IMG/VR virus record: IMGVR_UViG_3300047292_000147
Span: 6,378-70,377 of that record
From: a virus
Lineage: Duplodnaviria; Caudoviricetes
DNA: 64,000 nt
Direction: 5' to 3' (one strand)
A model generated the notes under the pieces. That model worked only from the letters and a program-made list of their open reading frames with translations. It did no database searches and was not told the DNA's origin. Made by a program: the position numbers and the translations under genes. Below are positions 1 through 64,000 of the stretch, one piece after another. Position 1 is the stretch's first letter. Each line of letters opens with the position of its first letter.

Positions 1-1
1 T

Positions 2-157
2 CAGTTGGCCTTCCAAAAAGACTCGTTTAACAAGCAGTACGCTGCCAACCAGTCTTTGACCAATTCCCGTCTGGAAGATCGTCAAGCACGCCGTGTGCTT
101 GAAAATCCAAACGCTACGGGCGTGGCTGAGTACATGTCCAAATGGGGAGTCAAGTAA
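2..157 (+). CDS. 3' end of N4 gp52-like structural protein (partial)
   Basis: Open frame from base 2 (QLAFQKDSFNKQYAANQSLTNSRLEDRQARR...KWGVK*). Its TAA overlaps the next ATG (TAATG). It lies two genes upstream of vRNAP, as gp52 does in N4. Confidence 0.6.
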   Translation, partial: QLAFQKDSFNKQYAANQSLTNSRLEDRQARRVLENPNATGVAEYMSKWGVK

Positions 158-1413
158 TGGCCCAACCCATCACCTGGCAGAACATTACCGCTCCCAGCTT
201 CGGTGAAGCCAACCGCCTCATGGGCTTGGCTCAGCAGTCAATCCTTGGTGCCTTTGATGGTGCCAAGACTGCACTGGCTGACACCGACAAGTTCAACCAA
301 GAGCTCTGGAAGCGTCAGGACCAAGATGCTACTCAGGACGCCCTGGGCAAGGTCTACCAGGCTCAGACCGTAGATCAGATGAACGCATTGAACCAGTCAG
401 GAGTACTGGATCAAGCCACTGCTGCAAACGGTGCTCGAATTGATCGTGCTGCTGTCAACGCTTTGCGTGACGGCCGTGTCAATACGCTTCAGCAACGCGA
501 GCTTCAAGGCTTAAAGTTTGGTGAAGAAAAACTTGGCATCGAGCAAGCTGGTGCCACTGCCGAAGGTCTGGCATTGGCTCAGAAGCAAGATCCTGTTGCG
601 TTTAACGCTTGGCTTGCTGCCAATCCACAGAACCGCAAAATGGCTGAAGTGCTTGGCTTGAATCGTACTGTTCAGCAAAGCGTTGAAGACCAGACGTTCC
701 AGCGCAATACCGACACCCGTGCTGGCAATGCCGAAACACGCGCTGCTGAAACCCAGCCGCTTACTTTGGACAAACTGCGATCCGACCTCCTTACAGCAGA
801 AAGCCAAAGAAACGCTCAAGCAGCACAGGCTGCTCTTGCTACTGCTCAGGCCGAAAAAGTTCGTGCAGATGCAAAAGCTGCTGCAGCTGCAGGAACTCCA
901 GGCAGTCTGATTGACGCTCGCTACAAGGAGCTGGTTGCCAACGGTCCATGGGACAAAGGCACGCTTGATACTGCAGAAGGCAAGAACGCTTTTCTGGACG
1001 GGCTCAAAAAAATGGGCCTTCCTTCTGCTGCAGTTGATGACGTTGTTTCTCAGGTGTACAAGTACTACGGCAAAGGTGCTGTAGTTGGCTTTGATGAAAA
1101 AGGTCAGCCGATCCGTGCACCTCTGGGTGTATCGACTGCGTTGCAAGCAGTGGGCGAGGCTGGTAGCAACACGATGGTTGACAGTCTCTTTGGCTGGAGC
1201 CGTCGGGGCGATCAGACTGCCAATGCGTTGGACAGGATGTTTGGTACTTACTCGACTGGCGAGAAGAATCCTGCTTGGCAAGCCACCAAAGACAACGAGC
1301 TTATTCAAAAGATGCAAGCCACGCTGGCTTTGCGGAATCAGCGTGAACAGCTTCTGGCTACTCCTCCTGAGCAAGTCAACTACAACGGCAAGAACCCAAA
1401 AAAGCAGAAGTGA
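157..1413 (+). CDS. N4 gp51-position internal virion/ejection protein (418 aa; start reassigned to ATG 157)
   Basis: Ala/Gln-rich, Cys-free and helical; begins MAQPITWQN; syntenic with N4 gp51 just upstream of vRNAP; start coupled to the upstream stop. Confidence 0.7.
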   Translation: MAQPITWQNITAPSFGEANRLMGLAQQSILGAFDGAKTALADTDKFNQELWKRQDQDATQDALGKVYQAQTVDQMNALNQSGVLDQATAANGARIDRAAVNALRDGRVNTLQQRELQGLKFGEEKLGIEQAGATAEGLALAQKQDPVAFNAWLAANPQNRKMAEVLGLNRTVQQSVEDQTFQRNTDTRAGNAETRAAETQPLTLDKLRSDLLTAESQRNAQAAQAALATAQAEKVRADAKAAAAAGTPGSLIDARYKELVANGPWDKGTLDTAEGKNAFLDGLKKMGLPSAAVDDVVSQVYKYYGKGAVVGFDEKGQPIRAPLGVSTALQAVGEAGSNTMVDSLFGWSRRGDQTANALDRMFGTYSTGEKNPAWQATKDNELIQKMQATLALRNQREQLLATPPEQVNYNGKNPKKQK

Positions 1414-1463
1414 CGGCACAACCACCGGCCCCAGTTGAGTCTGGGGCGGTGCCGTCAACTCAG
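1398..1463 (+). other. Candidate -1 programmed ribosomal frameshift signal
   Basis: A_AAA_AAG at 1398-1404 is in the zero frame, followed by the spacer CAGAAG. TGACGGCAC (1411-1419) pairs with GTGCCGTCA (1449-1457), and GCCCCAG (1428-1434) pairs with CTGGGGC (1441-1447). The -1 frame is open into the 1410..2129 ORF. Confidence 0.75.
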
Positions 1464-2129
1464 GTGAACGGTGCTCCTGCGCCGATCAAGCCAATTGCGC
1501 AGACACCAGAAGGCACTTTTGTTACATCGAAGGGTGTTCTTGTCAAAGCCAATGCCACGTTGGCAATCGATGGTTCAAGCGGTGCTCCAGTCGGTGTGAC
1601 TCGGAATCTTCAAGTCCCGAAGGAACTGAGCAACAGCAAGCCAACCACTTTGGTTCAAGCCGATCCGAAGAACCTGAAGAGTGGTGATGCGTTCAAAGCC
1701 ACGATGACTTGGGTCAAAGACGGAGACACGTTGGATCTGTCAAATGGTGTGGTTTGCCGAGTCAATGGCATCGATGCTCCAGAGACAGCCAAGCCTAAAA
1801 AAGGTCAGCCTGCTCAGGCGTACTCCGCTGAAGCAACGAAAACACTTGAGCAGATGGTTCGGAACAAGGAACTGACCATTCGCATTGTTGAACCACCAAG
1901 TGGTAAGAACTACGATCGTGCCTCTTGCATCATTGAAGTCGAAGGCAAAGACGTTAACGTCGCCATGCTTCAACAGGGAGCTGCCTGGTTCTGGGGTTCG
2001 TTTGTCAAAGACTCGTTTCAGTACCAGAAAATGCAGGCTGCAGAATCGAAAGCGAAAAAGAACAAGGTTGGATTGTGGAAAGATCCAGATCCAGTCTTTC
2101 CAAACACTTACCAACGACAATACCGGTAA
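1410..2129 (+). CDS. Thermonuclease (SNase-like) domain preceded by a Pro/Ala-rich linker
   Basis: Staphylococcal nuclease motifs KDGDT, RVNGIDAPE, NYDR, DVNVAMLQQGAAW and AESKAKKNKVGLW. The GTG start has no strong Shine-Dalgarno. Confidence 0.85.
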   Translation: MTAQPPAPVESGAVPSTQVNGAPAPIKPIAQTPEGTFVTSKGVLVKANATLAIDGSSGAPVGVTRNLQVPKELSNSKPTTLVQADPKNLKSGDAFKATMTWVKDGDTLDLSNGVVCRVNGIDAPETAKPKKGQPAQAYSAEATKTLEQMVRNKELTIRIVEPPSGKNYDRASCIIEVEGKDVNVAMLQQGAAWFWGSFVKDSFQYQKMQAAESKAKKNKVGLWKDPDPVFPNTYQRQYR

Positions 2130-2143
2130 CGGTACACATCAAG

Positions 2144-2172
2144 AAAGCCGGGGTAACTCCCGGCTTTTTCTT
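2144..2172 (+). terminator. Rho-independent terminator
   Basis: AAAGCCGGGG-TAA-CTCCCGGCTTT followed by TTCTTT. Confidence 0.75.
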
Positions 2173-2207
2173 TAGAATAGTCGCAATCCCCCAGACAGAA
2201 AGTCAAT

Positions 2208-5200
2208 ATGGCTGAATTCGACCTCAATAGCTATTTCTCCAAGCGCCAACAACTGTTTGGGCAAGACAAGGTAGATGCTTTGCAGAAGGCTTCTGCAGAG
2301 AAAGTTCAAGCTCTCCAAGAAAGCCGAGCCCGAGATCAGGCTTACCTAAACAGCCCTCAAGCACAGATCGATCGAGCTGTTGCGGAAGGCCGTACCTGGG
2401 GCGAGTTTGGTCAAGACGTTGGTTTGTCTGCCATTCAAGGCGTTGATGCCTTGGCCAAGTTGCCGGCAATGGTTTACGACAAAGCCACGGAAGGAAACTT
2501 CTATGGCACGGAGACTCAGAGGATCAGTGCAATGTCCGATGAGCGTGAAAAGCTCAAGTCGGCATTTGCACAGGCCAACAACAAGCAGAAAGCCGATGCG
2601 GCCAAAGCTGCTGGTGAAGCGGCCAAAGAGTACTTTGGTGACGGTGCCCTTGGAACTGGTGCGCAGGTTGCTGCCGAGTTTGGTACTGCTTTCTGGGAAG
2701 CTGCCAAAGATCCAGGCAGCATTCCTGAGTTCTTGGCTCAACAAGCTGCTCAGCTGGGCGTCATGGGCAAGGTTGGCCGAGCATCGGAGCTCGCAGCTAA
2801 AGCTGCTGTCAAAGCAGCTCCAGTCCTTGCGGCTACCAAGGCTGGCCAGGCCGCAGTGAACCGTGTCGGTACGGCCGGTGCAGTAGGCACTGGTGCTGTG
2901 CTTCAGGGTACAGACGTTGGTTCGGACACCATGACTCGCCTTATGGAGCTTCCACAGGCAGTCTGGGATCAGAACCCTCAGTACAAAGTCCGAGCCGCTG
3001 AAATCGGTGCGGATGCTGCCAAGCAGGAGATTGCATCTCGTTTGGCTTCGGAAGCTACGGTGCAAGGTGCTGCAACTTCGTTGCTGTCCGCTGCCTTGCC
3101 TGGTGGTTCGTCTGTTGAGAAGGCCCTGGTCGGCAAGTCCCTGGGAGGCTTCAAAGCTGTTCCCAAAGCCTTTGTCGGAGAGTCGGGCCAGGAAGGTATC
3201 GAAGAGGGTACTGGCAAGTTCTTTGGCAATGCTGGGGTCAAGCAAATCGATCCAACCCAGTCACTGTCCGAGGATGTGGGTGCTGCAGCTGGCCAAGGCG
3301 CTTACATGGGTGGCTTGCTGGGTGCCGGCATCAGCGGTGTGCAGACTGCCGGAAACGCAGCTGCCATTGCTGCCGCTGAACGTGCGGCCAAGGTTCAGGA
3401 GGAAGTGGCCAAGAAGCAGGATCTGAGCGCTGCAATCGCCTCAGGTGATGTCTCGGCTTACCTGGATCCCAAGAGCCCTTCCTTTGCCCCCGAGAAGGCC
3501 GTGCAAGGACTGTTTGGCAACAGCCAAAAGGAAGACACCACACCGGAAGCCAAGCAGACCAACTTCGTCAAAGCCGAATCGATCGTTGCTGACCTCAAGA
3601 GCGAACGAGAGAAGCTTCAGCTTGAGCTTGATTGGACCAATCCAGACAAGCTTCAGGCGCGTCTTGATGCTGGCAGGGACGGCTTTAGTCCTGAGCTTAT
3701 TGCAGCGACAGAAGAAACCATTGCAACGCTTCGTACTACCCCTGCTGATCCGAATGAGATTGCAGCGCTTGAAGCCAAAGCAAAAAGCATGGATCGAAAG
3801 ATCCAGCTGTCCGAAACCATTCTCAAAGACTTCAACAGGGAAGGCCAAAACCAGCAAGTTGATGTTGAGGCTGAAGTAGCCAAGCTGAAGGACGCTGATC
3901 CTGTGGTGTCACAGGGTGCGGCCGACAACATCATCAACCTGTCCATGAAGTCTCCAGAGCTCGTGGATCGGAAGTTGGCTGCATCACTGGTCAACGACAC
4001 CACGAACAACCTGACGGACTCTCAGCGGGATTACCTGCGTGCGTTCTCCGAGGCTCGAGTTGCTGAAAACACCCTGAAGACCATGGGTGACGTTTCCAAA
4101 GAGATCTTCTTTGGATCGGCCAAAGACAAGCAGGGAATCAAGTACACCGGTCTGGCCGAGTACCGAGCCAATGTAGCTGTGACGCTGGCTGCTGGAAACC
4201 AGAAGTCTGCTGACCGTGAACTGGCTTTGCTGACCAATTTTGAAACCAGCCATCAAGCCAAAGCAAAAGCTGCTTCTGAGGCCTATGCCGCATTCCTGAA
4301 AGATGGAATCGAACGTCGTGTCGTCAGAAACAAAGACGGCAGTTGGAAAGTTGAACAGGGTTTGTTTGAAAGCCCTGCTGCTCGTGTTGAAAACGGTGGC
4401 TTGGATATTAAGGAGAATTCTCCAAAGATCGTCGCTGAAACCAAAACAGAAGCAGATGCAATTTCCAAGACTGCTGTCGAATTGAAGGCTGCTTATGCAG
4501 TAAAGTTTGGTTCAGGTAATACCGGTGGAGCCAGTAATGTCCAGAACGTACCGCAAGCACTCGAAGGAATTCAAAGCGCCGAAACGCAGCTTCGACCCGA
4601 AGCCTCGACGCAAGATGGAGCCGCTGAGGGAGTTGCGACTACCGGAGGAGGAGCCGCTGCCGACGTTCAGGCCGATGCAACAGCTGGAACTGATGCTGTA
4701 GCTCCTGCAAGCAAAAAAACAAACAGCCTTGAATTTGCTCGTTCTCTTGACAAGCAACTAAGTGACAGGCTTACACCAATTAGTCGCGCTCAGAAAGATG
4801 GAAAGATCTCACTGGAAGACGCTCGTGCACGTTTTCAAGAAGAAAAAACAAAGCTCATTGCTGAGAATGCTGAAGCTTTGGTGGCTGCTGCTTTTGAAGG
4901 GATCGCCCCTCGCACGTTGGCTGTTGCTAAGTCGTTTGCCAAAGATGGAAATGCTGCAATGGCTGCAGCACAAGCCCTTGGAGAGGTAGGAATCGCTTCT
5001 AGGCTGTACCCAGAAAACGATGCCTTGGTGCAACAGCTTGTGCTTGCTCGCTTGGCTCAGGAAACCCCGGCCGCTGCTCCAACAACTCAGGAGGCTCCGT
5101 CCTCTGCTGCGAGCACTGTAAAAGCTAAGACAGATCAAGCTCAACTGCAGTCTACTGAGCAGGCTACCACTTCGACTGAAGCGGTCGTTCCGGTTCCTGA

Positions 5201-8200
5201 AGCGGTCGCAGAAGCTGTGGAGTCTCAAGGGCTTACCGCACTCCAACAGAAGTCCCCGGAGGGGAAGTCCTACGTTGAACGTAACCTGCTGGCTGATCAC
5301 CTGAAGCAGACAGGCAAGCGTCCGTTGGTGATGGTCAAGAACTTTGTGACTGCTCTGAAGCAGCAGACTGCAAAGGTCATGGACTACCTGGATGTGAAGG
5401 AGCCTACGGACAAGCAGAAGGCTGCGGTGCAGCTGCTGGCTCGCAAGGTTGCAGAGTGGGGTCCGGTCATCAAGGGAAGCCTGGTAAAGGGCTACTGGAA
5501 CAACACCGAGAAGAAAGCCAAGGACGCCACCGAGTACCGCTACGCCGACCTGATGCAGTTCCTGATCGAAGGCACCAACAAGGATGGCCTGGATCTGGAA
5601 GAGAACATCAAGACGGCGATCGTCTACGCAGCCATGCGTGCGACGGTGGACGCTGCAGACAGCAACACGTTCAACTCGCCCGAAGACATCAACGCAATGT
5701 TCGGCCGATCGGATGAAGCCGAGGTCTCCGAGACCGAGCAGCGCATCCTGGCCAACGTCGGTGTGCGGGACAACAACTGGCGCAATCGTGCCGGTCAAGC
5801 CGCTGTTCAAGCCCTTGGTTTGAAGGCTGCTGACGAGAACACGCCGATTGATCTGCTGCCCCGACTGGAGAGCGCTTTTGGTGCGTACATCCAGAAGCTG
5901 CTGATGGACCGGGGCATCATGGTTCGGGAGACCCTGAGCCGCAAGGAGATGGAAGAGCTGTTCCCCGTTAATCCAGCTGATCCGAGCAGCAAGGTGCCGC
6001 CTTCATGGCAGTTTATGAAGCTGGCTCGAGATGCGGAAGGCAATCCCGTGCCTGCTGCTCAGCAGATCATCGAAGGACTCCAAGGCACAGGCAACGTGCT
6101 GGACAAGCTGTTTGATGTGGAGACCTTGGTTCGATTCCCGGTGCTGCAAGCGGCCGAGTTCAAGGACAAGAGCCAGAAGGGCGTCAACGAAGGCATCCCG
6201 GAGAACCTGCTTGAAGCAGTGAACCAGAAGCAGCAGGAAGCAGGCTACCTGCGTGAAGACTCTTGGGCTGTGCTCAGTGCATTGCCTGAGAAGGCCTTTC
6301 TGATGATGCACGGCTGGGTGGATCTGGAAAACACGACCGTCCACGCAATGGACATGCTGTCGGTGCAAGCCAAGAACGAAGGCATCGTGCGTGAGTACAA
6401 CCGCATCAAGCAATTCGTGTCCGAGGTGATTCAGCCGGCTGCAACTGAAGCCGACACTGAGTTGGGTGCTGTGCCGTTCTACGCTGAGATGTTCGTTGCC
6501 AAGCAGCAGCGTGTCTTCCAGAAGACCAATGGCTTCAATCAGCAGACCAGCAAGATGCACAGAAACGTGTATCGCAAGGGCTCATGGTCTCTGGACATCA
6601 AGCTCTCCGACGAAGCAGCCATGAACAACTTCAAGCTGCGTGTGCTCGAAGCCTTGGGAACCAAGACCGATGCACAGACCAACGACAGAACGCTGGACCA
6701 GTTCGATGCTGCCTTTGATCCCGAGATGCAATCGAGCACCAAGGGCAAAGAGAAAGCCGCTGCATTGCGCGATGCCGTGAAGACACTGCAGAAGATCATC
6801 TACGAAGGCACCACTTTGAGTGATGCCGAAGTTGATGCTTTGGTCAATGGTGTGGCCAAGGGTGGTGAAAAGGGTTTGACGCTGGCTGCACTTCAGGACA
6901 TGGCTCACTACATGCAAGCCATGGAGACTGGAACCGAGACATTCCCGGTGCAGTTCCAGGGTGAGATCGATGGCAAGACCAACGGCGTGATCATCAGCCA
7001 GTTGCTTTTCGGTGGTGCCGAGAGCCTGGAAGACATGCAGAACCGCATGCGTCGTGGTGGTCTGTTCTTTGAAGGCGATCAGGACAGCCAGTTCAACTCC
7101 TGGAAGCAAGAGGGCAACCTCGACCAGTACGAGTCCCTGGCCAAGCGACTGAATGAGATCGCTCAGCTGACTTTAGCCAGCGATCCTGAGGTGTATGCAG
7201 CCATCGAAGGCTTCACCAAGCCGCTGTCTACTGCTGATGGCCAGGTAGCCAAAGAAGGCCGGGACTTCACCAAGAATCCGCTGACCACTTTGATGTTTGG
7301 TTCCACGCTGTACTCGGCTGTGGACAAGATGGGTGACAAGCTAATTGCTCAGATCAGCAAGCGCATTGTTGATGTCGTGGACGGCAAGACACCTTCGACC
7401 ATGAAGGAAGTTCTGCAAGACCTGAACACGCTGATCACCCGAGGCGGTGGCAAGCCGATCAACGTCAACATGACAAACGCTCAGGCGATGAGTTCAGAGC
7501 TCAGCTCTGACCAGACTGCAGCCATCAAGCGGGCATTCCACAATTCGCTAGGCGATGCTGCAAAGCAAGCCTTTGAAGAAGAGTTCGGCACCTACCTGCA
7601 GCAGCGCAGCATTGCTGATGAAGCAGCCAACTTGACGTTTGCTCTGTCCAATGCCGTGATCTCCGGCATGCGTGTGGATTACGTCAGCAAGCTGATTGCT
7701 GATGAAGTCATGCCTGTCAACCCGACTACTGGCCAGCCACTGCGTGCACTGACCAAGCAAGAAGAGCGTGAGTTCCAAAAGCAAGTCAGCAAGCTGATTC
7801 CCCGTGTGCACACTGCTGGCTCGAAGAAAGACGGCAAGCAGTCGTCTGGCATTGGCTTGTTCAAGACCAAGCAGACGCTCAGCACCAACCCTGTCTACCA
7901 AGGCAAGGCCAGCTTCGGGACTCCGTTTGCAGACACCGTTGGCAAGACCGGCCGTCAAGGTCAGTCGATCGAGTCGTTCAGCGCAAAACTGAACAGCAAC
8001 GAGGTGGTTCAGGAAGAGCCAGGGATCAGCACTTCATCAAAGCAGGTGCACTCCTTCGACAGTACGGTTGCTCGTGGTGCTGAAACGCTGTTGGCTGCAC
8101 AGGGCATCGAGACTGATAACAACCACGATGCTTTGACTTCTGGTTTGAATGGCTTCAACAAAGTTGGTCAAGCACTGAACCAAAGCTTCTACAGTGAGCT

Positions 8201-11200
8201 GTCCCAGTACTCGCCTCTGGGTGAGTTGTCTGCGTCGCTCAATGGGATGGTTCAGGCCATCATCGGTTTTGCTGTCACTGGAGAAGGCAACAACCTGACC
8301 CCCACTGCACAGAAGAACCTTGCTGCAGTGCTCAACGAGCTGGTCAGCACCTATGGTTTGGATGCTGCTGCATCCCTGAATCTGGTGATCAGAAACACTG
8401 CTGATGCTGCCTACCGTGCAGACAAGATGAAGCTGGAGACGCTGGCCGGTGTCGTGTCTGTGGATCAGTACACCTTGGAAGGCGGCAACTACGAAGTCAC
8501 TCCAAAAGATCGTGACGCCATCACCGCTCAACTTGCTGCTCTGAGCCCAGAGGTCAAGTTGGGTGTATTCGAGGCTGTGGATTCGTTGGTGACGCTGATG
8601 GGTGACACGCTCACCGTGCCTCAGGCTCGCCAGACAAAGACCAAAGGTGCCACTGAGTTTGGCAACCTGGGTGCGTCTTCCGTCCGACACGATGCAGATC
8701 TGGTCAGCGTCTTCGAGAAGCGCGGTCAGTTGAATGCCAAACAGTTGGTTCAAGTGCTGCGCAAGAAGTTTGCCGAGAACACTGTCAACCGGGAGATCCT
8801 GGAGAAGCTGGTTCCTCTTCTGAACGCTGGTTTGGTGGTGAAGTACATCACCCCCGACTCCACTTCGGCCGATGTGCTGGAGAAAGCCAAAGAACCTTCC
8901 CGTGGTTGGTTCGTGTCCAAGGATGGCCAGCAGGAGATCTACGTTCTGGGTACCCAGTTCAAGGACTCTGGCCTGACTCCCGAGCTGCTGTTGCACGAAA
9001 CCTTGCACGCTGTGCTGGCGCAGGTGATCAACGGTCCGAAGAGTGCGGATGCTCAGGCTCTGGTGGCCGAGCTCGAGACGCTGCTTGCCGAGGCCAAGGC
9101 CATCGTGGCAAGCGACGCGTCGTTGTCTGCCTTTGCGCCGGCCGTCACCAATGTGGATGAACTGGTGTCTTGGGGCCTGACCAACAAGAACTTTCAGGTC
9201 AAGGTGCTAAGCAAGGTCCGGATGCAGTCCCAGACCACTCAGAACCGTTTGGTTTCGGGCATAAAGGCATTCGTGGATGCGGTGGCTTCGTTGCTCTTCC
9301 GCCGTCCTGACAAAAACCAGAACCACGGTGTGTTCGTCTTGATGTCGAACGTCTCCGGTCTGTTGACTGAAGCTGCCAATTCCAAACCCGGCGTGGATGT
9401 GAACCTGAGCATGGCCAGCCAGGTCGAGCGGATCAACAGCTTTACGACCCTGCAGATCCACGAGGCATTGGATACAGGGGCCGTAGACCCCGCTTTCCAG
9501 TCTCAGCTGGCCAATCTCCTCACCGGCATCGTTGACGCGCTCCACGGCCCGTTTGGTGCGTTTGCGCAGGCATTGCGGGGGACCGAAGCCAAGACGCCTA
9601 TGGATGCGTGGGCCAAGGCCAAGGAACTGGGTGTCGCCCCGTTCGGTTCCAGCGTGCTGGCCCGGATGGGTGCAAGCGAGCAGGAAGCCTTTGTGATCGA
9701 GCAGGTGGAAGCGACGGTCAAGGCCGCTTTGGAAGGCAACAACGCACAGGCCAAGATCGCCTACCGCGAGCTCTACAACCTGTACACGGAGATGTACAAC
9801 AAGTTCAACAAGGACGGTTCCGACTTCTTCAAGGGTGATTGGGCTTTGGCCACTCCTTCGGAGAAGGCTCATGCCAAGAGCCAGTACGACTTCGTGTTTG
9901 AGCTAAAAAGCGACAACGGGAACCGTTCCGATTATCTGGCTCGGTTTGCTGCATTGGGTCTGGCCCATCAGGGTTTCAACCAGATGCTGCAAGTGGCGAC
10001 CGAGAGTGATGTTGGAAAGCTTCGTGGGAAAGAATCCTTTGAGCAACGTCTGCGCCGTTGGTTCTCCAACGTGCTGGGTATGTTCCGTCAGCGTGTGACC
10101 AAGACTTACGCCGGTCAGCTTGCGGATGTGAAGCTGCAGACCTTGGTTGGCCAGCTGGTAGACATCGAGGCCAAGAAGCGTTCTTTGATCCAAGCCAAGA
10201 AAGGGCTGATCAACACCGCCATGGTGGAAGACGGTGCACGGGAAGTCACCGAAGGGCTTCGTAAGACGATTGCCAAAGTTGCTGATTCGGATTTCATGCG
10301 CAACCAGAAGAACACTGCAGTGCAGGTGGTTCGCAGTGCGGTCAGCACCATCACCAACGATCGCACCGAGAAGTACATCGAGGGCATGCAGAAGTTCGTC
10401 GAACGCAATATGCAGGCTCAAGGCAGCGTGCTTGTCAGCGTTCTGAAGGAATTGACTGGGCACAAAGAAAAGCTGCAAGCAGCGTTCCGTGTAGTGAAGA
10501 AGTTCGAAGGCGATCGTCAGGATCAGATTGCTGGCTGGGCCAAAGATGCTCGCAAGGCATTTGGCAAGAAGCTGTCGAGAGAGAGCAGCGCCAGCATCAC
10601 TTCAGTGATCATGCGTACTGGCTTGCACTATCTGAGTAACACGATGTCAATGGCCGAGTTGGAGCGCTTGGTCGACAACCCGGTTGCTCAGAACCTGGCC
10701 ATTGCTGAACTGGAAGCCAAGCTGGGCCACATGAAAGCCGAGTACGTTACTCAGATTAAAGGACTGGGCTACTACAAGGCAACAGAGGAGGTGAAGGTTG
10801 AAGTGCTGATGATGAACTCGCACTTGATCTCCAAGCTGGCTGATACGGTTTATGAGAAGCAGATCAGCGATGCACAAGCCAAAGCAGCAGAACCGATCAT
10901 CAAACAGCTGGTGTCGCTCTACGCACTGAAGTACACCTCACGAACCGAGCAGGCTTTGGCCAAGCAGGTGTTCCGTGATGAGAACGCTCGTGGCGAGTCT
11001 GTTGGCAACGGCATCGACTTCGTGATGAAGACACAGAAGGCTCTGGAAGCAGAAGCCTTCGAGCGTCAGTTCAAGAACAACTCTGCATTGATGGTGCATG
11101 GCTTTACGCCTGAGATCGTGAACCCACACACCGAGTTTGATGTGCTAGACGAAGTAACCGGCAAAGAGCTGGAAGACTATGGCTACAAGAAAGGCGCTTC

Positions 11201-12974
11201 TGTTACCAAAGACAGCGTGGACCCTGACAAGAGCCGCAAGCACATCTACGTGCTCAAAGGCGCTGGCTTGGCTCCTCATGTGTCCGGTGCACTGCAGTTC
11301 CAGACAGATGCTGCCAAGGGCACAAAGATCAACAGCGGGTACACCAACGTCAACACCCAGGAAGGTCTTGAGAACGCACAGGTTCAGGCAGAGTTCAATC
11401 AGAAGCTTGGCTCGAAGATCGAAACAGATCCCAACTGGGATCCTTCGATGGAAACCAACAACTACACAGCGCCGCTCTACAACGAGAACGGCAAGGTTGT
11501 GAACTGGCGTTACCTGATGAATAAGCAGACCAAGGATGAGCTGCTTGAGCGCAACAACAGCTTTGATCGTGTGCTAGGTGTTCTGGGCGGTACGGTGTTC
11601 AGCAAGCCAAAGATCAAAGAGCAGAACCGTGCGGTGCTTGAAGCACTGAGGGAGATCTACAAGGACGACTACGCACTGAACGCAGAATCGTATGTCGAGA
11701 TTGGTCCTAACAGCAGCGACCCAGAGCTTCGTAGCTTTTGGGATCGTTTGCCTGAGCAGACCAAACAAGACGTTCGTGATGTCTGGGGCAGAGACAACCT
11801 CAAGGTGACGGCCGACAGCCTGGATCTGGTGTTTGGTTACCGCAAGCGTTCACTGGCTGAACCTTTCCGCCAAAAGCAGAAAAACATAGCCAAGCTGGAA
11901 GCAGGTGGTGCATTGTCTGAGGCTGACAAGCAAGGGCTGATTGCTCAGAACTTTGTGGCATCGGTTGAGTGGGCTCTGACAACCTTTGCTCGAGTAAAGC
12001 TTGGCAAGCCACAAGACGAAGCAGAGCGCTACGCCAAACGAGCTGCGGCTTACATGACTCGCAGTGAGCGTGCATGGCAAGAAGTGGTGCGCGAGATCAA
12101 GACGATCTACGTCATCAAGAACGTCTCAACCATGGTAGGCAACAACCTCAGCAACATCTCTCAGCTCTTGGCTTCGGGTGTGTCTTTGAAGTCTATCCGT
12201 GAGCATCTGCCTGTGGCCATGAAAGGTGTTACGGCATACATGGCTGATACCGAAGAGCTGCGTGAATTAGAGAACCAGCTGGCGACGGGCTACACCCAAG
12301 GCAACGACGCAGAAATTGAACGCAAGATTGTTCGTCTGCGTGATGCCATCGCACGCAACCCTGCACGGGAGATGATCGAAGCTGGCTTGATGCCGTCTAT
12401 CGTGGAAGACATCGGGGAAGCGGATGATCCGTTCTCGTACAAGACGGAGCTGGCCAAGAAAACGGAGCGCTTCACCGACAAGCTGAACCCGAAGGTCAAG
12501 GAAGCGGCAAAGTTTGTGTACATGACCCGAGACGGCAAGCTGTACAAAGCATTGCACCAGGCCACACAGGTCAGTGACTTCGTGGCTCGATACGTCATGT
12601 ACCAACACCGCATCAGCCGAGAGCAGAACCCTCTGAGCAAAGCAGCTGCGATCCAGGAAGTGTCTGAAGCGTTCGTGAACTACGACATTGCGATGCACCG
12701 GAACATTCAGTTCATGGACGACATGGGCTTCTTCAACTTCACGAAGTATTTCCTGCGGATGCAGAAGGTGCTGTTGAAGATGGGTCGTGAGAATCCTGCA
12801 AGAGTGTTGGCTTTGGCAGCAGCAGATTCGTACCTGAACTTGGGATCCATCGTTCTGGATAGCTCAGCTTTGGCCAAGATAGGCAACAACCCATTTGGTA
12901 TTGGTGCTCTTGGCTTCCCAGGTGCACTGGATGACCTGGCTACGGTGAAGGCAGCAATGGCCTTGGTGAAGTAA
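2208..12974 (+). CDS. Virion-encapsidated RNA polymerase (N4 gp50-like, 3588 aa)
   Basis: Size; single-subunit RNAP motifs A (GEIDGKTNG), B (RDFTKNPLTTLMFGS) and C (NNHDAL); no Cys seen in the translation; N4 synteny. Confidence 0.95.
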   Translation: MAEFDLNSYFSKRQQLFGQDKVDALQKASAEKVQALQESRARDQAYLNSPQAQIDRAVAEGRTWGEFGQDVGLSAIQGVDALAKLPAMVYDKATEGNFYGTETQRISAMSDEREKLKSAFAQANNKQKADAAKAAGEAAKEYFGDGALGTGAQVAAEFGTAFWEAAKDPGSIPEFLAQQAAQLGVMGKVGRASELAAKAAVKAAPVLAATKAGQAAVNRVGTAGAVGTGAVLQGTDVGSDTMTRLMELPQAVWDQNPQYKVRAAEIGADAAKQEIASRLASEATVQGAATSLLSAALPGGSSVEKALVGKSLGGFKAVPKAFVGESGQEGIEEGTGKFFGNAGVKQIDPTQSLSEDVGAAAGQGAYMGGLLGAGISGVQTAGNAAAIAAAERAAKVQEEVAKKQDLSAAIASGDVSAYLDPKSPSFAPEKAVQGLFGNSQKEDTTPEAKQTNFVKAESIVADLKSEREKLQLELDWTNPDKLQARLDAGRDGFSPELIAATEETIATLRTTPADPNEIAALEAKAKSMDRKIQLSETILKDFNREGQNQQVDVEAEVAKLKDADPVVSQGAADNIINLSMKSPELVDRKLAASLVNDTTNNLTDSQRDYLRAFSEARVAENTLKTMGDVSKEIFFGSAKDKQGIKYTGLAEYRANVAVTLAAGNQKSADRELALLTNFETSHQAKAKAASEAYAAFLKDGIERRVVRNKDGSWKVEQGLFESPAARVENGGLDIKENSPKIVAETKTEADAISKTAVELKAAYAVKFGSGNTGGASNVQNVPQALEGIQSAETQLRPEASTQDGAAEGVATTGGGAAADVQADATAGTDAVAPASKKTNSLEFARSLDKQLSDRLTPISRAQKDGKISLEDARARFQEEKTKLIAENAEALVAAAFEGIAPRTLAVAKSFAKDGNAAMAAAQALGEVGIASRLYPENDALVQQLVLARLAQETPAAAPTTQEAPSSAASTVKAKTDQAQLQSTEQATTSTEAVVPVPEAVAEAVESQGLTALQQKSPEGKSYVERNLLADHLKQTGKRPLVMVKNFVTALKQQTAKVMDYLDVKEPTDKQKAAVQLLARKVAEWGPVIKGSLVKGYWNNTEKKAKDATEYRYADLMQFLIEGTNKDGLDLEENIKTAIVYAAMRATVDAADSNTFNSPEDINAMFGRSDEAEVSETEQRILANVGVRDNNWRNRAGQAAVQALGLKAADENTPIDLLPRLESAFGAYIQKLLMDRGIMVRETLSRKEMEELFPVNPADPSSKVPPSWQFMKLARDAEGNPVPAAQQIIEGLQGTGNVLDKLFDVETLVRFPVLQAAEFKDKSQKGVNEGIPENLLEAVNQKQQEAGYLREDSWAVLSALPEKAFLMMHGWVDLENTTVHAMDMLSVQAKNEGIVREYNRIKQFVSEVIQPAATEADTELGAVPFYAEMFVAKQQRVFQKTNGFNQQTSKMHRNVYRKGSWSLDIKLSDEAAMNNFKLRVLEALGTKTDAQTNDRTLDQFDAAFDPEMQSSTKGKEKAAALRDAVKTLQKIIYEGTTLSDAEVDALVNGVAKGGEKGLTLAALQDMAHYMQAMETGTETFPVQFQGEIDGKTNGVIISQLLFGGAESLEDMQNRMRRGGLFFEGDQDSQFNSWKQEGNLDQYESLAKRLNEIAQLTLASDPEVYAAIEGFTKPLSTADGQVAKEGRDFTKNPLTTLMFGSTLYSAVDKMGDKLIAQISKRIVDVVDGKTPSTMKEVLQDLNTLITRGGGKPINVNMTNAQAMSSELSSDQTAAIKRAFHNSLGDAAKQAFEEEFGTYLQQRSIADEAANLTFALSNAVISGMRVDYVSKLIADEVMPVNPTTGQPLRALTKQEEREFQKQVSKLIPRVHTAGSKKDGKQSSGIGLFKTKQTLSTNPVYQGKASFGTPFADTVGKTGRQGQSIESFSAKLNSNEVVQEEPGISTSSKQVHSFDSTVARGAETLLAAQGIETDNNHDALTSGLNGFNKVGQALNQSFYSELSQYSPLGELSASLNGMVQAIIGFAVTGEGNNLTPTAQKNLAAVLNELVSTYGLDAAASLNLVIRNTADAAYRADKMKLETLAGVVSVDQYTLEGGNYEVTPKDRDAITAQLAALSPEVKLGVFEAVDSLVTLMGDTLTVPQARQTKTKGATEFGNLGASSVRHDADLVSVFEKRGQLNAKQLVQVLRKKFAENTVNREILEKLVPLLNAGLVVKYITPDSTSADVLEKAKEPSRGWFVSKDGQQEIYVLGTQFKDSGLTPELLLHETLHAVLAQVINGPKSADAQALVAELETLLAEAKAIVASDASLSAFAPAVTNVDELVSWGLTNKNFQVKVLSKVRMQSQTTQNRLVSGIKAFVDAVASLLFRRPDKNQNHGVFVLMSNVSGLLTEAANSKPGVDVNLSMASQVERINSFTTLQIHEALDTGAVDPAFQSQLANLLTGIVDALHGPFGAFAQALRGTEAKTPMDAWAKAKELGVAPFGSSVLARMGASEQEAFVIEQVEATVKAALEGNNAQAKIAYRELYNLYTEMYNKFNKDGSDFFKGDWALATPSEKAHAKSQYDFVFELKSDNGNRSDYLARFAALGLAHQGFNQMLQVATESDVGKLRGKESFEQRLRRWFSNVLGMFRQRVTKTYAGQLADVKLQTLVGQLVDIEAKKRSLIQAKKGLINTAMVEDGAREVTEGLRKTIAKVADSDFMRNQKNTAVQVVRSAVSTITNDRTEKYIEGMQKFVERNMQAQGSVLVSVLKELTGHKEKLQAAFRVVKKFEGDRQDQIAGWAKDARKAFGKKLSRESSASITSVIMRTGLHYLSNTMSMAELERLVDNPVAQNLAIAELEAKLGHMKAEYVTQIKGLGYYKATEEVKVEVLMMNSHLISKLADTVYEKQISDAQAKAAEPIIKQLVSLYALKYTSRTEQALAKQVFRDENARGESVGNGIDFVMKTQKALEAEAFERQFKNNSALMVHGFTPEIVNPHTEFDVLDEVTGKELEDYGYKKGASVTKDSVDPDKSRKHIYVLKGAGLAPHVSGALQFQTDAAKGTKINSGYTNVNTQEGLENAQVQAEFNQKLGSKIETDPNWDPSMETNNYTAPLYNENGKVVNWRYLMNKQTKDELLERNNSFDRVLGVLGGTVFSKPKIKEQNRAVLEALREIYKDDYALNAESYVEIGPNSSDPELRSFWDRLPEQTKQDVRDVWGRDNLKVTADSLDLVFGYRKRSLAEPFRQKQKNIAKLEAGGALSEADKQGLIAQNFVASVEWALTTFARVKLGKPQDEAERYAKRAAAYMTRSERAWQEVVREIKTIYVIKNVSTMVGNNLSNISQLLASGVSLKSIREHLPVAMKGVTAYMADTEELRELENQLATGYTQGNDAEIERKIVRLRDAIARNPAREMIEAGLMPSIVEDIGEADDPFSYKTELAKKTERFTDKLNPKVKEAAKFVYMTRDGKLYKALHQATQVSDFVARYVMYQHRISREQNPLSKAAAIQEVSEAFVNYDIAMHRNIQFMDDMGFFNFTKYFLRMQKVLLKMGRENPARVLALAAADSYLNLGSIVLDSSALAKIGNNPFGIGALGFPGALDDLATVKAAMALVK

Positions 12975-12978
12975 CGCT

Positions 12979-13033
12979 TAAGGGTGGGGACTGCAAAGTC
13001 TTCACTCTTAAGAGTCATCCCTTACGGGGATGA
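12979..13033. terminator. Two hairpins between the convergent vRNAP and hns genes
   Basis: TAAGGGTGGGGACT-GCAA-AGTCTTCACTCTTA and TCATCCC-TTACG-GGGATGA. Confidence 0.5.
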
Positions 13034-13081
13034 GTCGGTCTGCCGGATTTTATAGCCCTCCTGCAGACAATGCCGGGCTCG

Positions 13082-13387
13082 TTACTTGATGAGGATTTCC
13101 TCAAGCTTTCCACCCTTCGCCAGGTGTGCTTCAACCCATTTGGGTTTACGTCCTCGACCGGACCAGAAGTTGGTGCCGGATTGATACTTCATAGCCACCT
13201 TTGCTCGACCAGTAGCAGTGATCTTGACTGGCTCACCGAAGTTCAAGTCTCTTACACGGATGCCGTAGAACTTGATCTTTTCGTTGATGTCCTCGATCGC
13301 AGCAGATCTTTCTTTTGAAAGAAGAGCGTCTCTTTCTTTCTGGAGGGTTTCGATCTGTTTTTGCAGATCATCGAGCTTGTTGGCCAT
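13082..13387 (-). CDS. hns: H-NS family nucleoid-associated protein (101 aa, BpH3/Bv3F type)
   Basis: N-terminal coiled coil (LDDLQKQIETLQKERDALL) and C-terminal KYQ..TNFWSGRGRKPKW signature; AGGA Shine-Dalgarno before the ATG at 13387. Confidence 0.9.
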   Translation of the reverse strand: MANKLDDLQKQIETLQKERDALLSKERSAAIEDINEKIKFYGIRVRDLNFGEPVKITATGRAKVAMKYQSGTNFWSGRGRKPKWVEAHLAKGGKLEEILIK

Positions 13388-13427
13388 CGGTATTCCTTTC
13401 GATTTGGGCGGTTCGTGGAAGAGGTTT

Positions 13428-13658
13428 TCAAGAGCCTTCTTGGGTTCCTCTTCCTTCGCCTTTTGACGGGCGAGATGGTACTGATTCGTGCTCACAGTAT
13501 TCCTTGATACAGAGGGCAATGATCGCTATGACAGCTGCGCCCAACAGGACTGCTCCTGCTACGGCAACGAGTGCTGAAATGAGCGCACCTCCAACCAATA
13601 GTACAGTGAGAACGAGGATTGCGGCTAGGGTATAGCCAATCCCTTTGAGTACGCCCAT
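13428..13658 (-). CDS. Small membrane protein
   Basis: Long hydrophobic stretch (1-2 TM segments); lies in the operon. Confidence 0.6.
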   Translation of the reverse strand: MGVLKGIGYTLAAILVLTVLLVGGALISALVAVAGAVLLGAAVIAIIALCIKEYCEHESVPSRPSKGEGRGTQEGS

Positions 13659-13670
13659 TCCTACGACCTG

Positions 13671-14006
13671 TTAGTTGAACAGGCTAGTAGGGGTCTTTGC
13701 AACAGCAGGTTCGTCCGTAGCAAACGGAGGTTCTTCAACCGCAGGAGCTTGTTCTTCAGCTGCTTTGGCTTCAGGGGGTGTAGGCACCACAGTCAGTACA
13801 GGCTTGACTGCATCTTCAGGGCTGTCTTCGAAACCAGGGATCGGCTGACCAGCATCTTCGATCGAGATGTCGGCAGTGATACCCGCTTCTTTGCGGCCAG
13901 CAGTGAACGAGATGTCCACGGACTTGCCGCTCAAGCTGATGCCTTGAATGGTGATGTACTGCTTCAGTGCAGCGATGATTTCAGTCTGTTTGAGCTGAAT
14001 TTGCAT
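13671..14006 (-). CDS. Conserved N4-like hypothetical protein
   Basis: MQIQLKQTEIIAALKQYI..VDISFTAGRK N-terminus with an acidic/Pro tail; operon-coupled. Confidence 0.6.
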   Translation of the reverse strand: MQIQLKQTEIIAALKQYITIQGISLSGKSVDISFTAGRKEAGITADISIEDAGQPIPGFEDSPEDAVKPVLTVVPTPPEAKAAEEQAPAVEEPPFATDEPAVAKTPTSLFN

Positions 14007-14604
14007 GAGTTTCTTTCTTAGTTTGTGCCTTCATAAAAGGCAGCATTTGTTGAAATGCGTTGCAGGATATGCCCGCGTAGATGGCAGCAACGGCATCGGC
14101 CATGTGCTCGGCTTTGGCCTCACTCACGACGCTTGCACCGTTCTGCTTGTACATAGGCCAATTGGCTTCGGGATGCTTGGCCATGGCCCATCGAATCATG
14201 TCTTGCTTTGAGGCTGTCTTGTTGCCTACAGAAGCAAGCTTTACTTCGTTTGGGGTGACTTCGAAGAAGGGAATGCCGTTCGCTCTCAGTGCCCCCAGGA
14301 CGCCCACACAGACCCCGTAGGAAGCCATGGCACGGGCAGACTGGCTACCGACCGGAACTTCTACAAAGACTGCGTGAGCGCCCTCTGCTGCGGTGACAGC
14401 ACCTTTGTACAGCTGGAATGCTGACTCGAGATCGGTGCTGTTTTGACGAACTTGCTTGCCGGTAGGCAGGACAGGATTGGTCAGGTTTAGCAGCTCGATC
14501 GTGAGCTTTCTGGTTTCCAGGTTCAAGGTGCCGACCGCCAGACCCCAGTTACGGAGGCTGGGATCTTGACCCACGACCTTGATGATGTCAGTGGACTGGC
14601 TCAT
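13981..14604 (-). CDS. RuvC-like Holliday junction resolvase
   Basis: VVGQDPSLRNWGLA, VFVEVPVGSQ and EHMADAVAA RNase H-fold acidic motifs. Confidence 0.75.
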   Translation of the reverse strand: MSQSTDIIKVVGQDPSLRNWGLAVGTLNLETRKLTIELLNLTNPVLPTGKQVRQNSTDLESAFQLYKGAVTAAEGAHAVFVEVPVGSQSARAMASYGVCVGVLGALRANGIPFFEVTPNEVKLASVGNKTASKQDMIRWAMAKHPEANWPMYKQNGASVVSEAKAEHMADAVAAIYAGISCNAFQQMLPFMKAQTKKETHANSAQTD

Positions 14605-14869
14605 TAGGTGCTGCGGGTGAATCGTCAATCTCTACACCAAAGGGCAGAGTACCCAGTTCCATCAGGGCCAGTGACAGACCCATCAGGAAGCCCTTGTGCA
14701 GATCGCCCGACAGGATTTGTGGGGCTTCGTTGTTGAAGGTGACTTCAACGCCTTCAGGCATGGACAGGAAGTGTTCCAGTGTCTTGACCTTGCTTTCATG
14801 CCAGCCACTCAACAGCTGGATGAATTGGTCAATGTCCGCAACGACTACGGTTTCAGCGTTCTTGTTCAT
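14588..14869 (-). CDS. Hypothetical protein
   Basis: ATG start, overlap-coupled within the operon. Confidence 0.6.
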   Translation of the reverse strand: MNKNAETVVVADIDQFIQLLSGWHESKVKTLEHFLSMPEGVEVTFNNEAPQILSGDLHKGFLMGLSLALMELGTLPFGVEIDDSPAAPNEPVH

Positions 14870-15153
14870 GCCAACCCCGCTTCAAAGCGACGCTGCTTGA
14901 GCAGGTAGCCTTCCAGATCCCAGAGCTTCTCGAATGCGTTGTCATACGCAATCTTCTCGCCAATGGCTTGGTTGAAGTTGGCTGGGTCAACGCAAGCGCT
15001 TGTGCCAACCAAGGTGTAGCCGTTCTCCAGAGTGATCTGGCAAACGGTTGTAGTGCTGTCAGGCAAGCGTGTGTAGGTAGAGGATTTCACCTTGGCTTGC
15101 ATGTCGGCAACAGTGATCCGGTTAGGGATCACGTTTTCTTGGTTCTCAGTCAT
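14866..15153 (-). CDS. Phage Gp49/gp66-family protein
   Basis: TTVCQITLENGYTLVGTSACVDPANFNQAIGEKIAYDNAFEKLWDLEGYLL motif. Confidence 0.75.
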   Translation of the reverse strand: MTENQENVIPNRITVADMQAKVKSSTYTRLPDSTTTVCQITLENGYTLVGTSACVDPANFNQAIGEKIAYDNAFEKLWDLEGYLLKQRRFEAGLA

Positions 15154-15171
15154 GTGATCTTTCTTGACTGA

Positions 15172-15366
15172 TTACTCAACAGCGGGAGCAGGCTCTTGTG
15201 CAACGGGGGCTTCAGCAGGCTGCAGTTGTGGAGCAGCTTGTTGCTGGATAGCACCGATGAGACCGGCAACCTTGTCATAGGGCTGAGCGCTCAGAGCACC
15301 CAGAATGATGTTGGTCGCCTCGACGTTCAGCGTCAGAGTGATGGGAGTTTGTGGATTGATTTGCAT
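15172..15366 (-). CDS. Small hypothetical protein (64 aa)
   Basis: MQINPQTPITLTLNVEATNIILGALSAQPYDKVAGLIGAIQQQA with an AGGA Shine-Dalgarno. Confidence 0.6.
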   Translation of the reverse strand: MQINPQTPITLTLNVEATNIILGALSAQPYDKVAGLIGAIQQQAAPQLQPAEAPVAQEPAPAVE

Positions 15367-15387
15367 TTTCTTTCCTGGTGGTTGATG

Positions 15388-15426
15388 AAAAAATGAGCCC
15401 GTCTGAAGAATGTTCAGAACGGGCTT
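15388..15426 (-). terminator. Terminator downstream of SSB
   Basis: AAGCCCGT..TCTGAA stem-loop followed by a T run on the minus strand. Confidence 0.55.
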
Positions 15427-15446
15427 GGGCCTACCTCCTGCAGGAG

Positions 15447-16181
15447 TCAAGCAAACAGGCTGGTAGTAGGCTTCTTGGCTGCAGCTGCAGGAGCACCTGC
15501 GGCTTTGGGTGCACCAGGCGTGCCGGAAGCACCCTTGGCCTTCATCTTCACGGTGCCGCTGTGCTTGGCATCCCAAGTGTCGATGAACGTAGCGGTCTCG
15601 GCTTGAGCACGGATCTCGGCAGTCGTCATGCGATCTTTCGCACGGAACAGCTTGTCGATCTCGTTCTCGTCACGAGTCTCACCAGTGGGCTCGTACACAC
15701 CGGCATCGTTCTTCTTGGTCTTGTCGACCGTTTGACGAAGCACGCCGACGATGATTTCCTTGCCCAGCAAGTCCATCAGCATCTCGACCTTGGTCGGCAC
15801 TTCAGACTTGGCTTCGGCCGAGTACACGTTGACCACCTTGGTTTCGGTGTCGAGCTCGGAGATCTCCTTGCCGCAAGTCAACAGAGCCAAGCTGTTGGCG
15901 TGGTTGAAGCCAGGCAGGTAGAACTTCTCGCCGTCCTTCTCGTAGTAGTTCTTGCCACCCTTGGCAGTACCAGAGGTCATCCAGAGGGTTTGACGGAGCT
16001 CACGACCAGCTTCGGTCTTGAGGTTCAGCACCAGACCCATGGCACCACCAGCGGACTTGGTGACGTAAGCCAGGGCTACGGTGGATTTGTACAGACCGGA
16101 GTCCAGAGGACCGCTGGAGCCTACCGAGTCTTTTTCTTCGGTGACGGACGCATCGGTGGAGAGGGTTGAGAGCAGAGACAT
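15447..16181 (-). CDS. ssb: Single-stranded DNA-binding protein (N4 gp45-like)
   Basis: LDSGLY..VALAY..KSAGGA, LRQTLWMTSG, YYEKDGEKFYLPGF and C-terminal SLFA; syntenic with N4 gp45. Confidence 0.8.
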   Translation of the reverse strand: MSLLSTLSTDASVTEEKDSVGSSGPLDSGLYKSTVALAYVTKSAGGAMGLVLNLKTEAGRELRQTLWMTSGTAKGGKNYYEKDGEKFYLPGFNHANSLALLTCGKEISELDTETKVVNVYSAEAKSEVPTKVEMLMDLLGKEIIVGVLRQTVDKTKKNDAGVYEPTGETRDENEIDKLFRAKDRMTTAEIRAQAETATFIDTWDAKHSGTVKMKAKGASGTPGAPKAAGAPAAAAKKPTTSLFA

Positions 16182-16230
16182 AATGTTTTCTTTCAGGATT
16201 GGTTAAAGGTTGGTTTTGGTTTTACTGTGC

Positions 16231-16956
16231 TCACGCATAGTATTCTTTCAGCCGGTCCAAGACCAACTGGATATTGTTGTCGATAAAAGTTTCCTTTGTA
16301 TCGAACAACCCGAGTGGACCACGAAGACGTTCATTGACCGTCTCTTTGGTGATCTTGGTTTGGAAGACATACTTGAATCCAAGTGCTTCCTCTTCAGGAG
16401 TAATGGTCAGCATGTCTGAGCCATAGTCCTTCAGCGCTTTGAGTGCCACTTTCTTGCTGGCAATGACAACGGTGAAGTAGGACTCCAGACCGTTGTTCTT
16501 CAAGGAGCCCTTCACAGGAACCTTGGTCTCCATCAGCATCTCCGATTCGTTCAGCGTGTCAGAGGTGTGCGCAGTGAAGATGATCCGCTTGGTAGAGCGA
16601 GCCACGTACTGCTGCATCAGCGCTTTGAAGTACTGAGCAAATTGACCCCAGGCCTGCATGCCGTTGCTGGAATTCAGCACGTACAGGCTCTCGTACATGT
16701 CGAGCAGGTACGTCAGGGAGTCGATGATGATGGTGTGGATCTGAGGTTGAGTCTCAGCCCAGTCGAATGCCTCGTTGATCTGAAGCGGATCGGTGACCGT
16801 CTTCTGGATGAACTTGGCTCTGAATGGAAGCCGCTTGCCGGCCTCACAGTTCAGGTACAGAACGCCTTCAGGATCTTTGAGACCCATCAGCGAGGATGAT
16901 TTGCCGGTGGCTGACTTACCACACAGCAGGACCAGATGGTCGTTGGTGTCGGACAT
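16231..16956 (-). CDS. AAA_24/Sak4-like ATPase (N4 gp44-like)
   Basis: Walker A GKSATGKS, IIIDSLT Walker B, IIFTAH. Confidence 0.8.
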   Translation of the reverse strand: MSDTNDHLVLLCGKSATGKSSSLMGLKDPEGVLYLNCEAGKRLPFRAKFIQKTVTDPLQINEAFDWAETQPQIHTIIIDSLTYLLDMYESLYVLNSSNGMQAWGQFAQYFKALMQQYVARSTKRIIFTAHTSDTLNESEMLMETKVPVKGSLKNNGLESYFTVVIASKKVALKALKDYGSDMLTITPEEEALGFKYVFQTKITKETVNERLRGPLGLFDTKETFIDNNIQLVLDRLKEYYA

Positions 16957-17010
16957 AGTTTTCCTTGTTTGGTTTTTCGCAGAAGCGCCGGAGAGCGCCC
17001 CATCGGTGGA

Positions 17011-17484
17011 TCAGTTGTCGAAGCAGAAGACAATCCGCTGATCGGAGTCAGGGACGTCTGAGGTCAGATGGGTCAGGCAGTTTTCCAGTTTGGTAACGTG
17101 GTGCTCGACAACTTCTGATTTGTCAGTCGGTCGAATCAAGTGCTGAACACGAAGAGGCTTGAGTTCTTCGAGCTTGGCTTTGATTTCTTCCCGAGTGACG
17201 TACCCATGGCTGTGGCCATCAGTGCTCCAACGATCCCAGATCGTTTTGATTTCCTTGGACAGGTCATCAGGAATAACCTCTCGCTCAGGAAACGACCAAT
17301 CCCAACGGGAACGAACACCAGGCTGCAGCAAGCCAAAGAACCAATAATCTCGATCACGCCCAGGAAAGTTGGCCATGTCGGGATAGTTGTCTTCGTCTTC
17401 CAACAGTTCAAAAGTGTCTGCTTGATCGCACACCCATTGACCATTGCGTTTGGTTTCGGAGTGCCAGTGAATATCGCAGCCCAT
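17011..17484 (-). CDS. Conserved phage hypothetical protein
   Basis: MGCDIH...RDYWFFGLL...DGHSHGYVT...RIVFCFDN family pattern. Confidence 0.65.
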   Translation of the reverse strand: MGCDIHWHSETKRNGQWVCDQADTFELLEDEDNYPDMANFPGRDRDYWFFGLLQPGVRSRWDWSFPEREVIPDDLSKEIKTIWDRWSTDGHSHGYVTREEIKAKLEELKPLRVQHLIRPTDKSEVVEHHVTKLENCLTHLTSDVPDSDQRIVFCFDN

Positions 17485-17498
17485 TTGGGCTCCTTTCT

Positions 17499-19640
17499 TT
17501 ATCGTTTGGAAATGGTCTTGGCCACTGTGATCATGATGGTGCTCATGACCTCGGCTTCGTCCAGCTTGTCAGCGATCTTGTTGTTCAGCGTCATGACTCG
17601 CTGGCGGATGTTTTCGAAGTCAAAACCACCATCCAGAAGAATCATTGCGTAGCGCAACAGCATGTTGTTGCGGTTGCCGTCACCGATGTTGTTGATCACC
17701 CAGCGCTCCAGGTTGTCCATGGATTGCTGTGAGTTCATCAGCTCTTTGCGCTCTTCGTTCTTGCTGGTTTTTGGAATGAAGGGCAGAGCGTCGAGCACTT
17801 CACCTTCGTTGTACTCATAGGTGCCGTCATGAGACAGCCACTTGCGTGCACGTTGGTTGGTTGCTGTGTCCACTTCGAATGGGAGCCATTCGTAGATGTT
17901 GGACATGAACTCTTTGTAGTCCTTGGCATCCATGGCCAACTCGTAGTTGATTGGCAGGATGATGCGGAACCGGTTCTCTTCTTCAGTGTGACGCTTGGTC
18001 GTGTAGATCAGAAACTTGTAGTTCTTCATCAACAGCTTGACCGTGCTCATGCTGACACCGCCATCAACGTCGATCACCACCAGGTTAAAGCCTGGAATGC
18101 AGTTGTCTTCGTTGCGATAGCCGCCGTTCAAGTGGTGCGCAACCCAATGCAAGCCAGGAGCCTGAGTGAGTTGATGCAGCTTCTCGAAAGGTGCGTGCTC
18201 GTTGCGGTAGTCGGTCGTGATGTCGGTGCTGTAGCTCAACACCATCTTGGAGAGATCAGTCTCTTTCAGCGTCTCGCCTCGAAGGAACTCGATGCCGTCC
18301 GAGAAGGACTTCTTGATGATGATGTTGTTCTTGTAGCCATAGGCAATGGCCAGAGACAGCATCTCCGACTTTTGACCTGTGGCTCCACGGTAGAACGGCA
18401 AGTCCTCGACCAGATCAGCCTGGGTCACATCACGCTTGCAAGTAGCGATGTACTTGGCCAGCTTCACGTAAGGACGATCACGGGTCAGCAGCTTGTTGAA
18501 AGCGTTGCCTGACTCCTCGGCCAGCTTGATGGCTTGATACAGATGCTCCTGGGTCAACTCGGGAGAGTCGTCAATGAAGGCATAGGCACCAGCCAACTTG
18601 AGGGCCTTGAAGTAGCGGTGAGAGATCTCGGCTTTTTTGATCTCTTCGTGCTCTGGGTAGAGCTCGGCTTCACGCTCACACTTCAAGCGGTACTCGATCA
18701 ACAGCAGACTGGTTTCTTTGCTGACGATCAGACGCTTGTTGACGTTGATGATGTCGGCCAGCGCTTCCAGCTTGTCCGACAGCTCGTCCAGGTAGGTGTT
18801 GCTGTCCTGGTTCGTCAGCTGGACGTACACCTCTTCAGGTGTCATCTCAGTGGACTTGTTGGATGCTCGGCTGTAGCCGAAGAAGCAGCGGCGTGCGTAA
18901 CCGGTCTCGAGCATGGAGTACAGCTCTTCCTCGGTCTTGCTGCCGTTGAGCAGTTTGGCTGGGGTGCCGAACAGCATCATGTTGGTCGGAGTGCGGCCAA
19001 CGATCTCTTCGTTGCGAACGCTGTCAGCTGTGTTCTTGATCAGCTTCTGCTTGACCAGACCTACGTCGTACAGCTCCAGGAACGTGTTGAGGATCTCGAC
19101 GTTGCCAACCAAGTTGGAACCGATCTCGTCAATCTGCAGGTTCATGGAGCCTGCATCGGCCATCAGCAGCTTGTGGCGCATCTGCTTGACCGCAGGTGCA
19201 GTGCCTGAGTCGAAGCTGAACATCAGCGAGCCAAGGCTGTCGAATTCCTTCTGCACGCGCACCAGCTCCTCATCAGGGTCAGTGCTCTTGCGGTTGGCTC
19301 GTTTGAGCGCCAGCTTCGGCAGGTTGTTCTCAGCCAGGATCGGAAACGTCTCTTCGAGGAAACGCCCACGGAACTGATTGATCACCTGGTTCTCCATGAT
19401 GTTTGTGGAGAAGCCTTTGCCGGAACCTGATGTGCTCAGGTTCAAGGCATACATGTTCACAGGGATGTCCCCACGATCATGAGTGGCGATCGTGGTTCGC
19501 ATCATCGAAGCCACCAGGCTGAAGTAGTAGCCCACCAGCACACGGAAGAACAACGGGTTGCTGTTCTGGGTCTTGCTGCACAGAATCTGTACCAGTTTTT
19601 CTGAGGCTGGGTGGTACTCCATCTCGTCAAAAGTTTTCAT
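17499..19640 (-). CDS. N4 gp43-like DNA primase
   Basis: LSTSGSGKGFS, QIDEIGSN, VVIDVDGG, YTTKRH and C-terminal GNRNNMLLRYA (PriCT-like); N4 synteny. Confidence 0.8.
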   Translation of the reverse strand: MKTFDEMEYHPASEKLVQILCSKTQNSNPLFFRVLVGYYFSLVASMMRTTIATHDRGDIPVNMYALNLSTSGSGKGFSTNIMENQVINQFRGRFLEETFPILAENNLPKLALKRANRKSTDPDEELVRVQKEFDSLGSLMFSFDSGTAPAVKQMRHKLLMADAGSMNLQIDEIGSNLVGNVEILNTFLELYDVGLVKQKLIKNTADSVRNEEIVGRTPTNMMLFGTPAKLLNGSKTEEELYSMLETGYARRCFFGYSRASNKSTEMTPEEVYVQLTNQDSNTYLDELSDKLEALADIINVNKRLIVSKETSLLLIEYRLKCEREAELYPEHEEIKKAEISHRYFKALKLAGAYAFIDDSPELTQEHLYQAIKLAEESGNAFNKLLTRDRPYVKLAKYIATCKRDVTQADLVEDLPFYRGATGQKSEMLSLAIAYGYKNNIIIKKSFSDGIEFLRGETLKETDLSKMVLSYSTDITTDYRNEHAPFEKLHQLTQAPGLHWVAHHLNGGYRNEDNCIPGFNLVVIDVDGGVSMSTVKLLMKNYKFLIYTTKRHTEEENRFRIILPINYELAMDAKDYKEFMSNIYEWLPFEVDTATNQRARKWLSHDGTYEYNEGEVLDALPFIPKTSKNEERKELMNSQQSMDNLERWVINNIGDGNRNNMLLRYAMILLDGGFDFENIRQRVMTLNNKIADKLDEAEVMSTIMITVAKTISKR

Positions 19641-19656
19641 GAGTTTCTTTCTTGGT

Positions 19657-20658
19657 TCAAAGGATGAGATCACCCGCTGCGATCAGTTGATCTTTCTGGG
19701 TGCATGCTGCAAATGCAGGGCAGTACTTGCATGCGGTGACTTGGCCAGGAACCTCTTTGACGACGCCTACGTTGCCGTCTTCTGAAAGGCGGATCATTGC
19801 GTCTTGCATCGTGTCGAAGTTCTTGGTGCTGCGAGCAGTCTTGTCGGGGTTCTTGTAGTACTTGAACACCGGCTCACTGCGCCACAGCTCTGTGTCGTCA
19901 CACTGAGGAATCTCTTCTTCAGGTGCATTCCAGTACTGTTCGATCAAAGCCAGCTTCTTGCGGATGTAGGCTTCGGTCTCGTTGAGTGACAGCAGATCAA
20001 ACGATTGCTTGTGGAACCGACGAGGTGGGTAGCCTGGATCGGTTTTGACCATTGCACCCTTCCAGTCGGTAAAGATGTAATGGATGTCCATCTGATCCTG
20101 GTGGATCTTCTTAGGATCAAGCCAGCGGTAAATGCTGCCTTGCAGTGGGTACTTGTCTGAGCCGGTCTGGTTCTTGTAAGTAAACACTGAGGTGGACTTG
20201 AAGTCCTGCACTCGGCCTTCACCGATGAAGTCGAACTTGCCAGTGATCTTCCACTTGCCTAGTTGACGGCTGAGACGCTGCTCCAGGTAGATGGGAATCA
20301 AATCGACGCCATCAGCTGCAAGGTCTTGCAAGTGTTCGTCAGTCGGATTGATTCGGATCTTGTCGATGACTCGCTGAGGCAAACCAATGGCTTGCATGGC
20401 TTGCTTGTAGTTCGTCATCCACGCACGTTCGATGCCGTCGTGAATGGCAGTACCCATCCGACTGTTCATCATGTCGGCCAGGTTGACCAGGCCTTCACCT
20501 GGAGGAACTCGGCTGGGCAGAATGATTTGTCGGAGTGGTTTCAGCAGTGTGGTGGCGCTGATGGTATTGGGATCATTGTCATGATCGTAGTGATCGGTGG
20601 CCAGGAATACTGCTAGGGCCAAAGGAACTTCGGATACGTTTGCGTAGATGGCGGACAT
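19657..20658 (-). CDS. N4 gp42-like PD-(D/E)XK nuclease
   Basis: ITGKFDFIGEGRVQDFKSTS motif and C-terminal CKYCPAFAAC; start reassigned to MSAIYAN. Confidence 0.75.
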   Translation of the reverse strand: MSAIYANVSEVPLALAVFLATDHYDHDNDPNTISATTLLKPLRQIILPSRVPPGEGLVNLADMMNSRMGTAIHDGIERAWMTNYKQAMQAIGLPQRVIDKIRINPTDEHLQDLAADGVDLIPIYLEQRLSRQLGKWKITGKFDFIGEGRVQDFKSTSVFTYKNQTGSDKYPLQGSIYRWLDPKKIHQDQMDIHYIFTDWKGAMVKTDPGYPPRRFHKQSFDLLSLNETEAYIRKKLALIEQYWNAPEEEIPQCDDTELWRSEPVFKYYKNPDKTARSTKNFDTMQDAMIRLSEDGNVGVVKEVPGQVTACKYCPAFAACTQKDQLIAAGDLIL

Positions 20659-20707
20659 AGGGGCCTTTGTTGGTTTATCGAAGAAGCGGACGGAGCCGCG
20701 TGCTTGC

Positions 20708-21073
20708 TTACGGGGCAGACTCGTGAAGTTGGATGTAGCGGGTAAGCGTGTCCCGCGCTTCTTTGATGTCTTTGAGAGCTGACTTGCCACCAGTGCGAAC
20801 ACCGGAGAGCAACAGCTTCTTGCTGGCATGTTGAATGCAGCCAGATGGGTCTTGGATGTCAAAGAGGTGATGAACCGCATAGACATCGATCTCTTTCAGA
20901 TCACCGACTGGCTTGTAGTACTGAGGGTATTTCTGAGCCATGGTTGGCTCATTGGCACTGGTAGTTTTAGATCCCAGTACTGTTTGAAGTTGTAGCTGGC
21001 AGTGGTTACAGAAGTCGGTTCCTTTGGTTGCAGTGTTTTGGCAACCGACCGATCTACAGGTTTCGCGCTCCAT
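20708..21073 (-). CDS. Hypothetical protein with N-terminal Cys4 motif
   Basis: C-x4-C...C-x2-C, then IDVYAVHHLF...HASKKLLLSGVRTGGK...KDIKEARDTL, a common phage domain. Confidence 0.6.
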   Translation of the reverse strand: MERETCRSVGCQNTATKGTDFCNHCQLQLQTVLGSKTTSANEPTMAQKYPQYYKPVGDLKEIDVYAVHHLFDIQDPSGCIQHASKKLLLSGVRTGGKSALKDIKEARDTLTRYIQLHESAP

Positions 21074-21090
21074 GTGTTTTCCTTTCTTGT

Positions 21091-21123
21091 AAAGAAGAAG
21101 AGCCCCAGGATTTGGGGCTCTTC
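21091..21123 (-). terminator. Terminator after nrdJ
   Basis: GAAGAGCCCCA-AATCC-TGGGGCTCTTC followed by TTCTTT on the minus strand. Confidence 0.75.
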
Positions 21124-21152
21124 ACAAAACCCCCGGAGGGGTCTGACGCTGC

Positions 21153-23093
21153 TTACAAAACTTCGCAGACGCCAGCCGTACAGGCCAGCTCTTTGGTGTT
21201 CACAGTGGCATCGTCTTTCTCGAACATGGCCAGTTGGCTCCAGTCGAGAGCAGGCATGCGTGCCAGCAATGCTTCGTACTCTGCTTGAGTGCATTCGGTG
21301 TACGGAGCCTGTTGGTACGTGTGATCGCTGTGAGGCAGGAAGCTCACACCAGCCAGCTGGTCGAAGTTCTGATACACCCAGTCACCCACACCCATCCACT
21401 CGTGATCCTTGACGTAGACCGTCACCGACACGTTGTGCTCAGTCCATTCGGTCTGCAGCATCAGGTAGTGATCCAGCTGCTCAAGAGCAGTGCGATCGTT
21501 CCTGAACACTGCATGGCTTGGGCCTTGCACTGGGAAGCTGAAGATGTCTGTGCTGTCTGGCTTCATCACGCAGTCTTCGACAGGGAAGCCTTGTGCACGC
21601 ATCAGCAATGCCAAAGGATCTTTCTTGTCTGCACGGACGGTGCGGATGTAGTACTCGGAGTAACGAGGGTGAATGCCAGATGCAGAGTCCACCAATTGGC
21701 TGACTGTTCCGCTTGGCTTCACGGTGGTGATGGCCACCGATTGATTGATGCCCAGCTTCTCGGACCATTCTTTGTTGGTGGCAATAGCGGCCTTTTTCAT
21801 CTGACGCAGCCAATCGCGTGCTTCCTGGCTTGTGTGGCTCAGGATCGGGTGATCCATGATGCCGGTCAGTGACACACCCAGCAGACGCTCTTCGATCTGG
21901 TTGTCTTTCCAGATGTCGCGCACGTAGCGGAACTCGGTCAGCAACGACTGGTAAGTGCCGATGATGGTGGCGATCTGAACCTTGTCGATCAGGTCTTTGA
22001 GCGTGTCTTCCTTGCGGATCACCACTTCAGACAGGTTGCAGACACCAGCGCTGCGAAGCGTGATCTCGGCACATGGATTGACACCCACGATCTTGGAAGG
22101 ATCACGACGGCCTGAGTCGATGGCCTTCTTGATGGCGGCTTCACGGTTGAAGATGCCACGCTCACCGGACTTGGATTCGATGAGGCTCAGCCACTCCTTC
22201 ATGAAAAGCTCCATACCTGGGCGCTCTGTATAGGCTGCTGAGTTGTTGGCCAAAGCACGTTGTGGCTCGATTGCCCACCACTGGCCGCTCTTGGCTGTAC
22301 GCATGCGATCGTCAGACAGGTTGCTCAGAGAGATCAGAGCACTGCGACGAACACCGCCTACGACCACGATGTCAGCGATCTTGCACACCAGGTCATGGCA
22401 TTCGATCGATGTCAGCTTGCGGCCGGCTGCACCCTTGAAGGTTTGGACGGCGAACTTGAAGAGATCGACCAAAGGCTGAGGACCACTAGCTCGGCCACCG
22501 AAGACCTTGAGCTTGGCTCCAGCTGGACGGACCAGGCTGGTGTCCCAGTTAGGGATGTAACCTGCGTACAGATGGGTCAGCAGCTCACGGAAAGCAGAAG
22601 CCCAGCCACGTTTGCTGTCCTGAACCACGATCGTGTGATCGATCGGAGTCAGGTGATCCACGGTCTCGATGTGCAGCTTGCCTTCTGAATCAACCACGGC
22701 CTTGGCACCGATGATTGGTAGCTTGGCAATGAACTGACGCTCGACAGAAAAGCCCATGCCAGTGCCGCACATCAGGATGTACAGGATCTCGTCAAAAGCT
22801 CGGGGGTCTTCAACTGCAACGAATGCGCAGTTGTAGCCAGCCATCGGGTCACGTTCCAGTGCAGGGCCAGCTGTCATCAAGGCACGCATGGAAGGCATGG
22901 TGCGCAGACTCAGAATGCTGTTGAAGATCTGGTCTTTGGGGTAGTGAGGAAATTTCTCAGCGAAGTAGTTGACGTACCGTTTGACGGTTTCATCCCAGTT
23001 TTCACGGCGCTGTTCAGCGTCGATCCATCGGGCATACCGACTTTTGTGCACGTATTCTTGAAGCGGGGTAGGGAGTTGGTTTGCTGGTTGCAT
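21153..23093 (-). CDS. nrdJ: Class II (adenosylcobalamin-dependent) ribonucleotide reductase
   Basis: PSMRALMTAG, YNCAF, GGVRRSALISL, GVNPCAEI, TTVKPSGT and C-terminal CTAGVCEV. Confidence 0.9.
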   Translation of the reverse strand: MQPANQLPTPLQEYVHKSRYARWIDAEQRRENWDETVKRYVNYFAEKFPHYPKDQIFNSILSLRTMPSMRALMTAGPALERDPMAGYNCAFVAVEDPRAFDEILYILMCGTGMGFSVERQFIAKLPIIGAKAVVDSEGKLHIETVDHLTPIDHTIVVQDSKRGWASAFRELLTHLYAGYIPNWDTSLVRPAGAKLKVFGGRASGPQPLVDLFKFAVQTFKGAAGRKLTSIECHDLVCKIADIVVVGGVRRSALISLSNLSDDRMRTAKSGQWWAIEPQRALANNSAAYTERPGMELFMKEWLSLIESKSGERGIFNREAAIKKAIDSGRRDPSKIVGVNPCAEITLRSAGVCNLSEVVIRKEDTLKDLIDKVQIATIIGTYQSLLTEFRYVRDIWKDNQIEERLLGVSLTGIMDHPILSHTSQEARDWLRQMKKAAIATNKEWSEKLGINQSVAITTVKPSGTVSQLVDSASGIHPRYSEYYIRTVRADKKDPLALLMRAQGFPVEDCVMKPDSTDIFSFPVQGPSHAVFRNDRTALEQLDHYLMLQTEWTEHNVSVTVYVKDHEWMGVGDWVYQNFDQLAGVSFLPHSDHTYQQAPYTECTQAEYEALLARMPALDWSQLAMFEKDDATVNTKELACTAGVCEVL

Positions 23094-23118
23094 TGGGTCT
23101 TTCTGGTTCCTGGAATGA

Positions 23119-23162
23119 AAAAGAGCCAAAGTCTCCCCAGGAAAACTGGAAACCTTGGCCCT
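23119..23162 (-). terminator. Terminator-like hairpin between thyX and nrdJ
   Basis: GGGCCAAGG...CTTTGGCTC followed by TTTTT on the minus strand. Confidence 0.45.
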
Positions 23163-23197
23163 TTGATTGGGGGATCTAAGTTTACTGGTTTTGCATC

Positions 23198-23938
23198 TCA
23201 GTAGTTACCCTGAGTCAATGCCGACCAAGAAACAGGGAATAGAGGTTGAATGATTTGGTTTACTTGTTCAGCCAGATCCTGGATCTCTTTCTGAGCATGA
23301 GAATCAGACCGCTGGTTGTAGAAGTTGGCATAGGCGTACAGAGAACCTGTCCAGACCCAGTTGACCTCTACCCCTTGGGGCAGCATGAAACGGGCTTGCT
23401 CGGGGCAAATACCGTCATCAATGGCCTTCTCGTAGCGACGGATCAGGTGCTCGCAGTCTTCTCTGTAGACATGGAGCCACATATCACTGCGGGGATGCTT
23501 GCCGGCGCTGCCCTGTTTCACCGATGCGGCCGACTCCCGGAAGTGGTCCGGCAGGTAGAACTGGGGTTTGGTCGAGATGTACCGGCGAGACTCTTCGGAC
23601 TCCACGAAACCGATCTTGTGCTTGAAGCACTGGACTCGGATGGGAATGGGGGCCTGCATCCGGAGAGTGATCTGGGGATGGCCAAATGGCACCCAGTGAC
23701 AGGGAATGCTTCGAAGGTAGGTGGCTTGACGTTTGACCTCTTCGGTGGTCATGCCTTCAGCACCCAGCTCCTTGATCAGCTTTTCCCAGTCTCCAGAGGC
23801 CATACCTCGAGCTAGGAACCTGACCAGATTGTTGTTCTGGGCTTCAGTGAACTTGTCAGCCAGGCTGGCAAAGGACTGTCGAGCGTAGTTGGCTACGTCT
23901 GTGTCTGTCAGGTAATGGTTTTCGTAAACAGCTTTCAT
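23198..23938 (-). CDS. thyX: FAD-dependent thymidylate synthase
   Basis: HWVPFGH, ESEESRRY, EQARFMLPQ and QRSDSHAQKEI ThyX motifs. Confidence 0.9.
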   Translation of the reverse strand: MKAVYENHYLTDTDVANYARQSFASLADKFTEAQNNNLVRFLARGMASGDWEKLIKELGAEGMTTEEVKRQATYLRSIPCHWVPFGHPQITLRMQAPIPIRVQCFKHKIGFVESEESRRYISTKPQFYLPDHFRESAASVKQGSAGKHPRSDMWLHVYREDCEHLIRRYEKAIDDGICPEQARFMLPQGVEVNWVWTGSLYAYANFYNQRSDSHAQKEIQDLAEQVNQIIQPLFPVSWSALTQGNY

Positions 23939-24002
23939 TGGTTCTTTCAGTTGGTTTAAAGGGAATGGGGGATAATCGATCGCATTCATTGGAGATGTCT
24001 TT

Positions 24003-27000
24003 ATGACAAGCTGCTCAACAAATACGTGTGGAGTCGGAGGTTGGGGTGGTCCCCTGCCTGGAGATCCAGACAATAACTCTGTCCTGACGGCAACTCCCGC
24101 TTTTGGCGGGATTGATGTCTCGTGGTCTTACCCTGCAGTCAATCCGTTTGCAGTGGCTCACACCCTGTTGTTCAGGGGATTGACCAATAACTTCAATTCA
24201 GCAATTCAAATTGCCGTGGTATCGGGAAGCCAATACTACGACAAGACAGAAAACGATCAGCTGACAGTGTATTTTTACTGGATCAAGATTGTTTCTGTGA
24301 ATGGAACTGTTGGTGAGTTGATTGGCCCTGCATCAGCCAGTGCCAAGCCAACCATCGAGCAGATGATTGATTTGCTGAGTGGCAATATCGATGCAGGTGT
24401 TCTGGCTCAATCGTTGAGAACAGACATAGAGCGGATTCAGCTGGTGAGTGCCAAGCTCCAGGAAGAGATCGACAACCGCAATGCTGCCAACTCTTCAATG
24501 AGTCTTTTGCTTGGTGAGATGCAGGCAGAGATCAATGCCAGCTTAGGCATCATCACCGACGAAATCACCGGTCGCCAGGTAGGCGAGTCGGCATTGCTTG
24601 CCCAAGTGAATGCAGCAGCTGCGGCTATTGCACTGGAAGCCACGACCAGAGCAGCAGAGATTCAGAATGAAGCTTCTGAAAGAGCTGCAGAGATTCTTGT
24701 AGAGCGAAGTGCTCGCCTGACTGCAATCGGCGCAGAATCGGCTGCTCGAATTCAAGCGGTCTTGAATGAAGCCAACGCCAGGCAAACAGCTATTGGTACT
24801 TTGAATGCTGCGGTGTTGGCTGAGCAGAACAGCCGCATTACGGCTGTTTCTGCCGAAGCCAGTTCACGAGAAGTCTTGGCGACACAGCTGCGAGGCAACT
24901 ACACCGGTACGGACTTGACCCAGGTTTCTTCTGGCTTGATCTTTTCGGAGCGTACTTCTCGAATCACTGCTGTAGAAAACCTGCAGAGCCAGATCAACAC
25001 ACTGAGTGCTGCAAGCTCTGGTGACTTTGGTGAGCTGCTTGCTGCGGTTCAGTCTGAACAGACTGCTCGTGTTGCAGGTGATACCGCCAACGCTACGAGC
25101 ATTACGACGTTGGGTTCTCGACTCAGCAACGTCAAGGACAAGAATGGCGTGAACACCAACAAGTCGCTGGAAGCGACCTTGGTGGACGATCGGCAGTCGA
25201 GGGTGGATGGTGATTCGGCTTTGTCGAGCCAGATCAGTACGTTGAATACGTCCGTCACCAACAACTACAACACCCTGAACTCAGCGATCCAGACTGAAGC
25301 ATCGAGTCGAACGACTGCGCTTAGCACTGAGGCTACAGCCCGAGAGACCTTGGCTTCTCAGATCCGTGGCAACTACACAGGATCGAACCCAGCGCTGCTG
25401 AGCTCCGGCATTCTGTACAACGAGAGGCAGGCTCGCATCACGGCTGACGAAGCCATTGTGACCTCTGTGACGGCATTGACTGCGACGGTCAATGCGAACA
25501 CTGCTGCCTTGACTACCGAGTCGTCTACGCGAGCCACAGCAGACACAGCGCTGACGAACCAGTTCACGACTCTGAGTGCACAGGTCAACAACGCTACGAC
25601 TGGTCTGCCGGCTACTCGAGCAACGCTGCTCAACAACTACTACACCAAGACAGCAACCGACTCTGCGATCTCTGCGGCCACGTTGAACTTGGTTTCCAGC
25701 ACTGGTTTGAACACGGCTCTGGCCAGCTATCCGACCACGGCTTCGTTGACCCAGAACTACTACACCAAGGCTGCAACGGATGCGGCCATCAGCAGTGCAA
25801 CGACAACGCTGAGCAGCAGCTTCACAACGACCCTGGGCACCTACGTTCCCACGGCCACGTTGACGAACAACTACTACACAAAGACTGCGACGGATCTGGC
25901 GATCTCGACAGCTTCGACCACGCTGTCTTCTACGTTTGATACGAAGCTTGGGCTGTACACGCCTACGGCAACGCTGACGAACCTGTACTACACCAAGACT
26001 CAGGCAGACAGCGCGATCACTGCAGCGACTCAGAACCTTGTTTCGACAACGGCTCTGAACACTGCGTTGAGTGGTTACAGCACTACTGCTGTTCTCAACA
26101 CCAATTACTACACCAAGACGGATGCAAATGCTGCGATCTCAGCAGCAGTTCAGAACTTGGTTTCGACCACAGCGTTGAACACTGCGCTCAGCAGCTACCC
26201 AACGACTGCCACGCTGACCACGAATTACTACACCAAGACGGCTGTCGACTCAGCGATCAGCTCTGCGACTCAGAGTCTTGTTTCGAACGCTGGTTTGGCA
26301 ACGACGCTGGCTGCGTACCCTACGACGGCAACGCTGACCAACAGCTACTTCACCCAGGCGCAGACCAACTCTGCGATCAGTCTGGCAACCCAGAACCTGG
26401 TGTCAAACACAGGGCTGGCTACAACCTTGGGTGGGTACGCCACCAACGCTTCGTTGACGACGAACTACTACACGAAGACCCAGACAGATTCCGCGATCAG
26501 TGCTGCCACATTGACCTTGGTTTCGAATGCTGGCCTGACCACTGCCTTGGGTGCATATACGTCGACTGCAGCTTTGCAGACGAACTACTACACCAAGACT
26601 CAAGCCAACAGCGCAATCAGCGCTGCGATCACGACTTCTCAGACAACGCTGAACGGAAACATCGCTTCAGCCCAGTCTACGCTGCAGACCAACATCAACA
26701 CGGTCGATGGCAAGGTCACAGCTATCGGTGCGAGATACACGGCTGTGGTGTCTGCCAACGGTCTGGTGGGTGGCTTTGGGGTCTACAACAACGGTTCGGT
26801 GATTCAGGCTGGCTTTGATGTCAACGAGTTTTGGGTGGGCTCAAGCCAAGCCAACAAACGCAAGCCGTTCATCATCAGCGATGGAGTGACCTACATCGAT
26901 GATGCGGCCATCAACAAGCTGACGTTTACCAAGCTGCGTGATGAATCTGGCTCGGTATTGATCGAGAACGGCAAAATTAAAGCCAACTACCTGCAGGTAA

Positions 27001-27812
27001 CCTCGATCAGTGGTGGCAACTATTTAGGGTACAACTGGCCATCAAGCGGAACAGGTTTCCATCTTGGACCCAGTGGCTTGCTGCTTGGAAGGTATGACCC
27101 TAACGATCCTACCAGTGGGTATTTTCAGTTTGATACTGCGACCAAAGCCATCTACATGAATGGCATGAGCATCACCAACGGACAGATTGCATTCTCCGGT
27201 ACGGTCATCAATACGAACAACATCAACAACGAGTCGGTCAACATTTTCAAGTTGGCTCGAGGTGCTGCGCTTCCTGATTACGTGCGTACCTACAAAGGAG
27301 CCACATCTCCTGCAGTAACGGTCAACAGCTGGATGCCCTTGCAGCTTGATACAAACGCTTTGAACAACAAGCTAGGGGCTGTTGATACGGATGCGTTCAG
27401 GATTTTGTTGCCGGCAGGTACGTATTTCTACGAGCTGTCAGTGCCTGTTAAATGCCAAGGCTCGGATACAAATGATGCTGCATACACTGCAATCATCATC
27501 AATCCTCCTGGTACTGCAGCAAGCACAACTACGCAGGTTTGTGACGAGGGTTACGACAAGAACGGAAACTACTCTTATTCTTGCTACAACGTGGTGGTGC
27601 CTACACAGTTCACGGTGCTTAGCACCGCAGGTGTAAACGTGGTGGGTGACTGGCAAACCGCCACAATCTTTGGTGTGGGTCGATTTACCGTCAACGGTAC
27701 GACCCACATTTCTGCTGCAGTGATGACCACTGACGGCTTTCCTAGATTGAACGTGGTGGCTCGAAACGGATACTCGACCACTATTCTTCGCATCTGGCGT
27801 GATGCCTCTTAA
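24003..27812 (+). CDS. Tail fibre / host-specificity protein (1269 aa)
   Basis: N-terminal FN3-like region (GIDVSWSYP..YFYWIKIVS), coiled-coil stretch, nine internal repeats, DUF1983-like segment (VSANGLVGGFGV..KPFII). Confidence 0.75.
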   Translation: MTSCSTNTCGVGGWGGPLPGDPDNNSVLTATPAFGGIDVSWSYPAVNPFAVAHTLLFRGLTNNFNSAIQIAVVSGSQYYDKTENDQLTVYFYWIKIVSVNGTVGELIGPASASAKPTIEQMIDLLSGNIDAGVLAQSLRTDIERIQLVSAKLQEEIDNRNAANSSMSLLLGEMQAEINASLGIITDEITGRQVGESALLAQVNAAAAAIALEATTRAAEIQNEASERAAEILVERSARLTAIGAESAARIQAVLNEANARQTAIGTLNAAVLAEQNSRITAVSAEASSREVLATQLRGNYTGTDLTQVSSGLIFSERTSRITAVENLQSQINTLSAASSGDFGELLAAVQSEQTARVAGDTANATSITTLGSRLSNVKDKNGVNTNKSLEATLVDDRQSRVDGDSALSSQISTLNTSVTNNYNTLNSAIQTEASSRTTALSTEATARETLASQIRGNYTGSNPALLSSGILYNERQARITADEAIVTSVTALTATVNANTAALTTESSTRATADTALTNQFTTLSAQVNNATTGLPATRATLLNNYYTKTATDSAISAATLNLVSSTGLNTALASYPTTASLTQNYYTKAATDAAISSATTTLSSSFTTTLGTYVPTATLTNNYYTKTATDLAISTASTTLSSTFDTKLGLYTPTATLTNLYYTKTQADSAITAATQNLVSTTALNTALSGYSTTAVLNTNYYTKTDANAAISAAVQNLVSTTALNTALSSYPTTATLTTNYYTKTAVDSAISSATQSLVSNAGLATTLAAYPTTATLTNSYFTQAQTNSAISLATQNLVSNTGLATTLGGYATNASLTTNYYTKTQTDSAISAATLTLVSNAGLTTALGAYTSTAALQTNYYTKTQANSAISAAITTSQTTLNGNIASAQSTLQTNINTVDGKVTAIGARYTAVVSANGLVGGFGVYNNGSVIQAGFDVNEFWVGSSQANKRKPFIISDGVTYIDDAAINKLTFTKLRDESGSVLIENGKIKANYLQVTSISGGNYLGYNWPSSGTGFHLGPSGLLLGRYDPNDPTSGYFQFDTATKAIYMNGMSITNGQIAFSGTVINTNNINNESVNIFKLARGAALPDYVRTYKGATSPAVTVNSWMPLQLDTNALNNKLGAVDTDAFRILLPAGTYFYELSVPVKCQGSDTNDAAYTAIIINPPGTAASTTTQVCDEGYDKNGNYSYSCYNVVVPTQFTVLSTAGVNVVGDWQTATIFGVGRFTVNGTTHISAAVMTTDGFPRLNVVARNGYSTTILRIWRDAS
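25638..26640 (+). repeat. Nine tandem 38-40 aa coding repeats (NYYTKT..DSAISAAT..LVS...)
   Basis: YY/YF codons at 25638, 25758, 25872, 25986, 26106, 26226, 26346, 26466 and 26586 (spacing 120 or 114 bp). Confidence 0.9.
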
Positions 27813-27818
27813 GGACTT

Positions 27819-28268
27819 TTGATGTTCACGATTTACGACTCATTCACCGGAAGAATCAAACGACAGTCCTTGTCCAATGATGCAAGGCATGGAGAGGGTG
27901 CACTGGAAGGAAACTTCAGTGCATCGACTCATTACGTCAAGAGAGGAGAGGCTGTCGAGCTTCCTCCCAAGATGGCCAATGAGCCCCATTTCGACTATCT
28001 GCTTGAACGCTGGGTCGATGTCGTAGGGGTTGATCCTCGGAGTGTGCTTGAGCATAGAAACAAGCTCCTGTCTCAATCCGACTGGACTCAGCTGGCTGAT
28101 GTGCCTTTGGAAACCAAGGCTCAATGGGTTGCCTACCGACAAGCACTGAGAGACATCACAACCCAGCCTGGCTATCCCATTGATGTGGTGTGGCCTGAGA
28201 AGCCAGAAAGCACCAAGCCACTGTTTGCTCCAATCATTGTTCAGCAACCACAAGCCAAGGAGCTGTAA
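27819..28268 (+). CDS. Tail fibre assembly chaperone-like protein
   Basis: RNKLLSQSDWTQLADVP...WVAYRQALRDITTQPGYP..VVWPEKP motif. Confidence 0.75.
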   Translation: MMFTIYDSFTGRIKRQSLSNDARHGEGALEGNFSASTHYVKRGEAVELPPKMANEPHFDYLLERWVDVVGVDPRSVLEHRNKLLSQSDWTQLADVPLETKAQWVAYRQALRDITTQPGYPIDVVWPEKPESTKPLFAPIIVQQPQAKEL

Positions 28269-28816
28269 TGCAAAGCAGTTTCAAAATCGTTTCCGAGAAT
28301 CGTGACCGTAGATTTGTCACGGTCAGAGAGATTGCTGGTCTGAAGATCAGCAAAAGTCTTTACCAACCAGGTTATTGGTTTGTGACCGAGTTCCATGAAC
28401 CCACGCCGGTCAATAACCTGTCCAGCAAGCACTTCATCACCTCAGGCAAGATCACCGACAAGTCAGGATTGCTGCCTGATCGAGTGGCTGGCTGGCGCAC
28501 ATGGGAAGACACTGGCGTGGTTCCAGCAGGAACCATTGAACGGGAATCCTTGAAGGGTTGCGAGATCTGGTGCGTCTGGAATTCGGCTGTGCCTGGTGGC
28601 AGGGTGGATCATGTGGAAGTGGTTTTCCTTACTGCTGGAGAGGAATACACCGTGCCGGACCAGAGCAACATGTTTCCTGCATTTGGTTTGCTGTCGCTTA
28701 ATGGCCAGCCATTGGAAGATGAAACTCCTTATGTACTGAAGAATGGGGAAAGAGTTGTTTCTGCTGAAACAGATGCTTATTTCATGCACTGGCCGATAAA
28801 CGAAGCAACAGGTTAA
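28268..28816 (+). CDS. Hypothetical protein (tail module)
   Basis: TAATG coupling to the upstream gene. Confidence 0.6.
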   Translation: MQSSFKIVSENRDRRFVTVREIAGLKISKSLYQPGYWFVTEFHEPTPVNNLSSKHFITSGKITDKSGLLPDRVAGWRTWEDTGVVPAGTIERESLKGCEIWCVWNSAVPGGRVDHVEVVFLTAGEEYTVPDQSNMFPAFGLLSLNGQPLEDETPYVLKNGERVVSAETDAYFMHWPINEATG

Positions 28817-28927
28817 ACATGCTCTTTGTGGTCTAATACCCTCCAATCACCGGATGTCTGACTGAAGCAGGAACTTCCGACACGCAAATTTTGGATGCCT
28901 TGCATCCATAGTCGGAGATCCTGCAAG

Positions 28928-29263
28928 ATGACTGAACGAATCAAGCTGGTTCGAGGCGATACAGCTCCACAAATTCGCCTTACGTTGACTGATGAAGTCA
29001 GCGGCAATCCCATAGATCTGGTTGGCACAACCGTCACCCTGCACTTTCGTGCTGTAGGTGCTGACACCGTGCTGTTTTCTCGCCCCGCATTCATCAACCA
29101 GGATCTTGCCGCATCAGGTGTTTGCGTCATTTCCTGGGAAGAAGACGACCTGGATGTCGAAGCAGGGGATTACGAGGGCGAGATCGAAATCGTCAGGGCA
29201 ACCGGTAGCCGCGAAACGATCTACGACATCCTCAAGTTCCGAGTGCGAGAGCAGTTCGCGTGA
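28928..29263 (+). CDS. BppU-like baseplate/adaptor domain protein
   Basis: IKLVRGDTAPQIRLTLTD..PIDLVGTTV...GDYEGEIEI pattern. Confidence 0.6.
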   Translation: MTERIKLVRGDTAPQIRLTLTDEVSGNPIDLVGTTVTLHFRAVGADTVLFSRPAFINQDLAASGVCVISWEEDDLDVEAGDYEGEIEIVRATGSRETIYDILKFRVREQFA

Positions 29264-30393
29264 GCGTCAGGGGAGTAGCCAATGCAGTCCGCATTGCAGC
29301 CGTAAGGCTGAGTGCGGATGTTTCTGTTCGTCCTCTCAAGACCCTTCTGGGGGCTCAGGACGAGCGCATTGCTGCTTCCTACACCGCAAGCAACATCCTG
29401 GCTGGTATCGTTCCAGCACACACCCATGCAGCGATCGTAATATCGCCTGCTCAGTTGGCTTATGACCTGGGTGTCTGGCTGAAGCATCTGCGCTTCCAAG
29501 AGCATTTTGGTGCCATGGATCAGGCGCTGTTGGTCTTCTACAAAATCAAGACAGAAGACCTGCAGCTGACCGAGGACGTCAACTATCAGTTCTACAAGAA
29601 CTTGAATGAATCGCCTGTCTTGACCGACAAGCAGATCTCTTCAATCTCCAAGAAGTTTTCTGATGAAACTGGTGCGGTTGATCTGTACCAGATGAGCTTT
29701 GCACGCAGCCGCTTTGAGCAGGCTGGTGCACAGGATGCGTACAAGCACATCCTGAACAAGCAGCCCAACGACTTTGCCGGTGTACGAGATCTGCAAGGGT
29801 TTACCCTATACAAGGGTTTTGACGAAGCCAATGCAGTAGCTGAAAACTCACTTAGGGTTTTTACCAAGAACAACTATGAGCTGGGTGTTCTGTTCGACAC
29901 AAAGCGACTCAGCGTTTCGAAAGAACTCAACGACACTCTGAACGTCACTGATGACGTTGATGGTGCTGCATCGATTCTGGATGACCAGGAGATGCAGTTC
30001 ATCAAGCAGCGCACTGATCTTGGTTCAGTGGAAGACTCGTTTGCTTTTGCCATGTCCTACAGCCGTGCATACGCCGACTTGTATGGGGCACAGGAAAAGA
30101 TCGTTGTTGGGTTTGGTAAGTCTTTGAACGAATACGGAAGCTTTTTCGACTCGAAAAACTTCGCAGTCAGCAAAGTGATTGCTGATTCTTTTGGCTCGAC
30201 GGATCTTTTAGCCAAGATACTGAGTCGGTCAGTATCCGATAATGCTCAAATTGCAGATTCCAGATCCATTGGTTTTGGTTCTGCAAGAACAGACTCGGCC
30301 TCATTCACCGACAGTGGGTCGGTGAGAAGTCAAGGTTACTGCGACTTCACTTATTTTGCGGAAGATTTCGTCGGGGCTTCCAGAACTTTCTAA
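29260..30393 (+). CDS. Tail-associated structural protein
   Basis: Long ORF with repetitive D/S/F beta pattern, GTG start overlapping the previous stop. Confidence 0.55.
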   Translation: MSVRGVANAVRIAAVRLSADVSVRPLKTLLGAQDERIAASYTASNILAGIVPAHTHAAIVISPAQLAYDLGVWLKHLRFQEHFGAMDQALLVFYKIKTEDLQLTEDVNYQFYKNLNESPVLTDKQISSISKKFSDETGAVDLYQMSFARSRFEQAGAQDAYKHILNKQPNDFAGVRDLQGFTLYKGFDEANAVAENSLRVFTKNNYELGVLFDTKRLSVSKELNDTLNVTDDVDGAASILDDQEMQFIKQRTDLGSVEDSFAFAMSYSRAYADLYGAQEKIVVGFGKSLNEYGSFFDSKNFAVSKVIADSFGSTDLLAKILSRSVSDNAQIADSRSIGFGSARTDSASFTDSGSVRSQGYCDFTYFAEDFVGASRTF

Positions 30394-30403
30394 AGGAAAA
30401 ATC

Positions 30404-30862
30404 ATGATCAACGAAAAACTCAAACTCTCTGGTGCCTTGAGCATCGTTTTGACTGACAAAGACGGCAACGTCAAGGATTCCCGCGAGGTGAAGAACCTGG
30501 TGGTGAACACTGGCTTGGCCTACATCATCAGCCGCATGGTGGGCACTTCCAAGAGCGTCATGAGCCACATGGCTCTGGGTGCTGGTACCAGTGCTGCAGC
30601 TGCTGCTCAGACCGATCTGGTGTCGATGCTGGGCTCTCGTGAGCCTTTGGACAGCACCACGATCACAGGAACCAACCTGGAGAAGGTGCAGTACATCGCC
30701 ACGTTTGAACCTGGTGATGCCACAGGTGCTGTGACTGAGGCTGGTTTGTTTAACGCTGCTTCGGCCGGCGACATGCTGTGCCGCACTGTGTTCCCGGTGG
30801 TCAACAAGGCTGCTGACGACCAGATGGCAATCACTTGGACCATCACTCTGAGCGCCATCTAA
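30404..30862 (+). CDS. Conserved tail protein
   Basis: KNLVVNTGL...HMALGAG...GAVTEAGLFNA...MLCRTVFPVVNK pattern; AGGA Shine-Dalgarno. Confidence 0.7.
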   Translation: MINEKLKLSGALSIVLTDKDGNVKDSREVKNLVVNTGLAYIISRMVGTSKSVMSHMALGAGTSAAAAAQTDLVSMLGSREPLDSTTITGTNLEKVQYIATFEPGDATGAVTEAGLFNAASAGDMLCRTVFPVVNKAADDQMAITWTITLSAI

Positions 30863-30875
30863 GTAAGGGGATCAC

Positions 30876-33800
30876 ATGGCTACTCTCGTCCTTCGCGCTG
30901 GCAAAGGGTCTCCGCTGACCAACGCGGAGGTCGATGCCAACTTCACGAACCTGAACACAGAAGTCGCTGCAGCTGCTCTGACGGCTTCTTGGACAGGTGT
31001 CACTGGCAAGCCAGCAACGCTGGCTGGCTATGGCATCACTGATGCCCAACCTCTCGATGCTGATCTGACGGCCATTGCAGGCTTGGCTGGTACGTCTGGC
31101 TTCCTCAAGAAGACTGCAGCCAACACCTGGGCACTCGATACAGCTACTTACCTGACTGGAATCACTTCGGGTCAGGTCACAACGGCTCTTGGTTTCACGC
31201 CTTACAACGCAACCAACCCATCTGGCTACATCACAGCCAGTGCCAGCATTACTGGCAACGCAGCCACTGCAACCAGTGCAAACCAGCTTAGCGGAATCAG
31301 CGTAACTGACGCCAACGCTGATAGAGGGGTTGGGCTTGAGGTGTTGATTTCTACCACCGGGGCTACCAATTTCCCGGTCGCCGCTGGCATCACACTGGAA
31401 GCGCGGCGCAATAGCGGGTCTGGCTCAGATACAGGCACGTTCCAGCTGTTTTCGACGAATGACACCAGTGAAACTTACTCGATACGCAAAGTAACCGGGT
31501 ACACAACAGCAAACACTTGGAGCTCTTGGAGAACTTTGCTGCACAGCGGTAACTTCAATAGCTACTCACCTACTTTGACTGGGACGGGCGCTTCAGGAAC
31601 CTGGGGTATTGGTATTACGGGAAATGCTGCCACTGTCACCAATGGTTTGGTTTCAACAGGCAGTTACGCCGATCCTGCATGGTTGACTAGCGTTAACTAC
31701 ACAAAGCTGACGGGCACTGTTCCTACTTGGAACCAAAGCACCACTGGTAACTCAGCAACTGCAACGGTGCTGCAAACTGCTAGAAACATCAACGGTGTTT
31801 CGTTCAACGGTTCAGCAGACATTACGGTAGCTGACGCTACCAAGCTGCCTCTTGCAGGCGGCACGATGACTGGTGCAATTACGTTTGCTGGTGCTCAGAC
31901 ATGGCCTACGTTCAATCAAAGTACGACTGGCAGCGCAGCTACTTTGACTACTGGCCGAACCATTGCCATGACTGGCGATGTGTCATGGACAAGCGGCTCG
32001 TTCAACGGCAGTGCAAACGTAACTGGTACGGCCACTCTTGCGAACAGCGGTGTCACTGCTGGCACCTACGGCAGCGCAACCAACATTCCGCAGTTTGCTG
32101 TAGACGCAAAAGGCCGGGTCACTTCAGTTTCAAACGTCGCTGTAAGCATCCCATCTGGCTCGTTGACGTTTACCGGTGATGTAACTGGGTCCGGCTCTAC
32201 CGGATCGAGTACAGCTTTGACTCTGGCGAACTCTGGGGTGACCGCAGGCACCTACACCAAGGTGACGGTGGATGCGAAGGGTAGGGTGACTGCTGGCGCT
32301 TCTTTGGCTTCTGCAGATCTGCCTACCTACACCGGCACGATTACCTCTGCACAGATTACGACTGGCTTGGGCTTTACTCCATACAACGCGACGAACCCTA
32401 GTGGGTACATAACGAGCGCCGCTCTTTCACCTTATGCCGCTTTGTCGGGCGCTACTTTTACCGGGGCAATCGTCGTCCCCGGAGAATCGCGTTTCTACAG
32501 CGGGACTTACGTTGACCCTGATTCTGGCGTTGGTCGCGCTATTAAGATTGGAGCGCTTGGTATTGCAGTTCTTGGTGGCGTCAAAACTGACACCCTTAAC
32601 TCTACTGGCGCGATCACTCAGAACGGAAGCCAGGTTCTCACCGCAGGCAATTACAACTCGTACAGCCCAACGCTAACAGGCACGGGCGCATCGGGTAGTT
32701 GGGGTATTTCGGTTACTGGCTCATCGGCTTCGACGACAGGCAACGCAGCTACAGCTACTGCTCTTCAAACCGCTCGCACGATTGGTGGCGTGTCGTTCAA
32801 CGGCACCGCGAACATCAACTTGCCGGGTGTCAATGCCGCTGGGAACCAGAACACGACAGGCACCGCAGCCGGACTGACCGATAACAGTTCTTGGATGTTG
32901 AACCGTGGCAGCGTCGCCGCTGCAAGCATTGATACTGCAACGCTGAACGGGTTCTACACCCAAACCAACGCAAGCGACAGTCAGGGCGTTTTGGTCTTCA
33001 ACTCCGGAGGTTCTCTTGGGCCTCTGCAGATGACGTTCACCTATGGTGGACTCATGCAGTTTCGAGGTAAGACCGATTCAACCACATGGACCCCATGGAA
33101 GACGGTCGTTACAAGCGCGAACGTCAGCACTTATGCGCTACCAATTAGCGGCGGCACGCTGACTGGCGCTTACCTTGATTTCAGCAACACCAGCCCGTCG
33201 CTGCGGATCACATCCGGCCCTGGCACGTTCTATATCGGTGACGATGACATCGTGAACCTTGGCAGTGGCGCTGTTGTGGCCACACCTTCGTCAAGAATCA
33301 GCTCCGGTGTGTCAATTTTTAGTACGCACGCTTACGCTACCGGGCAAGGGGATAACAAAACACATTTTGGCTACTACAACGGCAGTAGCTATGTGAACTA
33401 CATCCGTGGTGCTGCAACGTACTTTGACTCCGGTACGCTTCAAATTGCTGGCAACCAGGCTCTCCACGCTGGAAACTACAACAGCTATTCGCCTACCCTG
33501 ACCGGCACCGGAGCTTCTGGCACTTGGGGCATCTCTATTACCGGCAACTCGACATACGCTGCCAACTCATCAAAGCTGTACTCGACTGACAGCAGCTACG
33601 CATATGGCGGAAGCAACCCCTACTACGGCTATTTGACGTTCGATGGCTCGCGGTGGCTTTTCCAGGTGTCGCCTGGAACGCCTGCTGCTGTTCGAGTTGC
33701 TTACGCAGATTCTGCTGGTTCAGTATCTGGCGGACTTACCACAAGCAACTACAGCTCTTACGCTCTGCCCTTGAGTGGCGGCACTTTGAGTGGAGACGTC

Positions 33801-35924
33801 ACATTCGGTAGCAGCAACACGTACTTTGGCGGCTCTGTCTACCTGCGAGCAAACACAGCATTTAGCTTCTTGACCAACAGTGGTAGCGCTCAGAACGGAC
33901 GATTCAATGGAATTCAGGTAAGCGACTCGTACTCCGGGACCATACCAGCAAACGGCATTCTGTTTGGAACAGACACACAGCTTGCGCGCAGCGGTGCAAA
34001 CGCCCTGACTCTTGGTGGAAGCCTCACATCCACTGGGATGGTGTCGTCGGGTGGCTTTGGCAATACTGACGCTGGCATCCGCATTGCCAACCCTGGCGGT
34101 GCCGCTTACTCGACGCAATCTGGCACGGTAACTGGTGCCATCAAGATTCGCTTGCCTGTCGCGGCTCTTGGCAGCAATACGATGCTGAGCTTCCGTGTTC
34201 GCGTGTACCAATACACAGCCGGACTGACCCAAGAATTCATCATTGCTGGATACAACTACGGCGATAGCGCAGCTACTTGGTACAACGTCTCAGCAATTGG
34301 CATTTCCGACAACGCAAGTGATTTTCTTGTTCGCTTCGGAAAAGACGGCTCTTCTCAATGCGTCTATATTGGCGAACTGAACAGCTCCTGGTCATACCCG
34401 CAAGTCCACGTTACCGATTTTACAGGCGGCTACTCGAGTACGGCTTACTCCACGTGGGCAACCGGATGGAGCATTTCGTTCGAGTCATCCACGTTTGCAG
34501 GCGTGACGAACTCTCGCACTGCTTACCGGGGGATTTCACCGTCAAACATTGGCAGCTACGCTCTGCCACTGAGCGGTGGAACAGTCAACGGTGTTGTCCG
34601 CGTCAACAACCAGCTTCAGGTCGGCCAAAACACCAACGGCACGGCGTACATCGACGCGTTTGGCGGGATTGCTCGATTTAGCAGAGACAACACCGCATAC
34701 GGCTTGCATCTTGACGGCAACAACTATGCGTCGCTTGTTAACGCAAATGGCTATGTGACTATCGGCCCCCTGAACACGTCGCACAGCCACTTTCAAACGG
34801 ACCGACCTTCGTTCTACTTCAATAAAGATGTATTGGTAGACGGCCAGTTGTATCGGTACAGCGGCAACCTTCCGTACCTGCACAGCGGCAACTACACCAG
34901 CTACAGCTCGTTTATTGGTGCAGTGACATCGGGCGGGAACAACGGCTTTCGCAACGACGTCTACTACGGTGGGGTACGCAACCCAATCTGGTCGTTTGGA
35001 AACGCAACTACATACGGCATCAGCTACTTTCAAGGTGGTGCTGGTATTGGTGGCGCAGATACATTTGGTGTTTCCGTAAACGGATCAACTTCTGCGACGG
35101 GCGTTAACTTTGCGGTTACACCATCAGCTTCATACGTCAACAACAACGTAGTACTCCACGCAGGAAACTACAGCAGCTACAGCCCATCCCTGACTGGCTC
35201 GGGTGCCTCTGGTACCTGGGGGATCAGCATTACTGGAAGTTCAGGCGCAACTCCCCTGGTAACCAGCCGCGACGGTGATCGTATTGCAGGAAACAAATTA
35301 CCCACATCCAGTCCAAGTGCGGTTCGATTCGATTTTGCGAACGCAAGCAGTGTGGCTGGGGCGGCAGGCAACTTCGCTGGGGTGATGACCTATGCTCCGT
35401 GGGATGGAACGTCTGGAAGCACTGGTGATTCTTCATATCAACTGGCGTTTACAAACCAAAGCGGCGTCAACGCCTCTGGCCCTGCACAGTTGTTGCTTCG
35501 GAACGGCATTAACTCAACCTGGAATGGCTGGCAGACAATTCTTTCGTCGAGCAACTACAGCTCCTACGGCATCACCAGGACTACTGGCTCACCTGCTTAT
35601 TACGGTGCCCGTGCTTGGGTGAACTTCAACGGTACGGGTACGGTAGCTATTCGTGCAAGTGCCAACGTGTCGAGCATCACTGATAACGGCACTGGTAATT
35701 ACACGGTGAACTTCTCAACTGCAATGCCTGATCAAAACTACGCAGCCTCAGTTGGCATTGGTAGTGCAAGTACGACAGAGGTTTCGAGGGTTGGTGCGGT
35801 ACAAGGAACTACAAGTGGTGGCGCTTCTGCCAAAGTTGCCGGAAGCGTCACAATCATTACTGGATATGGTTGGGCTGGTGGTACCCAAGACAATGCCGAA
35901 GTAAATGTCTCAATCTTCCGCTGA
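30876..35924 (+). CDS. Long tail fibre (1682 aa)
   Basis: N-terminal KGSPLTNAEVDANF, QPLDADLTAIAGL and ANSGVTAGTY fibre repeats; C-terminal ARAWVNFNGTGTVAIRAS.NVSSITDNGTGNYTVNF domain. Confidence 0.85.
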   Translation: MATLVLRAGKGSPLTNAEVDANFTNLNTEVAAAALTASWTGVTGKPATLAGYGITDAQPLDADLTAIAGLAGTSGFLKKTAANTWALDTATYLTGITSGQVTTALGFTPYNATNPSGYITASASITGNAATATSANQLSGISVTDANADRGVGLEVLISTTGATNFPVAAGITLEARRNSGSGSDTGTFQLFSTNDTSETYSIRKVTGYTTANTWSSWRTLLHSGNFNSYSPTLTGTGASGTWGIGITGNAATVTNGLVSTGSYADPAWLTSVNYTKLTGTVPTWNQSTTGNSATATVLQTARNINGVSFNGSADITVADATKLPLAGGTMTGAITFAGAQTWPTFNQSTTGSAATLTTGRTIAMTGDVSWTSGSFNGSANVTGTATLANSGVTAGTYGSATNIPQFAVDAKGRVTSVSNVAVSIPSGSLTFTGDVTGSGSTGSSTALTLANSGVTAGTYTKVTVDAKGRVTAGASLASADLPTYTGTITSAQITTGLGFTPYNATNPSGYITSAALSPYAALSGATFTGAIVVPGESRFYSGTYVDPDSGVGRAIKIGALGIAVLGGVKTDTLNSTGAITQNGSQVLTAGNYNSYSPTLTGTGASGSWGISVTGSSASTTGNAATATALQTARTIGGVSFNGTANINLPGVNAAGNQNTTGTAAGLTDNSSWMLNRGSVAAASIDTATLNGFYTQTNASDSQGVLVFNSGGSLGPLQMTFTYGGLMQFRGKTDSTTWTPWKTVVTSANVSTYALPISGGTLTGAYLDFSNTSPSLRITSGPGTFYIGDDDIVNLGSGAVVATPSSRISSGVSIFSTHAYATGQGDNKTHFGYYNGSSYVNYIRGAATYFDSGTLQIAGNQALHAGNYNSYSPTLTGTGASGTWGISITGNSTYAANSSKLYSTDSSYAYGGSNPYYGYLTFDGSRWLFQVSPGTPAAVRVAYADSAGSVSGGLTTSNYSSYALPLSGGTLSGDVTFGSSNTYFGGSVYLRANTAFSFLTNSGSAQNGRFNGIQVSDSYSGTIPANGILFGTDTQLARSGANALTLGGSLTSTGMVSSGGFGNTDAGIRIANPGGAAYSTQSGTVTGAIKIRLPVAALGSNTMLSFRVRVYQYTAGLTQEFIIAGYNYGDSAATWYNVSAIGISDNASDFLVRFGKDGSSQCVYIGELNSSWSYPQVHVTDFTGGYSSTAYSTWATGWSISFESSTFAGVTNSRTAYRGISPSNIGSYALPLSGGTVNGVVRVNNQLQVGQNTNGTAYIDAFGGIARFSRDNTAYGLHLDGNNYASLVNANGYVTIGPLNTSHSHFQTDRPSFYFNKDVLVDGQLYRYSGNLPYLHSGNYTSYSSFIGAVTSGGNNGFRNDVYYGGVRNPIWSFGNATTYGISYFQGGAGIGGADTFGVSVNGSTSATGVNFAVTPSASYVNNNVVLHAGNYSSYSPSLTGSGASGTWGISITGSSGATPLVTSRDGDRIAGNKLPTSSPSAVRFDFANASSVAGAAGNFAGVMTYAPWDGTSGSTGDSSYQLAFTNQSGVNASGPAQLLLRNGINSTWNGWQTILSSSNYSSYGITRTTGSPAYYGARAWVNFNGTGTVAIRASANVSSITDNGTGNYTVNFSTAMPDQNYAASVGIGSASTTEVSRVGAVQGTTSGGASAKVAGSVTIITGYGWAGGTQDNAEVNVSIFR

Positions 35925-35933
35925 AAGAAAACC

Positions 35934-36188
35934 ATGACTCAACGCATCATTTATCAAACAGACGAAGGCGGTGTGGCCGTCATCATCCCTGCACCAGAAG
36001 CTCTTGGTCAGTACGACATACAGGCCATCGCACTCAAAGATGTGCCTGCTGGTAAGCCATTTAAAATCGTGGATGTCTCTGACATTCCAAGCGACCGCAC
36101 GTTCCGATCCGCATGGGAGGTTGACGCCGCAGTGCTCACTGATGGCGTTGGCTCGGAGTCAGACCAGTTCCCTGAGGAGACTCCATGA
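35934..36188 (+). CDS. Tail fibre-associated small protein
   Basis: RIIYQTDEGGVAVIIP...KDVPAGKPFKIVD.SDIPSDRTFRSAWE. Confidence 0.65.
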   Translation: MTQRIIYQTDEGGVAVIIPAPEALGQYDIQAIALKDVPAGKPFKIVDVSDIPSDRTFRSAWEVDAAVLTDGVGSESDQFPEETP

Positions 36189-36418
36189 TCAGCGTTAACA
36201 TCACCAAAGCCAAAGCAATGGCCCATGACATGCGTCGTGCAGCCAGAGCAGAAGAGTTCAAGCCTCACGATGAGGTCATTGCAAAACGCATTCCGGGCTC
36301 TGCTGAGCAAGAAGCAGAGGCAGCTCGTCAAGCCATTCGCACCAAGTACGAAGGCGTGCAAGTGCAGATTGACCAAGCAGCAACACCGGATGAAATCAAG
36401 GCTGCTCTCGGCCTGTAA
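36185..36418 (+). CDS. Tail fibre-associated small protein
   Basis: ATGA overlap; ISVNITKAK..AHDMRRAARAEEF..D..IAK pattern. Confidence 0.65.
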   Translation: MISVNITKAKAMAHDMRRAARAEEFKPHDEVIAKRIPGSAEQEAEAARQAIRTKYEGVQVQIDQAATPDEIKAALGL

Positions 36419-36436
36419 ACCAACCAAGGAACCATT

Positions 36437-36793
36437 ATGACCGCAACATTTCAAATCATCGTCAACGGCATCCGCACTGCAAACGAGGGTGGCCTCACCA
36501 ACGTCATAAAGCAGGTGAGCTGGACCCTCAAGGGCACCCAGGAAGGCCAGTCGTTTGAGCTGCCTCAGGAGACCAACCTGAACCCTGTGGACCCAGAAAA
36601 CTTCACCGAGCTGTCGGCAATGACTGGCCCTGGCTTGATCGAGTCATGGCTCGAGACCGCAGAGGTCAACATGGATTCCATTAAGGCTCACATCCAGCAG
36701 GTGCTGGACAAAGAGTGTGCCAAGGCTAGTTTGACCGCCGCAGCCATGCCTTGGGCTCCTGCACCTGAGCCTGCACCAACACCCGCTCCTTGA
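36437..36793 (+). CDS. Tail fibre-associated hypothetical protein
   Basis: AGGA Shine-Dalgarno; lies in the operon. Confidence 0.6.
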   Translation: MTATFQIIVNGIRTANEGGLTNVIKQVSWTLKGTQEGQSFELPQETNLNPVDPENFTELSAMTGPGLIESWLETAEVNMDSIKAHIQQVLDKECAKASLTAAAMPWAPAPEPAPTPAP

Positions 36794-36812
36794 TTCATAG
36801 AAAGCAAGAACC

Positions 36813-37043
36813 ATGGATCAGGTTGATGTATCCCACCGGGAAATTTATGACAGGCTGATAGCTGTCGAGCAAAAAGTCGACAAGATCGACAAGGCCACTG
36901 CTGATGTGGTGGCCGCATTTAGTGCCGCACAAGGCGCTTTCGTTGTTCTCGAATGGTTCGGCAAGATTGCAAAACCAATCCTCTGGGTTGGCGCAACAAT
37001 CACCGCGATCGGAGTGATATGGCAAAACATCCGCATTAAGTAA
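36813..37043 (+). CDS. Holin-like small membrane protein
   Basis: N-terminal coiled coil with C-terminal hydrophobic helices. Confidence 0.5.
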   Translation: MDQVDVSHREIYDRLIAVEQKVDKIDKATADVVAAFSAAQGAFVVLEWFGKIAKPILWVGATITAIGVIWQNIRIK

Positions 37044-37057
37044 GAAAGGGGGTTTCT

Positions 37058-37540
37058 ATGGAACCCATCACCATGGCCCTGACTGCCATGGCTGCTGTCC
37101 AAAAGACGGTATCCATGATCAAGCAGGCATCTAAAACCGCTGACGATGTACGAAGCCTTGGCCCTTTGCTGGGTCGGTACTTCGAACAGAAACACGAAGT
37201 CTCCAAAGCGCTGAACCAAGCCAAAAGCAAGGGCGGCTCCAACATGAGCAAGGCGGTCCAGATCGAACTGGATCTCAAAGCCCAGCGTGACTTCGAAGAA
37301 CAGGTCAAAGGCCTCTTCTTCCCCAACAACATGGATGTCTGGAACTCCATCATGGTCCGTGTGGCCGAGATGGATAAGCAGGACAAGATCGACATCCAGA
37401 TTGCTCGAGACAGGGCGCGTCGAGCCAAGCAGGATCAGGAAGAACTCGTTGAGATCCTGATTGTCGTTGGTGGCATCGTTGTCATCTTTGCGCTTGTTGG
37501 TTTCGGTGTTTATCTCGTCATGTACGGGATGCAGCGATGA
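37058..37540 (+). CDS. Coiled-coil membrane protein (lysis module)
   Basis: C-terminal TM segment ILIVVGGIVVIFALVGFGVYLVM. Confidence 0.55.
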   Translation: MEPITMALTAMAAVQKTVSMIKQASKTADDVRSLGPLLGRYFEQKHEVSKALNQAKSKGGSNMSKAVQIELDLKAQRDFEEQVKGLFFPNNMDVWNSIMVRVAEMDKQDKIDIQIARDRARRAKQDQEELVEILIVVGGIVVIFALVGFGVYLVMYGMQR

Positions 37541-37722
37541 ACAAGCTCTTACTCATCATCTGCGTTATCGGTCTGACTGGATGTCAGGACCGATTCAGGT
37601 ACGCCTGCCAGGACTCAGCCAACTGGGAGAAGGAGTTCTGCCAGAAGCCAAAATGTGTGGTCACTCAGACTTGCCCTGAGCATGTCATGAAGATCGAAGA
37701 CATGAAAGGGGAAGTGAGATGA
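37537..37722 (+). CDS. Cys-rich lipoprotein (o-spanin-like candidate)
   Basis: Signal peptide with lipobox LTGC and four further Cys. Confidence 0.55.
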   Translation: MNKLLLIICVIGLTGCQDRFRYACQDSANWEKEFCQKPKCVVTQTCPEHVMKIEDMKGEVR

Positions 37723-38009
37723 ACTGGACTCCAGAACACATTGAAGCAAAGATCAAGCTGACCATTGCAGTGACGTTCTGTCTGACCATCATCACGATGG
37801 TTTTTCTGTCGATGTATTCACTGGTCTTTGTACCGCAACCCATGAATGGTATTGCTCCAGCTGACAAGCAGTTCTTTTTCTTGCTGTCGGACATGAGTAA
37901 ATATATTCTGGGCTCCTTGGGAACTTTGCTTGCCATTAAAGGCAAGGAAGCACTCTCTGAACTAAAGCCAAAGGCACCACCGCCTATCGAAGAAAAGAAA
38001 GAGGATTGA
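37719..38009 (+). CDS. Two-TM membrane protein (lysis module)
   Basis: Two hydrophobic helices and a charged C-terminus. Confidence 0.55.
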   Translation: MNWTPEHIEAKIKLTIAVTFCLTIITMVFLSMYSLVFVPQPMNGIAPADKQFFFLLSDMSKYILGSLGTLLAIKGKEALSELKPKAPPPIEEKKED

Positions 38010-38010
38010 T

Positions 38011-38493
38011 ATGTTGCCCATCATTGCTTCCATTGTTTCCGGCCTGATCTCCAACGGTCTGCCCAAAGTGGCAGACGCTGTTCTTGAGAAAGGCGTGGAT
38101 TACGTTCAGGACAAGATGGGCATCGAGCTCAAACCTGAAGGTCAAGCCACCAAGGAGGACTACGCCAAGATCCAGGCTGAAGCCATGAAGCACGAAGAAT
38201 TCATGGCCGAGATTGATCTGAAGAACATGCAGGGCGCACGAGACATGCAGCTCAAGGCCATGGACTCTGATGATCCACTGGTCCGTCGCTTCGTCTATTT
38301 CTTCATTGGCTTCTGGTCTTTGCTGTCTGCTCTGTACATTGGCTTCATCACCTTCGGCTACATCCCAGAGCAGAACATCCGATTTGCTGACACGATCCTT
38401 GGTTTTGTCCTGGGAACGATGGTCGCATCGATGTTTCAGTTCCTGCTGGGCTCTTCGCTGGGTAGCCGAAACAAGGACGGGGCCAAGAAATGA
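38011..38493 (+). CDS. Putative holin
   Basis: Coiled N-terminal part, two TM helices and FLLGSSLGSRNKD end; directly upstream of the endolysin. Confidence 0.6.
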   Translation: MLPIIASIVSGLISNGLPKVADAVLEKGVDYVQDKMGIELKPEGQATKEDYAKIQAEAMKHEEFMAEIDLKNMQGARDMQLKAMDSDDPLVRRFVYFFIGFWSLLSALYIGFITFGYIPEQNIRFADTILGFVLGTMVASMFQFLLGSSLGSRNKDGAKK

Positions 38494-39149
38494 TTCCTAC
38501 TCACCAACATCTGATCGCTGCAGGGGTCAAGCCAGCTCTTGCTGACCAGTGGACCAAAGCCGTGCAGGTAGCCTGTGCGGAGTTTGGGATCAACACTGCC
38601 AAAAGCATTGCTGCGTTCCTGGGCCAGTGTGCACATGAGACCGGTGGTTTTACCACGCTCGAGGAAAACCTCAACTATTCAGCCGACACCATGGCTGCAG
38701 TCTGGCCGAACCGCTTTGCGGTTCTAGGCCCAGACAAGAAGCCGGTGAAGGTCAAAGGAAAGAACCAGCCCAACAAGTTTGCGCTGGCCTTGCATCGTCA
38801 GCCTGAAGCCATTGCCAATGTGGTTTACAGCAACCGCATGGGGAATGGCTCGATCGAGTCTGGGGAAGGGTGGCTGTTCAGAGGCAGGGGTCTGAAGCAG
38901 CTGACCGGCCAGGACAACTACAAACGCTGTGGCCAGGCCTTGGGCATCGAGTTGGTTTACTCGCCTGATTTGTTGCTGTCTCCAGCACAAGCTGCACGCT
39001 CTGCTGCTTGGTTCTATAGGAACAACAAGATCAGTGAGTTTGCTGACAAGTGGGACTTGGAAGGCATGACCAAGAAGATCAACGGTGGCCTGATTGGATT
39101 CGAAGACCGCAAGAAGCGCTGCAATGCAGTGCTGTCTTGCATGGCTTAG
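38490..39149 (+). CDS. Glycoside hydrolase family 19 endolysin
   Basis: FLGQCAHETGGF..LEENLNYS, FRGRGLKQLTG..NY, TKKINGG..G.EDR. Confidence 0.9.
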   Translation: MIPTHQHLIAAGVKPALADQWTKAVQVACAEFGINTAKSIAAFLGQCAHETGGFTTLEENLNYSADTMAAVWPNRFAVLGPDKKPVKVKGKNQPNKFALALHRQPEAIANVVYSNRMGNGSIESGEGWLFRGRGLKQLTGQDNYKRCGQALGIELVYSPDLLLSPAQAARSAAWFYRNNKISEFADKWDLEGMTKKINGGLIGFEDRKKRCNAVLSCMA

Positions 39150-39337
39150 ATCTCAGGCAAGCTGATCCTCTGATAGACCTCTGTCAGGGTCGGTTCATTG
39201 AACTTGGGGTTCAGGGTTTGATGGACATCTTCAGACGGCTGGTTCAACACCGGCCGTTTGTATTTTCGGTCCCGGTAATCGATGGCGATCTTGGGCACGT
39301 AGTCCTTGCTGAACGGGTTGACGATTGGCTTGGTCAT
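39146..39337 (-). CDS. Small hypothetical protein
   Basis: ATG coupled to the upstream stop; convergent with the endolysin. Confidence 0.45.
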   Translation of the reverse strand: MTKPIVNPFSKDYVPKIAIDYRDRKYKRPVLNQPSEDVHQTLNPKFNEPTLTEVYQRISLPEI

Positions 39338-39549
39338 CGAGGGATCTCTCCGTGGAAGTACTTCATGGGTTGTGGGATCAGCTCGTTGCAGAAAACCTTG
39401 GAGATCTTGCTGACCCAGGGCTGTTCAGGGTCGAAGTACAGAACCCTTACCCGCTGGCCGGATTCGAGCGCCAGGACGTTCTTTCCGTTGAGGTGGTACC
39501 GATGCCCCTGCTGAGCCTTTTTCGTGCCTTGTGGGCTGTTCTGGCTCAT
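39334..39549 (-). CDS. Small hypothetical protein (71 aa)
   Basis: Start at MSQNSPQ with ATGA overlap. Confidence 0.5.
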   Translation of the reverse strand: MSQNSPQGTKKAQQGHRYHLNGKNVLALESGQRVRVLYFDPEQPWVSKISKVFCNELIPQPMKYFHGEIPR

Positions 39550-39653
39550 GCGTAGGCTTTCATGAAGTCCATGGTCACGTTGACCCAGAAGGCCAGACCA
39601 GTGAAGGCGCAGAAATGCCAGCAGGCCTGCATCCAGTGAGGGGTTTTGTTCAT
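39546..39653 (-). CDS. 35-aa hydrophobic peptide (MNKTPHWMQACWHFCAFTGLAFWVNVTMDFMKAYA)
   Basis: Read manually; overlap-coupled to both neighbours. Confidence 0.4.
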   Translation of the reverse strand: MNKTPHWMQACWHFCAFTGLAFWVNVTMDFMKAYA

Positions 39654-39862
39654 TTGTGGTCTTTCCAGATGGCATCCACCGTTCTCTGGGCCACGTTGTC
39701 ACTGCTGCACATGCCGAAGATGATCGAGCAGCAGCGTTTGCGTTCGGCTTCTTGGGCTAGGGAGATGGCCTTTGTGACGGCTTCACGGGCGTAGCTGTCG
39801 AGCTGATCCCAGCAGCCTTGGGCTGTCAGACCAGAGTGGTAGAGGATGTCATCGGTGGTCAT
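39650..39862 (-). CDS. Small hypothetical protein
   Basis: MTTDDILYHSG...; coupled to the downstream ORF. Confidence 0.45.
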   Translation of the reverse strand: MTTDDILYHSGLTAQGCWDQLDSYAREAVTKAISLAQEAERKRCCSIIFGMCSSDNVAQRTVDAIWKDHK

Positions 39863-39864
39863 GA

Positions 39865-40128
39865 ATAGTACAAAGCTGGTTCGATAGTACAAAGCAAAGA
39901 AAAAGGGCCTGAGTCGTTAGACCCAAGCCCTTGAATTTACTACCTTTTTTGGCGCGCCCGGCAGGATTCGAACCCACGACCCCTTGGTTCGTAGCCAGCT
40001 GGTCCCGGAGCCAGATTCATCCAAGAAATCAAGACCTTGGGTTGGCCAAGCTGTACTACCCAAGGGACTTAGGCTTAGGAGGTAAGTCATTGATTTTTTG
40101 GAAGGTCTCTTCTGGCGATAGTACAAGC
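39865..40128. mobile_element. attP site (core, arm-type repeats, IHF sites)
   Basis: Core 39950-39997 is the 3' 48 nt of a tRNA-Arg(ACG) on the minus strand (TGGCTACGAACC...GGTTCGAATCC...CGCCA) with no 5' half. TAGTACA repeats flank it, and WATCAANNNNTTR matches at 40027-40039 (+) and 40083-40095 (-). Confidence 0.85.
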
Positions 40129-40132
40129 CAAG

Positions 40133-40375
40133 CTACCTTCGGGCGATCCAGCCGACAGGCTCTTCCTCACCCGTCTGCAGCTTCTTGAACTCAGCATCAG
40201 CCAAGGCACGATCCTGGAAGCAGAAGCGTTTGCCCCAGCCGTACAGGTTCAGGTCCATGTAGATGGCCTTGGTGAAAAGCAAGTTGCCTATGCCAACCAG
40301 GGTGCCGTCATCCAGTGCACGGACATCCAGGTAGTCACCCAGAGCCTTGATCTCTTCGAGCAGCTTGTCAGTCAC
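40133..40375 (-). CDS. Small conserved phage protein
   Basis: ATG start, operon-coupled downstream of the integrase. Confidence 0.55.
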   Translation of the reverse strand: MTDKLLEEIKALGDYLDVRALDDGTLVGIGNLLFTKAIYMDLNLYGWGKRFCFQDRALADAEFKKLQTGEEEPVGWIARR

Positions 40376-40515
40376 CGCATGGCCCTCAGCTTAAGCATGT
40401 AGCCCTCAGTGTAGACCTTGGCCCAGTCTTCCAGCTTGTTGAAAGCCAGAGCCAAGGGAAGGTACTGCATCAGCTCTTTGAGATTGGCATCAACTCTTTG
40501 GACTTGTTGGTTCAT
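40372..40515 (-). CDS. 47-aa hypothetical protein (MNQQVQRVDANLKELMQYLP...)
   Basis: Read manually; GGAG Shine-Dalgarno; stop overlaps the next start. Confidence 0.45.
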   Translation of the reverse strand: MNQQVQRVDANLKELMQYLPLALAFNKLEDWAKVYTEGYMLKLRAMR

Positions 40516-40516
40516 G

Positions 40517-40843
40517 TCAGTCTCCTTTGGCTTTGTATTCTTTGATGAGTCGATTCATCCACTTGAGTCGGTGTTTTTGCACACGCTCTGTTGTTAGTTC
40601 TGTTCCGGGTATGCCGGCTCCATATTGAAGCCAAACATTCAAGTTGTTCCAAGGAAACAATCGAGCCTCAATGACATCACGGCATCTTTGGTGCATGTTC
40701 AGAACATATTGTTTTTGTTGATTTTTTGCTGCATACAGAATGGCATAGCAGATGTACTCGGACTTATCACAGTCAAGTTCATAATCGTCTTTGCCATCCC
40801 ATAGGTATTTTTTGCCTTTGGCAATCAGTTCTGATGTTTTCAC
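40517..40843 (-). CDS. Hypothetical protein
   Basis: AGGA Shine-Dalgarno; follows the integrase. Confidence 0.55.
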   Translation of the reverse strand: MKTSELIAKGKKYLWDGKDDYELDCDKSEYICYAILYAAKNQQKQYVLNMHQRCRDVIEARLFPWNNLNVWLQYGAGIPGTELTTERVQKHRLKWMNRLIKEYKAKGD

Positions 40844-40849
40844 ATGTTC

Positions 40850-41938
40850 CTATCTGAGGGGCTTTACCACCTCTGCTTTGCGTCTGTAGATCCGATCGGT
40901 GGTTCTGCTATCCGCATGAGCCAACAGCGATCGAGCGTGTTCAAGTGTTCCAGCGTCACTGGCTACCTTGGCTCTCAAGTCATGTTCGGTGAAGTGATTC
41001 TCCACTTTGGTTTCCTTGATCACCCGTTCCATGTAGCGTTGCCACATTGATTTCCAGCCAGGTGCTTTGCCTGTCTCATCATTGATGTAGCACTGTCCTT
41101 CACGATTGCAGAACAGAAAGATCGATGGAAACGATCGAGATTGCTTGGCCATTGCGACAGCAGCACGCAGCTCAGGAGTCCATTGATAGATGGTCCTCTT
41201 GCCGGTAGTGGCTGCAGTCTTGTGGCGTTGATTGTGGATGCCGTCTTCTTTGAGTTGGTTCTCTTGAAGGCGAAGCAAGTCACCTTGCGACATGCCAGTC
41301 AGCAGCTTTAATCTCAGGTAAGCCTGGATCATCAGCACGCTGCCTTTCTTTCTCTTTGAATCCAGAGAAAGCGCTTCAACGATTTCCCAATCTTCAACGT
41401 AGCGATCTCTCGGAGTTTCTCCCTTCAGACGCACTTCGTTCTTGAATGGATGGCGATCGATGTATCCCCATTCCACGGCTTTGGTGTAGGCATGGGACAG
41501 CAGCTCGATTTCACGATGAGCCGCAATGCGACCACCCGTCACCTTGCCTGTCTTGGGATCTTTCTTTTTTACACTCCTGCGATCCACATACTGGTAGACC
41601 AGCTGAGGAGCAAAAAGAAGAAGGGGTTGGTTACCAAACACCCGGCGAAGCACGACCATCTGAACGAGATTGCTTTGCTGGCTTGCTGCAGCTTTGGCAG
41701 GGATAACTTCGAGTGCATAGCGATCGAGTAGCTCACCAACCGTTTTTGCTTGAGTTGGTTTTTGAAGCCGATCCGACCAGACTTTGTAGGCTTCATTGAG
41801 TTTCTCTCCCAGACGGAATGTTTTCTTGCCTTCCCACAGGTGCTCAAGACCAGGCGGAACCTGGTAGTAGTAGGCACCGTGAGTATGTCTCCAGCGAGCC
41901 GGAAGACCTTGATTCTCTTTGCTGCGCTTGCGAGCCAT
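40850..41938 (-). CDS. int: Tyrosine recombinase (phage integrase, 362 aa)
   Basis: N-terminal arm-binding-like region; HKT, HDLR and LLAH..RTTDRIY motifs; the first catalytic Arg position reads TGMS; coupled to an excisionase and near an att core. Confidence 0.9.
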   Translation of the reverse strand: MARKRSKENQGLPARWRHTHGAYYYQVPPGLEHLWEGKKTFRLGEKLNEAYKVWSDRLQKPTQAKTVGELLDRYALEVIPAKAAASQQSNLVQMVVLRRVFGNQPLLLFAPQLVYQYVDRRSVKKKDPKTGKVTGGRIAAHREIELLSHAYTKAVEWGYIDRHPFKNEVRLKGETPRDRYVEDWEIVEALSLDSKRKKGSVLMIQAYLRLKLLTGMSQGDLLRLQENQLKEDGIHNQRHKTAATTGKRTIYQWTPELRAAVAMAKQSRSFPSIFLFCNREGQCYINDETGKAPGWKSMWQRYMERVIKETKVENHFTEHDLRAKVASDAGTLEHARSLLAHADSRTTDRIYRRKAEVVKPLR

Positions 41939-42159
41939 TACATTGCTTCCCAGTTAGGTTCAGCGTGTTTGGTTTGCTTCTTGGTTTCAGTGGAGCCATC
42001 AAACACCTTGGTGATGTGAGCACGCAGTATTGCGACGCTTCCATCTGGCCGTACACGGTGTTCGATGCCCATGGCTTTCAAGACCCTGACCTGTGCAGTG
42101 CGTACCTTGCGTTGGGTCAGAGCTTGGATTTCTTCAAAACTCAGAAAGGTGTCAGTCAC
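41938..42159 (-). CDS. xis: Excisionase-like winged HTH (DUF4224 type)
   Basis: FLSFEEIQALT.RK...QVRVLKAMGI.HRVRPDGSV pattern; TAATG-coupled to int. Confidence 0.75.
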   Translation of the reverse strand: MTDTFLSFEEIQALTQRKVRTAQVRVLKAMGIEHRVRPDGSVAILRAHITKVFDGSTETKKQTKHAEPNWEAM

Positions 42160-42472
42160 AGCCGATGTCTGCGTGTTTGTCGATCATGTAGTCAGCCCAA
42201 GCATCAGCCATCTGCTGCTCGACTTCATTGGTGTTGTCGTAGATCCGCTCGTCGATGTCTGAACCATCAAACAAGTTGGTAACGTCAACTCCTTTGTAGA
42301 AGCATTGAGCGCCTTCTGCAACAAGCCATTCATCAGGAGAGTCACTACCTTCAACGGAAAAGTAGACGGTGAAGTCTTCAATACCGCCCATGTTGAGACT
42401 CAGGCTGTACGGATGCTTGGTGGCTGCTTCAGATTCTTCAGTCAGGTTGTGGGGAAGGGTAGGTGCGTTCAT
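42152..42472 (-). CDS. Acidic hypothetical protein
   Basis: Operon-coupled. Confidence 0.5.
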   Translation of the reverse strand: MNAPTLPHNLTEESEAATKHPYSLSLNMGGIEDFTVYFSVEGSDSPDEWLVAEGAQCFYKGVDVTNLFDGSDIDERIYDNTNEVEQQMADAWADYMIDKHADIGCD

Positions 42473-42987
42473 GGTGTGACTTTGGGCATCTTGGGTTGGT
42501 TCTTGGGCCAGCCTGCCTTCACGAAGTCAGACAGGACATTGGCCACTGCAGGCAGTGAAGCAACAGCTTTGGATTCATCGGCCGGCAGATACTTCTCAAA
42601 CTCAGGCAGCAGATCCACGAGTGCTTTTCGAGTGGTGACAGCATCAGCTGCAGCAGTCAGTTTGATTTTCAGAGAGTTCATGCGTTCTGTTTGGTTGGAA
42701 AAGTCAACCAGCAATGCTTCCACTTGAGTATTCACGTTGGGAGAACGCACGTATTCAGGGTGCATTACACGCACGTTGCTGATGTGATAGCCCTGGATGT
42801 AGTGACTCTCTGTCTTCAAAAAGTGGCGCAGCTCTTTGTCTTGAGCAATGGCTTTGATCTTGGGTGGCAGCTTGGATATGGCATCGTCTTGGATTAGCTT
42901 GTGGATCTTGGCCTGGTAGTCTTCTTTGGGCACATCGTCCATGGCTGCACGGACAAAGGCTTCTCGGATTGTTTTGGTCAAACGCAT
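42469..42987 (-). CDS. Nmad5-like protein (nucleotide-modification-associated domain 5)
   Basis: MRLTK.IREAFVRAAMDDVPK...TTRKAL..LLPEFEKYLP pattern, recognised from memory. Confidence 0.55.
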   Translation of the reverse strand: MRLTKTIREAFVRAAMDDVPKEDYQAKIHKLIQDDAISKLPPKIKAIAQDKELRHFLKTESHYIQGYHISNVRVMHPEYVRSPNVNTQVEALLVDFSNQTERMNSLKIKLTAAADAVTTRKALVDLLPEFEKYLPADESKAVASLPAVANVLSDFVKAGWPKNQPKMPKVTP

Positions 42988-43007
42988 GGGATTCTTTCTG
43001 TAGAAAT

Positions 43008-43031
43008 AAAAAAGCCCTCCGAAGAGGGCTT
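43008..43031 (-). terminator. UUCG-loop terminator
   Basis: AAGCCCTC-TTCG-GAGGGCTT followed by TTTT on the minus strand. Confidence 0.85.
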
Positions 43032-43049
43032 GGTTAAGGTTGGAACGGA

Positions 43050-43409
43050 TCAACCCATTCGAAGGATCTCGACACCGGCATCAGTGCTGTTGGTAACGTA
43101 TGTCTCTTTGCCCCATTCACGACTGAGAGTCGAGCACACACCGGCACGAATATCGTCCGCTGGATACTTTCCAAAAGGAACAACTTGCACTGAACCAATG
43201 TTAGCATTGAAGTCGATAAACGGCCGGTAATAAGAAGAAAGCTCCCCGTAGGGATACTTGCGGGGAGCACGCTGTCGTTCTTGCTTGACAGCAACCTCTA
43301 AGCCGTTGCTTATGGTTTCGCCTTGTTCGGTAACGATGGCGTATTGAACACCAGAAGCCACAAGTAACTTGATGGCTTTGTTCAATGCGATAACTTGTAC
43401 CTCAGTCAT
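43050..43409 (-). CDS. Hypothetical protein
   Basis: ATGA overlap with the DNA polymerase stop. Confidence 0.6.
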   Translation of the reverse strand: MTEVQVIALNKAIKLLVASGVQYAIVTEQGETISNGLEVAVKQERQRAPRKYPYGELSSYYRPFIDFNANIGSVQVVPFGKYPADDIRAGVCSTLSREWGKETYVTNSTDAGVEILRMG

Positions 43410-46033
43410 GATGATTCTTTCTTGGAGCACAACTCCATAATGGTTTTTTGATCTGCGTTATTGGGCAGGGTGATTGCATGAGCCCAGTCGGGATAGAAGA
43501 TGTCCAAGGCAGCACCCAGCTTCACAGTCGGGTGTTGGATCTCAGGCAGCTCTTGCCACTGCATGGACTTGATTAGCTCACGATTGGCAAACTCGACTAC
43601 CTCCACATCGTTGCGGATGAGGATGTAGATTGCGTCGTGAATCAGAGCTACTGGTTTGATGTCGTAGCGGTATTTCGATGCCCAGACTTTGCGCATGAAG
43701 TCCACTGCAGCACGGTTGTTGAGCAAGCCATAGGATTGACCCAGAGCATTGCCGGCAGTCCTGCCTTCAGCCGAAGCTTCGTAGGGCATGCCACGGGTGC
43801 CATAGATCACCTGCTTGAGCAGAGGAGTCCTGACACGCAGTCCAAAAGCCACTTCCACATAGCCGTCCATTGAGGCCTGCTTCAGGCGCTCTTGAACGTA
43901 GGCATCTGACACCTGGTAGAGATCGTGGTATCCCTTCTCGATGGCTTTGGATTTCTCCTCGGACCAACCCAGGTTGCTCATCATCCCGTGGTAGGTACCG
44001 CCGTAGGTGAGCAGGAAGGTTGGAGCTTTGGAGTCCTGACGCAGCTCTGGATACTTCTTCTTGATTGTGTTGACCGAAGAAGGATCGTCAAGATCGATCT
44101 CGGGACACTGATCACGGAAGTAATAGGCTGCACGCAGTGAGTGGCCGTCGAAGCCACGCTCATAAACCGCAAGCTTGTTGGGATCCTTGGTGGTCAGTGC
44201 AGAGATGTAGTCTTCAAGCGAGTTGAAGTCTGCACCTGCAAATAGCCAACCAGGTGGAGCCTGGAAGCATGTCTTGATCACCTTGCCGAAGTCAGACCCA
44301 GCAGGCAGGTTCTGCATGTTGGGATCACTCGAGCTTAGTCGGCCGGAGACCGTACCACCCAGATTGAAGCTGCCATGCAGGTATCGCATGCCGTCTTCTT
44401 TGAGGATGCCTCGCTCGAAAGCAGGGATGAACGTAGAGAGGATTTTCGTGACCTTGCCGTAGCCGATCAGCGCATTGAGTAGCTCCTTGTAGGCAGGCTC
44501 CTCAGTGTGGTTGATCAGCTTCTCGATCGTCTCGGCACCAGTGGCAGGTTGCTTGGTGTCGGTGAGATCGAGCACTGGCAAGCCCATCAGCTCATAGAGC
44601 AAACGCTGCAGCTGAGGACCAGAGTTCGGATTGAACTCCATGTCTTCGAATGCAGCCTTGTTCTTGGGCAGGATCTTCCCAGGGTTCTTGGCTTTGGCTT
44701 TCCGGTCTTCGTAGTCTTTATTCCAGGCAGTCTCCTGAAGCAGCAGTTCCAGCATTTTGATGACGCCGCTGGTTTTGATCTTTGTGAGGTGGGACTGCTG
44801 CTCTTCATGGAGCGCATGCTTCACTTCTACGATCTTGCTGTCGTTCATGGGCATGCCACTCAACTCGATCTGCATGATCAGCTTTAGGCTTGGCAGCATC
44901 AGCGATCGGTACAGGTCCAGCTGGTTGTCTCTGACCATCACAGGCCAGAATTTCTCTTTGACGTAGTGAGTGGACAGGGCATCGACCAAGTTGTACTCGA
45001 GCAGCTCCTTCAGAGGAATCTTGCGGATGTCTTTGATGTCGTCCTTGGCCCAGTTGCCTGCGAACTCATGAGCCAGTGGCTTCAATCCCAGCACGTTGCC
45101 GGCAGTGGAATTGGTGGCCAGGTAGGCGATGATCTTGGTGTCATTCATCCTGGCGGCCATGATGTCCAGACCTTCCAACAGACCCACGGTGTCCAGTAGG
45201 TCAGTCATCCACAGTGCATGGATGATGGCTTTCACATCGTAGGGTGCGTTGTGGAAAGTCAGCTCACCTTTGTAGTCCATGAAGAACTGCAGCAGTACTG
45301 CACGCACCTCACGGTTTGTACCTTGCCAACCGTAAAAGCCATCAGCAGGCCGTAGTGCATAGGTCTTGTAATCGCACGCAAAGGCAATGCCGTTGTGCTT
45401 GTCCCATGCAAAGGCAATGGTGCCGATCCCCGCCTCATTGAAAGCTAGCGAGAAGCCCTCGATGTCACAGGTGAGGTCTGGGTACTGATGCAGCGATTGA
45501 AGGGCTGCAGCGATCTCTGTGACCGTCTCAGGGTACTGAGCCGAGTGAATGATGTTGGAACCAATGGCTTGGTAGTTGCCAGCCACACCTGAAGCCAGGG
45601 TGTATAGACTCAGGTCTAGCTTGGCTTGCAGCTGCGGGTTGTAGATCAGCTGCTGGTAGTTCAGACCCAGCACAACGGACATGTGCTCGTAGCCCTTGAT
45701 CTTGCAAGGGAGCACATAGCCGAAGTGAGGGTCTGCCTTACCTTGACCTGTGAGGGTCTTGAAGTAGTTTGCGTCTGCAACATACAGATGCTTGACACCC
45801 AGGCTGTCCAAGGCAGGCAAGAGCTTGCTCAGATAGTCCTTGATGAACTGAGCTGGCGCTTTGCCTTCCGAGTTGTAGTCCAGGGTGAAAGCAATCATCT
45901 CTTCTTCAGCGATGCCACGTTTGATCAGAGGATCAACGTAATTGATTCGGAGCTCGTGCTTGCTGAAAGAAGTGCCTTTCGACAGAAGAGCAATGCTGTA
46001 AGTGTTGGCTTCTTTGAAGATGATGTGACGCAT
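43406..46033 (-). CDS. Family A DNA polymerase (N4 gp39-like)
   Basis: ExoI CDIEG, ExoIII YNLVDA, TVSGRLSSSDPNMQNLP, motif A GADFNSLE, motif B RQDSKAPTFLLTYGG, motif C IHDAIY. Confidence 0.95.
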   Translation of the reverse strand: MRHIIFKEANTYSIALLSKGTSFSKHELRINYVDPLIKRGIAEEEMIAFTLDYNSEGKAPAQFIKDYLSKLLPALDSLGVKHLYVADANYFKTLTGQGKADPHFGYVLPCKIKGYEHMSVVLGLNYQQLIYNPQLQAKLDLSLYTLASGVAGNYQAIGSNIIHSAQYPETVTEIAAALQSLHQYPDLTCDIEGFSLAFNEAGIGTIAFAWDKHNGIAFACDYKTYALRPADGFYGWQGTNREVRAVLLQFFMDYKGELTFHNAPYDVKAIIHALWMTDLLDTVGLLEGLDIMAARMNDTKIIAYLATNSTAGNVLGLKPLAHEFAGNWAKDDIKDIRKIPLKELLEYNLVDALSTHYVKEKFWPVMVRDNQLDLYRSLMLPSLKLIMQIELSGMPMNDSKIVEVKHALHEEQQSHLTKIKTSGVIKMLELLLQETAWNKDYEDRKAKAKNPGKILPKNKAAFEDMEFNPNSGPQLQRLLYELMGLPVLDLTDTKQPATGAETIEKLINHTEEPAYKELLNALIGYGKVTKILSTFIPAFERGILKEDGMRYLHGSFNLGGTVSGRLSSSDPNMQNLPAGSDFGKVIKTCFQAPPGWLFAGADFNSLEDYISALTTKDPNKLAVYERGFDGHSLRAAYYFRDQCPEIDLDDPSSVNTIKKKYPELRQDSKAPTFLLTYGGTYHGMMSNLGWSEEKSKAIEKGYHDLYQVSDAYVQERLKQASMDGYVEVAFGLRVRTPLLKQVIYGTRGMPYEASAEGRTAGNALGQSYGLLNNRAAVDFMRKVWASKYRYDIKPVALIHDAIYILIRNDVEVVEFANRELIKSMQWQELPEIQHPTVKLGAALDIFYPDWAHAITLPNNADQKTIMELCSKKESS

Positions 46034-46041
46034 GTAGTTCC

Positions 46042-46557
46042 TTAAATGAGCAAGTTTGTGACCATCCTTGCTTTCATCATGTTGATCGGTGCCTGATTCT
46101 TTTCACGCAGTTCAAGGATTTTCTCATCGGTGAGCTGCTTGGCTTGGCACGGGCAGGTGGCAATCAGTTTTTCCAGAGGCTGATGAATGGACTCGGGGAA
46201 GATGTGCAGATAGTCCTGCAGATCATTCGAGGCATTCAGCACCTGGTTGATGAAGCCAATGACGAATGGCAGCTCTCTCTCATTGAGTTGCTTGAGATCG
46301 AAGAGATACTCATCCATGGCGGGTTTCAACTGAGGGATCAGTCGATTCCACTTGCGGGGAGCAGACCCGCTGTCACAGCTGTAGTGCACACCCTTGTAGT
46401 TGAAAGACTTGTGGGAGTAGCCCCCCAGCAGGGTGTTGCGAACGATCAGTACTTCCAGCCGACTCTTGAACTGATTCTCTACCGGGCGGTAGAGGAAGTC
46501 GTAAAGCGTGTCCTTGATCAGCTGCTTGGTGCGCGGATCATGTTGAAGCTGTTCCAT
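46042..46557 (-). CDS. N4 gp38-position hypothetical protein
   Basis: Lies between helicase and polymerase, as in N4. Confidence 0.6.
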   Translation of the reverse strand: MEQLQHDPRTKQLIKDTLYDFLYRPVENQFKSRLEVLIVRNTLLGGYSHKSFNYKGVHYSCDSGSAPRKWNRLIPQLKPAMDEYLFDLKQLNERELPFVIGFINQVLNASNDLQDYLHIFPESIHQPLEKLIATCPCQAKQLTDEKILELREKNQAPINMMKARMVTNLLI

Positions 46558-46574
46558 GGTTTTCTCATTGAGGT

Positions 46575-47822
46575 TTAGACCAGATCTCCGGTGAGGAAGA
46601 CTTGGGTACGTGCACGGCTGACGCCGACATAAAGCATTCGTGCAATTTGATCTCCTGAGTTACAGCGACGGATGTCATCGAGATCTACGAACACACGATC
46701 GAACGTGGAGCCTTGTGCCTTGTTGATGGTGCAGGCATAGGCAGCACGAAGATCGATCCACTGGGATTCCATTTCAGAGACAGCACCGAAGTTGTCTGCA
46801 GCACGCATCTTCTTGATGCCTGCGTTCCACTCCTGAAGACTTCTGGGGTGGAACAACCAGATGCCGTCGATGCACATCATGTTGCCTGGCACTTCGTATC
46901 GAACCGAAGGGCTTTCGATAGCAGTAATCTGGACCATCTGATCGGTCTTGATCGAGCTACGGCCGACGGTGACAAACGAGTTGCAAACTGCGTAATCGTC
47001 AACCTGAAAGTCGGGATCTCCCTTCACATGGTTTTGGACAAAGTGGTTGTAGCCGATCACGCACTTGTTGGTCCAAGCCAGGATCTTGGAGTCCTGGTAA
47101 CGCCAGTCAGGCCGCGTGAACTCAGCCTTGATGGCTTCGTTGAACGCATCCCGCTGCAAGTACTGAACGTGGTGCCCGTCAGGTGTGAAGCTGAAGAACT
47201 CACCTGTGTTGACCGTGTGACGGAACTTGGTGGAGAGGTCAACGATCGGATTGCCTTCAGCCTGACGAACCACGGTGGTCAGCGCAGCACCTGAGAAGTT
47301 GGCATCGAACACTGGAGTGCCGGTTGCCTTGACGGGTGTGAGCTGAGCCGGATCACCGATGAACACCACCTTGCAGTTCTTGGTCATCTTGAAGATGAAG
47401 CTCAGCAGCTGCTTGTCCACATAGCTCGCCTCATCGATGAAGAGCAGGTAGCCCTGCTTCTGATCCGAAGTGCGAGGAATGAGGGTGGTGGTGTTGCTGC
47501 GGTAGTCCGTCTGGACACGCAAGCCAAGGAAGGAATGGATCGTCACTGCACCTTGGCCAGTGATGCTGCCCAGGTTCTCTGCAGCCTTGTTGGTGGTTGC
47601 AGTCAGAGCGACTTCGTATTCCTTGTGCTCTGGGTTGATCAGCCGTGCCGTCTTGTTGAAGGCAGGCATGCGATCGATCAGTGTGCGAACCAGAGTGGAC
47701 TTGCCACAACCTGAATATCCACGGAGCACAAACACCGTTTCAATTGGGTCCATCAGAAAGTTGTGGAAGGCTCCCAGGGCATTCTGCTGGTCTTCGGTGA
47801 GTGTGATTTCTTGGGTGGTCAT
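46575..47822 (-). CDS. Dda-like SF1 DNA helicase (N4 gp37-like)
   Basis: GYSGCGKST, LFIDEAS, FIGDPAQL, CTINKAQGSTF, YVGVSRA. Confidence 0.9.
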   Translation of the reverse strand: MTTQEITLTEDQQNALGAFHNFLMDPIETVFVLRGYSGCGKSTLVRTLIDRMPAFNKTARLINPEHKEYEVALTATTNKAAENLGSITGQGAVTIHSFLGLRVQTDYRSNTTTLIPRTSDQKQGYLLFIDEASYVDKQLLSFIFKMTKNCKVVFIGDPAQLTPVKATGTPVFDANFSGAALTTVVRQAEGNPIVDLSTKFRHTVNTGEFFSFTPDGHHVQYLQRDAFNEAIKAEFTRPDWRYQDSKILAWTNKCVIGYNHFVQNHVKGDPDFQVDDYAVCNSFVTVGRSSIKTDQMVQITAIESPSVRYEVPGNMMCIDGIWLFHPRSLQEWNAGIKKMRAADNFGAVSEMESQWIDLRAAYACTINKAQGSTFDRVFVDLDDIRRCNSGDQIARMLYVGVSRARTQVFLTGDLV

Positions 47823-48187
47823 CAATAGTCTGCGGGTAGTTCCTCTTCCGTATTGAGCTCTTCGACGGTGATTCCCAGCAGAGCGGCAATCTTGATGTCT
47901 TCGTAGTCTTTACGGGAAAGGATGCGGGTTTTGAAATAGTTCGATTGAAACGAAGTGATCGTTTTTGGTTTGTTGTACTGCTCTTCGAGCACTTCGGCAT
48001 TCTTCAGGCAAGCAACAAACCTCAAGCCTTCGTCATATGGAAGAACGATGCTTTTGTTGTAGTCGTATTCGACAGCCAAGAAATTTTCCTTGGGTATCTT
48101 GTTGTACAGCTCAGCACGGGCTTGTGCGACAGCTGCTTTCTTAGAAAGCTTCTTCAAGCTTTCGGGAACTGTGGTGGTAATAGCCAT
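47822..48187 (-). CDS. Hypothetical protein
   Basis: Coupled to both neighbours. Confidence 0.55.
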   Translation of the reverse strand: MAITTTVPESLKKLSKKAAVAQARAELYNKIPKENFLAVEYDYNKSIVLPYDEGLRFVACLKNAEVLEEQYNKPKTITSFQSNYFKTRILSRKDYEDIKIAALLGITVEELNTEEELPADY

Positions 48188-48188
48188 G

Positions 48189-49310
48189 TCATACCTCATA
48201 GTGAATTACTTTGCCGAATGGAGCTTCGAACTTGGGGTTATCGTGGATTAACCACAGTGTCTTGGCTTTGGTTTCGGGGCCGTAGAAATGAAAGTAACCG
48301 TCCGTGAACACCAGCAATAGCTGGGGTTTGTTGGTATCGGCCCATTCCAATACTGGCTCAATGCGAGTACCACCTCGGCCGGTGAAACTAACGTGCATCA
48401 GATCGTGCATGCTGTGCACCTTGTCTACTGACTTAAGCTCGGTGTCGAACTGAATGATCGTGATGGTTTCTGGCTTCATCATCTTCATGATGGAAGCCGT
48501 CTCGGACACGAAGCGGTTGAATTCCTCATCGGACACTGAGCCCGAGGTATCTACTGCAACGGCGATGTTGATCAGGTTTTCACCGAACAACCGTGGCATG
48601 TGGAACTGAGGAAAGAACCTGCGATTGGGCTTCTTGAAGCTGTAGTCGTTCTTGGCAAACGTCTGCAGGTATTTCTGGAGGATGCGGTTCCAGGGCAGCT
48701 TGGGATTCAGCAACCGGTCCAGGAAGATTTGGATCTCACCAGGTATGCTTCCTGGCTTGTCGCCGGCCATCTTTGACTGGATCGATGCTCGAACCAAAAT
48801 GTCCTGGATGTCATTGGCCAGGGCCTCAGCAGCTGCAGAAGAGCTGTCATCTGGGGCTTGTAGGTCTTCTCCGAAGCCTGGCATGGGTTGGTCTGCAGGA
48901 GACGCAGGAAGGAGGTTGTAGACCTCTTCCGTAGACAGTTGCTTGTACTGGTCATCAGCCAGACCATCCTTGGGCATCTTGAAGCCACGCTCGATCAGCT
49001 GCAGGTTGATTACATGGTCAGCTGCCATGTTGAACTTGCGGTGATCACGATCGCCTTTGCGCTCCATGTGCAGGTAAGCACAGTGCATGGCCTCATGCAA
49101 GATCAGAAACACTCGTTCTTCATGGCTCAAGGACATGAAAAACTCGGGGTTGTACATGATCTTCTTGCCATTGGTGGCAGCAGTACGCACCTTGTCGCTG
49201 AACTCATGGATCAAGCTGAAGGCGAGGGTGGTGAAGAAAGCCGAGTCAGGTTTGCCCATCAAGGCAATCTTTGCCTTGTTCAAGGCGATTTCGTGAGGTG
49301 TTTGTTCCAT
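48189..49310 (-). CDS. vWA domain / metallopeptidase-like protein (N4 gp25-like)
   Basis: TAATNG, ILHEAMH (HExxH), AVDTSGS MIDAS motif, GRGGT, VFTDG. Confidence 0.85.
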   Translation of the reverse strand: MEQTPHEIALNKAKIALMGKPDSAFFTTLAFSLIHEFSDKVRTAATNGKKIMYNPEFFMSLSHEERVFLILHEAMHCAYLHMERKGDRDHRKFNMAADHVINLQLIERGFKMPKDGLADDQYKQLSTEEVYNLLPASPADQPMPGFGEDLQAPDDSSSAAAEALANDIQDILVRASIQSKMAGDKPGSIPGEIQIFLDRLLNPKLPWNRILQKYLQTFAKNDYSFKKPNRRFFPQFHMPRLFGENLINIAVAVDTSGSVSDEEFNRFVSETASIMKMMKPETITIIQFDTELKSVDKVHSMHDLMHVSFTGRGGTRIEPVLEWADTNKPQLLLVFTDGYFHFYGPETKAKTLWLIHDNPKFEAPFGKVIHYEV

Positions 49311-49347
49311 AGGGTCTTTAAATGAAAAGAGCCACTATGGGCTCGAG

Positions 49348-49797
49348 TTATGTGGAAATGAGCATTCTGGCTCGGTACAGCTTCCCGTACTCTTCCTGGT
49401 TGTCCCAGGGCAGGGGAGTGGTTTCTTTGTGGTGTTGCAGAATGTATTCTCGAAGAGCTACCGGATCGTCAATGAGCTTCATCAAGCAACCCATGCTTGG
49501 ATCAATGTCAGTTTCGTAACGTTCCAAACGAACGATTTCACCATCAGCAGTAAATCGGCCAAATAACGTACCAGCTCCGTATTGGTCACCCTCGGACCAG
49601 CTTGAATCATAAGCAATGCCTGCTTTTTCAAGCTCACTTAGAAAACCAAGCGTGCCGTAATTTACTTCGTGGAATTCGAACTCAACGAATTGATCCCCAT
49701 TTTGGCGAGCATGTTCGGGTTCGTAATCAAACAGCTTTTTTGCAGCATCAGCCTGTGAAGCCAGGAGATCAAGGTAGACAGTAGTTCTGTCTCCCAT
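49348..49797 (-). CDS. Hypothetical protein
   Basis: Start reassigned to MGDRTTVYL. Confidence 0.55.
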   Translation of the reverse strand: MGDRTTVYLDLLASQADAAKKLFDYEPEHARQNGDQFVEFEFHEVNYGTLGFLSELEKAGIAYDSSWSEGDQYGAGTLFGRFTADGEIVRLERYETDIDPSMGCLMKLIDDPVALREYILQHHKETTPLPWDNQEEYGKLYRARMLIST

Positions 49798-49798
49798 A

Positions 49799-49984
49799 TC
49801 ACTTGATCTGTTCTTGCAGCTCACCAATGACTGCATAGTAGTAATCGACCATGCGCTGGTGGTAGTGCATGGCAGCAATTTCCTTGATCAGGAGCCTGCG
49901 ATTTTCTTCGAGATCCGTGACTGCGATCTCTTTTGCCGTTGGTTTGGCGAAGAAGAATTGGTTGAGTTTTCTGAGGATTGACAT
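49799..49984 (-). CDS. Small hypothetical protein
   Basis: MSILRKLNQFFFAKPTAKEIA... Confidence 0.5.
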   Translation of the reverse strand: MSILRKLNQFFFAKPTAKEIAVTDLEENRRLLIKEIAAMHYHQRMVDYYYAVIGELQEQIK

Positions 49985-50015
49985 AAAAGAAAAGGCCACC
50001 AGTTACGGTGGCCTT
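49985..50015 (-). terminator. Terminator
   Basis: AAGGCCACC-GTAACT-GGTGGCCTT followed by TTCTTTT on the minus strand. Confidence 0.75.
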
Positions 50016-50034
50016 GGGTTTGTTGAAACGTAGA

Positions 50035-51048
50035 TCAAAACAGGCTTGTTGCTGAATCGGAAATCCATTTTTGCACCGCAGCGTGGGACATCATGGCTTT
50101 GTTACGGCGTATGGTTTCTCGCATGGTCACGACTTGGAACTCGACAGGCAGACGCTGGACGAACTCCATCAGCTTGCCGAAATTGTCCTGGCTTGCGTTG
50201 TGAGCAATGGAGCCAGTCAGAGCAAACAGGATCGATGGCTCGGTGGGAACTCGGATCTCCTTGGGATTCAAGATGATCTGAGCAGGCGTCGGCAGATCGT
50301 TGTAGATCCGCATGAAGGTCGTGAACTCTCGAGCCACACCTTCTGAAAGGGTGCCTGCGAGCATGGCAAGACGCTCCTTGTCACCATCGGCCGTCACACC
50401 CATCACACGGTTGGCAAACTCCCAGGTGCGTGGGCACGCATAGGTCTTGTCGGTGTGATCAGGGGTGAAGGTGTAGAGCTGACCGGGCTTGAACTTGATG
50501 TACGAAGTGATCCGGTGATCGATGTCGTTCTGCTCAGCCCAGTCGATCCATTCCTCTGCATCGACCACCAGCTCCATGTGCACCAGTCGAGACTGCAGGG
50601 CAGTGCTCATGGGTTGCACGATGGCGTTGTCTGTCTCCAGGTTGCCAGCAGCCACGATGGCCACGTTCTTGTGCAGATGGTGGCTACCCACCATGCGATC
50701 CAGGATCAGCTTGTAGGCTGCTGCCTGGATGGCTGGAGGTGCACTGGTGGCTTCGTCCAAGAACAAGAGCCAACCTGAATAGCCTGCAGGGATTGGATCA
50801 CCTTCGATGGGGAAGTGAGCCATGGGCACGTAGTCAGCCTTCTTGCCGGCAACCGTGGGAAAGCCAGCCAGATCAGTGGGGTCACACTGGCTCAGGCGAA
50901 GGTCGATGACTTTCAGGTTGTAGTCCTCAGCGATCTTGTAAATGATCTGGGACTTGCCGCAGCCAGGACTGCCAACCAGCATGGGAACCAGCTTGGCACG
51001 GATGTAGGAAGCCAGCATTGGAATGGCTTGGGAGATTTTGACTTGCAT
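50035..51048 (-). CDS. AAA+ ATPase (N4 gp24-like, MoxR-related)
   Basis: GSPGCGKS, LLFLDEA, VAAGN, CPRTWE. Confidence 0.85.
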   Translation of the reverse strand: MQVKISQAIPMLASYIRAKLVPMLVGSPGCGKSQIIYKIAEDYNLKVIDLRLSQCDPTDLAGFPTVAGKKADYVPMAHFPIEGDPIPAGYSGWLLFLDEATSAPPAIQAAAYKLILDRMVGSHHLHKNVAIVAAGNLETDNAIVQPMSTALQSRLVHMELVVDAEEWIDWAEQNDIDHRITSYIKFKPGQLYTFTPDHTDKTYACPRTWEFANRVMGVTADGDKERLAMLAGTLSEGVAREFTTFMRIYNDLPTPAQIILNPKEIRVPTEPSILFALTGSIAHNASQDNFGKLMEFVQRLPVEFQVVTMRETIRRNKAMMSHAAVQKWISDSATSLF

Positions 51049-51051
51049 GAA

Positions 51052-51462
51052 TTACCACCAGGAATCGTAAATAACAGCTTTGCCTTCAGAGAAGGCAATA
51101 CGTGATTTGGCGACGAACTCAAGCACTTCGGCTTTGTCTTCGTCACTAAAAGGTTCTCCACCACCAAAGAAAAAACCCTGCGTTGCAGGCAGGGCTTTGA
51201 GAGTGGCTAAAGACTCAAGGACATCTATGTCCTCTGACATCAACCGCACAGTGTTGCAGTTGAATGACTCACTGGTGCCGCCTTTCCTGTCATACAGTTG
51301 GTGCATCCAGCCGTGAAGATGGTTGAACTTGCGCCAGTAGGCGAATTCACGGTCCAGGTTGGCAACGGCATGACTGCCGTCTTCGTTGTAGATCTTGATG
51401 TCCACCTGCTGATCGCCAACGCTATCGGCTTCACAGGTGTAGGCGTACATATCGAGGCCCAT
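51052..51462 (-). CDS. Conserved phage hypothetical protein
   Basis: MGLDMY...AYWRKFNHLHGWM...FNC...GFFFG...IYDSWW family. Confidence 0.65.
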   Translation of the reverse strand: MGLDMYAYTCEADSVGDQQVDIKIYNEDGSHAVANLDREFAYWRKFNHLHGWMHQLYDRKGGTSESFNCNTVRLMSEDIDVLESLATLKALPATQGFFFGGGEPFSDEDKAEVLEFVAKSRIAFSEGKAVIYDSWW

Positions 51463-51472
51463 TGCATTTCCT

Positions 51473-51661
51473 TTATTGGTTTACTTGCTTGAGCAAAGTG
51501 TTGTGATAAGTCATCAGCAGACTGAACAGCTCGTTCTTGTCTGTGATGGGGAGTTTTGATTCAGAGAAGTCAACAACCTCTTGAAGGGAGCCCAGTGTAG
51601 GAAACAGGCCCATATGAACCGCACGGAGTGGCGGTTGTTGATTACTTGATTGCTTGGACAT
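51473..51661 (-). CDS. Small conserved N4-like protein
   Basis: FPTLGSLQEVV...LPITDKNELFSLLMTYHNTLL. Confidence 0.55.
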   Translation of the reverse strand: MSKQSSNQQPPLRAVHMGLFPTLGSLQEVVDFSESKLPITDKNELFSLLMTYHNTLLKQVNQ

Positions 51662-51944
51662 TGGTTTGTTGTTGCTTCTTGCCGAAGATTGATTTGAAGA
51701 ACCCGGATACTTTGTCCATCAAAGTAGGTTCAACCATGGTGATAGGCAGTTCAACTTGCTGTGTGTACAGCGGAACTGCTTTGGGTTTAGGGACTGGTGC
51801 GACACCCATCTCGACCAGAACACGATTGATTGTTCTGCGTGAGACTTTGTAGTCAGCAGCCAGGTCTTTGACTTTTACCTTCATGAAGGTGTACTGGTGA
51901 ACGATTACGTGTTTCTGAACGTCGGTGATGATTCGGACTGTCAT
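51642..51944 (-). CDS. HTH-containing small protein
   Basis: KDLAADYKVSRRTINRVLVE helix-turn-helix pattern. Confidence 0.55.
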   Translation of the reverse strand: MTVRIITDVQKHVIVHQYTFMKVKVKDLAADYKVSRRTINRVLVEMGVAPVPKPKAVPLYTQQVELPITMVEPTLMDKVSGFFKSIFGKKQQQTNVQAIK

Positions 51945-51966
51945 GATTGATCCTTGGTGGTGTTGG

Positions 51967-52161
51967 TCATAGTTTGCGAGTTCTTTCCATGCGGCACTGC
52001 TCTTTCATCTTGGGCGTGAAGTCAGGATGAAACTCAGCCATGCTGCAATCGAGTGGCTTTTCCTGGGAAGCATGGAACTGGAAAATGTAGGCAGTCATGA
52101 TCACTTGGCCAATCAAGAAGGCAACAAGCAACCATTCAGCAAGTTGTTTGGGTAGTTTCAC
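51967..52161 (-). CDS. Small membrane protein
   Basis: One N-terminal TM segment. Confidence 0.5.
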   Translation of the reverse strand: MKLPKQLAEWLLVAFLIGQVIMTAYIFQFHASQEKPLDCSMAEFHPDFTPKMKEQCRMERTRKL

Positions 52162-52269
52162 AGGGGTCTTTCTGAAGGTACTTAGACCCTCGGTGTCACA
52201 TAGTCAAAAATCAAAATTCTGAGAAGTCAGAATATCGGTAGGAAGTTTTGGAGAACTTTTCTGCTGAAC

Positions 52270-52306
52270 AAAAAAATGTGGACTCACCTTTTCGGATGAG
52301 CCCACG
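52270..52306 (-). terminator. Terminator after RNAP2
   Basis: GTGGGCTCA..TGAGTCCAC stem followed by a T7 run on the minus strand. Confidence 0.7.
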
Positions 52307-52349
52307 TTTCCCACTTCACCAAGCGTCCGTAGGACGCCTAACCCAGCTT

Positions 52350-53594
52350 TCAGCAGAGTCCGTATGCAGACTCCCTGATCTTGTCACCCAGGGTCTGGGA
52401 CAACTTCGGGAACATCCCTGGCTTGCCATGGAGTTGGCTCAAGATGTCGTCCAGAAGGTAGCTATCAGCCAGGTCAGCCAGGATCTCCTTGTACTGATAC
52501 CGAACCCAATTGATGTTGTTGGGGTGTGCTTTGAACTCGTCATGGATGGTGACGATCTCAAAGGGTTGGTACTGGAGCATGCCGTTGATGATCTTGGCCA
52601 AGTGCTCGAGGTGCTCTTGGCTCAGCTTCTGCAGGTTCTCTGGGGTCAGATGAGGCATGATCACGACATCCGGGACAGTACTTCTCTCGTACTGCTGGAC
52701 GTAGTAGCCGGCCTTGCCATAGGGCATAGAGACTTCTCTCTTGGCTCCCATGATGCGTTCCAGCATCTCGATCTCAATCCATGCTGCTGCTTGTTCTGCG
52801 ATCTCCCGATCGTAGTTGCAGCGACGGTGCATGCTCCTCAGCACGTAAGCATCGACACTGTGAGTGACGTTGGCTGCATTGCTGAGCCCTGACTTCGAGC
52901 CCTGGTTCTCGTAGAACTCGTAGCTGAAGGTGGCATGGTTTAGCTCATCGACCTCGATGCGTGCCTCGACCTTCTTCATGACCTTTATGCGAGCATCGAA
53001 GCCGTCAGGCATCACCCAGGCATGCTGCAAGGCATAGGGTTGCCAGCTGGCCAACAAGTCTTGCAGCAGCTCCCATGCACCTGGTGCGATGATTTGAGCA
53101 GCCTCGTAGAACGCAGCCAGCTCAGGAGTCTCGTCACCGAAGAGGTTCTTTGGCTCGGCCTTGGAACCGTAGAAACTGGTCATCAGGGCTTGCTTGGCAT
53201 CCTTGCGGTCTACGACCAGGTTGCCACCCAAGATGCCGTTCATCACCTCTGTGCAGGTGGTATAGGCATCGGCTCGAACATTGGGGTCAACCAAGCCTGT
53301 AGCCGTGGCACCAGCTTCGCAGCCAGTCAGGACAGACATCATCTGAATGCCTGAGCAGGTGCCATCCACACCAACCAGATGGCCAGTAGGAATGCCTTGC
53401 TGTGCTTTGCGGATGGCTTGAACAGCCTTGATGTACAGAGGCTTGGTTTCTGCCAGTGAAGCAAGGTGCTCCAGATCAAGCATGTGACAGTCGGTCCAGT
53501 GAATACGTTCTTCGAACGTCACCTTGTCCATACCGTACTGGGTAGCAGCATCAATGAGAAGCCACTGATACCCGGTGTAATGATTCATTGCCAT
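52350..53594 (-). CDS. N4 RNA polymerase II subunit 2 (gp16-like)
   Basis: WLLIDAATQYGMDK, VGVDGTCSGIQ, RKDAKQALMTSFYGS, IHDEF. Confidence 0.9.
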   Translation of the reverse strand: MAMNHYTGYQWLLIDAATQYGMDKVTFEERIHWTDCHMLDLEHLASLAETKPLYIKAVQAIRKAQQGIPTGHLVGVDGTCSGIQMMSVLTGCEAGATATGLVDPNVRADAYTTCTEVMNGILGGNLVVDRKDAKQALMTSFYGSKAEPKNLFGDETPELAAFYEAAQIIAPGAWELLQDLLASWQPYALQHAWVMPDGFDARIKVMKKVEARIEVDELNHATFSYEFYENQGSKSGLSNAANVTHSVDAYVLRSMHRRCNYDREIAEQAAAWIEIEMLERIMGAKREVSMPYGKAGYYVQQYERSTVPDVVIMPHLTPENLQKLSQEHLEHLAKIINGMLQYQPFEIVTIHDEFKAHPNNINWVRYQYKEILADLADSYLLDDILSQLHGKPGMFPKLSQTLGDKIRESAYGLC

Positions 53595-53613
53595 TTGTGG
53601 CTCCTTTGATTGG

Positions 53614-53841
53614 TTAGGTTAGAAGAAGGGCAAGAGCACGAAGCTCTTTGGGAACGTCGTCAACAATCACCGGAGTGAGATCATTGCAACGCCACCAAGT
53701 TTTCGTCATAAAAGGGCTGTAGATGTACGCACCGTCGTAGATCTCTTGCCCAAACTGGGCTTTGATGTCCTTCGATGTCAAATTTCGGCCGTTAAGTGAG
53801 GCCACCAACTGGGTGCCATAGAACAGGTGAACGATGCTCAT
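53614..53841 (-). CDS. Small hypothetical protein
   Basis: Ends VPKELRALALLLT; overlap-coupled. Confidence 0.55.
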   Translation of the reverse strand: MSIVHLFYGTQLVASLNGRNLTSKDIKAQFGQEIYDGAYIYSPFMTKTWWRCNDLTPVIVDDVPKELRALALLLT

Positions 53842-54053
53842 GGGACATCCAGTACCAGCAGATGAGCCCTGAATGCAGTGGGGAACTTGTTCAAAGACAA
53901 GTCTTTGAGCATGCCTCCTGCGATCATCCCGAAGTCTGGTGAGTTGCAATCTTCACCAAGATCAAGGCAGTAGTAGCCTTGGTATTTGGAGAAGTCGATC
54001 TCGTTGGCTTCCACGAAGGTGCCCATTCGATACAGGTAGTACCGTGATTTCAT
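53838..54053 (-). CDS. Small hypothetical protein
   Basis: Ends FPTAFRAHLLVLDVP; overlap-coupled to RNAP1. Confidence 0.55.
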   Translation of the reverse strand: MKSRYYLYRMGTFVEANEIDFSKYQGYYCLDLGEDCNSPDFGMIAGGMLKDLSLNKFPTAFRAHLLVLDVP

Positions 54054-54955
54054 GGGACACCTGTGACAAGTTCTTCGTTGGCCAGCTCGATCTGGGCTTT
54101 CTTGAAGGCAGTGCCCTGAGTGGTGATGTGATAGCCCATGGCATAGATCCGGCCACGTTTATCCACCTTGTGAGTGAGATAGAACTTGTTGCCTTGCTGT
54201 GCCATGAGGCTGTAGAACTCATAGCTCTGCCGCTTGAAGGCATTCCACTGATCGGTCTGATCCTGGTCTTTGAGCTCGAAAGTAGGATCTTCTTCAACAG
54301 TGCTGAGGAAATCTGTATCGAGCTTCAATGCTACCTTGTTCATCAGGTTCAGGACATCTAGGCAGATGTCTCCGTCATGATGGTTGCCGGTGCCAAGGAT
54401 CAAAGAATCATTGTGAGTCAGGTAGCCTGAGCTGTAGTTGTGGGTTAACTCCAGTGGTTCACACACCATGGGTGGCAGGTACTGAGAGTTCTCGATGAAG
54501 CTGATGAGGATCTCAGGAAGAGGTATTCGAGAAACCACCATCAGACTGGCCATCTTGTCCTCTTTGCTGATGTCGAAGGCATCGGTCAAGCAGAGCACTG
54601 CCAGTAACTCAGCCACCGTGGTGATGGCTTCTGTCCTGTCAGAGAACTGCAGTCGTGATGCAACCTGTGCTGATACTGAGGTAAACAGTTCAGGCTTCTG
54701 CGAGTAGGCAATACCCACAAAGATGTCCATGACCAAGGCCTGAACATCCAGGTTCTCCAGCTGGGCAATCCTTTTCATCTTGGATTCGTAGTACTGGCCA
54801 GCCTTGTACTTCTCGACCAGCTCGACACCATGCTTGAGCTTGGCTTGCATCTCAGGATGATCTTTTATAGCTGTCCTGATCTTGGCGTCAATGTGCTTGC
54901 GGTTGTATCTCTGTTCGTTCATTTCCTGGAGAACGATCTGTCTCATGGTTTCCAT
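54050..54955 (-). CDS. N4 RNA polymerase II subunit 1 (gp15-like)
   Basis: YLPPMVCEP, FYLTHKVDKRGRIY..GYHITTQGT.FKKA; GGAG Shine-Dalgarno before the ATG at 54955. Confidence 0.9.
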   Translation of the reverse strand: METMRQIVLQEMNEQRYNRKHIDAKIRTAIKDHPEMQAKLKHGVELVEKYKAGQYYESKMKRIAQLENLDVQALVMDIFVGIAYSQKPELFTSVSAQVASRLQFSDRTEAITTVAELLAVLCLTDAFDISKEDKMASLMVVSRIPLPEILISFIENSQYLPPMVCEPLELTHNYSSGYLTHNDSLILGTGNHHDGDICLDVLNLMNKVALKLDTDFLSTVEEDPTFELKDQDQTDQWNAFKRQSYEFYSLMAQQGNKFYLTHKVDKRGRIYAMGYHITTQGTAFKKAQIELANEELVTGVP

Positions 54956-54987
54956 TGGTTTCTCCATGTCCTGGCAACAGCGCCAGC

Positions 54988-55002
54988 CCATGGCCGGAGG
55001 CC
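54988..55002 (-). promoter_or_regulatory. Candidate vRNAP hairpin promoter upstream of RNAP1
   Basis: Template (+) strand CCAT-GGCC-GGA-GGCC. Confidence 0.6.
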
Positions 55003-55043
55003 GAGACCTGAGGGATGACTGTCTTTGCTGCGGTCTACGTGTG

Positions 55044-55080
55044 AAAAAAACAACCACCACTCCCGAAGGAGCAGTGGTTT
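55044..55080 (-). terminator. UUCG-loop terminator
   Basis: ACCACTGCTCC-TTCG-GGAGTGGTGGT followed by a T run on the minus strand. Confidence 0.75.
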
Positions 55081-55089
55081 TGGAGCGGA

Positions 55090-55362
55090 TCACTCCAGGG
55101 CGAAGCCCGAGGTATCAGCAGGAAGGGCCGACTGGTACTCGATCTCCAGCTTGGCAAGGATCTGAGCAGCGCGGCTCGGATCTTCGTTCAGCCAGGCGAG
55201 CAGTGCCTTCTCGTTGCCTTTGCTCTCTTTGAGAGGGATAGCACCGAGCTTCTTACGGCCGCCGTTCTTGGCAGGCAGGTAGAAGTTGAGGAAGCCCTGA
55301 GCCTTCCAGTTCTCGTTGGAAGGGGTAGCAGCAGCGTTGGTAACAGCGTTTTGAAAGGCCAT
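55090..55362 (-). CDS. Early protein, possible distant N4 gp2-like ssDNA-binding RNAP II activator
   Basis: KAQGFLNF..LGAIPL resembles the N4 gp2 motif as I recall it; early-region position upstream of RNAP1; GGAG Shine-Dalgarno. Confidence 0.45.
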   Translation of the reverse strand: MAFQNAVTNAAATPSNENWKAQGFLNFYLPAKNGGRKKLGAIPLKESKGNEKALLAWLNEDPSRAAQILAKLEIEYQSALPADTSGFALE

Positions 55363-55406
55363 GAGAGTTCTCCAGAGAGGATTGATTGACGGCAGGATTT
55401 GCCAGT

Positions 55407-55422
55407 CCATGGGCGAAGCCCA
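55407..55422 (-). promoter_or_regulatory. Candidate vRNAP hairpin promoter upstream of the gp2-like gene
   Basis: Template strand CCAT-GGGC-GAA-GCCC-A. Confidence 0.65.
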
Positions 55423-55546
55423 AGGAGCAGAGACGTAGGGGAGAAGTGCTACGGTCACTCGTCCAAGGGGAAGGTGACGCTACAGCAAAGCTTGGAAGTT
55501 GTGACAGAAAAGTGAAGACAGCTTTGTCGGTGGTAGTTCGTAAGAG

Positions 55547-55678
55547 TCAGCGTAGGTATGCCAGCACCAAGGCAGTGCTGATTGCCAAAGCAATGCACAC
55601 GACAACGATGACGATGCCATCCCAGTCTGTGGGTTGAGGATCGGTGCCAAAGGTCTGTTGGTACTTGTGATGTTTCAT
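55547..55678 (-). CDS. 43-aa early membrane peptide (MKHHKYQQTFGTDPQPTDWDGIVIVVVCIALAISTALVLAYLR)
   Basis: Read manually; AAGGA Shine-Dalgarno. Confidence 0.5.
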   Translation of the reverse strand: MKHHKYQQTFGTDPQPTDWDGIVIVVVCIALAISTALVLAYLR

Positions 55679-55687
55679 GTTGGTTCC

Positions 55688-55906
55688 TTAGGTTTGGGCA
55701 TGGACATGCCAATGAGTTTGGTTGAAATGCGATACAGGGTAGAAGACCGCACGAAGGCCATGAGCAATGAGAGCAGAGGTTGCAATGAGCGCAGCGTCAT
55801 GGTCATAGGCCTTGTAAGTAATCTGTAAGGGAGTTGCTTCGAGCACCTTGTCGATGTGATCTTCAAGGTAGTACTGGATGTGAAGAGGTGGATGGATCGA
55901 GGCCAT
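55688..55906 (-). CDS. Early hypothetical protein
   Basis: AGGAG Shine-Dalgarno. Confidence 0.55.
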   Translation of the reverse strand: MASIHPPLHIQYYLEDHIDKVLEATPLQITYKAYDHDAALIATSALIAHGLRAVFYPVSHFNQTHWHVHAQT

Positions 55907-55911
55907 GGTGA

Positions 55912-56067
55912 TTACTCCTGGTTTGGTTGAGAGATGCCATCAAGGCGGACGTATTCCGCAATGACAGTGGAAGGCACTAGCCGCAGCAAAGAAGCAGCAG
56001 CCAGTGGCGTGATGCCAGCGCGATAGCACTGGTAGATGTTGGACATTTGAAAGGGAGAAGGTTTCAT
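55912..56067 (-). CDS. Early small HTH-like protein (51 aa)
   Basis: GGAG Shine-Dalgarno before MKPSPF; GITPLAAASLLRLVPSTVIAEY pattern. Confidence 0.5.
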   Translation of the reverse strand: MKPSPFQMSNIYQCYRAGITPLAAASLLRLVPSTVIAEYVRLDGISQPNQE

Positions 56068-56107
56068 AGAAGTCTCCAAGTGAGATGGGACATCCATCTC
56101 TTCCACC

Positions 56108-56122
56108 CCATGAGCGAAGCTC
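56108..56122 (-). promoter_or_regulatory. Candidate vRNAP hairpin promoter
   Basis: Template strand CCAT-GAGC-GAA-GCTC. Confidence 0.65.
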
Positions 56123-56300
56123 GATATATAGGGTAAATATCGGAATGGGTAGTGACATGTATGGAGGTAATGGAGTGGAGACTATTAGTGATCTGTTACT
56201 TTTCTCCACCTAATCACCATTATCCTAATCATCAACAGTGCGAGGAGCGCACCTCTTTCTATCTAAGGACTGACTATCTCCATGTGTAATGTGTTTGTGT

Positions 56301-56332
56301 AAAGACCTAAGCTCCCCGAAGGGAGCCTAGGT
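56301..56332 (-). terminator. UUCG-loop terminator after the first early gene
   Basis: ACCTAGGCTCCC-TTCG-GGGAGCTTAGGT followed by CTTT on the minus strand. Confidence 0.7.
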
Positions 56333-56545
56333 TTAGTTGACAGCAGCGAGCTGCTTCTCGGTGACACGTTGCTCTTTGAGCATGAGGTTCATGCCAGCTT
56401 GACGCTTGATGCGAGCCTCATCGGCCATAGCACCAGCACCTTCCTCTGCCCAGGTAGCGAGGTGGACACCAGCATTACCGATCTTCTCAGCAGCGATGAA
56501 GTAAGCGGTGAGCATGGCAAAGAAACGAGTAAACATCGTGATCAT
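56333..56545 (-). CDS. First early gene, small protein
   Basis: AAGGAG Shine-Dalgarno; terminator immediately after. Confidence 0.6.
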   Translation of the reverse strand: MITMFTRFFAMLTAYFIAAEKIGNAGVHLATWAEEGAGAMADEARIKRQAGMNLMLKEQRVTEKQLAAVN

Positions 56546-56797
56546 GGGAAACTCCTTAAGGGTTGAATGAACGGATGGCGATCAACACATCCACCACACG
56601 CCCGAAGGGCAAGAGAGGATGGAACAACAGGTGGGGTAGAGTAGGCAGGGAAACGGTGGAACAAGAGATGGGGGGGGGGGGATACTTGAGACGATCGAGC
56701 TGGGAGTGATAGTCCTGAGTTCATACCCCTCTGCAAAAATTCCCAAAACCCCACTGCTTATTTTTTAAGCAGCATTTCCGCTATACTCCGATCCCAT

Positions 56798-56872
56798 TGG
56801 CATATAGCTCAGCGGTAGAGCAGTCGGCTGTTAACCGACCGGTCTGTGGTTCGATCCCACATTTGCCAGCCA
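56798..56872 (+). tRNA. tRNA-Asn (GTT)
   Basis: Cloverleaf: TGGCATA acceptor (one T-T mismatch), GTCGG-CTGTTAA-CCGAC anticodon arm, GGTTCGATCC T-loop, encoded CCA. Confidence 0.9.
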
Positions 56873-56877
56873 GATTT

Positions 56878-56962
56878 GGATGCGTAGACCCGTAAGGAGC
56901 GGGGGTTGCCTGTAAAGCAGCTGTCTATGGCCCACTAGGTTCGATACCTAGAGCATCCACCA
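56878..56962 (+). tRNA. tRNA-Tyr (GTA)
   Basis: GGATGCG acceptor, GTTGC-CTGTAAA-GCAGC anticodon arm, long variable arm, GGTTCGATAC T-loop, encoded CCA. Confidence 0.85.
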
Positions 56963-57086
56963 ATTCCCCAGTAAATATGAAGGGATTGGTTTCTCCATAA
57001 AATGCGGCTTGTCCGCTCCCCCCACCCCCGGTTCCCATGGCTTCGCCCCTTTATATATAAGGGTTCGACTCTTGTAAGTTTTATGT

Positions 57087-57112
57087 AAGGCTCCTTTATA
57101 GGGGCCTTTTTT
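57087..57112 (+). terminator. Terminator after the tRNAs
   Basis: AAGGCTCCT-TTAT-AGGGGCCTT followed by a T run. Confidence 0.7.
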
Positions 57113-57163
57113 ATTTGGTTCTACTATACTCAGCCTATAAGCTAACCATGAGGAAGCCAAAAG

Positions 57164-57859
57164 ATGAGTGCTTTGACTATTGACCAGTTCAAACAGGCTC
57201 TCCCTGAGAAGGTGAAGAAGAGCATCAACCAAGAGTTGATTGACCAGATCAATACGACTCTCTCTGATCCCGAGATGTTTGAGAGCTATCGGGAGAACCT
57301 GCTGAGCTACACCAAGGTGATGGCTGATGGCCGGTTCAAGGTGGATTCGTATATCCAGGCCGTGAAGTACGTGAGCCACAAGCTGATGGGCTGCACGAAT
57401 ATCGAGGCTTACACGAAGACGTTCCCGGATAAGTACGCCCGGTTTGTGGCTCAGGGTGTTCAAGCCAAGGACATTGCCAGCTATGTGACGGCGTACAACA
57501 AGAGCAAGCTGGTGAACCTGATCTTCGAGCAGACGCTGATTCCCAGCTATGTGCTGAACCAGGATCTGTATCAGAGGGCCTTGAATGTGCAGGCCGATCT
57601 GATGGTGAACAGTGGTTCAGACAAGGTGCGGTGTGATGCGGCGAATAGTCTGCTGACGCACTTGAAGATGCCCGAGACCCAGAAGGTGGAGCTCGAGATC
57701 GGGGTCAAAGAGGATTCCAGCATTGGTGCTTTGAGGCAGGCAACTTTGGAGTTGGCTCGTGCGCAGAGGCTTGCCATGGAAGCTGGACAGATGAGCGCAC
57801 AGGAGGTGGCTCACGCCAAGATCGTCATTGATGTCGATGCCACGGAGGTGAATCCATGA
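57164..57859 (+). CDS. N4 gp69-like protein
   Basis: Upstream of the terminase as in N4; AVKYVSHKLMG...AYNKSKLV pattern. Confidence 0.7.
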   Translation: MSALTIDQFKQALPEKVKKSINQELIDQINTTLSDPEMFESYRENLLSYTKVMADGRFKVDSYIQAVKYVSHKLMGCTNIEAYTKTFPDKYARFVAQGVQAKDIASYVTAYNKSKLVNLIFEQTLIPSYVLNQDLYQRALNVQADLMVNSGSDKVRCDAANSLLTHLKMPETQKVELEIGVKEDSSIGALRQATLELARAQRLAMEAGQMSAQEVAHAKIVIDVDATEVNP

Positions 57860-58062
57860 GCAAGCTCGAATACGCCTGGTGGTGCTTTGTCTGTGCTGCT
57901 GTTCTCGGTGGAACCTGGGGTGGTTTGCTCTTTTGGTTCAATGAAACTCTTGGCTTGGTTGTAGGTACTTCGCTCTGGCTTTTCTCTTGGGTTATGTTGA
58001 TCAACATGGACAACGAAGAGGAGGAAAAGCCTCAACAAAACAGGCGGTTCAATGACCTTTGA
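57856..58062 (+). CDS. Small membrane protein
   Basis: GGAGG Shine-Dalgarno, ATGA overlap, two hydrophobic segments. Confidence 0.5.
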   Translation: MSKLEYAWWCFVCAAVLGGTWGGLLFWFNETLGLVVGTSLWLFSWVMLINMDNEEEEKPQQNRRFNDL

Positions 58063-59665
58063 TCCAGTAGCAGAAGCACTTGCACCTTGGAAGGTTGAGG
58101 ACTACCTCAACAACACCAGCTACGAACTTGACCTGAACTACGTCCCCAGCGACTTTGCTCTGGAGTTCGTCACGTTTATCAAGCTGGTCAATGGCCAGCA
58201 AGGTGAGGAGCACAAGACTCCGCTGGTTCACTACCGCATGCTCGACACCCTCACCGAAGGTGGTAAGCGGGTGATCAACCTCTGTCACCGAGGCATTGCC
58301 AAGACGACGGTGATGGGTGAGTACCTGTTCCTCTACATCGCCACCTACGGTGAGATCCCTGGCTTCGGCCGAGTGGACCTGGCGCTTTACGTCTCCGACT
58401 CGATCGAAAACGGTGTCAAGAACATGCGGAAGAACTTGGAATTCCGCTGGGACAACAGCGACTTCCTGAAGCAGTACGTCCCCGAGATCCGGTTCACGGA
58501 CATCCGCTGGGAGTTCAAGAACGCAGACGGCAAGGTGTTCATCGTCAAGGGCTACGGTGCAAAGACCGGTGTCCGAGGTGCCAAGGAAATGGGCAAGCGT
58601 CCTCAGCTGGCGGTGCTCGATGACTTGATCTCTGATGAGGATGCCCGGTCGACCACCGTGATTGCTGCTGTGGAGGACACAGTTTACAAGGCAGTCAACT
58701 ACGCCTTGCACCCGACCAAGAACATGATCATTTGGTCTGGCACACCGTTCAATGCGAAGGATCCGCTGTACAAGGCCGTGGAGTCTGGAGCCTGGGCGGT
58801 AAACGTCTTCCCGGTGTGCGAGCAGTATCCGTGCGAACGATCTGAGTTCCGTGGTTCATGGCCTGATCGATTCACGTATGACTACGTGAAAGAGCAGTAC
58901 GACAACGCAGTGAAGCTGGGCAAGGTCGAGACATTCAACCAGGAATTGATGCTGCGAATCATGTCTGAAGAAGACAGAATGATTCAGGACGGAGACATTG
59001 GTTGGTACAAGATCGATGCTGTGCTTCGGAACAAGAGCAAGTTCAACTTCTACATCACCACCGACTTTGCTACTTCACTGAAAGACAAGGCCGACTTCTC
59101 GGTGATCAGTGTCTGGGCCTACAACAACGTGGGTGATTGGCTCTGGGTAGATGGCGTCTGCAAACGTCAATTGATGGACAAGAATATCGATGCACTCTTC
59201 AGACTTGCTCAGCTCTACAAACCGCAGTCCGTGGGTATTGAGGTTACTGGTCAGCAGGGTGGATTCATCCAGTGGATCCAAGGACAAATGCTGGACCGGA
59301 ACATTTACTTCCCTCTTGCATCGGAAGGCAATGACAGCAAGCCGGGAATCCGGCCCAACACCAACAAGATGGTGCGTTTTAACACCGTGGTTCCTTTGTT
59401 CAAGGCACGCAAAGTCTTCTTCCCAATAGAACGGAAGCAGGAAGATACAATGCTGGAAGCCATGAATGAACTGAGCCTGGTTTCTGTTTCTGGCTTCAGA
59501 AGTAAGCACGATGACTTCCTCGACACGATCTCGATGCTGTCGTCACTTAATCCATGGAAACCATCGGAAGAAGCTCCAATGGTCGAATCAGGAAAAGGTG
59601 AGGGGATGTGGGACATCGATGTCGATGACGCCCCCATCGATCGAATGGCGTCGTACATCGTTTAA
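58052..59665 (+). CDS. terL: Terminase large subunit (N4 gp68-like)
   Basis: CHRGIAKTT Walker A, AVLDDL Walker B, WSGTP, ITTDFA nuclease Asp, KHDDFLD. Confidence 0.92.
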   Translation: MTFDPVAEALAPWKVEDYLNNTSYELDLNYVPSDFALEFVTFIKLVNGQQGEEHKTPLVHYRMLDTLTEGGKRVINLCHRGIAKTTVMGEYLFLYIATYGEIPGFGRVDLALYVSDSIENGVKNMRKNLEFRWDNSDFLKQYVPEIRFTDIRWEFKNADGKVFIVKGYGAKTGVRGAKEMGKRPQLAVLDDLISDEDARSTTVIAAVEDTVYKAVNYALHPTKNMIIWSGTPFNAKDPLYKAVESGAWAVNVFPVCEQYPCERSEFRGSWPDRFTYDYVKEQYDNAVKLGKVETFNQELMLRIMSEEDRMIQDGDIGWYKIDAVLRNKSKFNFYITTDFATSLKDKADFSVISVWAYNNVGDWLWVDGVCKRQLMDKNIDALFRLAQLYKPQSVGIEVTGQQGGFIQWIQGQMLDRNIYFPLASEGNDSKPGIRPNTNKMVRFNTVVPLFKARKVFFPIERKQEDTMLEAMNELSLVSVSGFRSKHDDFLDTISMLSSLNPWKPSEEAPMVESGKGEGMWDIDVDDAPIDRMASYIV

Positions 59666-59674
59666 GGAATGCCC

Positions 59675-60421
59675 ATGAAACTTCAAGAAGTCTTTGACCA
59701 GCTCACCCATGGCGAGCTATCGCAACTCAGCATTGGCGGAAATGAGGCAGGACTCATCAACCCAGCCAACTACAACCGCCTGGTTCCGCATGTGAATCTT
59801 GGCTTGACGGCGCTGTACAAGCGCTTTCCTCTGAAAGAGGGTCGTCTGATCCTTGAGCTGCAGAGTGGTCGAACCACGTACCCGATTCACAGCAACTATG
59901 CGGTGAGCAGCAGGACTTCCAGAGAAGCGGTTCGCTACATCAAGGACAGCATTGCGGCTCCGTTCAAGGACGACATCCACAAGATCGAACGGGTGTACAC
60001 CAGCCTGGGCCATGAGTTTGGCTTGAACGACGAAGGTGATCCTTACGGGATGTTCACGCCCAGTGCAGCCGTCCTTCGTGTGCCGGCCGACGTAGCTGCT
60101 CAGGTGATTGGTTTGCCGGATGAGCTGAAGTCTCCCCGCGTGGAGCTCGTGTACCGAGCCAACCATCCGCTGATTCTGGCTGATGGTGCGGATCTGGAGC
60201 CTGATTCCATCGAGCTCGAGTTGCCCTACAGCCATCTGGAGCCGCTGTTGTTCTACATCGCCAGCCGTGTGCACACACCGACCGGCATGACCAACGAGAC
60301 GAACATGGGGAACACCTACTTCGCCAAGTACGAAGCGTCTTGCCAGCAGCTGGAAACCACCAATCTGCGAGTTGATCAAGGTGGTCAAAGCGATCGCCTG
60401 TATCGCAACGGCTGGGTCTAA
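59675..60421 (+). CDS. N4 gp67-like virion structural protein
   Basis: MKLQEVFDQLTHGELS...NLGLTALYKRF; follows the terminase as in N4. Confidence 0.7.
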   Translation: MKLQEVFDQLTHGELSQLSIGGNEAGLINPANYNRLVPHVNLGLTALYKRFPLKEGRLILELQSGRTTYPIHSNYAVSSRTSREAVRYIKDSIAAPFKDDIHKIERVYTSLGHEFGLNDEGDPYGMFTPSAAVLRVPADVAAQVIGLPDELKSPRVELVYRANHPLILADGADLEPDSIELELPYSHLEPLLFYIASRVHTPTGMTNETNMGNTYFAKYEASCQQLETTNLRVDQGGQSDRLYRNGWV

Positions 60422-60430
60422 GGAGAAGCT

Positions 60431-60715
60431 ATGGCCGAGCGTGATCCCCGTCTTGAGCGTGCTGGTGTTTCTGGTTTCAACAAGCCAAAGCGAACGCCTG
60501 GCCATCCGACCAAGAGCCACGTTGTCGTGGCCAAGTCAGGTGTTCAGGTAAAGACGATCCGCTTTGGCCAACAAGGTGTATCAGGCAGTCCCAAGAAAGA
60601 TGGGGAGTCTGATTCCTACCGCAAGCGCCGTGAATCTTTCAAAGCCCGACATGCCAGCAACATTGCCAAAGGCAAGATGAGTGCGGCCTACTGGGCTGAC
60701 AAAGTGAAGTGGTAA
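60431..60715 (+). CDS. Small basic conserved phage protein (DUF6321-like)
   Basis: KSHVVVAK...KTIRFGQQG...RRESFKARH...SAAYWADKVKW. Confidence 0.6.
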   Translation: MAERDPRLERAGVSGFNKPKRTPGHPTKSHVVVAKSGVQVKTIRFGQQGVSGSPKKDGESDSYRKRRESFKARHASNIAKGKMSAAYWADKVKW

Positions 60716-60719
60716 AAGA

Positions 60720-60743
60720 AAAGGCCCCTTGATTGGGGCCTTT
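60720..60743. terminator. Bidirectional terminator
   Basis: AAAGGCCCC-TTGATT-GGGGCCTTT between convergent genes, with A/T runs on both sides. Confidence 0.75.
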
Positions 60744-60745
60744 GT

Positions 60746-61165
60746 TTATTTTCCGGTGGATCCGAATCCACCCGCACCGCGATTCGTCTCATCCAGAGAA
60801 TCGACCAGCTTCAAGGTAACGTCTGCGATGGGAACGATCATGAACTGCAGGATTCGGTCGCCAGCTTCCCAGCTGAATGGAATTCCAGACTTGGTTCGCA
60901 AGGCTGCTTTCCATTCTCCGCGATAATCGGAGTCAATCACTCCGCAAGTGTTGTTCAGTTCCACCCCGTGTTTAGCTCCGGTACTGGAACGAGGAAGCAA
61001 TAGACCTATATGGCCATCGGGAACTGCTGCTGCAAACCCTAAGCCAACCATCTGGGTCGATCCTACTGCAGTACCTGCTTTGGGCATATAGATGTCGAAG
61101 GCTCCGGCTTTGTCGGAAGCCTTTGTTGGCATAATAAACGCCGGGTGAAGAGATTGAATGTGCAT
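60746..61165 (-). CDS. dut: Trimeric dUTPase
   Basis: AGAFDI, LLPRSS, GVIDSDYRGE, RILQF, RGAGGFGSTG (motifs I-V). Confidence 0.92.
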   Translation of the reverse strand: MHIQSLHPAFIMPTKASDKAGAFDIYMPKAGTAVGSTQMVGLGFAAAVPDGHIGLLLPRSSTGAKHGVELNNTCGVIDSDYRGEWKAALRTKSGIPFSWEAGDRILQFMIVPIADVTLKLVDSLDETNRGAGGFGSTGK

Positions 61166-61222
61166 TCTGTTGCTCTGTTGAGTTGATGGGATGTTTACCG
61201 CTATTCGGAGAACGATTGAATT

Positions 61223-63391
61223 ATGAACCAACTGAACAAGGCTTCGGAAGTGGAAACAGCCCCACTCACCAATTGGAAAAACGCTCCGACTCTCCAGAAC
61301 CTGAAACAGGATCTACTGGATGCACAGTCGGTGCACGATGCACAGGAAACCAAGATCAGCGAATGGCTGGACAACCTGAATGTCACAGGTAAAGCCAAGA
61401 TCCAGACAGCCAAGGGCAACTCTGCGATCGTTCCCAAGCTGATCCGTAAGCAAGCCGAGTGGCGCTATGCCTCTCTGAGCGAGCCGTTCCTCAGCACCGA
61501 CGACATCTTCAACGTCAAGCCTGTGACCTGGGAGGATCGGAATGCCGCTCACCAGAATCAGCTGGTTCTGAACCACCAGTTCAACACGGCGATCGACAAG
61601 GTTCGATTCATTGACGAGTACGTCCGTGCTGCGGTGGACGAGGGCACGGTCATCGTTCGGGTGGGCTGGGAGTTCATCGAAGAGGAGTACACCGGCACCT
61701 TCCCCAAGGTCGAGTTCAGGGTAAACCCTGAGCTGGCACCCCTGCATGAGCACCTCCACCAGATGATGGAGGAGTCTCCCAGCGAGTACGAGACGGATGT
61801 TCCCGAGGAACTGAAGCAGGCCCACGAGCTCACGATGGAGCAGGGTCAGCCGATCGAACCTGTGATTGTTGGCGAGGTCGAAGAGAAGCGCATCCGCACG
61901 GTGTCCAATCGGCCGACGCTGGAAGTCTGTGACTACCGCAACGTGATCATCGATCCCACCTGCATGGGTGACATCGAGAAGGCCAACTTTGTGGTTTACA
62001 GCTTCGAGTCTTCGCTCTCCCAGCTGGAGAAAGAAGGCAAGAAGTACAAGAACCTGGACAAGATCAACATCTCGAACAGCTCGATCCTGGGTGTTCCGGA
62101 CCACCATTCTTCGGATGGTTCCAAGACCTTCAACTTCAGCGACGAACCCCGCAAGAAGTTCGTGGTGTACGAGTACTGGGGCTACTGGGACATTGACGGC
62201 ACTGGCATCGTCAAGCCATTCGTTGCTGCCTGGGTTGGCAACACGATGATCCGCCTGGAAGAGACGCCTTTCCCAGACGGGAAGATCCCGTTCGTTGTCG
62301 AGCAGTACCTGCCTGTGCGCAAGAGCACGTATGGCGAGCCAGATGGCGCTCTGCTGGAAGACAACCAGAAGGTCATCGGTGCGGTCACTCGAGGAATGAT
62401 CGACATCATGGGCAAGTCGGCCAATGGCCAGACAGGTCTTCGCAAGGACATGCTGGACACGACCAACAAGCGCAAGTTCGACAAGGGCCAGGACTACGAG
62501 TTCAACGCCAACGTCGATCCTCGCCAGGGTGTGTTCATGCACACCTACCCCGAGATCCCTGCATCGGCTCAGTTCATGCTGGGTCTGCAGAACCAGGAAG
62601 CCGAATCGCTGACAGGTGTGAAGTCCTACTCCGCTGGAGTGTCTGGAGCATCCCTGGGAGATGTGGCTGCAGGGGTTCGTGGGGCTCTGGACGCTGCTTC
62701 CAAGCGTGAGCTTGGCATCCTGCGTCGGCTGTCAAACGGCATCATCAAGATCGGCCGCAAGATGATCAGCATGAACGCTGAGTTCTTGTCTGATTCTGAG
62801 GTGATCCGCATCACCAACGACGAGTTTGCTGTCGTCAAGAAGGACGATCTGGCTGGAAACTTCGATCTGCGCTTGTCGATCTCCACTGCGGAAGAGGACA
62901 ACAACAAAGCTGAGCAGCTGGCTTTCCTTCTTCAGACCGTGGGTCCGAATTCAGACCCGGAAATGATGAAGATGATCCTGTCGGACATTGCCAAGCTGCG
63001 CAAAATGCCTGATTTGGCCAAGCGAATCGAGTCGTACCAGCCTCAACCTGACCCATTGGCTCAGGAAGAAGCCCAATTACGCATCGAACTGCTCAAAGCA
63101 CAGATTGCCAAAGAGAATGCACAGGCAATGAGCTACCAATCCGGCGCTCAACTGGACATGGCCAAGGCTGGAACCGAGCAAGTTAAGCAAGGAAACATCC
63201 AATCCGACACCGACATCAAGAATCTGGACTTCGTTGAACAGGAGTCTGGAGTGAAACAGGAACGAGCCAAGGAATTGCACGGGGAACAGGCTAGAAGCCA
63301 GGCTCAACTGAAGCTTATGGACCGCCAATTTGCGATAGAAGACCAAGATCGTGATCTTCTTAAAGAATACATCATGAAAAATGGTCAATAA
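61223..63391 (+). CDS. Portal protein (N4 gp59-like)
   Basis: 722 aa; PKLIRKQAEWRY..LSEPFL, EDNQKVIGAVTRGMID, RELGILRRL; N4 synteny. Confidence 0.9.
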   Translation: MNQLNKASEVETAPLTNWKNAPTLQNLKQDLLDAQSVHDAQETKISEWLDNLNVTGKAKIQTAKGNSAIVPKLIRKQAEWRYASLSEPFLSTDDIFNVKPVTWEDRNAAHQNQLVLNHQFNTAIDKVRFIDEYVRAAVDEGTVIVRVGWEFIEEEYTGTFPKVEFRVNPELAPLHEHLHQMMEESPSEYETDVPEELKQAHELTMEQGQPIEPVIVGEVEEKRIRTVSNRPTLEVCDYRNVIIDPTCMGDIEKANFVVYSFESSLSQLEKEGKKYKNLDKINISNSSILGVPDHHSSDGSKTFNFSDEPRKKFVVYEYWGYWDIDGTGIVKPFVAAWVGNTMIRLEETPFPDGKIPFVVEQYLPVRKSTYGEPDGALLEDNQKVIGAVTRGMIDIMGKSANGQTGLRKDMLDTTNKRKFDKGQDYEFNANVDPRQGVFMHTYPEIPASAQFMLGLQNQEAESLTGVKSYSAGVSGASLGDVAAGVRGALDAASKRELGILRRLSNGIIKIGRKMISMNAEFLSDSEVIRITNDEFAVVKKDDLAGNFDLRLSISTAEEDNNKAEQLAFLLQTVGPNSDPEMMKMILSDIAKLRKMPDLAKRIESYQPQPDPLAQEEAQLRIELLKAQIAKENAQAMSYQSGAQLDMAKAGTEQVKQGNIQSDTDIKNLDFVEQESGVKQERAKELHGEQARSQAQLKLMDRQFAIEDQDRDLLKEYIMKNGQ

Positions 63392-63464
63392 ATGCTTTAC
63401 ATTACGGGCTTGAAGCACTTAGGTGCTTCAAACTCTATTAACTTCAGAAAGCACTGGTAGACCC

Positions 63465-63812
63465 ATGAGTAACGCAACAATCCAAGCGATTGAAGACAAC
63501 ATTCGGCAGGCACAAAAGATCGTTGAAGTTGGAGAGGCGCTTGAGCGACTCAAAGCCAACAAGGATTTCAAGAAGGTCATGCTCGAAGGCTACTTTGAAC
63601 AAGAAGCCATTCGACTGGTTCACTTGAAGTCGGATCAAAACGTCCAAAGCCCTGACATGCAGAAATCCATCAACGCTCAAATCGAGGCCATTGGTGCCGT
63701 GAGCCAGTATTTCAGCACCGTCCTTCACAAAGCCTCGATTGCCCGTAAAGCCATCACTTCGGATGAAGAAGCCCGTGACGAAATCCTCGAAGAGGAGCTG
63801 AACAATGGCTGA
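63465..63812 (+). CDS. N4 gp58-like protein
   Basis: ALERLKANKDFKKV..EGYF follows the portal. Confidence 0.7.
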   Translation: MSNATIQAIEDNIRQAQKIVEVGEALERLKANKDFKKVMLEGYFEQEAIRLVHLKSDQNVQSPDMQKSINAQIEAIGAVSQYFSTVLHKASIARKAITSDEEARDEILEEELNNG

Positions 63813-64000
63813 TCCAACCAACGAAGCCGTCCAGCCCTCCTACCTGGAGATGTCGGACGAGGAAGTCATGAACAGCTCTTTCCCTGCAGAAGTTCCTGCA
63901 GCCGCTGAGGAAAAGACTGTTGATGAGGCTGACGACGAGCCTGCGGAAACTCCAGCTGCTGAAGCTGATGCTACCGAGGCGACGGACGCTGACGATGAGG
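63805..64000 (+). CDS. N4 gp57-like acidic protein (5' part, runs off the window)
   Basis: MADPTNEAVQPSYLEMSDEEVMN... open to the window end. Confidence 0.6.
   Translation, partial: MADPTNEAVQPSYLEMSDEEVMNSSFPAEVPAAAEEKTVDEADDEPAETPAAEADATEATDADDE

Follow-up and report, generated by a model that had tools for sequence, protein, structure and literature searches.

We report here four small hairpins on the template strand of the early region of an uncultured N4-like phage, and propose, on the strength of their sequence, arrangement and conservation, that they are very probably the early promoters of this phage, four in number, and that all four are presumably read by its 3588-aa virion RNA polymerase (vRNAP). 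Provided that they are promoters, transcription probably starts at a distal TGG, at the positions listed in Table 1. The resulting loop-to-start distance is most likely 2 nt longer than that of N4 and matches the distance already described for LUZ7. The hairpin promoter type itself is known; to this we add a fourth promoter, a correction of the start-site geometry and a consensus that spans the clade.

Four hairpins on the template strand of the early region

The window analysed in this study is a stretch of 64 kb, corresponding to positions 6378-70377 of a 70,377-bp genome which was recovered from a freshwater metagenome and belongs to an uncultured phage. As judged from the proteins it encodes, a 3588-aa virion RNA polymerase together with RNAP1 and RNAP2, the phage is N4-like. 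A DNA search of the collected phage records gave no close relative; RNAP1 of LUZ7-like and PEV2-like Pseudomonas phages matched best, at ~70%.

Table 1. Polymerase genes, early genes, putative promoters and terminators (positions are those of the 64-kb window)
Feature	Position	Strand	Remarks
Virion RNA polymerase, 3588 aa	2208..12974	+	phrog_2206, 1666.7 bits; N4 vRNAP structures, E 1.6e-48
RNAP2, large subunit of RNAPII	52350..53594	-	phrog_2051, E 1.3e-144
RNAP1, small subunit of N4-type RNAPII	54050..54955	-	phrog_2166, E 1.4e-103
P4 (first hairpin of the initial annotation)	54984..55002	-	template hairpin GGCC-GGA-GGCC, 54992-55002; predicted start G 54984, 29 nt before RNAP1 ATG 54955
T2, intrinsic terminator	55042..55079	-	strong; 55079-55052 plus T7 run; 12-bp stem, TTCG loop
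Drc-like gene, 90 aa, 3' of P3	55090..55362	-	remote phrog_6271 member, E 1.2e-7
P3 (second hairpin of the initial annotation)	55403..55421	-	template hairpin (T)GGGC-GAA-GCCC(A), 55411-55421; predicted start G 55403
Three small early ORFs (51, 72, 43 aa), 3' of P2	55547..56067	-	without family match
P2 (third hairpin of the initial annotation)	56104..56122	-	template hairpin GAGC-GAA-GCTC, 56112-56122; predicted start G 56104, 37 nt before ATG 56067
T1, probable terminator, 3' of first early gene	56306..56331	-	11-bp stem, one G.T pair, TTCG loop, weak T tail
First early gene, 70 aa	56333..56545	-	phrog_6483; AAGGAG-N7-ATG(56545)
P1	56592..56610	-	template hairpin GCCC-GAA-GGGC, 56600-56610; CCAT-free; predicted start G 56592, 47 nt before ATG 56545

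The local genes lie on the - strand, hence the + strand is the template. All four hairpins are found on it, with predicted starts 29-47 nt before early ORFs including RNAP1, and the ATGs at 54955, 55362 and 56067 are each preceded by a GGAG-type ribosome-binding site. The stem consists of four Watson-Crick pairs in P1, P2 and P4, short of the 5-7 bp of the N4 type, and of five in P3, where a T:A pair makes up the fifth. Loop and closing pair read C-GAA-G three times and C-GGA-G once, so that the N4-type G-R-A loop with a 5'C:G3' closing pair is present in all four. Each also keeps an A at -1 and CC at the predicted start on the template. The base at the place of the N4 -8G, two bases 5' of the loop on the template, is G in P2 and P3 and C in P1 and P4. 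The mini-hairpin sequence GCGAAGC is contained in two of the four promoters.

The initial annotation had read three of these hairpins on the + strand as CCAT-GGCC-GGA-GGCC (54988-55002), CCAT-GGGC-GAA-GCCC (55407-55421) and CCAT-GAGC-GAA-GCTC (56108-56122), each 33-45 nt 5' of an early gene start. These readings are correct; the distance from CCAT to the ATG is 33 nt for 54955, 45 nt for 55362 and 41 nt for 56067. Its expectation that the motif is restricted to the early region was borne out, as a genome-wide scan of both strands for CCAT-N4-GRA-N4' gave exactly three matches, all of them on the template strand and inside a 1.1-kb segment of the early region. The promoter set, however, is not one of three, because P1 (coding strand GCCC-TTC-GGGC-gtgtgg-TGG), which is situated 5' of the first early gene in pyrimidine-rich, non-coding sequence, had been overlooked for want of a CCAT. 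CCAT had also been regarded as constant; it does precede the three hairpins named, but it is missing in P1, and its coding-strand counterpart ATGG follows only 16 of 132 unique related hairpins.

We compared these counts with chance expectation. The core CCAT-N4-GRA alone is not enriched (20 found, 15.8 expected), and complementary arms occur in only three of its instances. With the arms included, the three observed matches stand against a mean of 0.126 and a maximum of 2 in 500 first-order Markov simulations of the whole genome. A relaxed motif derived from the relatives (coding strand NNNC-TYC-GNNN with a perfect stem and GG seven bases after) was found four times in the genome, always on the - strand and between 54984 and 56610, as compared with a simulated mean of 0.31 and a maximum of 3 (500 runs). 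DNA nearest-neighbour folding of the hairpins gave -2.4 to -7.5 kcal/mol (z 0 to -3.4), and the P4 hairpin falls outside the minimum-energy fold in standard DNA folding. Folding of this standard kind does not set the hairpins apart, but its energies are uninformative rather than negative, because the stability of mini-hairpins is missed by conventional models (PMC13037366).

A fifth hairpin, GGGC-GAA-GCCC at 55098-55108, repeats the stem-loop of P3 within the last codons of the Drc-like gene, just 5' of T2, and is preceded by CCA instead of CCAT. It is probably a chance occurrence, having no TGG at the right distance and a mismatched arm (GCAC) in the relatives L002 and L003. We likewise rejected the idea that translation begins at the ATG which follows the stem; for P3 and P4 this ATG opens an in-frame reading, but for P2 it is out of frame, and it lacks a ribosome-binding site and is missing in many relatives. 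We also noticed a mirror-like cousin of the promoter motif on the - strand at 57035-57060, TATATATAAAGG-GGC-GAA-GCC-ATGG, which has its loop on the opposite strand, a 3-bp stem and a TATATAT flank like that of P2; it sits between the tRNA-Tyr gene and a terminator-like hairpin (see below) and has no CC at start distance in either direction.

Conservation in relatives and start-site geometry

Using RNAP1 as query we fetched 44 related loci (L002-L045; 34-96% identity) from IMG/VR. Perfect NNNC-TNC-GNNN hairpins were found in these 44 loci at 0.95/kb on the coding strand 5' of RNAP1, as against 0.14-0.19/kb on the other strand or downstream, which amounts to a 5-7 times enrichment of coding-strand hairpins upstream of RNAP1, and most relatives have four hairpins each. 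Four are also present in the closest relative, L002, whose RNAP1 protein is 96% identical; its first hairpin (1737) lies between the same aligned blocks as P1 and is thus syntenic with it, and its orthologue of P2, GCGC-TCC-GCGC-atggga-TGG, differs by a compensatory stem change. Relatives differ from one another by insertions immediately 5' of the P2 hairpin.

For covariation analysis, sequences were chosen only by their downstream leaders (GGCAAATCCTGCC, or GGCGCTnTTGCC and its close variants) and not by pairing; a hairpin-free tag match in L023 and its duplicate L024, probably due to chance, was left out. In the resulting alignment A1 of 27 sequences, 94.7% of the cells were paired, while slid controls reached at most 52.7%. 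Columns 9/17 and 10/16 carried 7 and 15 double-sided changes (GC, CG, AU), 22 in total, the covariation score was reached by no shuffle, and the closing pair was C:G in 25 of the 27 sequences. Stem pairing is thus upheld by compensatory change in related phages, as in promoters of the LUZ7 type. The 13-nt leader GGCAAATCCTGCC (55391-55403), which precedes the Drc-like gene, is invariant in 16 loci (among L002-L025, in A1) with RNAP1 identities of 65-96%, whereas the hairpin stem and spacer 5' of it are variable among the A1 loci, and conservation restarts exactly at the TGG.

We further counted bases at each position over 137 unique related hairpins, taking the stem start as 1 and the loop centre as 6. 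A at position 12 (85/137), T at 13 (95/137) and G at 14 (72/137) are followed by three positions, 15-17, of which none is conserved, and then by T at 18 (85/137), G at 19 (119/137; 13 nt past the loop centre) and G at 20 (91/137). All four promoters of the present phage have T-G-G at positions 18-20, so that, at the sequence level, the first G stands at 13 nt from the loop centre as in the LUZ7 type, and the conserved template CC lies at 13-14 nt. At 11 nt, where N4 has its +1C, the template base is G in P4 and P3 and C in P2 and P1, and the N4 position is therefore not kept in the set. In LUZ7 early starts have been mapped at a G 13-14 nt from the hairpin centre (PMC9163698). Since the G at 13 nt is conserved and CCAT is not family-wide, the distal TGG is the likely start. 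The earlier proposal of a CC-to-loop distance shorter than in N4 is thereby most likely reversed (13 nt against 11 nt in N4); it had taken the CC of CCAT as the start.

That earlier choice, a vRNAP promoter starting at the CC of CCAT (coding ATGG; 56109, 55408 and 54989), 8-9 nt from the loop centre, was weighed as an alternative. In three of the four promoters the stem runs straight into ATGG, which would itself provide a T-G-G with a template purine at -1, and an ATG is found after 46 of the 132 unique related hairpins. But P1 has GTGT after its stem and hence no GG there, and among the 132 hairpins GG occurs proximally in 25 and distally in 101, the distal one alone in 78 and the proximal one alone in only 2. 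The proximal GG is also missing from whole clades (L007-L012, L013-L016), orthologous leaders are conserved from the distal TGG onwards, and the mapped LUZ7 starts agree with the longer distance. We therefore regard a proximal start as unlikely and place the predicted starts at the distal TGG.

The central base of the loop is fixed per clade. On the coding strand most relatives have TCC or TTC, while TAC is found in L011, L013, L015, L016, L039 and L041-L043, as in LUZ7, and TGC in L023, L024, L032, L033 and L044. Because of these TAC and TGC clades, a purine-centred loop cannot be general in Schitoviridae. A 4-nt loop was noticed in L018 at the site orthologous to P3.

From its predicted +1 the leader GGCAAATCCTGCC can form a 4-bp stem-loop, and an RNA stem beginning at the predicted +1 was seen in three of the four leaders at non-significant z values of -0.26 to -1.64, which gives a weak hint of 5'-terminal RNA stem-loops. 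Contigs in four metatranscriptome runs all came from relatives that are 85-95% alike, and they carry no starts, ends or strand; depth was highest over the Drc-like gene in all four runs, though depth cannot rank genes.

Early transcription units

The early region would be transcribed as four units. In the first, P1 would drive the 70-aa gene up to T1; in the second, P2 the three small ORFs; in the third, P3 the Drc-like gene up to T2; and in the fourth, P4 would drive RNAP1, a small ORF and RNAP2. The T1 stem-loop was read directly from the sequence and was not picked up by a consensus terminator scan. T2, which is located between the Drc-like gene and P4, is kept in L002, L003 and L006. Between T1 and P2 there is an AT-rich, ORF-free spacer of ~180 nt (56123-56305). 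The Drc-like gene owes its name to LUZ7 gp14, or Drc, an ssDNA-binding cofactor of RNAPII (PMC7145618). LUZ7 gp14 matched phrog_6271 in a profile search (E 5e-37), a family it thus has in common with the 90-aa protein. This PHROG profile is the sole link between the two, as neither pairwise BLASTP nor PDB comparison gave a match of the 90-aa protein to Drc, and since pairwise BLASTP finds nothing the homology must be regarded as remote. In L002, L003 and L006 about 380 extra bases (L002:3622-3998), with room for one small gene, lie between the P4-type leader and RNAP1; this insert is missing in the present phage (54953-54957) and in L004 and L007.

The layout of genes and terminators also bears on whether the hairpins might act in RNA, as a processing site, an attenuator or a stabiliser of upstream transcripts, and not as DNA promoters. 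The inverted repeats would fold in a read-through transcript too, and three ORFs precede P3 with no terminator in between. There is, however, no - strand gene 5' of P1, and P2 and P4 come directly after terminators. The hairpins lack a T run and are followed by a TGG at fixed distance and a conserved leader, and the G-R-A loop with its C:G closing pair on the template DNA is the form of a DNA mini-hairpin (PMC13037366, PMC4496689). Considering further that experiments in N4 and LUZ7 have identified the same architecture as a promoter, a role in RNA appears very improbable. Still less credible are promoters for the phage RNAPII (middle promoters) or for the host RNA polymerase: LUZ7 middle promoters are hairpins as well, with stems of at least 6 bp ~15 nt 5' of the start (PMC9163698), but one of the present hairpins would drive the RNAPII genes themselves, the stems measure 4-5 bp, all four fall within the initial 1.6 kb of early sequence, and a sigma-70 consensus scan of 53900-57300 gave a single match, on the other strand.

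Beyond the early genes, 5' of P1, the sequence from 56612 to 56790 is non-coding and contains 12 consecutive C on the - strand (56670-56681) and, at about 56752-56772 upstream of P1, a palindrome, GCTGCTTA-aaaaa-TAAGCAG. A physical end of the genome may lie near 56612-56790, in which case the record would be circularly permuted; this possibility is raised because P1 of N4 and the first LUZ7 hairpin lie 91 and 81 nt, respectively, from the left end of their genomes. Some 190 nt past P1, genes for tRNA-Asn (GTT) and tRNA-Tyr (GTA) occupy 56798-56962 on the + strand, pointing away from the early genes, and the pair is followed by a terminator-like hairpin at 57087-57108.

Comparison with N4 and LUZ7 and the predicted mode of initiation

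The early promoters P1, P2 and P3 of N4 are read by its vRNAP, gp50 (PMC4496689; N4 promoter work by Glucksmann 1992, Davydova 2007 and Gleghorn 2008 as cited therein). When the same scan was applied to the N4 record, exactly three hairpins were found in its first 9 kb (91, 560 and 4549), before gp1, gp2 and RNAP1, which recovers the three N4 early promoters as the initial annotation had described them. In each of these hairpins the stem measures 5 bp and the spacer 4 nt, and the GG start lies at 11 nt from the loop centre, in agreement with the N4 numbering, in which the loop centre is -11 and the start is +1C (PMC4496689). In the LUZ7 record the scan gave hairpins at 81, 792, 3664 and 3696 with the GG 12-14 nt from the centre, those at 3664 and 3696 being the tandem pair before gp14 (Drc), whose GGs are 33 nt apart (PMC9163698).

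The present putative promoters are similar to those of N4 in having a template-strand hairpin with a G-R-A loop and a 5'C:G3' closing pair, a template CC preceded by A, and mini-hairpin cores (GCGAAGC here, GCGGAGC in N4 P2), and in standing before the first early genes and before RNAP1. They differ in dimensions, as N4 has a stem of 5 (up to 7) bp, a spacer of 4 nt and a start at 11 nt, and the present phage 4 (5) bp, 7 (6) nt and 13 nt; in number, there being three in N4 and four here; and in the -8G of N4, which is kept in only two of the four. With LUZ7, LIT1 and PEV2 they have in common a template-strand hairpin with a stem of at least 4 bp, a 3-nt loop and a C:G closing pair (PMC3715699, PMC9163698). 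LUZ7 is alike, further, in the GG start 13-14 nt from the loop centre (mapped in LUZ7, predicted here), in having more than three promoters per genome, in one unit that drives a phrog_6271 (Drc-family) gene, and in RNAP1 DNA that is ~70% identical. On the other hand, the template loop is G-T-A in three of the four LUZ7 hairpins and G-A-A or G-G-A here, as in N4, and the tandem pair before Drc in LUZ7 is replaced here by the single P3.

Hairpin promoters with a 4-5-bp stem and a 3-nt loop were predicted for LUZ7, LIT1 and PEV2 in 2010 (Ceyssens; PMC3715699), and those of LUZ7 were mapped in 2022 (Putzeys; PMC9163698). The 4-bp stem noted initially is accordingly not novel. As for the reading of the hairpins as vRNAP early promoters altogether, it holds with respect to position, strand, the C:G-closed G-R-A triloop, the covarying stems and a hairpin before RNAP1 like N4 P3, and had to be revised in the size of the set, CCAT and the start geometry.

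We propose the following course of early transcription. Negative supercoiling after injection would extrude a small template-strand hairpin, its stem 4-5 bp long and its G-R-A triloop closed by a 5'C:G3' pair, to which the injected 3588-aa vRNAP would bind. Initiation would then take place on the template CC (RNA 5'-GG), the first G probably lying 13 nt from the loop centre, with a template purine (A) at -1. In N4 the closing pair and the 5'G and 3'A of the loop are needed for extrusion and, by way of a sheared G:A pair, for hairpin stability. The N4 polymerase reads the central loop purine, -10G, -8G and +1C, and the initiating nucleotide is stacked upon by a purine at -1 of the template (PMC4496689). 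GCGAAGC is the most stable DNA mini-hairpin, with a Tm of 76.5 C (PMC13037366), and its presence in two of the promoters may account for a stem as short as 4 bp.

On the side of the enzyme, we aligned 28 vRNAP polymerase-domain segments, from this phage and its relatives, with N4 gp50 using MAFFT. Both catalytic Asp columns were invariant in the 29 rows, and an aromatic residue occupied the column of the N4 stacking residue W129 in 27 of 29, namely W in N4, Y1110 in the present phage and F in most; of the contact positions, only these columns align credibly. The N4 residues which read -8/-9/-10, D901, R904, K114 and R119, had no like residues aligned to them and are not recognisably conserved in the present phage, in a part of the alignment that is itself unreliable (3-6 identities in 29-45 positions). 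We tentatively suggest, with more doubt than confidence, that in this lineage, as in LUZ7, the ruler from loop to start measures 13 nt (11 nt in N4) and is combined with a minimal 4-bp mini-hairpin, and that the loop centre (template GGA/GAA, GTA or GCA) covaries with the aromatic vRNAP pocket. If this were true, natural enzyme-promoter pairs would constitute a readable specificity code, and the longer ruler would be explained.

The known account of how N4-like phages begin infection is unchanged by these observations. They provide an annotated early transcription programme, with four putative promoters, two terminators and predicted starts, for an uncultured freshwater N4-like phage, which may be of use in phage annotation and in the design of single-stranded-template transcription systems. 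Judging from the 132 unique hairpins which some 40 uncultured relatives carry, the LUZ7-type layout, with a 4-bp stem and a predicted start at 13 nt, appears to be the rule in this branch, and the central loop base shifts between clades while this layout stays.
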